A stretch of DNA of 64,000 nucleotides from Eledone cirrhosa (taxonomy: Eukaryota). Both the position numbers and the translations under genes were made by a program. Positions within the stretch are counted from its first letter, which is position 1; every line of letters begins with the position of its first letter. The stretch lies in the NCBI GenBank assembly GCA_964016885.1, contig OZ024759.1, positions 31,062,001 to 31,126,000 on the forward strand. The letters are read 5' to 3'. The notes under the pieces were generated by a model that saw nothing but the letters and a program-made list of their open reading frames with translations, was not told where the DNA came from and did not search any database. Shown here piece by piece: positions 1-64,000 of this stretch.

Positions 1-505
1 GTGAGGAGGGCGACTTTGGACATCCTGCAGGACTAAAAACAAAACCTGTCAAAGGGCAAAGGACCTCTTAAGAGTCAATGGCCATCCAAAATCATCGGGA
101 GAGATGACCCCTTAGCCTTTGTCTAGGCAGAATTCTAGGAGAAGGAAAACTCTGATATAACACCTGCAACCCTGGTGGTATCCAATGATGTTGACTTGTT
201 CTTCTTTCTGGTAAATATCATCTTGGTTAAGAGAGTGGGACTGGCTTTGTGCAGTGCCTTTGCTCACTATAAAAGCTTCACGGCACAGGCATTGCTTTAT
301 ATCTGGAGATCTCTCTGCACTTGTCGTCACATGGTACCATGGGCCCAGCACTATGTGTCAATAATTGTCACAAGTGTAGTGTTTGTACCAGAGTTTTCAA
401 TACGCTGGCTGGACTAAAAAGTCACACTCGTTCAGAGCATCGGTAGGGGTTCTCCTACATGGATATAAAGTAGTGGCCGTACTCGAAAACGAGTTGGCAG
501 CCACC
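1..505 (+). mobile_element. Non-autonomous RTE-derived short element, copy 1 (5' part lies outside the window)
   Basis: Highly similar to 46752-47254. It ends in a decayed CxxC..H..H zinc-finger tail followed by (TA)n. Confidence 0.6.
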
Positions 506-515
506 ATATACACAC

Positions 516-617
<102 letters not shown>

Positions 618-619
618 AT

Positions 620-996
620 CTCTCTCTCTCTCTCCTTTCTCTTTCTCTCTCCTCCATCCTTCTTATACTATTCCTCCGTTATCCTTTCCTTCTTTTTTCC
701 TTTCTTCCTTTCCTTCCTTTTCCCCCTTTCTTCCCTTTTTTCTAATCTTCTATATCCTTTTAAATTTATTTATCATATGTTGATGAGACACTACCTTGTT
801 CACAAGTGTTTTTTTTTAATCATCATATCATGTCTCCCTATTTTATCTGATGAGAACGCAAATATCGTCCCAGGATGATATTTGTTTTTGAAATGCGCAT
901 AATAAAATACGTGGAACTTTTTTAACCATCTTTTAATTTCTTCTTATATATATATATATATATATAAGAAGAAATTAAAAGATGGTTAAAAAAGTT
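620..996 (+). mobile_element. Penelope-like pseudo-LTR/3' fragment with hammerhead and tail-to-tail inversion
   Basis: Pyrimidine-rich segment, then an HHR at 839-909, then an end in (TA)n with an inverted copy (915-996). A related fragment lies at ~46282-46335 on the minus strand. Confidence 0.6.
839..909 (+). ncRNA. Minimal type-I hammerhead ribozyme (long stem II)
   Basis: TATTTTAT-CTGATGA-[stem II GCAAATATCGTCC/GGATGATATTTGT]-GAAA-TGCGCA (palindrome)-TA-ATAAAATA. Stem I is 8 bp and perfect. Confidence 0.75.
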
Positions 997-1029
997 AAAA
1001 CATCATATTGGGTTCTCTGACCGTATAAT

Positions 1030-1089
<60 letters not shown>

Positions 1090-1588
1090 ATTATACGGTC
1101 AGAGAACCCAATATGATGTTTAAAAATCGATATCTTGCTAGAAATCAATAACGTGTTTTAAACTAATATAGAATGTGGATGAGAGTGTGTGTCTATGGGG
1201 AAACTGGAAGGAGTTTTGTAGAAGTACAATATTTATGGACGCTTTTTTTATTTGATAAATATATTATTATGATTTTTTTCTTTTTTAAACAAGATGTGTG
1301 GAGCTTCAAAGGGAAAGAGATATCCATTAAACGATGTCATTGGGTCCCTATTGAACTCAATTAAAAACTCTATTTACTTTAGAAAACATGAAATATATTT
1401 ATATCTTGCTGTCGAAATTTTTTAGTTAATTTTGTTTTCAATCAACTCACACCACGCAACAAAATTCTTTGTTTTTGTGATGTGACCTGTAATGTATGCT
1501 ACAGTGCCGGTACTAATTGAAATGTTTTATTCATTTCGCTGTCCATTTATATTCATACCCAGAGAAGGGTGTTGCTTATTATTTAGTG

Positions 1589-1700
1589 CAGGCATGGGCA
1601 ACCTTTTTCGAGAAGCAGGCCGCATGAGATATGGCTCATCATCAGGCGGGTTGCGAGCGCTATTTTATATTCGTGCCCACATTAAAAAAGGGGCGGTAAC
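1589..1700 (+). mobile_element. hAT (Charlie-like) DNA transposon/MITE end fragment
   Basis: Starts with CAGGCATGGGCAACCT, which resembles hAT TIRs, followed by GGCCGCA/GCGGG subterminal motifs. No partner TIR was seen. Confidence 0.4.
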
Positions 1701-2070
1701 TCAGGTTGTTTTGATTTGTTTCTTCAGAATTCGTCCACGTTGTTTTCCTCGATCTTAAAAATGATAGAAAGATAAATTACGACTGAAACGTTGGGGTAAA
1801 AAAATTCAGAAAGATTTCACTTAGGTGACTTAGGCGAGCCATTCAGAAAGCTTATATATATTTATATATATTTCGTTTCTGAATTTGTTTAGCAAGATTC
1901 TTTATCTGAAAACGTGTGTTGAAACCAATATTGTTATACTTTGGGAGGGTCATGTTGCCAATAAGAAACACACGCACCAGTTGCTTCACTCCAATTTATT
2001 ATAAATTAAATTTATAAATTTCTGGTTGGTTGGTTGGTTGGTTCCACAACCAGACGATTGTTCATATATT

Positions 2071-2113
2071 GTCAAAGTTCTTTCGTCACACATTCTGTGA
2101 CCTCTTCAGTGAC
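2071..2113 (-). ncRNA. Minimal hammerhead ribozyme in the PLE 3' UTR (stem III degenerate)
   Basis: The minus strand reads GTCA-CTGAAGA-G-GTCACA-GAAT-GTGTGAC-GAAA-GAAC-TT-TGAC, with a GTCACA/TGTGAC stem II. Confidence 0.65.
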
Positions 2114-2283
2114 TGGGGATTCTTTTCTTTGTTTTTGTGCCTCTCCTTTGTTCTGTCCTACGCCATCTTGTTTTTGTGTGTGTTGTGTGCTTTGTTTGCT
2201 CATGTGTGTTACATCCGGGTGTCTGTGTGTGTTTATATTTGTTTATTTACATGTTACTGGTTGGTTGTTTGTTCTATGTGTTT

Positions 2284-3012
2284 TCATTTTGTCCTTAAAT
2301 GTAAGTTGTGATGTTTTCTATTTAATTTTGGTTGGAGTTCATTTATGTTTATTGCCTCTGTGATTTGTCTAAACATTGCGTCTTTTCTGTGTGTAGATGC
2401 TATCTTTATTTCTATGTCCTCTAATCTGCCCTTATGTTCTATTTTAGCATGTTGGTGGAGTACAGATGATTCTTTACTATCTGAAAGTTCTCGCCAGTGT
2501 TCATTTATCCGTTCTCCTATACTACGAGCTGTCTCACCTATGTACATTATATTCTTATTTCTACATTGTCCTTCAGTACATCTTATGCTATATACTACAT
2601 TTCTAGTTTTACAGTTAATATGGGGGCTTAGTTTACAGATTATACATTTCTTATCTATACAGGGAGATCTTTCAAAAGGGTATGTATTGCTAATAAGTGT
2701 TTTTATGGAGGTACCTGGTCTTTCTACTATCTTAATATTGAGTTTATGTTTATCTAGGACCCTTCTAAATTTGTAAGCTAATTCACCTCTAGGGGTTGTA
2801 TTGATGAACATTACACTCTGGTATTTATTGCTATCATACCATGAGTTTATCCTATTAACCTTATTCCTAGATCTTTCTATTCTATTCCAAAATTTGCTCC
2901 TATACAAGGGGCAGGTCCCAGTTGTATCATTATTTACCATTTTTTCCCATTTGGTTCTGGCTCCTCTACATACTTTGATTTTATCTCTCTGATTGTAACC
3001 AGAGAACTGCAT
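2284..3012 (-). CDS. C-terminal part of a PLE polyprotein: RT thumb/linker, CxxxxCxxC knuckle and GIY-YIG endonuclease (5' truncated, so the Met is not the true start)
   Basis: Motifs QFSGY, PLYRSKFW, CIDKKCIIC, NVVYSIRC..C..YIGETARSIGERINEH, SVLHQH..EH and RQITEAININELQPKLN. The frame stays open upstream up to the (TA)n at ~3030. Confidence 0.88.
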   Translation of the reverse strand: MQFSGYNQRDKIKVCRGARTKWEKMVNNDTTGTCPLYRSKFWNRIERSRNKVNRINSWYDSNKYQSVMFINTTPRGELAYKFRRVLDKHKLNIKIVERPGTSIKTLISNTYPFERSPCIDKKCIICKLSPHINCKTRNVVYSIRCTEGQCRNKNIMYIGETARSIGERINEHWRELSDSKESSVLHQHAKIEHKGRLEDIEIKIASTHRKDAMFRQITEAININELQPKLNRKHHNLHLRTK

Positions 3013-3027
3013 ACAGTGGATGAAGTG

Positions 3028-3065
<38 letters not shown>

Positions 3066-3101
3066 GTGTGTGTGTATGTATGTATATATATATATATATA
3101 T

Positions 3102-3327
3102 GGGGAGGGTCATATTTGTGTAATATTGCCAGAATTAATAACAGAACACACTCACTGTTTGGTTGGTTTTCGCTTTTCGCTTCTGTGTCTTTTATATCGG
3201 TAATCTAATTTATTCGGTCCTCAATGTTACCATTGACTGAACAACGGTCAAAAATACAGATACAATATAGACACAAACACATATATATAGTTTATCAAAG
3301 TTCTTTCGTTGCACATCTGCAACATCG

Positions 3328-3330
<3 letters not shown>
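3102..3330 (-). mobile_element. Diverged pLTR fragment of the same PLE group, with a truncated HHR
   Basis: GGGAGGGTCAT..GCCA matches ~1943-1960. The minus strand of ~3295-3330 reads TGACGA-TGTTGCA-GATG-TGCAAC-GAAA-GAACTT. Confidence 0.55.
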
Positions 3331-5132
<1,802 letters not shown>

Positions 5133-5527
5133 CCAGTTCACCTGTTCCATTCTCATATATATTTCGTGAATGTAACTATGTGAGTACTAACCAGAGTCGA
5201 ACAAATATGAATATATTTAAGTTAACTTTATTATTTTTACTTCCATTTCTGGAGCTCCAGTTTGTCAGTAATTTCAATGCCGCATATTTTTTTTATATAT
5301 ATAAAATTTTATATTCATGGTGTACTAATCCTGTAGAGAAATCAAATATTCTGTTTATAAAGACTATAGTGATACATGAATATTCAACATGGAGGAATCT
5401 CTGTTCTAGTACCGTTACTTATAGCTCAAAGTATCTTCATAAATTATGCATACATCAATGATCACATATCCGTTACTTTGATATAACGGCTAACGTTGTT
5501 AGAAGAATAGTAATCAATGTGTCTATT

Positions 5528-6028
<501 letters not shown>

Positions 6029-6200
6029 AAGGATAGATTCTCCTTTTATTCTTCTTTAAAACCTTTTCTTATTATATTTCTAATGAAAGACATTTCCTAT
6101 AATGTTGAAAACATTTTGAAAATAATCGAAATCTTTGGAGTGATTTAGTAATATAACTAAAGCTACCTTTATTATTATTATTATTATTAAGACGGTGTTT

Positions 6201-6580
6201 CAATCCCTCATCAACATTTTCAAGTTTCACTTGGAAAGGAAGGTGTGTGTGGAGAGAGAAATTCTGCCTCCCAGTACATTTGCTGAAAGGTGGGTGAATG
6301 TGGTGAGAATGGTCCGTGTGAGTGGGCCTACTCTGATGATGCGCCTGTAGGTGGGTGAATTTGAACAGGAGAGGGGTGCCCTTCCCGGGTGCTCTCGAAG
6401 AGTCGGGTTGTTAAGGATTGGTGGGGTACCTGAATCAACCCTGGTAATTTTTCATTTTTATTTTTGTTGTTATTTTGTTATTGTTATTTATATTTTTACA
6501 CGTTATATATGTAAACCCCCACTGTCTCCGTCTATTGTATTGTCCCCTATATGTCGGCCCTTGTGGTAAATAAATGAAAC
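6201..6580 (+). mobile_element. 5'-truncated L1/Tx1-like LINE 3' end with a 19-bp target-site duplication
   Basis: TSD TATTATTAAGAYGGTGTTT at 6182-6200 and 6581-6599. ORF2-like end QSLINIFKFHLERKVCVEREILPPSTFAERW...*. The 3' UTR ends in CTTGTGGTAAATAAA. Confidence 0.7.
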
Positions 6581-6628
6581 TATTATTAAGATGGTGTTTG
6601 GGACGTAAACTAACAATGTTTCTTACAG

Positions 6629-6685
6629 AGGATTATGAAGGGAGATTTTTAGATGACATTAAAAGATTTGATAGTAAACAGTTTG
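6629..6685 (+). CDS. Candidate 57-nt phase 1-1 coding exon (DYEGRFLDDIKRFDSKQF), unknown gene
   Basis: Branch-like ACTAAC, acceptor TGTTTCTTACAG, donor G|GTAATG and an open frame. No homology was recognised. Confidence 0.3.
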
Positions 6686-7961
6686 GTAATGTAGATTAAG
6701 AAGTTTCATGTGATTTACTCTCAAATGTATTAAGGGGTTTATCCATTTCACAGCATTTATGTTGTGGTACGTCCTTAAAAAGATTTAGACCATTATATCA
6801 AACCCGATCCATTTCTAAGTGTTTATTATCTCGGTCTTTCAAGGGGATTCAGGGAACATTAATTGTTTACGTGTCTAGCAAAATATCTTGTGTGATCTGA
6901 TTCGGTTCTTTGAGTTCGTATTCCACCTCCTTCTGCCAAAATTTGCAACTAATATATAGATAGCATCAGCAATGAAAATACCAATGTAATCTTTGATTCG
7001 TTGGTCTGGTCTGAAAATGATTTACTGTTATTCCTGCACGGTAAGAAATAGTATATTTTGGAGCAAAATAATTAATATTTAGAATGAATAGAATTGAATT
7101 TCAAGCATGGCGATACTGTAGGGAAAGAAAAAAAAGTGGCTTGCAGACGCAAAGTATTGCAAATATGATGTACACAGAATACATTTAAATGTTAAGTTGG
7201 AATGGGAATTTAAAGAGTCAAGAATAAAATGGAAAGTCCATCAAACGCCTCAGGTTAATAATTATGGCAAAAATATATGAAATAAACATAACGTTGTGGT
7301 AGGAATATAGTAGTTTAGAAATACACGTGGGGCATGTTGCAAAGTTTCTGATTTTGGTCTTGATGCTAAAGTATATAGTTTTACATAACATGCTAAATAT
7401 TTTATGCTAATGAGCCAGACGGTAGTTTGAGATTGTTTAACCTATATAGTAGCTGAAACTATCTTGGTGTATGAGTAACAATAGATAAATATTAATTTGC
7501 ATACATGTTCCAGTATCCACAGATAGAGTTGTAGGGGCACCATATTGACATAGAACGGTCTCTAGGGTAGTTTTAAACCTGGTGGTACCCATCTTCTCTC
7601 CAGGCCTGTATACCGAAGATTTCTACCAGAGGAGGATAGAGAGAGAGAAAGTAGAAGGGAGAAATAGATTGTAGTAAATATATTCCTACCTTGTTGAAGC
7701 CTCATCAGGTTCAGGCGCTTCATTTGAAAACACTGAATGATACACCTACTCAGGCTTAGAGGTTTCCATCTTAAATGGTAAGACTGTATCACTCGGTATC
7801 ATTAGAATTACAGATATAATAAGTCTTTATGGAGATAACGTCCCGAGTATCAATAAGTAATGTGATTCTGTGTCTAAGCACATTAAAACATGTACACATA
7901 CACACACACACACACATAAACACCAACACGCATACACACACACACTTATATATACACACAC

Positions 7962-7998
<37 letters not shown>

Positions 7999-8024
7999 TA
8001 TAAGAACACACACATATATATATG

Positions 8025-8097
<73 letters not shown>

Positions 8098-8103
<6 letters not shown>

Positions 8104-8250
8104 AAAAAGAGATGAAATCGAAAATGCAACTTAAGTCTTATTTTTTAAAAAAATATATATATTTATTTGGTTCCTTTACCGGTTTCGCAGTTCTTCTGCT
8201 TTTCAAAAGGTGAGTTGAGATGGAGGGTCTGTGGTTTTTCTCACATCTGT
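8098..8250 (-). mobile_element. Solo PLE pLTR fragment between (TA)n tracts, carrying an HHR at 8173-8210
   Basis: Nearly identical to the arms of the 42988-43287 palindrome. Confidence 0.75.
8173..8210 (-). ncRNA. Minimal hammerhead ribozyme, U3-A8 variant
   Basis: CCTT-TTGAAAA-GCAG-AAGAA-CTGC-GAAA-CCGG-TA-AAGG on the minus strand. Confidence 0.7.
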
Positions 8251-8333
8251 ATATATGTATATATGTATATATATATATATATACATATATACATATGAAC
8301 ATATATATATGAACACACACACTATATATAGAG

Positions 8334-8394
<61 letters not shown>

Positions 8395-8649
8395 TACAAG
8401 GGTGGTGTGTATGATTGTGTATAGAAGATTATATTAATAAAAGGAATTCCAACTTTGTCTGATTTACTCGTTTTATTTACAATCCTTTAAAATTTATAAT
8501 GGTATTAGAATGAAATAGTATGGTAGAATATTAAATGTTAAGTGTTAATTGAACAAGTACTTTCATGCTTTCGCAATCTTCAGGTGAAAGTCAAGTTTGC
8601 AATTTTCAACTGTAGTGAGATGGGTAAATTTTGTGCCTTAGAAACAGTG

Positions 8650-8781
8650 AAAAGTGGCTACAGAATGCTAAATCTTGCAAACTGTATTTCGACCAATCGG
8701 TGTGTAGTTTCACTGGATTACTAAAACTGATTGGTTTAGGCGTCACGGTTTGTTGAGCATGTCTAACAACTACTATTTGAC
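8650..8781. repeat. Dispersed ~130-bp repeat, inverted copy of 11693-11822
   Basis: AAAGTGGCTACAGAATGCTAAA...GCATGTCTAACAACTAC closely matches the reverse complement of 11693-11822. Confidence 0.8.
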
Positions 8782-9009
8782 ACTATCCAAAGCATCAATT
8801 GTTTTGCTATTTTTAGAAATGATGAAAATAGCACTTTCTAGTAATCATCACCATCAACATCACTTTTATTATTATTATTGTTGTTGTTGTTAGTGGTCGT
8901 AGTCATAGTCATATATACACATATATATTTACATATATATATGAACATATATATATATAAATATATATATATAAATATATATATATACATATATATATAT
9001 ATGAACATA

Positions 9010-9064
<55 letters not shown>

Positions 9065-9711
9065 GATATTAAACAAATGGAGACTATATTTATAAAACCA
9101 TATTTATTTCATTATACATATTTCGAGTGCTTTATATCAGTTATAAAATATTTACTTGTTGTAACCCAACAATTTTAAATAAAACTTTTGCATATATATA
9201 TATATATTATATATATATATATATAGTGGGAGGGGGGAGAGGCGGGAAGGTAAAAAATATATTTGGGATTATATAGAGTGAATATTTGAAATGAATCATT
9301 TAAGTATTTTGCAAGATAGAATTCTCGTGATTATATAATAGCAAACAAGTTAAACTTATCTAAATATATTTTAGTTCACACTATCACGACCAGGACGAAT
9401 CTTCGTGAATTGATCTCTCCATTAGTTCTTGCTAAATTTTAAGAGATGCAATATTTATTTAAAGACAAGTACAAAACCAAAACCAAAATAAAAATTTGTC
9501 GCCAAAATTTTACAATGTAATGCTTCTTGTCATTTCTCTTTAACAAGAGAAAATATATTTTCTTTATTTCGGAATATAAGAATGTGCATTGCTTCTGAAT
9601 AATGACTGGTGATAATCAAATAAAACAACTGTATTAAATTTAAACTAATGAAATATATATAGGAATTAATTTATGTTTTTATATTCTATGTCTTCAACTT
9701 TCGTCGTTTAC

Positions 9712-9886
9712 CTTGCAGTTTGTTTATCCAGCAATGTCTGTGATAATTTAACTAGTTTTCGTCTGAAGATTTTAATTAATTCTCCAATACTATCTAGAAG
9801 CCATAGCGTTATGTGATGAGTGGAAGGAATGAAAAATATATAATAAAAAATCAATTACCTTTAGAAATGTAAAAAGCCAATAAAGA
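9712..9886 (-). CDS. Two candidate small exons (9886-9859 and 9793-9712) encoding SLLAFYISK-D-SIGELIKIFRRKLVKLSQTLLDKQTA
   Basis: Canonical AG/GT ends, a phase-compatible join across a 65-nt intron and an open frame. Product unknown. Confidence 0.25.
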
Positions 9887-10007
9887 CTGACGAAGAATAT
9901 TAGTGATATGAGAAATTTAAATATTCCACATAATTCTTGTTAAAACATTTTATTATTTAAATTATAAATGAGACGGAGATAAAATATATATTTATATATA
10001 TATTTAA

Positions 10008-10190
10008 GAAAAGAGTCAGGAGCCCAACGGCTGAGCTCCGGCCGTTTCGACAGCTAGATCCGAACTTTACTGGATCCGTTCAGATCTAGCTGTCGAAACG
10101 GTCGGAGCTCAGCCGTCGGGGTCCTGACTCTTTTCCTATTACCCACTCTACTATACTAAGTATCGAGTGCTTTCTTACCACACTTTGTTA
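10008..10190 (+). mobile_element. PLE pLTR family 'GTCGGGGTCC' with a head-to-head fold-back palindrome (10008-10135)
   Basis: The arms contain TCGAAACGG (3' part of an HHR core). The tail CCTATTACCCACTCTAC...(TA)n is shared with the copies at 14755, 23108, 37765, 38001 and 44697. Confidence 0.7.
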
Positions 10191-10315
10191 TATATATATT
10201 CATATATTTTCTCTTCTCCACTTATAATATTTAGCTGACAACAAATAATCACGTGGCAGAGAAGAATTAATAAATAGTTTTGTCTCTTCGTTGTGAACAA
10301 CTAAATATTTGTTAT

Positions 10316-10432
10316 CTTCTTCTTCTTCTTCTTCTTCTTCTTCTTCTTCTTCTTCTTCTTCTTCTTCTTCTTCTTCTTCTTCTTCTTCTTCTTCTTCTTC
10401 TTCTTCTTCTTCTCCTTCTTCTTCTTCTTCTT
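10316..10432. repeat. (TTC)n microsatellite
   Basis: Visible directly in the sequence. Confidence 0.97.
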
Positions 10433-11054
10433 TTCTCTGTCCTCTCTTCTGCGACAACAGAGCTCTTTCCATCCCCTCCCTGTCTCGTTCTTTTTCTTCT
10501 TTCTTTCTCTCTTTTTTTTCTATATTCACTATTCTTTCTTCCCTTTTGTTTCCCCTCTTTTTTTTTTTCTTACTAAATAAAATGTGTTTTTTGCTTTCGA
10601 ATAAATTTTGAATATCTCCATGATCTTTTATTAAGTCTTTTGTAACGTACGTAGATGTACTTTAGTAAGTAGAAGAATATTAAATGAATGTTTAAGCATG
10701 AATTCATGTAATTTAAATTCTAAATAATGGAAAAATTATTAATTGCATGTAATATATAGGCTTTTGCTTTCTATTCCATAGTGGTTATTTTCATAAAATA
10801 AATAATCAATTTTAATATTAATATTCGTGTAATTTATGTAGAAATTACCGTTGCAGCAGATGTTTTCCATATAATACATAGATTAACTTGGCTACCTCAA
10901 GCGATTCAATTTCTTTCTTCTTTCTGAAGCTCTAAAATGTATCGACTAAAACCAATGTTGGATAGTTGAATAGGAAGGCGACAGAGAGGGTCACGGTTAA
11001 GGAACCTTAAATGTTGGGTTAAATATCTCTTAAAACTAGATAAAGCGTGGAACA

Positions 11055-11604
<550 letters not shown>

Positions 11605-11818
11605 TATACATATATATATATATATATAAATATATACATATATATATAAATATATATATAAATATATATATATATATATGTATATATATAGGGTCAATTA
11701 GTAGTCGTTAGACATGCTTAACCAACCGTGACGCCTAAACCAATCAGCTTTAGTAATCCAGTGAAACTACACACCGATTGGTCGAAATACAGTTTGCAAA
11801 ATTTAGCATTCTGTACCA

Positions 11819-11882
<64 letters not shown>

Positions 11883-11904
11883 TGGTACAGAATGCTAAAT
11901 TTTG

Positions 11905-12000
<96 letters not shown>

Positions 12001-12098
12001 GGTCAGGTCTATTTATTCCTTAGAATCTTCTGCTTCTTGTGAAGGTGGTATGGTGCATGGTTCTGATCTTCTCAGACATGACATCTTAAATTTTGTTA

Positions 12099-12197
<99 letters not shown>

Positions 12198-12954
12198 TGT
12201 GTGTGTTTCAGACGTTAAGAAAAGCAAGCATAAACAAAATTTGTAATATCGATCTTGGAGGTTTACACTGATATAATAATTTGTGTTGATGATTGTGTTG
12301 GGCCTGGAATCGAATAACATTTATAGATTCAATAATTGTTAACCCGATGACTGCAATTCGAACAACGTAAACCCTTGCGCAAACGCCTAGCTGTTATAAC
12401 ATTCTTCAGACTATACATACATGGGGATAGTTGACTGCGTCCCTTATTTGAAGGAAACTTTAAAATCGATATGAGTTTTGAGCTACATATTTTATCGATA
12501 CATTCCATAGGTCAAATTAGACTATATAGTCATGTAGACTATATATTTCATCACACTTTCGTTAAGTGAATTATTAATACAAATAATGTAATACGACGTA
12601 AATTTCAAACTGCGTTTTACCACAAACAATAAATCTAAATGCACTTATCTATATACGAAGAAAACAAATAGTAATAAATATTACTTGTTATAGTAAAACT
12701 CTGTGTGTAAATTTAGAGCTTGATATAACACCCATGAGATTTACGAGAGCAGACATAGACAGAAGCAGAAAAAGAAAACACACGATTCTATGTTGAAGTG
12801 CATATTTACATTAAAATACCATTCATATATTTGTGTAGGGGGGTACACAAACAAACAGACAGACACAAAGTTTTATATATATATATATATATGCAAATAT
12901 ATCTATATATATATGTGTATATATGCAAATATATATATATATATATAGCAAGTT

Positions 12955-13096
<142 letters not shown>

Positions 13097-13227
13097 TATA
13101 TGTATATATAAATATATATGTGTATATATGTATATATATGTATATATGTATGTATATGTATGTATATATATATATTTATATATATATGTATATATATACA
13201 TATATATATATATAAATATGTATCTAC

Positions 13228-13258
<31 letters not shown>

Positions 13259-13261
13259 ATC

Positions 13262-13294
<33 letters not shown>

Positions 13295-13306
13295 TATATA
13301 AATATG

Positions 13307-13337
<31 letters not shown>

Positions 13338-13408
13338 GTATATATATATGTATATATATGTATATATATATGTATATATATGTATATATATGTGTATATA
13401 TATGTATA

Positions 13409-13499
<91 letters not shown>

Positions 13500-13995
13500 C
13501 GTTTACCAATATATATATATATATATATATATGAGTGTGTGACCAGCGTTAGTAAACATGATATGCATGCAAATTCAAACTAGCAATAAAACATTTGGTA
13601 ATAACCGAACGGAAATAACCGTGCAGTAAAAAAACGATGCATTGATTGTTATAGAAAGAAAAAAGAAAAAAGACTTCTCTTCAGCTTTTACTCACTCTCC
13701 TGTCGGATGAGATTACATTATTCATACATACGTAATTAGAACACTTTACTTACATGCCATTAATGCAAATGTAAAATATGTAAATTATTATAGATGTTCT
13801 ACTCGTATCCTCGCATATTCTGGTGTAGAGATACGGACATACGAATATATATATATATAGATATAGATATATATATGTATGTATATACATGTGTGTGTGT
13901 TACTGTATAATGATATATGTAATATGTATATATACTGTATAATTATATATATATGTGTGTATATATATTTATATATCTATATATACTGTGTGTGT

Positions 13996-14074
<79 letters not shown>

Positions 14075-14079
<5 letters not shown>

Positions 14080-14550
14080 AAGTTAAATAAAAAGTCAAAT
14101 GTTTAAAATTTAGCTTCATTTATTACTGCTATATATATATTTCAGTGACAGCCATCTTTGGCTGCGACCTCTTCAGGCAGTCCCAATTAGTGTGGTATAG
14201 ACAAGTACATATGTTGTTGAGGTGTATAATATTGTCAATACTCTGATATGCCCAGTTCCTGGTTGGGTTGTTATTTCACTGAGGAACTGGAATCATATGA
14301 ATTCAAACAAACGAATTTCAGTGTCAAAGGGCCTCTTCTCCTCTCATTGGTCAGTTGTTAGAACATTCCTCATTCTAAGTGTTGTTATTGTTGGAGTTAG
14401 CTTTAAAAATTGATAAAGTGGTAGAAGGGACAAGGTGTTAAAGGAACAAAATAACAAAAAAGTGTCAAACTTCCCATTGGTCAGTTCCGAGAGCATTCCT
14501 CAGTCTATAGAATTCTTTCTGGGGTGAGGCTCCCTGTAGTGTTTGTGTTT
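14075..14550 (-). mobile_element. PLE 3' fragment (ORF end GSLTPERIL*, 3' UTR, HHR) inserted in (TA)n
   Basis: The ORF tail resembles the PLE 'TL.P.GLN' terminus. HHR at 14125-14181, with (TA)n on both sides. Confidence 0.6.
14125..14181 (-). ncRNA. Minimal hammerhead ribozyme whose stem III palindrome is (TA)4
   Basis: ACTGC-CTGAAGA-GGTCGCAGCCA-AAGA-TGGCTGTCACT-GAAA-TATATATA-TA-GCAGT on the minus strand. Confidence 0.7.
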
Positions 14551-14558
14551 GCTATTGC

Positions 14559-14596
<38 letters not shown>

Positions 14597-14754
14597 CATA
14601 TATTTTTTTTTTTATATATGTGTATATACTCTGTATATATATATATGTATATGTGTGTGTGTGTATATGTATATATACTGTGTATATATATTTATATAAT
14701 ATGTGTATATACTGTGTATACATATATATATATATAATATGTATATATATATAA

Positions 14755-14878
14755 GAAAAAAAGAGGGTAAGATAACAGGTGGACTATAACGCACCAGAGT
14801 ACTCAATACTTAGTGTAGTAGAGTCGGCAATAGGAAAAGAGTCAGGACTACAGCGGCTGAGGGCTAGCTCCGAACTGT
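14755..14878 (-). mobile_element. PLE pLTR family 'GTCGGGGTCC', solo and internally deleted copy
   Basis: Matches the reverse complement of ~10078-10190 and 23200-23300. Confidence 0.65.
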
Positions 14879-14941
14879 ATATATATATATATATATGAAA
14901 TATATTTTAACCTGTATTTTTGATTGTATCTTTTAATATGA

Positions 14942-15121
14942 ATGTAATCTCTAAGTGTGTATTGCCACTCTAAATGCTGTAATGAATGTTGACCCACAAT
15001 ATTTGCATATGTATCTGTATGTCTCTTGGGTGAAAAGGAGGTCATATAAGTGTTCATGCATTAATAAATTGCTCCGAAGAATCCAAACCTCGGTTTGGAG
15101 GAAACAGTTGTAAGCATAAAA
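14942..15121 (-). pseudogene. Decayed C2H2 zinc-finger coding fragment
   Basis: The frame reads AYNCFLQTEVWILRSNLLMHEHLY...YRYICKYCGSTFITAFRVAIHT*RLH: one near-canonical finger with a stop codon and one degenerate finger. Confidence 0.45.
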
Positions 15122-15319
15122 ATGTTTTGAACAGTTCTTTGATTCTTATATTTCATATAACTGCTCTGTAAATCATCTGATGTTTTTACATTGAGCTACT
15201 TAACTTACTGGTAATAAGGTAGTAATATATTACTGCCTACCACTATTTAGGGTTTGTATAAAAATATATATAACTGCAAAAGGTTTTAGTATTTACATAA
15301 CCATAAATAGTATAATTAA

Positions 15320-15363
<44 letters not shown>

Positions 15364-15759
15364 TGTATATATCGATATATCACTCTATGCCCATACTCCT
15401 AGTTATATGCACAGCGTAGCTCACTGACAAATGTATTTATCTAAATATTCATGAAACTGTCAGTATTTAGACAATAGACTTGTCACTTTGTTAATAAACG
15501 TCCCACTACTAATATAAATCTTTAAAACAGCTTACGTTCATGTACACATCTTCTACACATATGTATACAGTCACAACTTACACACATAAATACATATATA
15601 TATATATAACAAAAAATATGCAAATTTTATCAAATCTAAATCAGATAGGTACGTTATATTCTCGAACAGCATTGTCCACGTTTAGCAACAATGTCTGACG
15701 CTTTTCATTCAGGCAACACAAAGAAACTATGTATATCTAGTACATTGACTAAGACGTAC

Positions 15760-15892
15760 GTATTTCTGAGTGCAGCAATATATTATGTCATTTCTCTATT
15801 ATTGTAGCAGAATTACTGTCTGGTATTTCACTTTTGTTCCGATTACCAGCACCCATTATTTCTGGTCATTTTTCTTCTTGCGTAGATCTAAT
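15760..15892 (-). CDS. Candidate stop-containing exon (K-LDLRKKKNDQK*), phase-compatible with 18454-18511
   Basis: Acceptor TTTTTTCTTTATAG and possible donor C|GTACGT at 15759. Confidence 0.3.
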
Positions 15893-16153
15893 CTATAAAG
15901 AAAAAATATATACAACCAGATTGTTTGAGATAAATTTAAGAAAAGAAATATAAATTGCAGGCGATCTTTTGTTTTCTCCTATGTCTCCATTTTGTAATTT
16001 TTGGTACGATAAAGCGAAATTTTTATGATATATATCATCGGAATTCAATATGTATGTGAATTACAATCACATCAGGTGGACTGTACATAGTGATCATATA
16101 AACAGATTTACTCATTTGTGCATAATATGTCTCAAAAGAACTCGACATAAAAT

Positions 16154-16290
16154 AATGGTTTCTTATATAGACGCAAGGCCAGCAATTTGTGGGGAGCGGA
16201 AAGTCGATTGAATCGACTTCAGTGCGTTACTGGTACTTTATTTTATCGACCCCGTAAGGATGAATGGCAAAGATAACCTCGGCGGGATTA
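16154..16290 (-). mobile_element. tRNA-derived Deu/Nin-domain SINE, 3' half
   Basis: Reverse complement of TTTGCCATTCATCCTTACGGGGTCGATAAAATAAAGTACCAG, a variant of the family motif present many times in the window. Confidence 0.75.
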
Positions 16291-16500
16291 TGTCCTTGAG
16301 AAAGGTACTTTATTTCACGTTGTTCCTTCTACCTAGAGTTACGACCGATAGATAGTATTAGCAATTGAAAAGCCCAACGGAAACATTGTTTCCTCGGTCC
16401 GATTTAACGAAAGTGATCGACTGTTGATTTCCTTTTATATACTGCGCTTATCTGTGAAAAGGGATCAAGCTATGATTTGATCAGCTGCTATATATAGTTG
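16290..16500 (+). mobile_element. CORE-type SINE fragment
   Basis: TGTCCTTGAGAAAGGTACTTTATTTCACGTTG, homologous to ~24180-24290. Confidence 0.55.
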
Positions 16501-16595
16501 TTTATACGATTGGCACAAGGCCAGCAATTACCGTAACTCTATGCGGCAAAGCACTGCGTCCCACCCTCTACCGATACTGCCAATCCACCGCCTCA

Positions 16596-16810
16596 ATAAT
16601 AATGGTTTCTTATATAGGCACAAGGCCAGTAATTTGAGGGGAGGGGAAAGTCGATTAAATCGACCCCAGTGCGTGACTGGTACTTTATTTTATCGACCCC
16701 CGTAAGGATGATAGGCAAAGTTAACCTCGGCGGGATTTGAACTCAGATCATAAAGGGTCGTAACTCTATGCTGCAAAGCATAGAGTTACCGATACTGCCA
16801 ATCCACCGCT
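16596..16810 (-). mobile_element. Deu/Nin-domain tRNA SINE, near full length (a partial duplicate precedes it at 16510-16593)
   Basis: A-box-like GGCGGTGGATTGGCAGTATCGGT, B box GAGTTCAAATCC, Deu-like domain and a 3' TTGTGCC tail. Confidence 0.8.
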
Positions 16811-17472
16811 CAACGTAGAGACGTCCACCAATAGGAAATATGAGAAAGGGCAAGGAGATGTAAGTTATGTTAGTGAAGAGAATATAATTGCTGTTAATCT
16901 ACATAGAAGGAAATGCATTGGAAGAAATGTGCACTCTGAAGATCTCTAGCGTAAATAAATATTAATGATTAACATAATATTGCATTCTAAATCCTGGAGG
17001 ACTTAGCTGATAAATATTCTAATTTCATCTCATAATACGATAAAAATGTCCAAATATTTAATTTAAAAATGCCCTATATTAACTGCTCACGGTGTAAATA
17101 AATATTAAACTATGGAATTATTTAAATATGTGCACAGCTAATATATTTAAATACATTGGGGGTAAACACAATCTTTATAATTAGATATTTCCTCAAAAAT
17201 AATGACAGATTTGATTGGTTATTGTTTTCGATATTTCGTGTGTGTGTCTGTTTGTGTGTCTGTTTGTGTGCGTGTTTGTTTGTGTTTCTGTGTATCTTTC
17301 TGTCTGTGTGCGCCGGTGTATACTTGTGTGCCTGTTATATATGTATATGTATGTGTATGTGCGTATGCGTGTGCGCCGGTGTATACTTGTGTGCCTGTTA
17401 TATATGTATATGTATGTGTATGTGCGTATGCGTGTGCGTCGATGTATACTTGTGCGCCTGTTATATATGTAT

Positions 17473-17503
<31 letters not shown>

Positions 17504-17847
17504 CGTGCGTGAAGATATGTGTGCATGTATGTATGAGATGAGTATATGTGTGTGCATATACCTATGCATGTATGTATGTATGAGTGTGTTTGTGTGCATA
17601 TATGTGTGCATGGATGTAAGTATGTGTGTGTGTGTGTGTATATATGTGTGTATGGATGTATGCATGTATGAGTATGCATGTGTGCATATATGTGTGTGCA
17701 TGTATGTCTGTGTGTGTGTATGTGTGTGTGTGTAAAAATTAATTTCTCTCAGGTTGGAACGTGATTTGTAAACGCTTGACAGATCCCCCGCCCACATATA
17801 TATATTTACATATGTGTATGTATGTATACACACACAAACACACACAC

Positions 17848-17902
<55 letters not shown>

Positions 17903-17986
17903 AAAGTTCTATTTAAAATTGTTGGGATACAACAAGTAAATAATTTATAACTGATATAAAGCACTCAAGTTTTTGGAGTAGATATA

Positions 17987-18071
<85 letters not shown>

Positions 18072-18453
18072 TATACATATATTATGAACGAATATTACAT
18101 AATTTATCTACTAAATATCGTAGCTATTGATTAAACATAAATATTTTTATATATAATGATTGCTTATTTTAAGATTCATTTCTTTTACAATTTTCAAATG
18201 TCAATACACCGTAATGCAGTTTATATATATCAGCTTTTTTTAATGTATCATGGATTACTCTACTGATTACAGAAGACAGTGCAACACAGTCTTCATTCAA
18301 ATTCTGTGTATATTGTCAATTACGATTTTATTTGACGTGTCATACCTACATGCATATATATTTGCGTATAATATCAATATGTACACTGCACATGCTAGCT
18401 GGTTTTTCTGCTAGTACTAAAATAATATAGTAATATAAAGCTGATAGTCTTAC

Positions 18454-18511
18454 TTTGAAATCTCAGTATTTTCTGCGTTCTGGTTCAGTAACAATTCGTC
18501 CACAGATTCAT
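18454..18511 (-). CDS. Candidate 58-nt coding exon (ESVDELLLNQNAENTEIS), unknown gene
   Basis: Acceptor CGTCGTTTACAG, donor AA|GTAAGA, open frame, phase 1 to 2. It joins in frame to the 15892 acceptor. Confidence 0.35.
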
Positions 18512-19414
18512 CTGTAAACGACGGATAAGATACGTAATGTATATCACAGCAAATTAGTTTGATTTACATCAACTGACTGTTTACGTATGTCTTTTCCGTA
18601 CGTCTTTTTGGATTGACACTATGAGAAATCAATAGCGTTGCTAATGATATTTATAAAATTAGGTGAACATTCTATGATACCATATTGATATCAGAATTGT
18701 TATTCACGTTATAGAAAGCCCTGTTTTTTTTGTTTTGTTTTGTTTTTTTTCATTTAGCAAACATTAAATTAAAATATATAAAACACTTAAAATTGTATTC
18801 GTGTTCATACTGACAAACACTACACAATAAAAGTTTTATCCAACACAATAAAACTCCTCCAAAATTTATAGGAAACAAAATAATGTTTTGGTCGTTTGAA
18901 AATATTCATGAATAAACATGAAATTTAGTGAAAAATACAAATAAATAGATAAAACTATTTGATTTAAATGTGAATGTAATTGGACGTGGCAATCGTGAAA
19001 TATTGGAAAACACATAAGGTTGGCAATGTAAGAATAATGAATAAATATACAAAGAAACACAAACAGACAAATGTATAAATTATTCATTTATTTAAAGATT
19101 TCCATAATTTTACTTAAGAAAATACACTTTAAATACTTCTTGACTAATTACTTTTCTAATTGGACGTGTAGGAAGAATTCTCTCAGAGTTCTAATGTAGT
19201 ATTATTTCCTTTTAGCTTCAGTAGATACAGAATATAGAAAGACTATTTTCAAAGTAAATCAAAGCTGTTTTGTTATTTAATAGTTTCTGATTTAGATACA
19301 AGATGAAATAGTTTGGGGTAGGGGAGAAAGTCGATTAAATTGACCTAGATGCTATACTGGTATTTTATTTTATTGACTCCGAATTGAGAGCTCACATCTC
19401 CGATATTAGGCGCA

Positions 19415-19675
19415 TGGGGTTAAAATATCTCGGGAAAGAATCACTGGAGAGTTGCTCCACGTAGAGCCACTACTTCTCCGAATTGAGAGATCACAGCTCC
19501 GATACTATGGGCATGTGGTTAGAATGTCTCAGGAAGATCGTTGGATAATATCAATGAGCTTGGCTGGTTATGCTTGGAGATCCAGCCGGATCAGTTGGAG
19601 ACGGTTGTTTCTGACAGGTACCACTTCTGACAGGTAGCGTGATCCTCTCAGGAATAAGTGGGCGAAGAAGAAGAC
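19415..19675 (+). mobile_element. RTE-clade LINE 3' fragment with a (GAA)n tail
   Basis: VEPLLLRIERSQLRYYGHVVRMSQE matches the RTE C-terminal motif L.W/Y.GHV.RM. Confidence 0.75.
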
Positions 19676-19689
19676 TCCGTAAGGATGAA

Positions 19690-20012
19690 TAGCGGCTTTG
19701 TGGTTAGGGTATTTGGCTTACAATCGTAAGGTTGTGAGTTCGATTCCCAGCAGTGCGTTGTGTCCTTCAGTCAGACACTTTATTTATATTGTTTCAGTTC
19801 ACTCAGGTGGCAAAAGTGAGTTGTATGTGTAGTTCGAATGGCTAGCTTTGTCACATTCGGTGTCACGCTGAATCTCCCTGAGAACTACGTTAAGGGTACA
19901 CATGTCTGTGGAATGCTCAGCCACTTGCACGTTAATTTCATGAGCAGGCTGTTCCGTCAATCGGATCAACTGGAACTGAAACACTCGAGGTCGTAACCGA
20001 CGGACAGCCTCA
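19690..20012 (+). mobile_element. CORE-type tRNA-derived SINE, near full length
   Basis: A box TGGTTAGGG, B box GAGTTCGATTCC and CORE-like TGTGTCCTTCAGTCAGACACTTTATTT. Confidence 0.75.
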
Positions 20013-20029
20013 GTTAACTACTACTAGAC

Positions 20030-20340
20030 AGCAGTATTGGTAGAGTCACACACCATGTTTTGAAGCACAGAGCTATGGCCCTTTACGTTCTGAGTTAAAA
20101 TACCGCCGAAGTTAACATTGCCTTTCCTTCTTACGGAGTCGATAAAATAAAGTACCAGTAATGCACTAGGGTAATTGCTGGCCTTGTGCCAAAAGTAGAA
20201 ACTTTATTATGTACAGAGTTCTGAGTTCAAAATCCAATTGAAGTTAACATTGCCTTTCATCCTTACGGAGCCGATACAATAAAGTACCAGTAATGCACTG
20301 GAGTAATTGCTGGCCTTGTGTCAAAAGTAGAACCAATTAT
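20030..20340 (+). mobile_element. Two tandem Deu/Nin SINE copies (short-deletion subfamily)
   Basis: GTTCTGAGTT..AAGTTAACATTGCCTTTC..AAAGTACCAGTAATGCACT..GCTGGCCTTGTG occurs twice. Confidence 0.75.
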
Positions 20341-20861
20341 TTCGTGAAAGATATAGAAAGAGGAGGAATAGAGCAGTGCTTCGTTGAAATCGACGGAAGT
20401 TCATTCCAACAGTCCATTTTATCTACATTTACATTCCATGTTCAAATCGATCGGAGATGAATTGCTATCGATATTTTGATCAGATGCTGAACGCTTGAAT
20501 TAATACTAGTTCAATATTATTTGTAGTCAATATATCTTTCATGTACAAATGTACAACAATTATCAAAAGTATTTATTTACAGTTTTAAACTGATGTTTAT
20601 AATGGTGAAAACAATTTAATAGGAAAAGGGAAAACATTGATTGAGAAGAACGGAATGGAAAGAAGAAATTATAAGCAAAGGAAGGGAAATAGAAGGGCTC
20701 TAGTGTCACACAAGAATGGTGGGGGAAAAGTAGGAGGGTGAAGGGGCGGCAACCCCGCGGATAAGATCGTGAGTCTCTTGTCTCTCAGGAAAAATGAAAA
20801 TTTACTACATGACCTTATTAAACTTGGGTTCGTTAATTGAACAGTTAAAGTAGGCTTAAAC

Positions 20862-21070
20862 TTAGCAGTATCGGTAGAGTGTCGCACAAAATGCCTTGTA
20901 CCATGTAGTTACGTCCCTTTACGTTCCGGGTTCAAATCCCGCCTAGGTTAGTTTTGCCTTCCATCCTGACAGGGTCGATAAAATGAAGTACCAGTGACAC
21001 ACTGGGATTGTTTAAATCGACTTTCCTCGTCACCGCAATTGCTGGCCTTGTGCCTAAAATCAGAAACCTT
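20862..21070 (+). mobile_element. Deu/Nin SINE
   Basis: GCAGTATCGGTAGAG..GGTTCAAATCCCGCC..GGGTCGATAAAATGAAGTACCAG. Confidence 0.78.
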
Positions 21071-21435
21071 TAATGGTTTCACACTCGAAATCTTAGGTAC
21101 TTGACAAGCACTGAAACAAAAACTCTCTTAGTGATTGGTTCTTGTCTTTTGTTATGAAAGTCGACGACGAACGGAGAATGAAATTAAGGAGGGGAATCTT
21201 ACTACTTTCTCCGTTGAAATATAGGAGACATCTTCGACTACTTATTCTATAAAATTTGCACTTTCACGTTATCCAATTAACTATCATCTTTGAGTTTATT
21301 TCATGATTAATTTGTTTCGTGCTTAATTTGCCTATTATACATAATTTTTGTATCTTCATCTAAGTATATTAGCGGCCGTATACATAATAAAACATTATTA
21401 GATTACCGCCACCCTCCGCCAATATATATATATAT

Positions 21436-21504
<69 letters not shown>

Positions 21505-21507
<3 letters not shown>

Positions 21508-21729
21508 ATAATAATAAATTTGAAGACTAAAATCCAAAGAGCGCTCGATAAGGATAAATATATATCAAAAATATAAGAACCGTAGAGCAAATATTTATTA
21601 AAATAACACATTAAAGTTTAAGCAAAGAATCGTTGCTTTCACCCTTAACGGGATCTTCTGAAACTTTCAGAAGACCCCGTTAAGTGTGAAAGCAGCGATT
21701 CCTTGCTTAAACTTTAATGTGTTATTTTA

Positions 21730-21737
<8 letters not shown>
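21505..21737. mobile_element. PLE pLTR family 'GAAGATCC' with a fold-back palindrome at 21591-21737
   Basis: The arms carry HHR-like CAGAAGA-TCCC-GTTAA-GGGT-GAAA. Same family as 31725-31870 and 31960-32117, and flanked by (TA)n. Confidence 0.6.
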
Positions 21738-21816
<79 letters not shown>

Positions 21817-21928
21817 TATGTACATATATATGTACATATATATATATATATATATATATAGAAGGATTTAAATGGATACAGTTCAGTAAAAGGAATTTAT
21901 TGACACGTGTTTCAATAACAGTTATATA

Positions 21929-22008
<80 letters not shown>

Positions 22009-22178
22009 TTTGTTCGTACTGCATCTCTGTTTTGTTCTCGTTCCATTTTCACTATATATATATATATATATGTGTGTGTATGTGCGTATATATATATAGA
22101 ATAAGGAAAAGCGAAGTAGTTTCAGATGTTCAAGTCCTTTAATAATAATGCTGTGATATATATTTCAATGACGACACT

Positions 22179-22249
<71 letters not shown>

Positions 22250-22262
22250 ATATATATATATA

Positions 22263-22347
<85 letters not shown>

Positions 22348-23076
22348 TTAGGCAGAAGGAGCGAAATTATGAATAGCGTGGTCTTTTGTATTTTAAACTA
22401 TTGAAACAATTAGTGAACCGAGTCGATAAAATAAAGTACCAGTAATACACTGGGACAATTGCTGGCCTTGTACCAAAAGTAGAAACAATTATTAGATTTA
22501 GAGGATAAGGACAATAGTTGACATAATTTAATGAAAGTAATGCTTCATATAAACATTAGCACATACAGAGATTAGTTTTCTAGCTTCAAGCGGCTTATTT
22601 TAAACGTTGAACGTTGTGGAATTAAAATTTGGCCTTGCATTAAAAATTCTTTTAACATATGGATAAAAGTAGCATGGAAGATAGACATAACATTATTCCG
22701 TATTGCGATTCTGATTTTATTACGACAAACACGAATATTTATCTAAGGAATATGTATTAAACTATTTTGTAGGAAATTATAAATGGTTCTATTACGATTG
22801 ATCATCAAAGAATAATCTCTTTGCAAAAGTTACGTCTTAAAATATTTTTATAATCGTTCCTAAGATTAACGTTCAAGTATTTATAGTTCTTATGTAATCT
22901 TAATCTTTGCAGAAGAATATCTATGTAAAGAAATATTGAAGTTAATATTCAATGATATTGACATAAAATGGTTGAAATATTGACCAGGATTTATCACCCG
23001 AATAAAACATCTCCACAAATTCTAACTTCTAAGATAAACACACATACAATTATGATTAGGTATATATATATGTGTG

Positions 23077-23107
<31 letters not shown>

Positions 23108-23110
<3 letters not shown>

Positions 23111-23299
23111 GGAACGAGTAGGACCCCGACGGCTGAGCTCAAGCCGTTTCGACGGCTAATTCTGGTCTAAAATTAGCCGTCGAAACGGCTTGAGCTCAGC
23201 CGTCGGGGTCCTACTCGTTCCTATTACCCACTCTACTACCCAAGTATTGAGTACTTTGGTGCGTTATGGTCCACCTGGTTCCTTACCACATTTCCTTCG

Positions 23300-23300
<1 letters not shown>
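23108..23300 (+). mobile_element. PLE pLTR family 'GTCGGGGTCC' with a perfect fold-back palindrome at 23108-23224
   Basis: About 54-bp perfect arms, apex CTGGTCTAA, and (TA)n on both sides. Confidence 0.75.
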
Positions 23301-23370
<70 letters not shown>

Positions 23371-23382
23371 CTTACGTATATC

Positions 23383-23434
<52 letters not shown>

Positions 23435-23452
23435 CTTCCGTATATCTATATA

Positions 23453-23499
<47 letters not shown>

Positions 23500-23864
23500 A
23501 TATAATATATTTATATTTATGCCATGTATGTATGGGTGCATGTTTCATGAATTATTGATAAATTTTGAAGACAAAAGTCATCTTTTGAAGTAATATAACA
23601 TAAATTATTAGAAGAGAACACACACGTCTGTTTATGTGTGTGTGGCTACGTTGTGAGTGTGTGTGTGTTGTGTGTGTGTGTCTGCGTTGTGAGTGTGTGT
23701 ATTGTGTGTGTTGTGTGTGTGTGTCTGCGTTGTGAGTGTGTGTATTGTGTGTGTATGCACAAACAGCTTGTATTAGAAACTCCAACAGACAGGCTGTTTT
23801 ATATGTATCACAGCTAGTTTCCCTTCTACAATCAGTTTTTTTATGACCAAGTTAAAGGCCTTAA

Positions 23865-24072
23865 ATTAGCAACATCTGTAGAGCGTCAGACGGCATGGTT
23901 CCTGGCATAGTTACGGCCCTTTGCCTTCTGATTTCAAATCCCGCCAAGGTTAGCTTAGCTTTCCATCCTTATGGGGTCGATAAAATAAATTACCAGTAAC
24001 GCACTGGGGTCGATTTAATCGACTTTCCCCTCCCCAAAATTGTTGGTCGTGTGCTTAAATCAGAAACCATTA
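23865..24072 (+). mobile_element. Deu/Nin SINE
   Basis: TTCAAATCCCGCC..TTCCATCCTTATGGGGTCGATAAAATAAATTACCAG. Confidence 0.78.
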
Positions 24073-24134
24073 GGGAGAAGTAGTTTGCAGGAATATATGA
24101 ACTTTTTTATGCTGTGAATACATTATGAAGTTGC

Positions 24135-24295
24135 GAGACTGAGGTTGTGAGTTCGATTTCTGGACCGGACGAAACGTTATGCTCGTTGAGCAAGTCACTT
24201 TACTTCACGTTGCTCCTTCTGCCTGGATTTGCAACCGGTAGGTAGTGTTAACAATTGAAAAGTCCAATAGAACATTGTTTCCTCGGTAATATTTC
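24135..24295 (+). mobile_element. CORE-type SINE fragment
   Basis: GAGGTTGTGAGTTCGATTTC..TTGAGCAAGTCACTTTACTTCACGTTGCTCC. Confidence 0.65.
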
Positions 24296-24347
24296 ACGAG
24301 CTCCACCCCACTCGTTAAACGAATGAGGTCTGGGGTCTTGTTATATA

Positions 24348-24519
24348 CAGTGAAATTCCGTTATAAAGAAATTCACGGGGTATAAAACAAATTCGTTACA
24401 ACGAAAAATTCTTTATAACGAGATCGACCGAAATAAATCAAGAGTTTGTTTGTTATTACCTCGGGGATTGAAAAAGATTTCGTTATACTGAAAAATTCGT
24501 TATAATGGCATTTTACTTG
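24348..24519. mobile_element. Tc1/mariner-pogo (Tigger-like) MITE
   Basis: TA|CAGTGAAATTCCGTTATAA...TTATAATGGCATTTTACTTG|TA: imperfect TIRs, TA flanks and internal CGTTATA repeats. Confidence 0.6.
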
Positions 24520-24884
24520 TAGAGTAAAGTAGAAAAATAAATTAAGTCGGTAGAATTCGAACGAAGGACGGAGACAGAGAAATTAAAATAAACATTTAAA
24601 TAAGATTTTATGTGATAGTGTGGCAATTTCTCCTTGCAAAATATCCAAGTGAATAAAGGTGTATTTATAAGTGCCTATTGCATACCTATCATTTAAATAA
24701 TTAAGGTACGAAGAACAATTTAATTATTTCTAATTAATTAAATTAGTTCACGTTAATGACACTTCCTGAAATGATTAGCTTGCTCCTATGTACAAATACC
24801 GATTCCATAAAAGCTTTGTTAATAATATGTGCCTGACTGGTTATATGAATAACAGACTCTTAGACGATCAGCGATATGTAAATA

Positions 24885-24995
24885 ACTGTCTCTACTTTTG
24901 GCACAAGGCCAGCAATTACCCAGTACATTACTGGTTCTTTATTTTATCGACCCCGTAAGGATGAAAGGCAAAGTTAACCTCGACGGAATTTGAAC
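24885..24995 (-). mobile_element. Deu/Nin SINE 3' half, interrupted by a PLE fragment
   Basis: The SINE sequence stops at GGAATTTGAAC, where the HHR palindrome begins. Confidence 0.72.
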
Positions 24996-25158
24996 GGTTT
25001 CATTCGGGAGAAATCATCAGGAAGCCCTGATGATTTCTCCCGAATGAAACAGTTCTAGTCCTGTAGAAGCCTTTCTATATTAAATATTTTATACTCTGCT
25101 TTGTATTGAGTACCTTACTTACTGTGGTTACCCCCGATTGAACCCGGGATAAACTTAT
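24992..25158 (+). mobile_element. PLE pLTR fragment beginning with an inverted, duplicated hammerhead (24992-25055)
   Basis: CTGATGA-TTTC-TCCC-GAAT-GAAA-CAGT-TC at 25027-25055, mirrored at 24992-25021. It ends in (TA)n. Confidence 0.65.
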
Positions 25159-25317
25159 ATATATATATATATATATCTACCACACTCACCCTCACACACA
25201 CACACACATACACAGATACATTCACACAGAAACATACACACTTAATTTCACACACAGAGAAATACACGGACACACTCACACAAACACACAAATACATATT
25301 CATACCGAAACATACTC

Positions 25318-25353
<36 letters not shown>

Positions 25354-25577
25354 ATACACACATACACAAATACAAATACAAAGATCCACAAGCACGCACA
25401 CACACAGATCCACACGTATGCATACACACACACAAATACACATATACGTACACATATACATACACATACACACATATACATACATATATATCACATCTAG
25501 AGTCATGACATTTACGTTTGATATTCACATAGAAAAAAACATGTATAAATTGAATATAGATAAAGTCATGCACAATG

Positions 25578-25692
<115 letters not shown>

Positions 25693-26954
25693 ATAATATA
25701 TGTATATGTATTTTTTTAACATGGCTTAGTAATTTTTTTCTCACACTATCTCACTCGTTATGCTTTTTACTATCTGTCATTTTCACCAACATTCTCACTC
25801 TCATCATTTTCACCTATATGCTTTCTCAACAACAACCAAATAAATGCAACATGGAGGAATAAAAATGCAGCTACACCTATATTGGCAAAGCTAATATTGT
25901 TGCAACAATGTGTGTATTCAGTAGATAGGCTGAAAAAATCCCTAAGCAGTTGAATATCCTCTTAACATGGTGTATAAATGCGTACCAATAAAAACCTATA
26001 CGTAATGGAAAAAATAGGATAATGTGAGGAGCAGATAAATAGTAAATTCAATGGACAAAGGGTGAAGAAGAATGGAGTTATAAAAAATAAAATGGATAAA
26101 CAAAAGGGCAAAGGTTTAAAGGATAACAAAATGATAAAGCATATACCACATAACACACAGCGATACAATATGAGCACAACTCCTTAGAAATGACATATGT
26201 AATATAGACAAGTGTGTGGTTGTTAACAATGGCGTTTAATGTCCGAACTATTGATAAGGTGAGTTCAGAAAAAATATACAAAGTCAGGCTGAGTGTGTTT
26301 TTGTGTGTTTGCGTGTGAATGTGTGTGAATATATGAGACTGTGTGTGTGTACGTGTTTTAATATGTGTGTTTTGTGTGTATGTGTATGTGTGTGAATGTC
26401 TGTAAGACTCTGTGTGTACGTATTTGTTTTGTGTGTGTATATGTGTTGGTGTGTATTTGTGTGTGTTCGGTGTGACTGTATATATATTTGTAGAGAGTGT
26501 GTGTGAATGTGTGTGAGACTGTGTGTGTACGTGTTTTGTGTGTGTGTACGTGTTTTGTGTGTGTTTTGTGTGTGTTTTGTGTGTATGTGTGTTTGTGTGT
26601 ATTTGTGTATGTATAGGTGTGACTGTATATATACTTGTATGTGTATTTGTGCGTGTGTCTATCTGTATGTGTGTTTATCTATTTGTGTGAGTGCTTATGT
26701 TTGTGTGTGTGTGAATGTGTGTGTTTATGTGTGTGTTTTCCGAGATATGATGGCCAAGCAATCATGTATTAAGAAGAAGACAAAATGGTATCGAGTTTTG
26801 GTTAGGTTTGATGTCAGTATCTGAGGAAAGAGAAAGGCTGACGTTGTAGGTAAGCGATATAACGGGAATGTTTTCCGATCATTTTAAGCACAACAGCATC
26901 ACACATCTTTTCATGGATTGCATTATTTACGTTCAAAACAACTCAGTTACTATC

Positions 26955-27021
<67 letters not shown>

Positions 27022-27196
27022 TAAACGGAAAAGAAAATGCTGACAAATTGTTCACAGTGAAAAGTAGTTTAATTAGGAATAAGTGAAAATTAGTAATAGT
27101 ATTGGTTAGTATTCAGTTTTGGTTTTAAGTTGTTGCGCATTTCTAATGCTTTTCAAAAATAATTTTGAGATAGAGCGCCCGTGATGTTTGCTCTAA

Positions 27197-27287
<91 letters not shown>

Positions 27288-27302
27288 ATATATATAATTG
27301 TA

Positions 27303-27353
<51 letters not shown>

Positions 27354-27356
27354 GTA

Positions 27357-27432
<76 letters not shown>

Positions 27433-27985
27433 TAAATATTATATATTATCCAATTACAAGTAGATTTGTGTTTTAACTTTTGATTTATACTCCGATGATC
27501 CCGGCCTTGTTTGTGCTTGGATGGAACGATCGATAGTAATTAAATGTTCCAAAACACTCTTTGATATTGTTATTTATAAAGTATATATATATATATATAT
27601 AATGTTATGTGGGTAATTTGTAGTTACTAGCTGTGACGCTGGGCGAATGTGGCTGTAGTTTGCAGAATGTATATAAAGTGACAATGTGAATTATAGCTTT
27701 TTGTAAACTTTATTTCATATGTGAATAAGTGTCGATTAAGAGTCGGGATCCGATCGCATGATAAAACACAAGCTGATCGATATAGAAACAATGTAACGTG
27801 AAATAAAGTTTTAAAAAGCCAGCCGCAATTCTTAATGTCTATTTATATATATATATACAAGTATACATATATATATATTCGTATATATATATAGATATAT
27901 ATATATATATAATGTATATATATATATGTATATATATATATATACATATATATATATACATATATATATATATACATATATATAC

Positions 27986-28044
<59 letters not shown>

Positions 28045-28095
28045 TATATAAATATTATATATATAGACATATATATATATATGTAGACATATATA

Positions 28096-28175
<80 letters not shown>

Positions 28176-28229
28176 AACGTACCTGTTGATGATTCTTAGC
28201 TTCAACCATCTTTCCATATATATATATAA

Positions 28230-28371
<142 letters not shown>

Positions 28372-29083
28372 AATGTGTGTGAGGGGTGGTCATGTATTAT
28401 TCATGAATAACCATCCTCTTTTCTGCCTCTGCTTTTTGATATGCATTGTAATAGTGTCTTTTATTCAACTCCGATGCCAACAAAGTTACAGCTTGTATGT
28501 GCAACCATAAAACAGTATGTAAAATTCATGCTTTAATACTTTATTCCATAAAAGTCAAAACCTGTGATATTCGATAGTACTAAGCCAGTGTCTATATAAT
28601 ATATATTTATCACATATGGATAAAACACACACATGCACACATACTTTCATATTTCCGTACGCAAGCAGACAGATCCGCAATAAGTATGCAGTTGTATAAA
28701 ATATGACCATATAGAGATAAGGAATAAAAGAATTCACGTGCATTCATGTAATATGGTAACTGATTTTAGTAGCAAAAATAAATGCATGAAAGATGAGAAG
28801 AAAGGTTAAAAAGAAAAAAAAGTGAGTCGTGATCGAAAACCAGAAATATTGATGAGAGGGAAAATATTCTAAAAGAAATTTGAATATTGTTAAAATGAAA
28901 GACATATCGAATAGAATACAAGAAAAAAAATTACAATAATTAAATTATACCATAGGTATATAGCGTATCAACCTATGATTATATAGGCATCTCGGAGATT
29001 TCTGGGAAGGTGAAAGCAACGAAACTTTTGTAGTCTTCCTTCACATTCATTATATAATAAATAAAAAAATTAAAAAAATTAAA

Positions 29084-29124
<41 letters not shown>

Positions 29125-29125
<1 letters not shown>

Positions 29126-29312
29126 TGTTTCTACTTTTGGCACAAGGCCAGCAATTACCCAGTACATTACTGGTACTTTATTTTATCGACCCCGTAAGGA
29201 TGAAAGGCAAAGTAAACCTCGGCGGGATTTGAACCCAGAATGGCAAGGACCGTAACTCTATGCGTCAAAGCATGGCGTCCGACCCTCTACCGATACTGCC
29301 AATCCACCGCCT
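29125..29312 (-). mobile_element. Deu/Nin SINE, full-length short-deletion subfamily, within (TAA)n
   Basis: Head and tail are both present. Near-identical to 34095-34280. Confidence 0.82.
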
Positions 29313-29379
<67 letters not shown>

Positions 29380-29764
29380 CGCTAAAATATTGATTTTTCG
29401 CTTTTACATATGAATTTTATTTTTTTTTTTTTTTTTTTTCATTTCATTTTATTTCTTTTTATTTTATTTTATTTTATTTCATTTTTTAGTACGAGCAATA
29501 GAATCATGAACTGTCTTTATAATTTACTTTGCATTTACGGTACATTTCCTACAATGCGTTGCTAGGTAACACAATAATTCGATTCTGGACTACGAAATAT
29601 GTTTCGAAATAAGTTATATTGAAAGTGACAATAATACAACAAGCTTTAAATATGATTAAGTAGAATACTAAGAGACGACGTGTGGACGTCGGATAGACAG
29701 ATTTAAAGTAGTATGGATGTTAGACAGAATGTGTTAAACTATACCTCCCTTTCATCCTTTCACA

Positions 29765-30230
29765 GTCGTCGTCGCCGTCGTCGTTTCCTTCTTCTTCTTC
29801 CTCGTCTTCTTCTTCTTTTTTGTCGTCGTCGTCGTCTTCTTCTTCTCCTTCTTCTTCCTCTCTTTCTTCTTTGCTTATTTATTCCCGGGAGAGTCACGAG
29901 GGTAGACAGAGTCCTCAAGCACGACATCTTTGGGGTCCTGTCAGAAGCAACTATCTCCAACAGTTCCGGCTGTATTCCCAAGCATGATCAGCCGAGCTCA
30001 TGGATGTTATCTAGATATCTTGCTCGGTGTCTGCACCTGGGTTTCCTGCCGGTTGGTTTTACCCATAAAATATCTCCAGTGATTCAGTCTTGAGACATTC
30101 TAACCAGATGTCCGTAGTATTGGAGCTGTGTTATCTCAATTCGAAAAACTAGTGGATCTAGCGGAAGCCCCTCTCTGATCTCCAGACTACACACTCTATT
30201 GAGTAACTTTACTCCAAAGACAATTCGGAA
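29765..30230 (-). mobile_element. RTE-clade LINE 3' fragment with a (GAA/GAC)n tail
   Basis: The minus strand encodes RIEITQLQYYGHLVRMSQD..GKTNRQETQ..WIISMSSA, homologous to 19450-19600. Confidence 0.7.
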
Positions 30231-30479
30231 TCGATAAATAAACTACCAGTCTATGTTTCTTTCTCGATGTTTCTTTCTCGCTTCTCCTCTAGGTCTCTTT
30301 CACACTTTCTCTGGAGAAGAGTAGCTGTATTCAGACTTCGATAGGGATATGCTCGGCTAGGTACAAATGTTCATGACACGTTGTATGCAAGGATAGCACC
30401 CCGTGTGTGTGTCAGCTCACACCTATGCAGGTTCAGCTGGCCTCCTCCAAGGTATATCTCGTTGCAGTTGTCTTGGGTA

Positions 30480-30656
30480 ATTTAATGATAGGGACTCCAG
30501 TCCTATCATCTCATTTCTAAAGCTGAGTAAACTGGAGCAACGTGAAATAAAGTGTCTTGCTCAAGGAAACAACACATCACCCGGTCCGAGAATTGAACTC
30601 ACAAGCTTTCGATTGCAAGCCCAATACTCTAACCAATAAGCCATGTGACTTCACAC
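30480..30656 (-). mobile_element. CORE-type tRNA SINE
   Basis: The minus strand reads TGGCTTATTGGTTAGAG..GAGTTCAATTCTC..TCCTTGAGCAAGACACTTTATTTCACGTTGCTCCAG. Confidence 0.72.
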
Positions 30657-30759
30657 CATCAGTACTTCACAGGGCATAGAGGGATAGAATGCCGTCAACA
30701 AACAAATATAGTCGACACGTTCTACCTTCTGATACCCTATATTTTAAATACAAATTTTG

Positions 30760-30910
30760 CAGTTGGGATCTAGGCGGATCAATTGGAGACAGTTGCATCT
30801 GACAGGACGGACCCTCTGGAAGATATGCTTGAGGACACTGCTCACCTACAGGGTTCTCCCAGAAATAAGTGAACATAGAAGAAGAAGGGGAAGAATAAAA
30901 GAAGACAGAA
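30760..30910 (+). mobile_element. RTE 3' end with a GAA-rich tail
   Basis: Homologous to 19575-19675 (GGATCAATTGGAGACAGTTGCATCTGACAGG..AATAAGTG..GAAGAAGAAG). Confidence 0.6.
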
Positions 30911-31439
30911 GATAGTCCACAGACATCATATGTCTGGGTCAATATATTTCTAGTAATATTTTAGAGAAAGGATATCATGTTGGGAATAATGTGTTCGATG
31001 TAAATTATTGTTACAAGTTCTAAATATAAGACCCGGTAGAATAATAAATGTGTTCGGGAGAAATTTATGATCAGTTTAATTCCTAATAAATGAGATAATT
31101 TTATTTTATTTCAAACACACTTGTTCATAATCACTAATTACCAGGTATTTCAGAGGGAATAGTGTTGAAAGAAATTTGTAATTTAATAAACGATTTTTAG
31201 AAGACGTAAGCAACTTTGAAAGAATAAGAATGTCAATAATTACTTTTTTTTCAGACGTATTATTTCTGCTGGAAATATAATTCGTTTACTTCGAGTTTAA
31301 ATGTAAGGAAAGAGTAAATTTTATTTATTTATTAGTGGATGGTCAGAATTACATTGAAGCCGCATAGACTAATGGTTAGGATGTTGTATCTACGATTGTA
31401 ATCTCAAAACCCTTTATTTCGTGTTGCTGCTGTACACTC

Positions 31440-31650
31440 AAGGTGGCGAATTGGCAGAGTCGTTAAGACATCGGATAGCATGCTTTACAGTGTTCGTCCC
31501 ACCTCATTGCCCGCTCTGAGTTCAAATCCCGCTGTTGTCAACTGTGCCTCCAATCGTTTCGAGGTCCATAAAAAAGGTCCAGTCCAGTACTGGGATCGAT
31601 TGTTCTTCTACAGAAAAAAATCGGCTGTGTTCAGACCTTGTGATAACCAT
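31440..31650 (+). mobile_element. Diverged Deu/Nin SINE
   Basis: GGTGGCGAATTGGCAGAGTCGTTA..GAGTTCAAATCCCGC. Confidence 0.65.
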
Positions 31651-31684
31651 TATTCAACAGCTAAGTTAGAACTTATATATGCTA

Positions 31685-31724
<40 letters not shown>

Positions 31725-31730
<6 letters not shown>

Positions 31731-31757
31731 ATATATATTTATCCTTATATATATCTA

Positions 31758-31805
<48 letters not shown>

Positions 31806-31870
31806 ATATATATTTATCCTTATCGAGCCCTCTTTGGATTTTAGTCTTCAAATTTATTATTATTACTATA

Positions 31871-31966
<96 letters not shown>

Positions 31967-32111
31967 CTTCAGAAGATCCGGTTAAGTGTGAAAGCAGCGA
32001 CTCTTTGCTTCAACTTTAATCTGTTATTTTATTAAATATTTACTCTATGGTTTTTATATATTTATCCTTATCGAGCCCTCTTCGGATTTTAGTCTTCACA
32101 TTTATTATCAT

Positions 32112-32117
<6 letters not shown>
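31725..32117 (+). mobile_element. Three tandem, progressively longer PLE pLTR pieces (family 'GAAGATCC') separated by (TA)n
   Basis: ATATATTTATCCTTAT[CGAGCCCTC..TTTAGTCTTCA] is repeated at ~31731, 31807 and 32056. It is the inverse of 21505-21672. Confidence 0.65.
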
Positions 32118-32159
<42 letters not shown>

Positions 32160-32214
32160 TATATGGTATATATATATATATATAGTATACATATATATAG
32201 TATATATATATGTA

Positions 32215-32288
<74 letters not shown>

Positions 32289-32743
32289 AGACTCACACAA
32301 TAATTCCTTTTTTTTTGTTGAGTGGTCGAAATGTATTCATATTCCACGTTTTTAATCGACCCATCTGATCCCAGGCGTTTTTGTAGACAATTAACCATTA
32401 CAAATTCTATTGAATCTTGCGTTTAATTTTCTTTCGCTTAATGCTTCAGTAACCAGAGTTAATCATAGCCTTCATGAAGAGATGCTGATGTTCACTACTT
32501 GAACAAGGACGTTTTTATACTTGATTAGGTTTCAGATCTTGTTGCCAAATGCCATAAATTTCTCAGGACTCCCCAACTTGTCAAGTACTATTTATCGTCA
32601 CAAATATTGCCAATAACATAACACAAACTTTTTCCAACAAAACTTATTTCTACAAATGATATTAACGTAACTAATGTATTCACATTGAATAAAATATTGA
32701 ACATCCGTCGAATACTTCCTAAATTCGCATACATATATACAAT

Positions 32744-32793
<50 letters not shown>

Positions 32794-32921
32794 GTTGAGC
32801 ACATTATTTACAGGTAATAACGACTTCTCAACATATTATATTTTAAAGGGCTCAGGATCTCTTCCCTTTTGAGCACATTATTTACAGGGAATAACGACGG
32901 CCTATGCCTCCGTTAATTTAT

Positions 32922-33001
<80 letters not shown>

Positions 33002-33203
33002 GGATATATATATATATATGTATATGTATATATATACGCACGCACACATACACACACACACATATATATATATGGCCGTAGTCGTGGGTCGAGGGTGTAT
33101 GATATAAACGTTAAAACAGGAGTTACATAATCATAATTATACGTATTTTTGTGACACCAGCATGGAACTATTTTGCAATTGTTACAATATATATACGCAC
33201 ACG

Positions 33204-33278
<75 letters not shown>

Positions 33279-33497
33279 TTTTAATATATATATATAAAAT
33301 TATATACATATGTATACATACATACCTAAACACATATATATAATGTAAATAATTCCTCGTCTCAAAAATATAGAACAGTATATAATTATATATACATATA
33401 TATTTATACATAGATATATATATATATGTATATATGTATATATATATAATTATATATACATATATATATATATATTTATATATATATATACATATAT

Positions 33498-33587
<90 letters not shown>

Positions 33588-33667
33588 GTTATACTTTGGG
33601 ACGCTCATGCTACCAATTAATATATATAACATTAGTATACATACATACATACAAACATACATACATA

Positions 33668-33902
33668 TTGCATCTAATAACTGCATATACACATGTACAG
33701 ATACGAAGCATATACACATGCACACATACAACTCAAAACATACACATCCACACATACAATAACATCCATATCTACACATGCATGCATACATAATCTATCT
33801 AGTTGATGTTGTGTAAATTCCAATGAGAGAGTCTTGTGTCTATGTTAGAAACCGACTCTCTCTCTATTGGTAAAAGTTTGTGATATTATAAATCCAGAAG
33901 AA
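33668..33902 (+). mobile_element. Short 5'-truncated copy (3' UTR only) of the adjacent R4/Dong-type LINE, in (CATA)n
   Basis: Near-identical to 34514-34752. Confidence 0.8.
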
Positions 33903-33944
33903 CATACATACTTACATACAAACATACATACATACATACATATC

Positions 33945-34752
33945 CATGTACATAATATGAAAGAGTACTGGTGGAATGTTCCAGTAAAAACCCCAATAAA
34001 ATGCAGGCATAACAGACCAGATATTATAATATGGGACAGGGAGAAGAAAGCATGCACAGTAGTGGAAATTAGCTGCCCAGCAGATGCCAATATAATTGTT
34101 TCTACTATTGGCACAAGGCCAGAAATTACCCAGTACATTACTGGTACTTTATTTTATCGACCCCGTAAGGATGAAAGGCAAAGTTAACCTCGGCGGGATT
34201 TGAACTCAGAATAGCAAGGGCCGTAACTCTATGCATCAAAGCATGGCGTCCGACCCTCTACCGATACTGCCAATCCACCACCAATATATCAAAGATTAGT
34301 GAAAAGGAGAATATTTATGCAGATACTCCACCCTGATTACACCTTCAGATTTATGCCTGTGATTATTGGGGCACTGGGATATGTTAGTAACTGCCTCAAT
34401 ACAAATCTTGAGAAGCTGGGCTTCACAGGAAGAGAAGGAACACAACTAGTTAGGAAATTACAAGTACAATCCATTAATGGAACAGTAAAAATATGTAAAA
34501 CATTCCAAAAATTTTGCATCTAATAACTGCATATACACATGTACAGATACAAAGCATATACACATGCACACATACAACTCAAAACATACACATCCACACA
34601 TACACTAACATTCATATCTACGCATGCATGCATACATACATATCTACCTAGTTGATGTTGTGTGAATTCCAATGAGAGAGTATTGTGTCTATGTTAGAAA
34701 TCGACTCTCTCTCTATTGGTAAAACTTTGTGAAATTATAAAACCAGAAGAAC
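33945..34752 (+). mobile_element. R4/Dong-type RLE-encoding non-LTR retrotransposon 3' end, interrupted by a SINE
   Basis: RLE motif HNRPDIIIWDREKKACTVVEISCP..EKE..PVIIGALG and C-terminus LQVQSINGTVKICKTFQKF*. Flanked by (CATA)n. Confidence 0.85.
34095..34280 (-). mobile_element. Deu/Nin SINE inserted into the RLE ORF, with an 8-bp TSD (CCAATATA)
   Basis: TSD at 34087-34094 and 34281-34288. Confidence 0.85.
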
Positions 34753-35879
34753 ATACATACATATACATATATATATACATATGTCTATTTTTCTGAATTT
34801 AATCACGAAATTTTGGGGCTATTAATGAAGTAAAGCAAAAGTATTAAAAACAAACAAAACAGATTTAATTCACGCTATTTATCTCCCATTTTCTATATTT
34901 ATTTATTGTCGTGAATTCATACTAATGCATAAAGGAATTGAACATAAATTATTCCCTGTTTCTACTTATGGTTGTGAGTGCTGCTGCTTATGTTGTTGTT
35001 GCTCGCATTGTTGTAGCTAATATATTTTTGCGTTAATGGTTTTACATTGTTTGCATGAATATTTATAATAGATTTTGAATTATATTTGGGTAAAAATAAC
35101 GACCGATTCCATAAATTCAGTTACTAATAATCGAACAGGAACATATTTTCAAAAATAGAACGTTCTACTTATTTGTTTTCATCAATATTTATGATTGTCT
35201 TCTAGACAATTGGACTTTTGCTGAATGAATTTCTGTGACTATTTTATTAAGTACAAAATTATATTTCGGTAGCAGGACTGGGAGGAATTTATATTGGCAG
35301 GTTTCATAGTAAGCTAATGTACCAACTTTTAAATGATGATTCAATGAAAATAATTATAGCGATACAATGTGGAAAATATTGTTGTAGAAATAGGATTTTT
35401 GCTTTTATTATTAGTTTAGAAAAAGCAATTTATATTCTAAACACATTGTGTTTGTTTTAAAATTTAGTGATCTATTTATTTTTTAATAAACATGATTTTA
35501 TTTATAAAATATTGAAACATCTTTCAGAATTATTTGAACACATAACCTTTAAGATTTAATTTCTGTCTAGAAATAGAAATCGGACCAAAGTTAAATTAAA
35601 ATAAGATTCTAGGTAGCATTTAATTGTTAATACCGTCTAGTATTTCAATTATTTGCTACAATATATGATATGCAGTCTCTCCGAGGTTTCTCAACTTGCT
35701 TTAGAAATAACTGCTTAATATGTGGTGTGGTAAATAAAAAGAGTAAAAACTCCCTTTGGTCACAAATGACCATGGGATTTGCACCTAGAAAGTTCTCCTC
35801 TGAGACTCTCCACAAGTCCGGGCAAGGTTGTTTGTAGAAGACCAGCAGTCGCCCATGTCTACCAGTCTATGGTCGATGT

Positions 35880-36065
35880 TAGTATTGGTAGAAGTATTTA
35901 ATCACGTCTTTTTAAGTTCTGAGTTCAAATTAAGCTGAGGTTAGCTTTGCGTTTCATCCTAATGGGGACGAATAAATAAAGTACCAGTAACATACTGGCA
36001 TCGATTTAAACGATTTCACCTTCCCTTCAAATTGCTGGCCTTGTGCCAAAAGTAAAAACAATTAT
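35880..36065 (+). mobile_element. Deu/Nin SINE
   Basis: GTTCTGAGTTCAAAT..TTTCATCCTAATGGGGACGAATAAATAAAGTACCAG..GCTGGCCTTGTGCC. Confidence 0.72.
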
Positions 36066-36079
36066 TTTTTTTTATTATT

Positions 36080-36558
36080 ATTATTTCATTTATCTTGCTT
36101 TATGTTCATACGAGTTATCACCAAATCACAACCAGTGACCTCAAGAGACAACAAGGTCTACCATGTTCAAGAACACACACACACACACACACATGTATCT
36201 TTAGCTGTTTAGACTTGTGATGTACATATATTGACAGAATCTTCCTTAGTATATGGGCAGTTCCCATTAGTACTATCTTTTGTATTTCTTCTATAGCATT
36301 ATTATTATTATTATCATTTTTATTTTCTTTCATTATTGTTTCTGAGATATATGCCGAGTGTCTTCCTGACACCTAGGGCAAATAAATTCATAGTGTGCAT
36401 TGGTAAGCCAGTTAATACAGCACATTGATTATAATTAAAAAAAAAAAATAGTATACATATATACACATGTGCCTATGCATATTTAAATACAAGGAGGGAT
36501 ATAAATCCTACAGAGATAGTGCTCTTCTCCAATACGTGTGCAGTACCAGTCAAAACAA

Positions 36559-36562
<4 letters not shown>
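36080..36562 (-). mobile_element. Two tandem Dong/R4 LINE 3' ends within (TAA)n
   Basis: IEEIQKIVLMGTAHILRKILS and KIVLTGTAHVLEK are the typical R4/Dong C-terminus. Each is bounded by TAA repeats. Confidence 0.8.
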
Positions 36563-36618
<56 letters not shown>

Positions 36619-37413
36619 AGTAGAAACAATTATTATTATTATTATTACTCTTACTCAACACGGCTGTTTTGTATATAATCAGCCGAAATCTCCCCAAACA
36701 ACGGCAACAGAGACAAGCAACGTGATCTGGTGAGATTACATTGATTACGTCAATTGTAACACAAGTTTTACAAAACGCCAGATGTCGACAACAAGAAACA
36801 ACATCAGCAACAGCATCAACAACAACAACAACATCAATAATAATAACAACAACAATCACAACAAACCTACGTGAATAACAGATGTCAGAATATGGACAGC
36901 ATCAGTAACATTGTCAGAAAAAAAAACCAAAAACGTAAACAAGAAAAAGTCAATGAACTATACTATATAATAAAATAATAAAAAAAACATAATAAAAACA
37001 AAACCTAACTCTAGAAAACAATAAAACAAATGATACGATCGAACATAAAATATCGAAGATGTTCATACTATTAATAATATAAAAATGTCAACAATGGCGT
37101 TATGTCTTGCAGTAATATCAGGTCTTATCTATAGTGATGTTACTTCAACATTTTTGAGAATATCACCTGCATAAACGACAGCTATCTTTGGCGTTGTATT
37201 GTGTATTAAAATTTGCTGCTTGACAGGTACATTAAAACATCAATTACTAATTTGCTTTTTATCAAGTTCCACTCAGAAGAGAAGTATATGGGTTAAGTAT
37301 ATGGGAAAGAACAGACATGACACTTGCAAAATGTACCGCGAGCAGAGTTATGACGGAATCAGAAACCAACCCCATGGGCACGAGATCAATTTCATATGAC
37401 AGCCATTCATATG

Positions 37414-37500
<87 letters not shown>

Positions 37501-37680
37501 AAAGATAACAAGGACGGTTGGTTACTCCTTCATTACATTTATTGGTTGGTGACGCGCGTTTCGCCACTGATCAGCTCAAGGTTCGATCTTACCCGACTCT
37601 GTAATCTGCAGCTCGACGGATCCCTTAAAATGGTAGTAGAAGAGAACTCGTCCATGGATCTCGGCAATTTTACCCGCCCT

Positions 37681-37729
<49 letters not shown>

Positions 37730-37764
37730 CCGTCATAAGACACACACGCACTTATACATATATG

Positions 37765-37947
37765 TGAAAAGATTCAGGACCCCGACGGCTGAGATCCGGC
37801 CGTTTCAACAGCTAGACCCGAACTAGCTGTTGAAACGGCCGGAGATCAGCCGTCGGGTCCTGAATTTTTTCATATTACCCACTCTACGACCCCAAGTATC
37901 GAGTACTCTGGTGAGTAGTGGTCTAACTGGTTTTTACCGCCTCCGAT

Positions 37948-37950
<3 letters not shown>
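37765..37950 (+). mobile_element. PLE pLTR family 'GTCGGGGTCC' with a fold-back palindrome at 37765-37872
   Basis: Apex AACAGCTAG-ACCCGAA-CTAGCTGTT. It ends in (TA)n. Confidence 0.72.
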
Positions 37951-38000
<50 letters not shown>

Positions 38001-38005
<5 letters not shown>

Positions 38006-38188
38006 AACCAGTAAGACACCGACGGCTGAGCTCAAGCCGTTTCGACGGCTAATTCCAGAATTAGCCGTCGAAACGGCTTGAGCTCAGCCGTCGGGGTCTT
38101 ACTGGTTACTATTACCCACTCTACTACCCCAAGTATTGAGTACTTTGGTGCGTTATGGTCCGCCTGGTTCCTTACCACATTTCCTTCG

Positions 38189-38190
<2 letters not shown>
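38001..38190 (+). mobile_element. PLE pLTR family 'GTCGGGGTCC' with a fold-back palindrome at 38001-38112
   Basis: Apex GACGGCTAATT-CCAG-AATTAGCCGTC, with (TA)n on both sides. Confidence 0.75.
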
Positions 38191-38267
<77 letters not shown>

Positions 38268-38407
38268 TATACACAATGAGAAAACCATGCATGGGAGAGC
38301 AAGCCCCATCAAACACATGGCTTTCCAACTTCGAATTCTCTATACCATATACAATGCTTCAAGTGAACTACAGATTCCTTCTTTCCTATATAAGTATATA
38401 TATGTCA

Positions 38408-38537
<130 letters not shown>

Positions 38538-38657
38538 AGGAAAAGCGAAGTAGTTTCAGACTCAACGTACTTTTCCTTATTCGATATTTACTCCGTCACT
38601 CCTATGTGGAAAAAGTACGTTGAGTGCTTGATTTGAATTGCATCAATGTTTACCCTA

Positions 38658-38692
<35 letters not shown>

Positions 38693-39171
38693 GAGAAAGT
38701 GAGATGGAATGGTAATGTGTGCAGTTTAAGAACAATTTCTAGTAATCCCAAATGAGAACCTAATTTTTTCACCTTGTATTCAAGGTATCGAAGCATAATC
38801 TGACCAACACATACCTAGACTATTTCAAACTAGTGAATACCTATTTGTTTAAATGCCAATCAAATTGATTCGTCTTTACATGATATTTATCCACTATCTT
38901 CCTTACCACCAAATCATTACTGTTGGCTTTCAGTATTATTTCTGAGACTGCATGAAATATTTCAATTTGTTAAGAATTTTCCTCCTGCACGATTCAGTAC
39001 ATGGATTATATAAAACTATCTGAATTATATGAAATAATATTTTATCAAAAATAATAAAAAAAATTTGTTACTAACGTTTAAATGTTTCTATTGCCTCGAG
39101 CAGCAGTAGAATTATATAAGTTTGTATAGAAATAATCGCACTAAGATGTTTGACAAATATATTCATACACT

Positions 39172-39241
<70 letters not shown>

Positions 39242-39322
39242 CTTATATATGTTGAAACAAAATGAAAACGAAATTTCATTTCTCACTCTTAGTATGGCAC
39301 TTACTTAAATGGCAGATGGGTA

Positions 39323-39367
39323 AACGGTGCTGATGATAGCTAACAAGCTTGAAACTAGTACATCGTT
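39323..39367 (+). ncRNA. Canonical minimal type-I hammerhead ribozyme in a PLE pLTR (39260-39620)
   Basis: AACGGTG-CTGATGA-TAGCT-AACA-AGCTT-GAAA-CTAG-TA-CATCGTT. A mutated copy lies at 48418-48461 on the minus strand. Confidence 0.82.
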
Positions 39368-39828
39368 CCTGTGTCAGTGTTGAACAAAAAGGTGACGTGG
39401 TTGCCTTAACACCGTATGGCATAAATTCAGGCTGTTCAGTTTGTTTACAAACGAACAAAGCGACGTTATAATAAGCGCCGCTAAACTGATACGTGCATAT
39501 ATGTATGTGTACCTGTATGCATATGTATGTATATATGTATATATATATATATATATATGTGCATGCTACTGTACGTCTGTATACATATATGTATGTACGT
39601 ATACATGCATACTTATACTTATATATGTATATATACTTATATATACTTATATATGTATATAAACTCATATATGTACATATATATATATATATATATACAT
39701 GCAAATATATATATGTACATATATACTTATATATATATGCTTATATATAAATACTTATATATATAGTGGTAGAACACTGGAAGGTAATATCCGTAGTGGT
39801 AGAGCACTCTGTCCAAGGGACGAGTTAG

Positions 39829-39924
39829 ATAGAAGTGGTTACACAACAGTTAGTTCACCATATCCGCTAAGGTGAAACAATTGTTCTCGGTATGGTGAAC
39901 TAACTGTTGTGTAACCACTTCTAT
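39829..39924. repeat. Perfect 34-bp inverted repeat whose loop holds an HHR 3' half (GAAA-CAATTG-TT); PLE-like, ends in (TA)n
   Basis: Arms at 39829-39862 and 39891-39924. Confidence 0.7.
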
Positions 39925-40449
39925 ATATATATATATATATATAAATGTATATATATGTGTGTGTGTGTTGAGAGAGAGAGGTAAAATGAAAACGTGTACA
40001 GTTTAGGAAAACTTTACAGTAATCCCGAAAGAGAACAAATTCCTTTCCATACGAAAATGGAATACCATGCCTGTATACACACATATAGGAACACGTGTAT
40101 AGAATCATACATACTAACAGAACAAAGACGTATACTAAGATCTGTGTGTGTATATATGTGTATATATATGTACATATGCCTGTTTGCTTCATGTAACAGT
40201 AAGTATTACCTGTGTGCATGATGGGAATTCCAAAAAGTTGATACCGTGGTTTACTCTTTTACCTGTTTCAGCCATCCGGCTGAGGCCATGCTGGGGCACC
40301 GAAATTATTATTAATTTGTTTGCCATATTTTCAACAATAATTGAATTGATGCAAAATTGTAATTTTTGTGTAAAACAAAACCAAATACCATCTTCAATGT
40401 TGAGGCTAAAACTTGTATTTCTTTGTAGTACATTCTTTTATACATAGAT

Positions 40450-40481
<32 letters not shown>

Positions 40482-40921
40482 GTGTATATATATATGTGTG
40501 TGTGTTGAGTGTATGTATACGTGTATATATATATATATGTATGGATGGATATGTGTATATATATGAGTGTGTGTATATATGTATATATATATATAAATAT
40601 ACGTATATATATATGTGTGTGTTTATATATATGTATGAGAGTGTGTTTATACATGTGTATATATATATATATAAATATATGTGTATGTGTGTGTGTATAT
40701 ATGTGCGTTTATATATATGTGTGTATAAACATATATAATTTTTCACCACTTGTTGAGCTTCATAAATACACAATGGCGAACAGCAATAGTTACATTGTAT
40801 TAGACTGTTTATGTCGATGTCTTTGCTGATGATGGTGTGCAGTTCTAGTTTAGATATACACCCATACTAATAATACTACCACTTATAATAACAACAACTA
40901 TAACACCAATAACAATATAAC

Positions 40922-41073
40922 AATTGTTTCTACGTTAGACACAAGGCCAACAATTACCCAGTACATTACTGGTACTTTATTTTATCGACCCCGTATGGAT
41001 GAAAGGCACACTTAACCTCGGCTGGATTTGAACTCAGTCCATAAAGGGACGTAACTCTGTGCTGCAAAGCATG
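40922..41073 (-). mobile_element. Deu/Nin SINE, head lost at the L1/Tx1 pair
   Basis: Family motif present. The sequence breaks at GCTGCAAAGCATG. Confidence 0.72.
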
Positions 41074-41076
41074 TTT

Positions 41077-41556
41077 GGGAGAGGGCACTTGCCCTGGTGG
41101 TCAGGGTTACCGTGGCTTTTTGTGGGCTTTCCCCACGAGTGTCCCTCGGAAGTCTCTCCCCTATTGGGGAATTTTCCCTTATTTCTTTATTTGTCATTTC
41201 CTTTGTTTTTTTCTTTACACGCAGAAATGCCCATTTGTACCGTCCTGTGCTGTCCTTAATGTTATACTGTATGTCAACCCTTGTGCTTAATAAAGAAAAC
41301 AACAACAACAATAATAATACTTTCTTTATTAACCACAAAGGTTTACATAAAGTAGACATTAAGGACACTACAGGACAATACAGGACGGTACAAATAGGCA
41401 TTTCTGCGTGTAAAAAAAACAAAAACAAAGGATGTAAGAAAAAAATAACAATGAAAAATTCCCCAATAAGGGGCAGACTTCCGAGGGACATTTGTGGAGA
41501 ATGCACATTAAAAGGCCACAGTGACCCTGACCACCAGGGCAAGTGCCCTCTCCCAG
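41077..41556. mobile_element. Tail-to-tail pair of diverged L1/Tx1-like 3' UTRs
   Basis: 41077-41300 (+) and 41320-41556 (-) both start TGGGAGAGGGCACTTGCCCTGGTGGTCAGGGT and end TTGTG(C/G)TTAATAAAGAAA, like 6560-6580. Confidence 0.6.
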
Positions 41557-41570
41557 TTTTCCACATTTAA

Positions 41571-41635
<65 letters not shown>

Positions 41636-41727
41636 GTCCTGAATATCTGAGGCTGCAGGTAGTGGCTTGATATTCATTTCAACAAACTTTCCAGTTAAAT
41701 AACATCAATGACTAAGACTCAAAGAAC

Positions 41728-41773
<46 letters not shown>

Positions 41774-41842
41774 TGTATTGTTGTTATTGCTATTATTATT
41801 ATTATTATTATTATTATTATCATAAAGCAAGATAAATGCAAC

Positions 41843-41927
<85 letters not shown>

Positions 41928-42561
41928 GCAATAACAACAATACTCATTATTATTATTGTTTTCTTCTATCGGTTTGTAGTTAATGAAGTATTTATATAAT
42001 ATGACTTGCTTTTAATTTAATATTCTTATAACATTGTATGTTTCACTGGTGGATGTTTGTTTGGCTTTTATTTCTTTGTTTGTGTTGGTTTGTTTTAAAA
42101 CATCTTTCCTGAATGTTACTATTTAACGCATATATATTCAAATTAAAATCTAATTTGAGACTTGTTCGATTCATCTGAGTTCGTTCAATACTTGTCATCG
42201 TTATATAAATTCTTTTCAAATCCCCAAGTGGTTTAAATGATGTTTTAGCTTTGAGAACATCTTAAAAGCTATTCAACATTATAGAATTATTGATTAAACA
42301 GTTTAAAGACAACCGAGGAATACAGATGTGTTGTTGCCAACCAAACAATGTTAGCACAGAGGAGCGGGGAATACAAGTTTCGCCATGAAGACGTAAAACT
42401 GCCAAAGTATGTATCTCTTGAGAATTTCCACATCAAACTGTTGAAAATCGTAGCGAGACGTAAAATATTTAAAATATTTAAATTAAAAATAAAGATAAAT
42501 GTAAAGCATAAATATCAATAAACATATATATGCATATTATATGTGTTTGTGTGTGTGTTTG

Positions 42562-42605
<44 letters not shown>

Positions 42606-42886
42606 CAAACACACACACAAACACATATAATACTTAATTATTTTACATTACTCCGGAGTAAACAAACCAACCTGCGTACATCGTCGAGTGCTCCAATCTG
42701 CATACTGAGGTGTCGGTAAACAACCAACATATACTCAAAATGTTATATATATATATATATTAATATACTTATGCACGAACTACTGACCAAATACTATTTG
42801 TTATCAATGGGTTAAAGACATTTGTCAAATCGTTTTACAGTGTGGGCTGAGTGGTTTCTTGCCGTGGCACCTCCACGACAACTTTG

Positions 42887-42932
<46 letters not shown>

Positions 42933-42987
42933 GTGAGGTTTTTTTTACAAAATGAAAAATAACCGAGGTGTCCTACACGAGTGAAAG

Positions 42988-43280
42988 TATAAAGAAAAAG
43001 AGATGAAATCGAAAATGCAACTGAAGTCTTATTTTTTTTTAAAATATATATATTTATTTGGTTCCTTTACCGGTTTCGCAGTTCTTCTGCTTTTCAAAAG
43101 GTGAGTTGAGATGGAGGGTCTGTGGTTTTTCTCACATCTGTGAGAAAAACCACAGACCCTCCATCTCAACTCACCTTTTGAAAAGCAGAAGAACTGCGAA
43201 ACCGGTAAAGGAACCAAATAAATATATATATTTTTTAAAAAAATAAGACTCCAGTTGCATTTTCGATTTCATCTCTTTTT

Positions 43281-43287
<7 letters not shown>
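42988..43287. mobile_element. 300-bp near-perfect palindrome of a PLE pLTR with one HHR on each strand
   Basis: Apex CTCACA-TC-TGTGAG at ~43131-43144. HHRs at 43064-43101 (-) and 43174-43211 (+). Confidence 0.8.
43174..43211 (+). ncRNA. Minimal hammerhead ribozyme, U3-A8 variant
   Basis: CCTT-TTGAAAA-GCAG-AAGAA-CTGC-GAAA-CCGG-TA-AAGG. Confidence 0.72.
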
Positions 43288-43318
<31 letters not shown>

Positions 43319-43480
43319 GCACACACACACACATATATATATATATTGAGTGAGTGTGAAAGACCAAAGTCATCATAACAGTCGACCTGAAGTTGGAGCA
43401 TGAACGACATGAACGACACCTCAACACTTTGTTTTAAAAGTAGGCTTATAAGTAGCAATTTTCATAAGATTTTCGTAATT

Positions 43481-43694
43481 GTCACTGTGGCCGAGAGGTG
43501 GTGACTAGAGACGGTGAGATCCTGGCGGTGGGTTCAATCCTGTTCAAGAGGAACATGTAGCATTTTCACTTTTTATTTTACAACCAATAAAAAAAAAACT
43601 GAAGAAGTTTACCGGCAACCCAACTCCCGACCAGAATCGAACTTTCGACTATGATCGCTATTGTCTAGGATCCTTCCAACTAGGCCACCGAGGA
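43481..43694. other. Two convergent tRNA-like (Pol III A/B box) relics
   Basis: Plus strand: TGGCCGAGAGG...GGTTCAATCC (43488-43540), followed by T runs. Minus strand: TGGCCTAGTTGG...GTTCGATTC (~43688-43634). No complete cloverleaf. Confidence 0.35.
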
Positions 43695-44021
43695 AGATAC
43701 AAAAGTATAATGAAAATTAATAATTATAAACCCGCTTTAAAAATCAAAGTTAAGAAGCTGTGGTGTGGTTCATGGCTTTCCTAGAGCTATTAGTAATATT
43801 TAGGGTCGACTTCTGGTCATTATTGAAAGTCTCTGGATTTCACAAAATACATAATATTTTTTATTGCACTGTTTTGTTTCCACTTATGTATTTTTCGAAA
43901 ATATTATTTATTCCTTATCAAAATTATACGATAGCCTTCTATATGTAGGTGGGCCCCCTTCATCTCCTGGCAACAAATATTTTTAGATCCAGTCCGCCAC
44001 AGAGATAGAAGAGATAATATG

Positions 44022-44137
<116 letters not shown>

Positions 44138-44479
44138 TGTTTATATATATATGTATATATATTTATGTATATATATATATATGTATATATATATATGTAT
44201 GTATATGTATTCAAACATGTGTGTGTATATGTATTTATACATATGTGTGTGTATATATATGTAAATATATATATATATATAATTGTTTCATTATAAGTTT
44301 TCTACAAGTTGGGAGAATGTTTCCAGTTTATGTAGAAGCCTAATATATATTCATGTAAGAATATATTTAGGTGGGCACTTATAAATCATCAGTGGAAGCC
44401 CGTTAAACATCGATATAAGAAAACAATTTCTTACCGCTGTTAAAAATCGTGTCCGTAAAGTTGCTATATATATATATAC

Positions 44480-44561
<82 letters not shown>

Positions 44562-44696
44562 GTATATATATTTGTATATATACATATATTTATATACATA
44601 TATATATATACATATATATATGTATAAATACATATATGTATATATATTTGTATATATACATATATTTATATACATATATATATATGTACATATACA

Positions 44697-44793
44697 AAGA
44701 AAGTGTGGTAAGGGACCAGGTGGACCATAACGCACCAGAGTACTCAATACTTAGGGTAGTAGAGTGAGTAATAGGAAAAGAGTCAGGACCCCG

Positions 44794-44796
<3 letters not shown>
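44697..44796 (-). mobile_element. PLE pLTR family 'GTCGGGGTCC', solo 3' piece
   Basis: Matches the reverse complement of 23200-23300. Confidence 0.72.
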
Positions 44797-44866
<70 letters not shown>

Positions 44867-45534
44867 CGTGTGTATATATATATATGTATATATATGCATG
44901 TATATGTATTTAAACATATGTGTGTCTATATATTTATACATATGTATATGTATATATGTATTTATACGTGTAGGCATATTTTTAAATAGGAAAGGCTGCT
45001 TGCAAAAACCTAAACATAAAATGTGATTAGTGTGAGAAACGAAGAGACAGAGATAGAAGAGATAATAGCTGATTAGAGACACACAATTCTGTACTCCCCA
45101 CAGCCAGCTTCTAGCATAAGCCAGTATAATACATCATGTTTGCAAGCATATTCAACAACAAAATAAAACATAATAAACGTACATTCTGTTTCTTCAATCC
45201 TTCCTAATTACTAATGAAAAGATTAATGCTAACAGTTGATTTGTATCTGTCAAAGTCTATGAAAACAGACATTTCAATAATAGCATAGCTAATCAAAACG
45301 AGAGACTATCTGAAATCGTTGAGAATTTTGGCGACTTTTCCATTTCTATATCATTTGTAAATTTACATTGAAATGGCAGCCGAGAATGTCCAACATTTAT
45401 TTCAAATGAATTTTGCTATTTGTTACGGTGAGTTGTCTTCATATCAAAGGCATGGTTACTCGCCATCACCTCCGAAATGTGTGGTTAATTAGTAATTGTG
45501 ATAGAGTGTGTGTAGTTTATTACCCCCGATTCCA

Positions 45535-45655
45535 TGCTTTACAGCATAGAGTTACGGCTCTTTATGATCTGAGTTCAAATCCGGTCGAGATTAACTTTCC
45601 CTTTCATCGTTACGGGGTCCTTAAAATAAAGTACGAGTAATACACTGGGGTAATT
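45535..45655 (+). mobile_element. Deu/Nin SINE fragment
   Basis: GATCTGAGTTCAAATCC..TTTCATCGTTACGGGGTCC..AAAGTACGAG. Confidence 0.65.
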
Positions 45656-45750
45656 AGGGTATACATATATATTTTCTCTATCTATATATATATATACATA
45701 TATATTTTTCTCCCTATATATTTTTTTCCTATATATATATATACATATAT

Positions 45751-45789
<39 letters not shown>

Positions 45790-46180
45790 TCTTTTTCTGT
45801 CACTCTCTCTATATATATACATATATCTTTTTCGTTTGATTTATATATATATACGTTTGTGTGTGTGTATGTATATATCATGCACATACATACATATATA
45901 AATACCTGTATAATTCTAGATAGCAAGATAGATTATATGCAATGAAAATGTTTATAAAGGCTTTTAGTTCTAAATATAAATAAACTATGAAACTGAAACA
46001 GCAACGATAACGGATATTAAGTTAGAAATAATACATTTTTTAAAACGAGTTGCAGTTATTGCATATAAAAATGCTTCATGCAATTTATGACTTTATTTCA
46101 TTAGATGGTAATAAAGATTTTGAACTAGCTGGCTTCTACAATTAAGTACATTCCATAAATTTATACCCGTTCGCTAGATT

Positions 46181-46217
<37 letters not shown>

Positions 46218-46224
46218 CTATCTA

Positions 46225-46283
<59 letters not shown>

Positions 46284-46404
46284 AGATCAAAAGATGGTTA
46301 AAGGAGTTCCATGTATTTTATTATGCGCATTTCTTATCCGATATCTGCATTGCTTTATTGTACTACAATAAACCTCACCTCCTACATATATATATATATA
46401 TATA

Positions 46405-46521
46405 TCGTTTCTGAATTTGTTTAGCAAGATTTTTATCTCTGAAATCGTGTGTTGAAACCGATATTGTTATACTTTGGGAGGGTCTTATTGGCAACATGAC
46501 CCTCCCAAAGTATAACAATAT
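46405..46521 (-). mobile_element. PLE pLTR end (family of 1872) with a fold-back at 46461-46521, between (TA)n tracts
   Basis: Matches 1872-1960. Arms ATATTGTTATACTTTGGGAGGGTC / GACCCTCCCAAAGTATAACAATAT. Confidence 0.75.
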
Positions 46522-46532
46522 ATATATATATG

Positions 46533-46625
<93 letters not shown>

Positions 46626-46645
46626 ATATATATGTATATATATAT

Positions 46646-47254
46646 TGTGTCAGGTCACCAGTTGGTGCTACTGGTAACATGTATCCCAGTCCAACCTGTC
46701 TCATGGTCGGGTCGTTGGCGACTAAACTGGCAACCCCACCAAGGTTTCTTGGTGAGGAGGGTGACTTTGGACATCCTGCAGGACTAAAAACAAAACCTGT
46801 CAAAGGGCAAAGGAGTTCTTAAGAGTCAATGGCCATCCAAAATCACCGGGAGAGATGACTCCTTAGCTTTTGTCAAGGCAGAATTCTAGGAGAAGGAAAA
46901 CTCTGATATAACACCTGCAACCCTGATGGTATCCAATGATGTTGACTTGTTCTTCTTTTTGGTAAATATCATCTTGGTTAAGAGAGTGGGACTGGCTTTG
47001 TGCAGTGCCTTTGCTCACTATAAAAGCTTCACGGCACAGGCATTGCTTTATATCTGGAGATCTCTCTGCACTTGTCGTTACATGGTTCCATGGGCCCAGT
47101 ACTGTGTCAATAATTGTCACAAGTGTAGTGTTTGTACCAGAGTTTTCAAGTCGCTGGCTGGACTAAAAAGTCACACTTGTTTAGCGCATCGGTAGGGGTT
47201 CTCCTACATGGATATAAAGTAGTGGCCGTACTCGAAAACGAGTTGACAGCCACC
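46646..47254 (+). mobile_element. Non-autonomous RTE-derived ~610-bp element, copy 2
   Basis: A 5'-UTR-like head is joined to an ORF tail CHKCSVCTRVFKSLAGLKSHTCLAHR*, a terminal zinc finger typical of some RTE ORFs. Flanked by (TA)n-rich DNA. Confidence 0.6.
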
Positions 47255-47342
47255 ATATGTATATATATGTATATATATATATGTATACATATGTATATAT
47301 ATATTTATATTTATACATATGTATATGCATATATATGTATAT

Positions 47343-47590
47343 AGTGGACAGAGACTCAGATTTGCTGGCCACTGTTGGCGCAGCAAGGAAGAAATAGCAG
47401 GGGATGTGTTGTTATGGAGTCCATCTCATGGAGCAAGAAACGCTGGTCGTCCCAAGAAGACATACGTCAAGCAAATTGAGGACGCTACTGGATGCACTGC
47501 GGAAGAACTGGCAAACGCTATGAGAGACAGAGATGGATGGAGGAAACGTGTCGTAGAAAGCCGAGCAAGCTCGATCTGATGATGATGATG
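47343..47590 (+). mobile_element. RTE-clade LINE 3' end with a (TGA)n tail
   Basis: QRLRFAGHCWRSKEEIAGDVLLWSP..GRPKKTY..MRDRDGWRKRV, then TGATGATGATG. Confidence 0.85.
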
Positions 47591-48086
47591 ATATATATAT
47601 GTGTGTGTGTGTGTGTGTGGAATATTACTGCAATAAATTAACAGAGCAAATAACCTGATTGCTTTATAGTATTCAGCGTCTTTTGTTGCTGGTCAAATAT
47701 TTCTCATTCACAGTTGAATTTTCGAAATTCATCGAAATTCATCGATTAAGAACATTCATAACTTCTGAATATCAATTAAAATTATTCATCTCAATTAGCA
47801 TCTTCTGATTGCCAACCAAAGAAATTAAAATTAAAAATGGCCGTCTATTTACCTTAGTGTCTGAAAATCTAATTCTATAGATAATTAGAATGACAACTAG
47901 TCGTAGGTGGTTTGTTCTGATACTCTACAGTAAATTGTTGACTATGAAAGTCATTTTACTACTAATGGCGAATAAATCATATATATATATATACAATAAA
48001 TGTTATATACATATCTATATCCTGATTGGTGATGTTGGTACTGTTGATTATGAAAGTCATTTTACTAGTAATGGCATCCATATATA

Positions 48087-48675
<589 letters not shown>

Positions 48676-48849
48676 ATATATAAATATATATATGATATAT
48701 ATGCCATTACTAGTAAGATGACTTTCATAATCAACATTTACAGCTGACGATGGGAACTCCTTTCTTCTTTTCTCCTCCTGTTCCGTCCTAACCACCATCC
48801 TAAATCTTGTTTTTAGTAACCACACAGCTCCTTTCGTTTCATAACATTT

Positions 48850-48892
<43 letters not shown>

Positions 48893-49097
48893 GTGTGTGT
48901 GTATGTATATATATACAATAAACGTTATATGCATATCCTGATAGTCTACTGTGAATTGGTGATGTTCATTTTGTTGACTATGAAGGTCATTTTAATAATT
49001 ATGGCATATATACCATATATATCTATATATATATTTACAATAAATGTTATATGAATATATATGTAATATAATTCGGTTTATGTATTAGCTCATATTA

Positions 49098-52000
49098 TTA
49101 GTCATTTATGATGCCGTTTTAGCTATTTTGGTGTCGTTTGAGTCATTTATGATCACGTTTTAGTCATTTATGATGCTGTTTTAGCCATTTTAGTAATTTA
49201 TGATGAGGTTTAGGCCAATTTAGTCATTCATGATGAAGTTTTAGTCTTTTATGATGACGTGTTTGTCATTTATGATGCCGTTTTAGCCATTTTAGAGTGA
49301 TTTTAGTCATTTATGATTACATTTTAGCCGCTTTAGCCATTTGAGATGACGTTTTAGCCATTTTAGTGTCATTTTAGTCATTTTTGATGCCGGGTTAGTC
49401 ATTTTAGTGTCATTTTAGTTAATTATGTTGCGGTTTTAGCCAATTTCGTCGTTTAAGATGACGTTATAGTCATTTATGATGAGGTTTTAGTCATTTATGA
49501 TGTCGTTTTAGCCATTTTAGAGACAATTTAGTCGTTTATGAGGACGTTGTAGCCATTTTATGTCATTTTAATCATTTATGATGACGTTTTAGCCATTTTA
49601 GTCATTTATGATGAGGTTTTAGCCATTTTAGTCATTTATGATGCCGTTTAAAGCCATTTTAGTCATTCATGATGTCGTTTTAGCCATTTTAGTCATTTAT
49701 GATGACGTTTTAGTAATTTATGATGACGTTTTAGCTATTTTAGTGATTTATGATGACGTTTTAGTCATTTTAGAGTCAATTTAGCCAGTTATGGTCCCGT
49801 TTAACCATTTTATTGTCATTTTAGTCATTAATAATGCCGTTTTAGCCATATTATTTGAATTTCAGTCATTTATGATGCCGTTTTAGCTATTTTAGTGTCA
49901 TCTTGGTCATTTATGATGCCGTTTTAGCCATTTTACTCATTTATGATGCCGTTTTAGCCATTTTAGTCATTTATGGTGACGTTTTAGGCATTTATGTTGA
50001 CGTTTTAACCATTTTAGTGTTTTTAGTCATTTATGATGCCGTTTTAGTCCTTTTAGTGTCATTTTAGTCATTTATGATGCCATTTTAGTCAATTTAGTCA
50101 TTTATGATGAAGTTTAAACCATTTCAGTCATTTACGATGCCGGTTTATCTATTTTAGAGTCATTTTAGTCATTTATGATGACGGTTTAACCATTTTAGAG
50201 TCATTTTCGTCATTTATGATGCCGTTCATGCTAATTTAGTGTCATTTTAGTCATTTTGGTGTCATTTTTGTTATTTACGATGCTGTTTTAGCCATTTTAG
50301 TGTCATTTTAGTCATTTATGATGCCGTTTTAGCCATTTTAGTGTCATCTTAGTCATTTATGATGCCGTCTTAGCCATTTTACTCATTTATGATGCCGTTT
50401 TAACCATTTTAGTCATTGATGGTGACGTTTTAGGCATTTATGTTGATGTTTTAGCCATTTTAGTGTGTTTAGTCATTTATGATGCCGTTTTAGTCATTTT
50501 AGTGTCATTTTAGTGTCATTTTAGTGTCATCTTAGTATTTATGATGCCGTTTTAGCCATTTTACTCATTTGTGATGCCGTTTTAGCCATTTTAGTCATTT
50601 ATGGTGACGTTTTAGGCATTTATGTTGATGTTTTAGCCATTTTAGTGTTTTAGTCATTTATGATGCCGTTTTAGTAATTTTAGTGTCATGTTAGTCATTT
50701 ATGATGCCATTTTAGCTAATTTAGTCATTTATGATGACGTTTAAACCATTTTAGTCATTTACAATGCCGTTTTAGCTATTTTAGATTCATTTTAGTCATT
50801 TATGATGACGTTTTAGCGATTTTAGTCATTTATGTTGTCGCTTTAGCCATTTTAGAGTCATTTTCGTCATTTATGATGCCGTTTCCGCTATTTTACTCAT
50901 TTATGATGCCGTCTTCGCCATATTAGTCATTTATGATGAAATTTTAGGCATTTATGTTGATGTTTAAACCATTTTAGTCATTTACGATGCCGTTTTAGCC
51001 ATTTTAGTGTCATTTTAGTAATTATGATGACGTTTTAGCCAATTTAGTTATTTATGATGACGTTTGACCATTTTAGAGTCATTTTCGTCATTTATGATGC
51101 CGTTCAAGCCAATTAGTGTCATTTTAGTCATTTATGACGCAGTTTTAGCCATTTTAGTGTCATTTTAGTCATTTGTTATACCGTTTTAGCCATTTTAGTC
51201 GTTAATGACGACGTTTTAGTCAATTTAGCCATTTATGATAACGTTTTAGCAATTTTAGTGTCATTTTAGTCATTTATGATACCATTTTAGCCATTTTGGT
51301 GTTATTTTAGTTATTTATGATGACGTTTTAGTAATTTTAGAGACAATTTAGCCATTTTGGATGTCGTTTTAGCCATTTGATTGTCATTCTAGTCATTTAT
51401 GATGCCGTTTTAGCCAATTTAGTGTTATATTAGTCCTTTATGATGCCGTTCTAGCCATTTTACTGATGACGTTTAAGTAAATTATGATGACGTTTAAGTA
51501 AATTATGGTGACATTTGTTTATTTATGATGACGTTTTAGCCATTTCAGTCATTTATAATGACGTTTTAGCCATTTTAGTCGTTTATGATGACGTTTAGCC
51601 AATTTAGTCATTTATGATGACGTTTTAGTCATTTATAATGCCGTTTTAGCAATTTTAGTCATTTATGATGAGGTTTTATCCATTTTAGTCATTTATGATG
51701 CCGTTTTAGTAATTTTAGAGTCAATTGAGCCATTTATGGTGCCGTTTTAGTCATTTTATTGCCATCTTAAGTCACTTATGATGACGTTTTAGCTAATTTA
51801 GTGTCATTTTAGTCATTTATGATGCAGTTTTAGCCATTCTAGTAATTTATGATGAAGTTTTAGCTATTTTAATCATTGATGATGACGTTTTAGTCATTTT
51901 AGAGACAATTTGGCCATTTTGGATGTCGTTTTAGCCATTTTATTGTCATTCTAGTCATTTATGATGCTGTTTTAGAAATTTTAGTGTTATTTTAGTCATT

Positions 52001-55000
52001 TATGATGACGTTTTAGCCAATATAGTCCTTTATGATGACGTTTAAGTAAATTATGATGACGTTTGTTTATTTATGATGACGTTTTAGCTATTTCAGTCAT
52101 TTATAATGCCGTTTTAGCCATTTTAGTCGTTAATAATGCCGTTTTTGCCATTTTAGTCATTTATGATGAGGTTTTATCCATTTTAGTCATTTATGATGCC
52201 GTTTTAGTCATTTTAGAGTCAATTTAGCCATTTATGGTGCCGTTTTAGCCATTTTATTGCCATCTTAAGTCACTTATGATGCCGTTTTAGCTTATTTAGT
52301 GTCATTTTAGTCATTTATGATAACGTTTTAGCTATTTTAATCATTGATGATGACGTTTTAGCCATTTTAGAGTCATTTAAGTCATTTATGATGCCGTATT
52401 AGCACTTTTATAGTCAATTTAGCCATTTATGATGCCGTTTTTACCATTTTATTGTCATTTTAGTCATTTATGATGCTGATTTAGCTAATTTAGTGTCATT
52501 TTAGTCATTTATGATGACGTTTTAGTCATTTATGATAACGTTTTAGCTATTTTAATCATTGATGATGACGTTTTAGCCAATTTAGAGTCATTGAAGTCAT
52601 TTATGATGCAGTTTTAGCCCTTTTAGAGTCAACTTTTCATTTATGATGCCGGTTTTAGCCATGTTAGTGTCATTTTAGTTATTTATGATGCCGTTCTAAC
52701 CATTTTACTGTCATTTTAGTCATTTATGATGCTGTTTTAGCAATGTTAGTGTTATTTTAGTCATTTATGATGCAGTTTTAGCCATTCTAGTAATTTATGA
52801 TGAAGTTTTAGCTATTTTAATCATTGATGATGACGTTTTAGCCATTTTAGAGTCATTTAAGTCATTTCTGATGCCGTTTGAGCCCTTTTAGAGTCAATTT
52901 AGCCATTTATGATGCCGTTTTAACCATTTTATTGTCATTTTAGTCATTTATGATGCCGTTTTAGCTAATTTAGTGTCATTTTAGTCATTTATGATGACGT
53001 TTTATTGATTTATGATAACGTTTTAGCTATTTTAATCAATGCTGATGACGTTTTAGCCAATTTAGAGTCATTGAAGTCATTTATGGTGCCGTTTTAGGCC
53101 TTTTAGAGTCATTTTAGTCATTTATGATGCCGTTTTAGCCATTTTAGTCGTTTATGATGACGTTTTAGACAATTTAGTCCTTTATGATGACCTTTTAGCC
53201 ATTTTAGTTATTTATGATGACTTTTCAGCCATGTTAGTCATTTATGATGACGTTTTAGTCATTTTAGAGACAATTTGGCCATTTTGGATGTCGTTTTAGC
53301 CATTTTATTGTCATTCTAGTCATTTATGATGCTGTTTTAGCAATTTTAGTCATTTATGATGACGTTTTAGCCAATATAGTCCTTTATGATGACGTTTAAG
53401 TAAATTATGATGACGTTTGTTTATTTATGATGACGTTTTAGCTATTTCAGTCATTTATAATGCCGTTTTAGCCATTTTAGTCGTTAATAATGTCGTTTTC
53501 GCCATTTTAGTCATTTATGATGAGGTTTTATCCATTTTAGTCATTTATGATGCCGTTTTAGTCATTTTAGAGTCAATTTAGCCATTTATGGTGCCGTTTT
53601 AGCCATTTTATTGCCATCTTAAGTCACTTATGATGCCATTTTAGCTTATTTAGTGTCATTTTAGTCATTTATGATGCCGTTTTAGCCATTCTAGTCATTT
53701 ATGATGACGTTTTAGTCATTTATGATAACGTCTTAGCTATTTTAATCAATGATGATGACGTTTTAGCCATTTTAGAGTCATTTAAGTCATTTATGATGCC
53801 GTATTAGCCCTTTTAGAGTCAATTTAGCCATTTATGATGCCGTTTTAACCATTTTATTGTCATTTTAGTCATTTATGATGCCGTTTTAGCTAATTTAGTG
53901 TCATTTTAGTCATTTATGATGACGTTTTATTCATTTATGATAACGTTTTAGCTATTTTAATCATTGAAGATGACGTTTTAGCCAATTTAGAGTCATTGAA
54001 GTCATTTATGATGCCGTTTTAGCCCTTTTAGAGTCAATTTAGCCATTTATGGTGCAGTTTTAGCCATGTTATTGCCATCTTAAGTCACTTATGATGCCCT
54101 TTTAGCTAATTTAGCGTCATTTTAGTCATATATGATGACATTTTGGTCATTTATCATGCCGTTTTAGCCATTCTAGTCATTTATGATGACGTTTTAGTTA
54201 TTTATGATAACGTTTTAGCTATTTTAATCATTGATAATGACGTTTTAGCCATTTCAGAGTCATTTTAGTCATTTACGATGCCGTTTTAGCCAATTTAGTG
54301 TTATATTAGTCCTTTATGATGCCGTTCTAGCCATTTTACTGTCATTTTAGTCACTTATGATGCTGTTTTAGCAATTTTAGTGTTATTTTAGTCATTTATG
54401 ATGTAATTTTAGTCATTTATGATGAGGTTTTAGCCAATGTAGTCCTTTATGATGACGTTTAAGTAAATTATGATGACGTTTAATTAAATTATGATGACGT
54501 TTGTTTATTTATGATGACGTTTTAGCCATTTCAGTCATTTATAATGCCGTTTTAGTCATTTTAGTCGTTTATGATGACGTTTTAGCCAGTTTAGTCTTTT
54601 ATGATGACGTTTTAGTCATTTATAATGCCGTTTTAGCCATTTTAGTCATTTATGATGAGGTTTTATCCATTTTAGTCATTTATGATGCCGTGTTAGTCAT
54701 TTTAGAGCCAATTTAGCCATTTATGGTGCCGTTTTAGCCATTTTATTGCCATCTTAAGTCACTTATGATGCCGTTTTAGCCATTTTATTGCCATCTTAAG
54801 TCACTTATGATGCCGTTTTAGCTAATTTAGTGTCATTTTAGTCATTTCTGATGCCGTTTTAGACATTCTAGTAATTTATGATGACGTTTTAGTCATTTAT
54901 GATAACGTTTTAGCTATTTTAATCATTGATGATGACGTTTTAGCCATTTTAGAGTCATTTAAGTCATTTATGATGCCGTATTAGCACTTTTATAGTCAAT

Positions 55001-55499
55001 TTAGCCATTTATGATGCCGTTTTTACCATTTTATTGTCATTTTAGTCATTTATGATGCTGATTTAGCTAATTTAGTGTCATTTTAGTCATTTATGATGAC
55101 GTTTTAGTCATTTATGATAACGTTTTAGCTATTTTAATCATTGATGATGACGTTTTAGCCAATTTAGAGTCATTGAAGTCATTTATGATGCAGTTTTAGC
55201 CCTTTTAGAGTCAACTTTTCATTTATGATGCCGGTTTTAGCCATTTTAGTCATTTATGATGTCGTTTTAGCCAATTTAGTGTTATATTAGTCCTTTATGA
55301 TGCCGTTCTAGCCATTTTACTGTCATTTTAGTCATTTATGATGCTGTTTTAGCAATTTTAGGGATATTTTAGTCATTTGTGATGCAATTATAGTCATTTA
55401 TGATGACGTTTTAGCCAATGTAGTCCTTTATCATGACGTTTAAGTAAATTCTGATGACGTTTAAGTAAATTATGATGACGTTTGTTTATTTATGATGAC
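49098..55499 (+). repeat. Satellite array, left arm (TTTTAGCCA / TTTTAGTGTCA / TTTTAGTCA / TTTATGATGMCG modules forming 21-, 30- and 41-bp units)
   Basis: A continuous 6.4-kb degenerate tandem array with higher-order blocks. Confidence 0.97.
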
Positions 55500-58400
55500 T
55501 AAAATGGCTAAAACTGCATCATAAATGACTAAAATAACACTAAAATTGCTAGAACGGCATCATAAAGGGCTAATATAACACTAAATTAGCTAAAACGGCA
55601 TCATAAATTACTAGAATGACAATAAAATGGCTAAAACGACATCCAAAATGGCCAAATTGTCTCTAAAATGAAGAAAACGGCATCATAAATGACTAAAATG
55701 ACACTGAAATGGCTAAAACGGCATCATCGATGACTAAAATGACAATAAAATGGCTAACACGTCATCATAAATGACTAACATGGCTGAAACGTCATCATAA
55801 ATAACTAAAATGGCTAAAAGGTCATCATAAAGGACTAAATTGTCTAAAGCGTCATCATAAACGACTAAAATGGCTAAAACGGCATTATAAATGACTAAAA
55901 TAACACTAAAATGGCTAAAACCGGCATCATAAATGACTTCAATGACACTAAAATGGCTAAAACGTCATCATCAATGATTAAAATAGCTAAAACGTTATCA
56001 TAAATGACTAAAACGGCACCATAAATGGCTAAAACGACATCATAAATGACTAAAATGGCTAAAACTGCATCATAAATGACTAAAATGACAAGGAAATGGT
56101 TAAAACGGCATCATAAATGGCTAAATTGACTCTAAAAGGGCTAAAACGGCATCATAAATGACTTAAATGACTCTAAAATGGCTAAAACATCATCATCAAG
56201 GATTAAAATAGCTAAAACGTTATCATAAATGACTAAAACGTCATCATATATTACTAGAATGGCTAAAACGGCATCATAAGTGACTAAAATGACACTAAAT
56301 TAGCTAAAACGGCATCATAAATGACTAAAATGACAATAAAATGGTTAAAACGGCATCATAAATGGCTAAATTGACTCTAAAAGGGCTAATACGGCATCAT
56401 AAATGACTTAAATGACTCTAAAATGGCTAAAACGTCATCATCAATGACTAGAATGGCTAAAACGGCATCATAAATGACTAAAATGACACTAAATTAGCTA
56501 AAACGGCATCATAAATGACTTAACATGGCAATAAAATGGCTAAAACGGCACCATAAATGGCTAAATTGGCTCTAAAATGATTACAACGTCATCATAAAGG
56601 ACTAAATTGGCTAAAACGTCATCATAAACGACTTAAATGGCTAAAACGGCATTAAAAATGACTGAAATCGCCGAAACGGCATCATAAATAAACAAACGTC
56701 ATCATAATTTAATTAAACGTAATCATAATTTACTTAAACCTCATCATAAAGGACTACATTGGCTAAAACGTCATGATAAATGACAAAAATTGCATCATAA
56801 CTGACTAAAATAACACAAAATTGGCTAAAACGGCATCATAAATGACTAGAATGACAATAAAATGTCTAAAACGACATCCGAAATGGCCAAATTGTCTCTA
56901 AAATGACTAAAACGTCATCATAAATGACTACAATTGCTAAAACATCATCATAAATGACTAAAATTGCTAAAACAGCATCATAAATGACTAAAATAGCTTA
57001 AAAATGCATCATAAATGACTAAAATGACACTGAAATGGCTAAAACGGCATCATAAATGACTAAAATGACAATAAAATGACTAAAACGGCAACATAAATGG
57101 CTAAATTGACTCTAAAATGGCTAAAACGTCATCATAAATAGCTAACATGGCCGAAACGTCATCATAAATAGCTACAATGGCTAAAAAGTCATCATAAAGA
57201 CTAAATTGTCTAAAACTTCATCATAAACGACTAAAATGGCTAAAACGGCATCATAAATGATTAAATTGCACTAAAATGGCTAAAACCTCATAATCAATGA
57301 TTAAAATAGCTAAAACGTTATCATAAATGACTAAAACTTTATCATAAATGACTAAAATGACAATAAAATGGTTAAAACGGCATCATAAACGACTAAATTG
57401 ACTCTAAAAAGGCTACAACGGCATCATAAATGACTTCAATGACTCTAAAATGGCTAAAACCTCATAATAAATGATTAAAATAGCTAAAACGTTATCATAA
57501 ATGACTAAAACTTTATCATAAATGACTAAAATGACAATAAAATGGTTAAAACGGCATCATAAACGACTAAAATGGCTAAAACGGCATTATAAATGACTGA
57601 AATGGCTGAAACGTCATCATAAATAAACAAACGTCATCATAATTTACTTAAACGTCATCATAAAGGAGTACATTGGCTAAAACGTCATCATAAATGACTA
57701 AAATTGCATCATAAATGACTAAAATAACACTAAAATTGCTAAAACAGCATCATAAATGACTAGAATGACAGTAAAATGGCTAGAACGGCATCATAAAGAA
57801 CTAATATGACACTAAATTGGCTAAAACGGCATCATAAATGACTAGAATGACAATAAAATGGCTAAAACGACATCCAAAATGGCCAAATTGTCTCTAAAAT
57901 GACTAAAACGTCATCATAAATGACTAGAATGACAATAAAATGGCTAAAACGACATCCAAAATGGCCAAATTGTCTCTAAAATGACTAAAACGTCATCATA
58001 AATGACTAAAATTGCTAAAACAGCATAATAAATGACTAAAATAGCTAAAAACGTCATCATAAATGACTAAAATGACACTAAATTAGCTAAAACGGCATCA
58101 TAAATGACTTAAGACGGCAATAAAATGGCTGAGACGACACCATAAATGGCCAAATTGACTCTAAAATGGGTAAAACTGCATCATAAATGACTAAAATAAC
58201 ATTAGATTGCTAAATCAGCATCATAAATGACTAAAATGACAGTAAAATGGCTAGAACGGCATCATAAAGGTCTAATATAACACTAAATTGGCTAAAACGG
58301 CATTATAAATGACTAGAATGACAATAAATGGCTAAAACGACATCCAAAATGGCCAAATTGTCTCTAAAATGACTAAAACGTCATCATAAATGACTAAAAT

Positions 58401-61400
58401 TGCTAAAACAGCATAATAAATGACTAAAATAGCTAAAAACGGCATCATAAATGACTAAAATGACACTAAATTAGCTAAAACGGCATCATAAATGACTTAA
58501 GACGGCAATAAAATGGCTGAGACGACACCATAAATGGCCAAACTGACTCTAAAATGGGTAAAACTGCATCATAAATGACTAAAATAACATTAGATTGCTA
58601 AATCAGCATCATAAATGACTAAAATGACAGTAAAATGGCTAGAACGGCATCATAAAGGTCTAATATAACACTAAATTGGCTAAAACGGCTTCATAAATGA
58701 CTAGAATGACAATAAAATGGCTAAAACGACATCCAAAATGGCCAAATTGTCTCTAAAATGACTAAAACGTCATCATAAATGACTAAATTGCTAAAACAGC
58801 ATCATAAATGACTAAAATAGCTAAAAACGGCATCATAAATTACTAAATTGACACTGAAAGGCTAAAACGGCATCATAAATGACTAAAATGACAATAAAAT
58901 GGCTAAAACGGCAGCATAAATGTCTAAATTGACTCTAAAATGGCTAACACGTCATCATAAATGACTAACATGGCTGAAACGTCATCTTAAATAACTAAAA
59001 TGGCTAAAAGGTCATCATAAAGGACTAAATTGTCTAAAACGTCATCATAAACGACTAAAATGGCTAAAACGGCATCATAAATGACTAAAATGACACTAAA
59101 ATGGCTAAAACCGGCATCATAAGTGGCTACATTGACACTAAAAGGGCTAAAACGGCATCATAAATGACTTCAATGACACTAAAATGGCTAAAACGTCATC
59201 ATCAATGATTAAAATAGCTAAAACGTTATCATAAATGACTAAAACGCCATCATAAATGACTAAAACGACACTAAATTAGCTAAAACGGCATCATAAATGA
59301 CTAAAATGACAATAAAATGGTTAAAACGGCATCATAAATGGCTAAATTGACTCTAAAAGGGCTAATACGGCATCATAAATGACTTAAATGACTCTAAAAT
59401 GGCTAAAACGTCATCATCAATGACTAGAATGGCTAAAACGGCATCATAAATGACTAAAATGACACTAAATTAGCTAAAACGGCATCATAAATGACTTAAC
59501 ATGGCAATAAAATGGCTAAAACGGCACCATAAATGGCTAAATTGGCTCTAAAATGACTAAAACGACATCATAAATGACTAAAATTCATAAAACCTCATCA
59601 TCAATGACTGAAATGGCTAAAACGGCATTATAAATGAGATAAACGTCATCATAAAGGACTACATTTGCTTAAATGTCATCATAAATGACTAAAATGGCTA
59701 AAACTGCATCATAAATGACTAAAATAACACTAAAATTGTTAAAACAGCATCATAAATGACTAAAATGACAATAAAATGGTTAAAACGGCATCATAAACGA
59801 CTAAATTGACTCTAAAAAGGCTACAACGGCATCATAAATGACTTCAATGACTCTAAAATGGCTAAAACCTCATAATAAATGATTAAAATAGCTAAAACGT
59901 TATCATAAATGACTAAAACTTTATCATAAATGACTAAAATGACAATAAAATGGTTAAAACGGCATCATAAACGACTAAAATGGCTAAAACGGCATTATAA
60001 ATGACTGAAATGGCTGAAACGTCATCATAAATAAACAAACGTCATCATAATTTACTTAAACGTCATCATAAAGGAGTACATTGGCTAAAACGTCATCATA
60101 AATGACTAAAATTGCATCATAAATGACTAAAATAACACTAAAATTGTTAAAACAGCATCATAAATGACTAAAATGACAGTAAAATGGCTAGAACGGCATC
60201 ATAAAGGACTAATATAACACTAAATTGGCTAAAACGGCATCATAAATGACTAGAATGACAATAAAATGGCTAAAACGACATCCAAAATGGCCAAATTGTC
60301 TCTAAAATAGCTAAAAACGGCATCATAAATGACTAAAATGCCACTGAAATGGCTAAAACGGCATCATAAACGACTTAAATGACAATAAAATGGCTAAAAC
60401 GGCAACAGAAATGGTTAAATTGACTCTAAAATGGCTAAAACGTCATCATAAAAAAATAACATGGCTGAAACGTCATCATAAATAACGAAAATGGCTAAAA
60501 GGTCATCATAAATCACTAAATTGTCTAAAACGGCATCATAAATGACTAAAATGGCTAAAACCGGCATCATAAATGACTAAATTGACTCTAAAAGGGCTAC
60601 AACGGCATCATAAATGACTTCAATTACTGTAAAATGGCTAAAACGTCATCATCAATTATTGAAATAGCTAAAACGTTATCATAAATCACTAAAACGTCAT
60701 CATAAATGACTAAAATGACACTAAATTAGCTAAAACGGCATCATAAATAACTAAAATGACAATAAAATGGTTAAAACGGCATCATAAATGGCTAAATTGA
60801 CTCTAAAATGACTAAAACGACATCATAAATGACTAAAACGTCATCATAAATGACTAGAATGGCTAAAACGGCATTACAAATGACTAAAATGACAAGAAAA
60901 TGGTTAAAACGACATCATAAATGGCAAAATTGACTCTAAAATGGCTAAAACGTCATCATCAAGGATTAAAATAGCTAAAACGTTATCATAAATGACTAAA
61001 ACGTCATCATAAATTACTAGAATGTCTAAAACGGCATCAGAAATGACTAAAATGACACTAAATTAGCTAAAACGGCATCATAAGTGACTTAAGATGGCAA
61101 TAAAATGGCTAAAACGGCATCATAAGTGACTTAAGATGGCAATAAAATGGCTAAAACGGCACCATAAATGGCTAAATTGGCTCTAAAATGACTAACACGG
61201 CATCATAAATGACTAAAATGGATAAAACCTCATCATAAATGACTAAAATGGCTAAAACGGCATTATAAATGACTAAAACGTCATCATAAAAGACTAAACT
61301 GGCTAAAACGTCATCATAAACGACTAAAATGACTAAAACGGCATTATAAATGACTAAAACGTCATCATAAGTGACTAAATTGCCACTAAATTAGCTAAAA

Positions 61401-63636
61401 CGACATCATAAGTGACTTAAGATGGCAATAAAATGGCTAAAACGGCACCATAAATGGCTAAATTGGCTCTAAAATTACTAAAACGGCATCATAAATGACT
61501 AAAATGTCATCATAAATGACTAAAACCTCATCATAAATGACTAAAATGGTTAAAACGGCATTATAAATGACTAAAACGTCATCATAAAGGACTAAATTGG
61601 CTAAAACGCCATCATAAACGACTAAAATGGCTAAAACGGCATCATATATGACTAGAATGACAATAAAATGGCTAAAACGACATCCAAAATAGCCAAATTG
61701 TCTCTAAAATGACTAAAACGTCATCATAAATGACTAAAATTGCTAAAACAGCATCATAAATGAATAAAATGGCTAAAACAGCATCATAAATGACTAAAAT
61801 GGCTAAAACAGCATCATAAATGACTAAAATTACACTAAAATGGCTAAAACCGGCATCATAAATGGCTATATTGACTCTAAACGGGCTAAAACGGCATCAT
61901 AAATGACTTCAATGACTCTAAAATGGTTAAAACGTCATAATCAATGATTAAAATAGCTAAATCGTTATCATAAATGACTAAAACGTCATCATAAATGACT
62001 GAAATGACGCTAAATTAGCTAAAACGGCATCATAAATGACTAAAATCACAATAAAATGGTTAAAACGGCATCATAAATGGCTAAATTGACTCTAAAAGGG
62101 CTAAAACGGCATCATAAATGACTTAAATGACTCTCAAATGGTTAAAACGTCATAATCAATGATTAAAATAGCTAAATCGTTATCATAAATGACTAAAACG
62201 TGATCATAAATGACTAAAATGACACTAAATTAGCTAAAACGGCATCATAAATGACTAAAATGACAATAAAATGGTTAAAACGGCATCATAAATGGCTAAA
62301 TTGACTCTAAAAGGGCTAAAACGGCATCATAAATGACTTAAATGACTCTCAAATGGCTAAAACGTCATCATCAATTATTAAAATAGCTAAAACGTTATCA
62401 TAAATGACTAAAACGTCATCATAAATGACTAGAATGGCTAAAACGGCATCATAAATGACTAAAATGACACTAAATTAGCTAAAACGGCATCATAAATGAC
62501 TAAAATCACAATATAATGGTTAAAACGGCATCATAAATGGCTAAATTGACTCTAAAAGGGCTAAAACGGCATCATAAATGACTTAAATGACTCTCAAATG
62601 GCTAAAACGTCATCATCAATTATTAAAATAGCTAAAACGTTATCATAAATGACTAAAACGTCATCATAAATGACTAGAATGGCTAAAACGGCATCATAAA
62701 TGACTAAAATGACACTAAATTAGCTAAAACGGCATCATAAGTGACTTAAGATGGCAATAAAATGGCTAAAACGGCACCATAAATGGCTAAATTGGCTCTA
62801 AAATTACTAAAATGGATAAAACCTCATCATAAATGGCTAAAATGGCCTCATAAATGACTAAAATGACACTGAAATGGCTAAAACAGCATCATAAATGACT
62901 AAAATGACACTAAATTGGCTAAAACGGCATCATAAATGATTAAATGACCACAAAATGGCTAAAACGACATCATAACTGGCTAAAGTGACTATAAAATGGC
63001 GTAAACGTCCTCATAAATGACTGAAATGGCTAAAACGGCATCATAAATCACTAAAATGGCAACATAAATGACTAAAACGTCATCATAAATTACTAAAACG
63101 TCATCATGAATGACTAAATTGGCTACAACCGCATCATAAATGACTAAAACATCATCATAAATGACTAAAATGGCTAAAACGTCATCATAAATGACTAAAA
63201 TGGCTAAAACGGCATCACAAATGACTAAATTGTCTCCAAAATGGCTAATTCGGCATCATAAATGACTAAAGAGTCATCATAAATGACTAAAACGTCATCA
63301 TAAATGACGAAATTCGCTAAAACCGCATCAAAAATGACACTAAAAAGACTAAAATGGCATCATAAATGACTAAAATGACACTAAAATGGCTAAAATGGCA
63401 TCAAATATGACTAAAATGACACTAAAATGGATAAAACGTTATCATAAATGACTAAAGCGTCATCATAAATGACTAAAATGACACTACAATGACTATAACA
63501 GCATCATAAATGACTAAAATGTCACTAAAATTGCTAAAACGGCCTTATAAATGACTATAATGACTCTAAAATGGCTAAAACGTCATCATCAATGATTCAA
63601 ATGGCTAAAACGTCCTCATAAATGACTAAAATGACT
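55495..63636 (-). repeat. Same satellite in reverse-complement orientation, right arm (8.1 kb)
   Basis: CATCATAAATGACTAAAATGGCTAAAACG units. The orientation switches abruptly at 55495-55500. Confidence 0.97.
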
Positions 63637-64000
63637 ATTAAAATGCCAATATCTGTACAGCAAGGATGTTGTAGCATTCTCGTATTCTATTAATCTTCAA
63701 TCCTTTTATTGTTTACCATTTACCTTATAAAAGAAACAGCACTATGGATTGAAAGTAGAAATCAATGCAGGAATAATTATATAAAAATCAACACAGAATA
63801 AAATGGTTGTATATTTTCATTAACATTTATTACACATATTACATTACAGCCAATAATGTTACAATGATAACAGCAGTTTTGTCTCTCTTTTCAATCTTTC
63901 CTTTTTTGTTATTCTATTCTTTTGTATTAAAATTACTTAAAATATTTTTATAGTTATTTTAGGTTTTCTTCCATAATGTTTTATGAATTTTTTTTTCTGT

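What the first reader, a model, noticed from the sequence alone, without database searches (positions are those of the whole stretch)
49098..63636. 14.5-kb giant palindrome of satellite DNA with homologous outer ends: a candidate foldback-type element
Seen: the array flips strand once, and the two outer ends are collinear mirror images. About 49330-49830 and the reverse complement of ~62930-63420 share rare variants in the same order (TGCGGTTTTAGC..ATTTCGTC, GAGACAATTTAGTC, GTCATTCATGATG, TTAGTAATTT, TTAGTGATTT, AGCCAGTTATG), although they have diverged. Known: foldback elements (Drosophila FB, Galileo, sea-urchin TU) have long, unequal inverted arms built from short internal tandem repeats. 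Inference: this is a mobile or once-mobile unit with a defined terminus whose arms expanded into satellite, rather than a plain tandem array. No transposase and no TSD are visible, and terminal similarity (~49083-49104 vs ~63631-63651) is weak.
Basis: partly seen in the sequence, partly recalled or inferred. Interest (0 to 1): 0.8.

Follow-up and report, generated by a model that had tools for sequence, protein, structure and literature searches.

The report
Giant hollow foldback with satellite arms
A 14.5-kb stretch of short-repeat DNA in what is likely an octopus genome consists of two mirror-oriented arms with old, weakly matching outer parts and an identical 392-base patch in their inner parts; it is most likely the gene-less relic of a "foldback" jumping element whose arms probably still copy from each other, a known kind of element at an unusual size.

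Summary
The palindrome is real. One minisatellite array (49083-63651) flips strand once, at a 5-bp overlap (55495-55499) with no spacer, giving arms of 6.4 and 8.2 kb. The blocks near the outer ends are each other's best match at mirror positions, but weakly: about 13% mismatch against 16% background; 0-3 of 300 shuffles as good under one scoring, 8-10 of 500 under another. The signal comes mainly from about 200 bp, and the outermost 240 bp show no homology beyond the repeat.

New here: each arm has an old outer ~0.8 kb and a young mosaic interior. The arms share a 392-bp exact patch off the mirror axis, as long as the longest within-arm copies. A candidate 8-bp target duplication (6 of 8 matching) abuts the ends but is not significant. 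No transposase was found. Reads show an abundant repeat family and support the right junction; a shared terminus was not shown.

Best reading (0.55): a non-autonomous foldback relic that lost its centre, with arms turning over by conversion. Rivals: a chimera of two copies or a misjoin (0.2), or a transposon-free satellite dyad (0.2). New member of a known kind; interest 0.38.

The parts
49077..49084 (+). Candidate left target-site duplication TTTATGTA (or only its last TA)
   Evidence: 6 of 8 match with 63650-63657; 8-12% of null flanks do as well
49083..49104 (+). Left terminus: a degenerate subunit pair with a unit lengthened to 12 nt
   Evidence: Weak inverted match to 63632-63651; the 8-nt spacer variant occurs at 3 of 70 left and 1 of 92 right spacers, the right one being the terminus
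49083..49850 (+). Left outer zone: old and diverged, no close copy anywhere in the array
   Evidence: Best block scores 14-18 bits against 29-153 for interior blocks; 41% near-private subunits in the first 500 bp
49331..49534 (+). Sub-terminal block homologous to 63222-63457 (inverted)
   Evidence: Reciprocal best match, 25 of 195 mismatches
49860..51100 (+). Left-arm-only expansion (local duplications, about 95% identical)
   Evidence: Matches within the left arm only: 29-49 bits against 8-12 to the right arm
51110..55499 (+). Left inner zone: young mosaic of higher-order repeat pieces shared with the right arm
54533..54957 (+). Cross-arm patch: 392 bp exact (425 bp, 1 mismatch) with 60931-61355
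   Evidence: 5450 bp from the left end against 2296 bp from the right end, so off the mirror axis
55495..55499 (.). Strand-flip junction: 5-bp overlap ATGAC, no spacer
   Evidence: ATGAC and GTCAT make up 23473 of 48861 possible 5-mer inverted overlaps between the arms
55495..62840 (-). Right inner zone: young mosaic; longest within-arm exact copies 398, 290 and 226 bp
60931..61355 (-). Right partner of the cross-arm patch
62850..63651 (-). Right outer zone: old and diverged, about the same length as the left one
   Evidence: Best block scores 11-18 bits; longest exact matches fall from 82 or more to about 20-40 bp here
63632..63651 (-). Right terminus with a unit lengthened to 12 nt
   Evidence: junction crossed by an 858-nt contig with 0 differences over 63568-64000 in 2 of 3 contig runs
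63650..63657 (+). Candidate right target-site duplication TATCTGTA (or only its first TA)

Best explanation
This is a two-armed inverted minisatellite array with no gene and no spacer, most likely the relic of a non-autonomous foldback-type DNA transposon that probably lost its middle and whose arms likely keep growing and copying from each other. Shown: inverted arms built from four subunits (9, 12, 9 and 11 nt); both ends stop at the same repeat phase; related sub-terminal blocks; an old outer ~0.8 kb on each arm; a young mosaic interior with a 392-bp exact cross-arm patch; a flip at a 5-bp word that the repeat carries in both orientations. Inferred steps: (1) an element with repeat-built terminal inverted repeats was inserted by a transposase encoded elsewhere, possibly leaving an 8-bp duplication, which would fit Mutator-like, hAT, P or Merlin enzymes (superfamily undetermined); (2) the outer parts, pinned against unique flanks, escaped homogenisation and decayed to about 13% mismatch; (3) the inner parts expanded by unequal exchange and patchwise conversion in 0.3-0.6 kb tracts, within and between arms; (4) the centre was deleted or folded back through the ATGAC/GTCAT microhomology. 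With decayed ends and 14.5 kb the copy is probably immobile now.
For: Single flip with unmirrored flanks: the right flank has no hit elsewhere in the window, and none of the first 60 left-flank hits printed lies on it. Sub-terminal blocks are reciprocal best matches at mirror distance. Outer old zones are of like length, about 770 and 800 bp. Both ends carry a subunit lengthened to 12 nt. An 8-mer matching at 6 of 8 abuts the inverted ends exactly; one or two changes are what 13% divergence would give (inference). Longest exact matches: 392 between arms, 358 and 398 within arms; 7 cross-arm matches of 100 bp or more against 4 and 9 within arms. The repeat is abundant: summed contig depth 74,291 against 4.9 on the flank in X18 and 37,206 against 2.9 in X20 (the tool warns this is no copy number). 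Precedents: 9-15-bp subterminal repeats and 8-9-bp duplications in Aedes MULEs (PMC5225508); repeats of Rehavkus termini expanding to 80 kb (PMC12581902); gene-less two-TIR Galileo copies with the longest TIRs and proposed TIR-to-TIR conversion (PMC3573991).
Against: The 8-bp candidate is matched by 8-12% of null flanks; no exact repeat of 7 bp or more. No unique, non-repetitive terminal domain, whereas Tetris and Tm1 have one: the terminal 22 bp are a degenerate subunit pair. The outermost 240 bp show no specific homology. The outer-block signal rests on a few rare alleles and was only p~0.02 under the first scoring. Reads: no place where many molecules end, no loose end at 63649-63651 among the 24 shown (252 not shown), and the last 83 bp of the arm lie on one unbranched low-depth contig, so this exact end is not shared at high identity. 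No transposase in 108 flank ORFs. The cross-arm patch could have come twice from a third copy elsewhere.
Confidence: 0.55

Rival explanations
1. The two arms come from two different copies of the family. They were joined back to back either by ectopic recombination or a rearrangement (real chimera, about 0.13) or by an assembly misjoin inside the repeat (about 0.07).
For: Outer blocks are 13% apart and there is no clean target duplication. The left arm has a 1.2-kb private zone absent on the right. Galileo chimeras have exactly these marks: divergent TIRs and non-matching flanking 7-mers, in 12 of 170 copies (PMC3573991). The central junction was not tested by reads.
Against: A 392-bp exact cross-arm patch, as long as within-arm copies, suggests the arms have been neighbours. 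A 6-of-8 repeat abuts both ends. A read-level foldback artefact would give a near-perfect mirror from the centre outward; the mirror at the centre is only 114 bp with 9 edits.
Confidence: 0.2
2. A satellite macro-dyad with no transposon history. An ordinary array made an inverted copy of itself by a replication U-turn at the ATGAC/GTCAT word inside its own unit; the edges aged and the interior stayed homogenised.
For: No spacer and no unique terminal domain. The junction is at the repeat's commonest inverted 5-mer. The right arm's innermost 114 bp best match the left arm 134 bp from the centre (9 edits; 6.6% of 8400 random cut pairs do as well). In Tribolium freemani 71.8% of TfSat01 arrays are two inverted subarrays, with median uninterrupted array lengths of 9.3-16.3 kb (PMC12581902).
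Against: The copy would have to stop at the array's edge without taking flank, and both ends stop at the same phase with the same lengthened unit. The central mirror is not significant and a copy at 54380 fits almost as well (10 edits). The setting is dispersed repeats and microsatellites, not a satellite block; four core words have no hit outside the array in this window.
Confidence: 0.2
3. A plain tandem array with one inverted segment, the outer-end likeness being chance or post-hoc motif picking.
Against: Reciprocal best match at the mirror position, 0-3 of 300 shuffles in 12 settings. An internal inversion gives two flips, not one.
Confidence: 0.05

Closest known systems
Rehavkus (Mutator-related foldback) elements of Tribolium and their satellite derivatives (PMC12581902 passages; PMC6446971 passages)
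   Same: Inverted termini carrying tandem repeats that can expand to satellite-size arrays (up to 50 repeats in the termini, arrays to 80.5 kb).
   Different: Rehavkus has a central part, 26-400-bp TIRs and 9-bp duplications and is listed for arthropods and annelids; here there is no centre, no unique TIR and no clean duplication.
Muta1/Muta5 MULEs of Aedes aegypti, classed as type-2 Foldback (PMC5225508 passages)
   Same: [quoted passage not shown]
   Different: Their TIRs are about 150 bp with 9 repeats; here 630 and 799 subunits per arm, and no terminal palindromic motif or transposase was found.
Galileo two-TIR and chimeric copies, Drosophila mojavensis (PMC3573991 passages)
   Same: Gene-less copies have the longest TIRs; TIR-to-TIR conversion and chimeras are proposed.
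   Different: Galileo TIRs reach about 1.3 kb at 95% identity with 7-bp duplications (P superfamily); these arms are 5-6 times longer and wholly repetitive.
Tetris (Drosophila virilis; PMC4079207 passages) and Tm1 (Meloidogyne; PMC3169594 passages)
   Same: Non-autonomous foldbacks with modular, repeat-bearing arms; Tetris seeded a satellite.
   Different: Both have unique flanking or terminal domains, a middle part and 8-10-bp duplications; the Tetris repeat is about 220 bp.
Macro-dyad satellite arrays TfSat01/TfSat03 of Tribolium freemani (PMC12581902 passages)
   Same: Two unequal inverted subarrays of kb size with an abrupt flip.
   Different: Those are centromeric, with 340-bp-class monomers (size recalled, not from a call) and conserved flip types shared between chromosomes; here a lone dispersed array whose flip point could not be compared with others.

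Membership tests
Foldback-type elements (a structural class) | Long inverted arms built of internal tandem repeats, often unequal | tested here: met
   6.4 and 8.2 kb arms, 630 and 799 subunits of four types
Foldback-type elements (a structural class) | Homologous outer domains | tested here: met
   Weakly: reciprocal best match over about 200 bp, 0-3 of 300 shuffles, 8-10 of 500
Foldback-type elements (a structural class) | Unique flanking/terminal domain with a sharp shared end | tested here: inconclusive
   Same phase and lengthened unit at both ends, but only degenerate repeat; the outermost 240 bp are not specifically homologous
Foldback-type elements (a structural class) | Middle domain between the arms (variable in known families) | tested here: not met
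   Arms overlap by 5 bp; gene-less two-TIR copies are known for Galileo
Foldback-type elements (a structural class) | Dispersed copies with the same ends and different flanks; empty sites | tested here: inconclusive
   Repeat abundant, but no shared end among the loose ends shown; no genome held
Mutator/MULE incl. Rehavkus, Phantom, Muta | 8-11-bp target-site duplication | tested here: inconclusive
   8-mer with 6 of 8 matching at 49077-49084/63650-63657; null 8-12%
Mutator/MULE incl. Rehavkus, Phantom, Muta | MULE DDE transposase in the element or a partner with the same ends | not testable with these tools
   None in the array (longest stop-free stretch 88 aa) or in 108 flank ORFs; no genome to search for a partner
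Merlin | TIRs starting 5'-GG with 8-9-bp duplication (PMC8101967) | tested here: not met
   With the 8-bp candidate the ends start TTAGC and TTGGC
Tc1/mariner | TA duplication (recalled) | tested here: inconclusive
   TA at 49083-84 and 63650-51; two letters in AT-rich DNA carry little weight
Satellite macro-dyad (Tribolium type) | Most arrays two-armed, with flip points conserved between loci | not testable with these tools
   One locus only; one contig with a strand switch in 1 of 3 contig runs could not be placed

The most novel reading that the evidence does not exclude
Two-armed palindromy is the standard unit of this abundant octopod minisatellite: dispersed, centre-less multi-kb hairpin elements that keep themselves homogeneous by arm-to-arm conversion and spread or grow without carrying a gene. 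That would be a missing link between foldback transposons and macro-dyad satellites, and a dated natural record of intramolecular conversion tracts (0.3-0.6 kb) between inverted repeats.
Probability: 0.15. Interest if true: 0.65.

Novelty: new member of a known kind. Interest (0 to 1): 0.38.

Why it matters
Foldback elements are known sources of satellites and of inversions. This locus holds both stages in one sequence: decayed ends that record age, and an interior still being rewritten, with an exact patch shared across the two arms. If the family is systematically two-armed, it would be a testable model of how transposon arms turn into satellite and how long inverted repeats persist. It would also be a candidate source of rearrangements in a cephalopod genome, a group for which my searches listed no description of foldbacks. 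As a single locus it is a large, tidy example of a known class.

Tried and rejected
No whole genome is held, so the genome-wide survey could not be run. Earlier scan notes had nothing for this genome or sequence. Metagenome scans: 0 hits for a 36-nt pattern; 2 hits for a 21-nt pattern, both single matches in GC-rich contigs without arrays, rejected as chance. Rfam: 0 matches in 47000-64000. Pfam: no transposase domain in 108 flank ORFs of 60 aa or more; low-complexity ORFs and ORFs starting in the array were left out. Unique shared 16-24-mers gave a scatter with no clean diagonal, and plain edit distance hardly separates the outer blocks from background, so rarity-weighted scoring was needed; both scorings are reported. 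A fold-back origin of the centre was tested and is not significant (6.6% of 8400 random pairs). A 9-mer repeat with one mismatch at 49057-49065/63649-63657 would leave 17 unmatched bases on the left, and such hits are at chance level: rejected. A read-level palindrome artefact is rejected because the arms are not mirror-identical from the centre. Depth above single-copy level at 63639-63655 (123.9, 9.4, 59.1 against 4.9, 0, 2.9) could mean other copies with this end, but internal units can align that far too, so I did not count it. 17 of the 23 runs listed held only 5-6% of the words and were not used. Reads were laid on the right end only (4 runs, at most 2 samples); the left end and the centre are untested by reads, and runs X18-X20 may be the assembly's own sample.
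Full report
Setting. The window is AT-rich (GC 23-36% per 2 kb) and full of microsatellites. A GIY-YIG ORF at 2284-3027 (Penelope-like, label recalled) has its best relative in Octopus bimaculoides at 53% identity, and a SINE-like stretch near 31445-31610 resembles octopus tRNA-derived SINEs (recalled). The host is therefore likely an octopod. No genome is held.

Anatomy. The array runs from 49083-49085 to 63649-63651. Core words lie on + up to 55490 and on - from 55496: one flip. It parses into four subunits, A TTTTAGTCA, B TTTATGATGCCG, C TTTTAGCCA and D TTTTAGTGTCA, with variants, mostly in the order A-B-C-D, A-B-C or A-B: 630 subunits on the left and 799 on the right. The longest stop-free stretch is 88 aa, and Rfam finds nothing. 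The arms overlap in ATGAC at 55495-55499 without a spacer. ATGAC and GTCAT together are 23473 of 48861 possible inverted 5-mer overlaps between the arms, so a microhomology join would most often land on this word.

The seven motifs are in mirror order; four are unique pairs, two are not rare. Rare 9-mer chains give the highest left-right value (5) for the outer blocks, though one inner pair reaches 4. With subunit alignments, 49331-49848 and 63407-62915 are reciprocal best matches at the mirror position. Shuffles reached the score in 8 and 10 of 500 runs under a first scoring, and in 0-3 of 300 in all 12 settings of a log-odds scoring written afterwards. The chain is short (49331-49534 against 63457-63222), with 25 of 195 mismatches against a background of 16.2%. 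The outermost 240 bp never find each other. The homology is real but thin.

Three zones. The two outermost 40-subunit blocks of each arm (about 770 bp left, 800 bp right) score only 10-18 bits against anything else, while all other blocks score 29-153. Next on the left, 49860-51100 matches only itself. The interiors are mosaics of shared higher-order pieces. Longest exact matches are 358 bp within the left arm, 398, 290 and 226 bp within the right, and 392 bp between arms (54533-54924 against 61355-60964; 425 bp with one mismatch). Matches of 100 bp or more number 4, 9 and 7. The cross-arm patch is 5450 bp from one end and 2296 bp from the other, so it is not a remnant of the original mirror. 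It overlaps by about 70 bp the 364-bp patch that 54887-55250 shares with 52305-52668, so the left inner end is a chain of recently copied pieces. I infer patchwise conversion or template switching, operating between arms as well as within them, after the ends had diverged. A third donor copy is not excluded.

Ends. Both ends stop at the same phase of the repeat with a unit lengthened to 12 nt. The flanks are not mirrored. No exact direct repeat of 7 bp or more lies near the ends. With ends at 49085 and 63649, TTTATGTA and TATCTGTA abut directly (6 of 8), but 8-12% of null flanks do as well. TA/TA is the other reading.

Reads. Of 23 runs listed, four were laid on 63520-64000. An 858-nt contig crosses the right junction with 0 differences in X18 and X20, not in X19; these runs are one sample and may be the assembly's source. 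Summed depth on the repeat is about 13,000-15,000 times the flank's. The tool warns this is no copy number, but with only 429 B units here the family likely extends well beyond this locus. No place where many molecules end was listed, and the 24 loose ends shown lie inside the repeat (252 not shown). A shared terminus and an empty site were therefore not shown.

Mechanism. Most likely (0.55): a repeat-armed inverted-repeat transposon inserted here; its outer parts decayed, its inner parts expanded and homogenised by exchange within and between arms, and the centre was lost at the repeat's own inverted word. Rivals: two copies joined by recombination or misassembly (0.2); a transposon-free satellite dyad made by a replication U-turn (0.2), for which the 114-bp mirror near the centre is suggestive but not significant (6.6% of 8400 random pairs); a plain inversion with chance end likeness (0.05).

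Known systems. I read passages only, no supplements, of PMC4079207, PMC12581902, PMC6446971, PMC3169594, PMC3573991, PMC8101967 and PMC5225508. Other papers were seen as search listings only. The supplementary figures of PMC12581902 on Rehavkus termini and dyad junctions may bear on how close the match is. The structure works like Rehavkus, Muta or Galileo foldback derivatives and resembles Tribolium macro-dyads. Membership in any transposase superfamily is not established; Merlin's GG start is not met. Searches for foldbacks or such satellites in octopus or cephalopods listed no description, but Repbase and Dfam could not be searched, so the family may already be catalogued. Two unchecked scan notes describe gene-less foldbacks of 13.6-13.8 kb in other genomes, so the size is not unique.

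Verdict. Observation partly confirmed; interpretation partly supported; new member of a known kind; interest 0.38. The cross-arm patch and the age zoning are what make the locus worth a genome-wide look.

Noticed in passing
window 47930-49070: A separate ~100-bp repeat just left of the array: copies at about 47935, 48041 and 48971 on + and an inverted copy at 48637-48741 (92% to 48042-48142), enclosing a stretch also found at 39319-39739; possibly a small inverted-repeat element or template-switch product.
   Followed up: partly
window 2284-3027 (-): 247-aa ORF with a GIY-YIG domain, likely a Penelope-like retroelement fragment (label recalled); best relative from Octopus bimaculoides, 53%.
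   Followed up: partly
window ~31445-31610 (+): SINE-like stretch resembling octopus tRNA-derived SINEs (recalled, not tested).
   Followed up: no
window 115-417 and 46863-47195: Two copies of one repeat with near-identical reading frames; the second ends in a weak C2H2 zinc-finger match below cut-off.
   Followed up: no
reads on window 63559/63600: One contig in run X18 (depth 109, about 22 times the flank) switches strand inside the repeat; not seen in X19 or X20 of the same sample. It may hint at other flip junctions.
   Followed up: no
window 49860-51100: Left-arm-only expansion with its own variants, untouched by the cross-arm sharing seen further in.
   Followed up: partly
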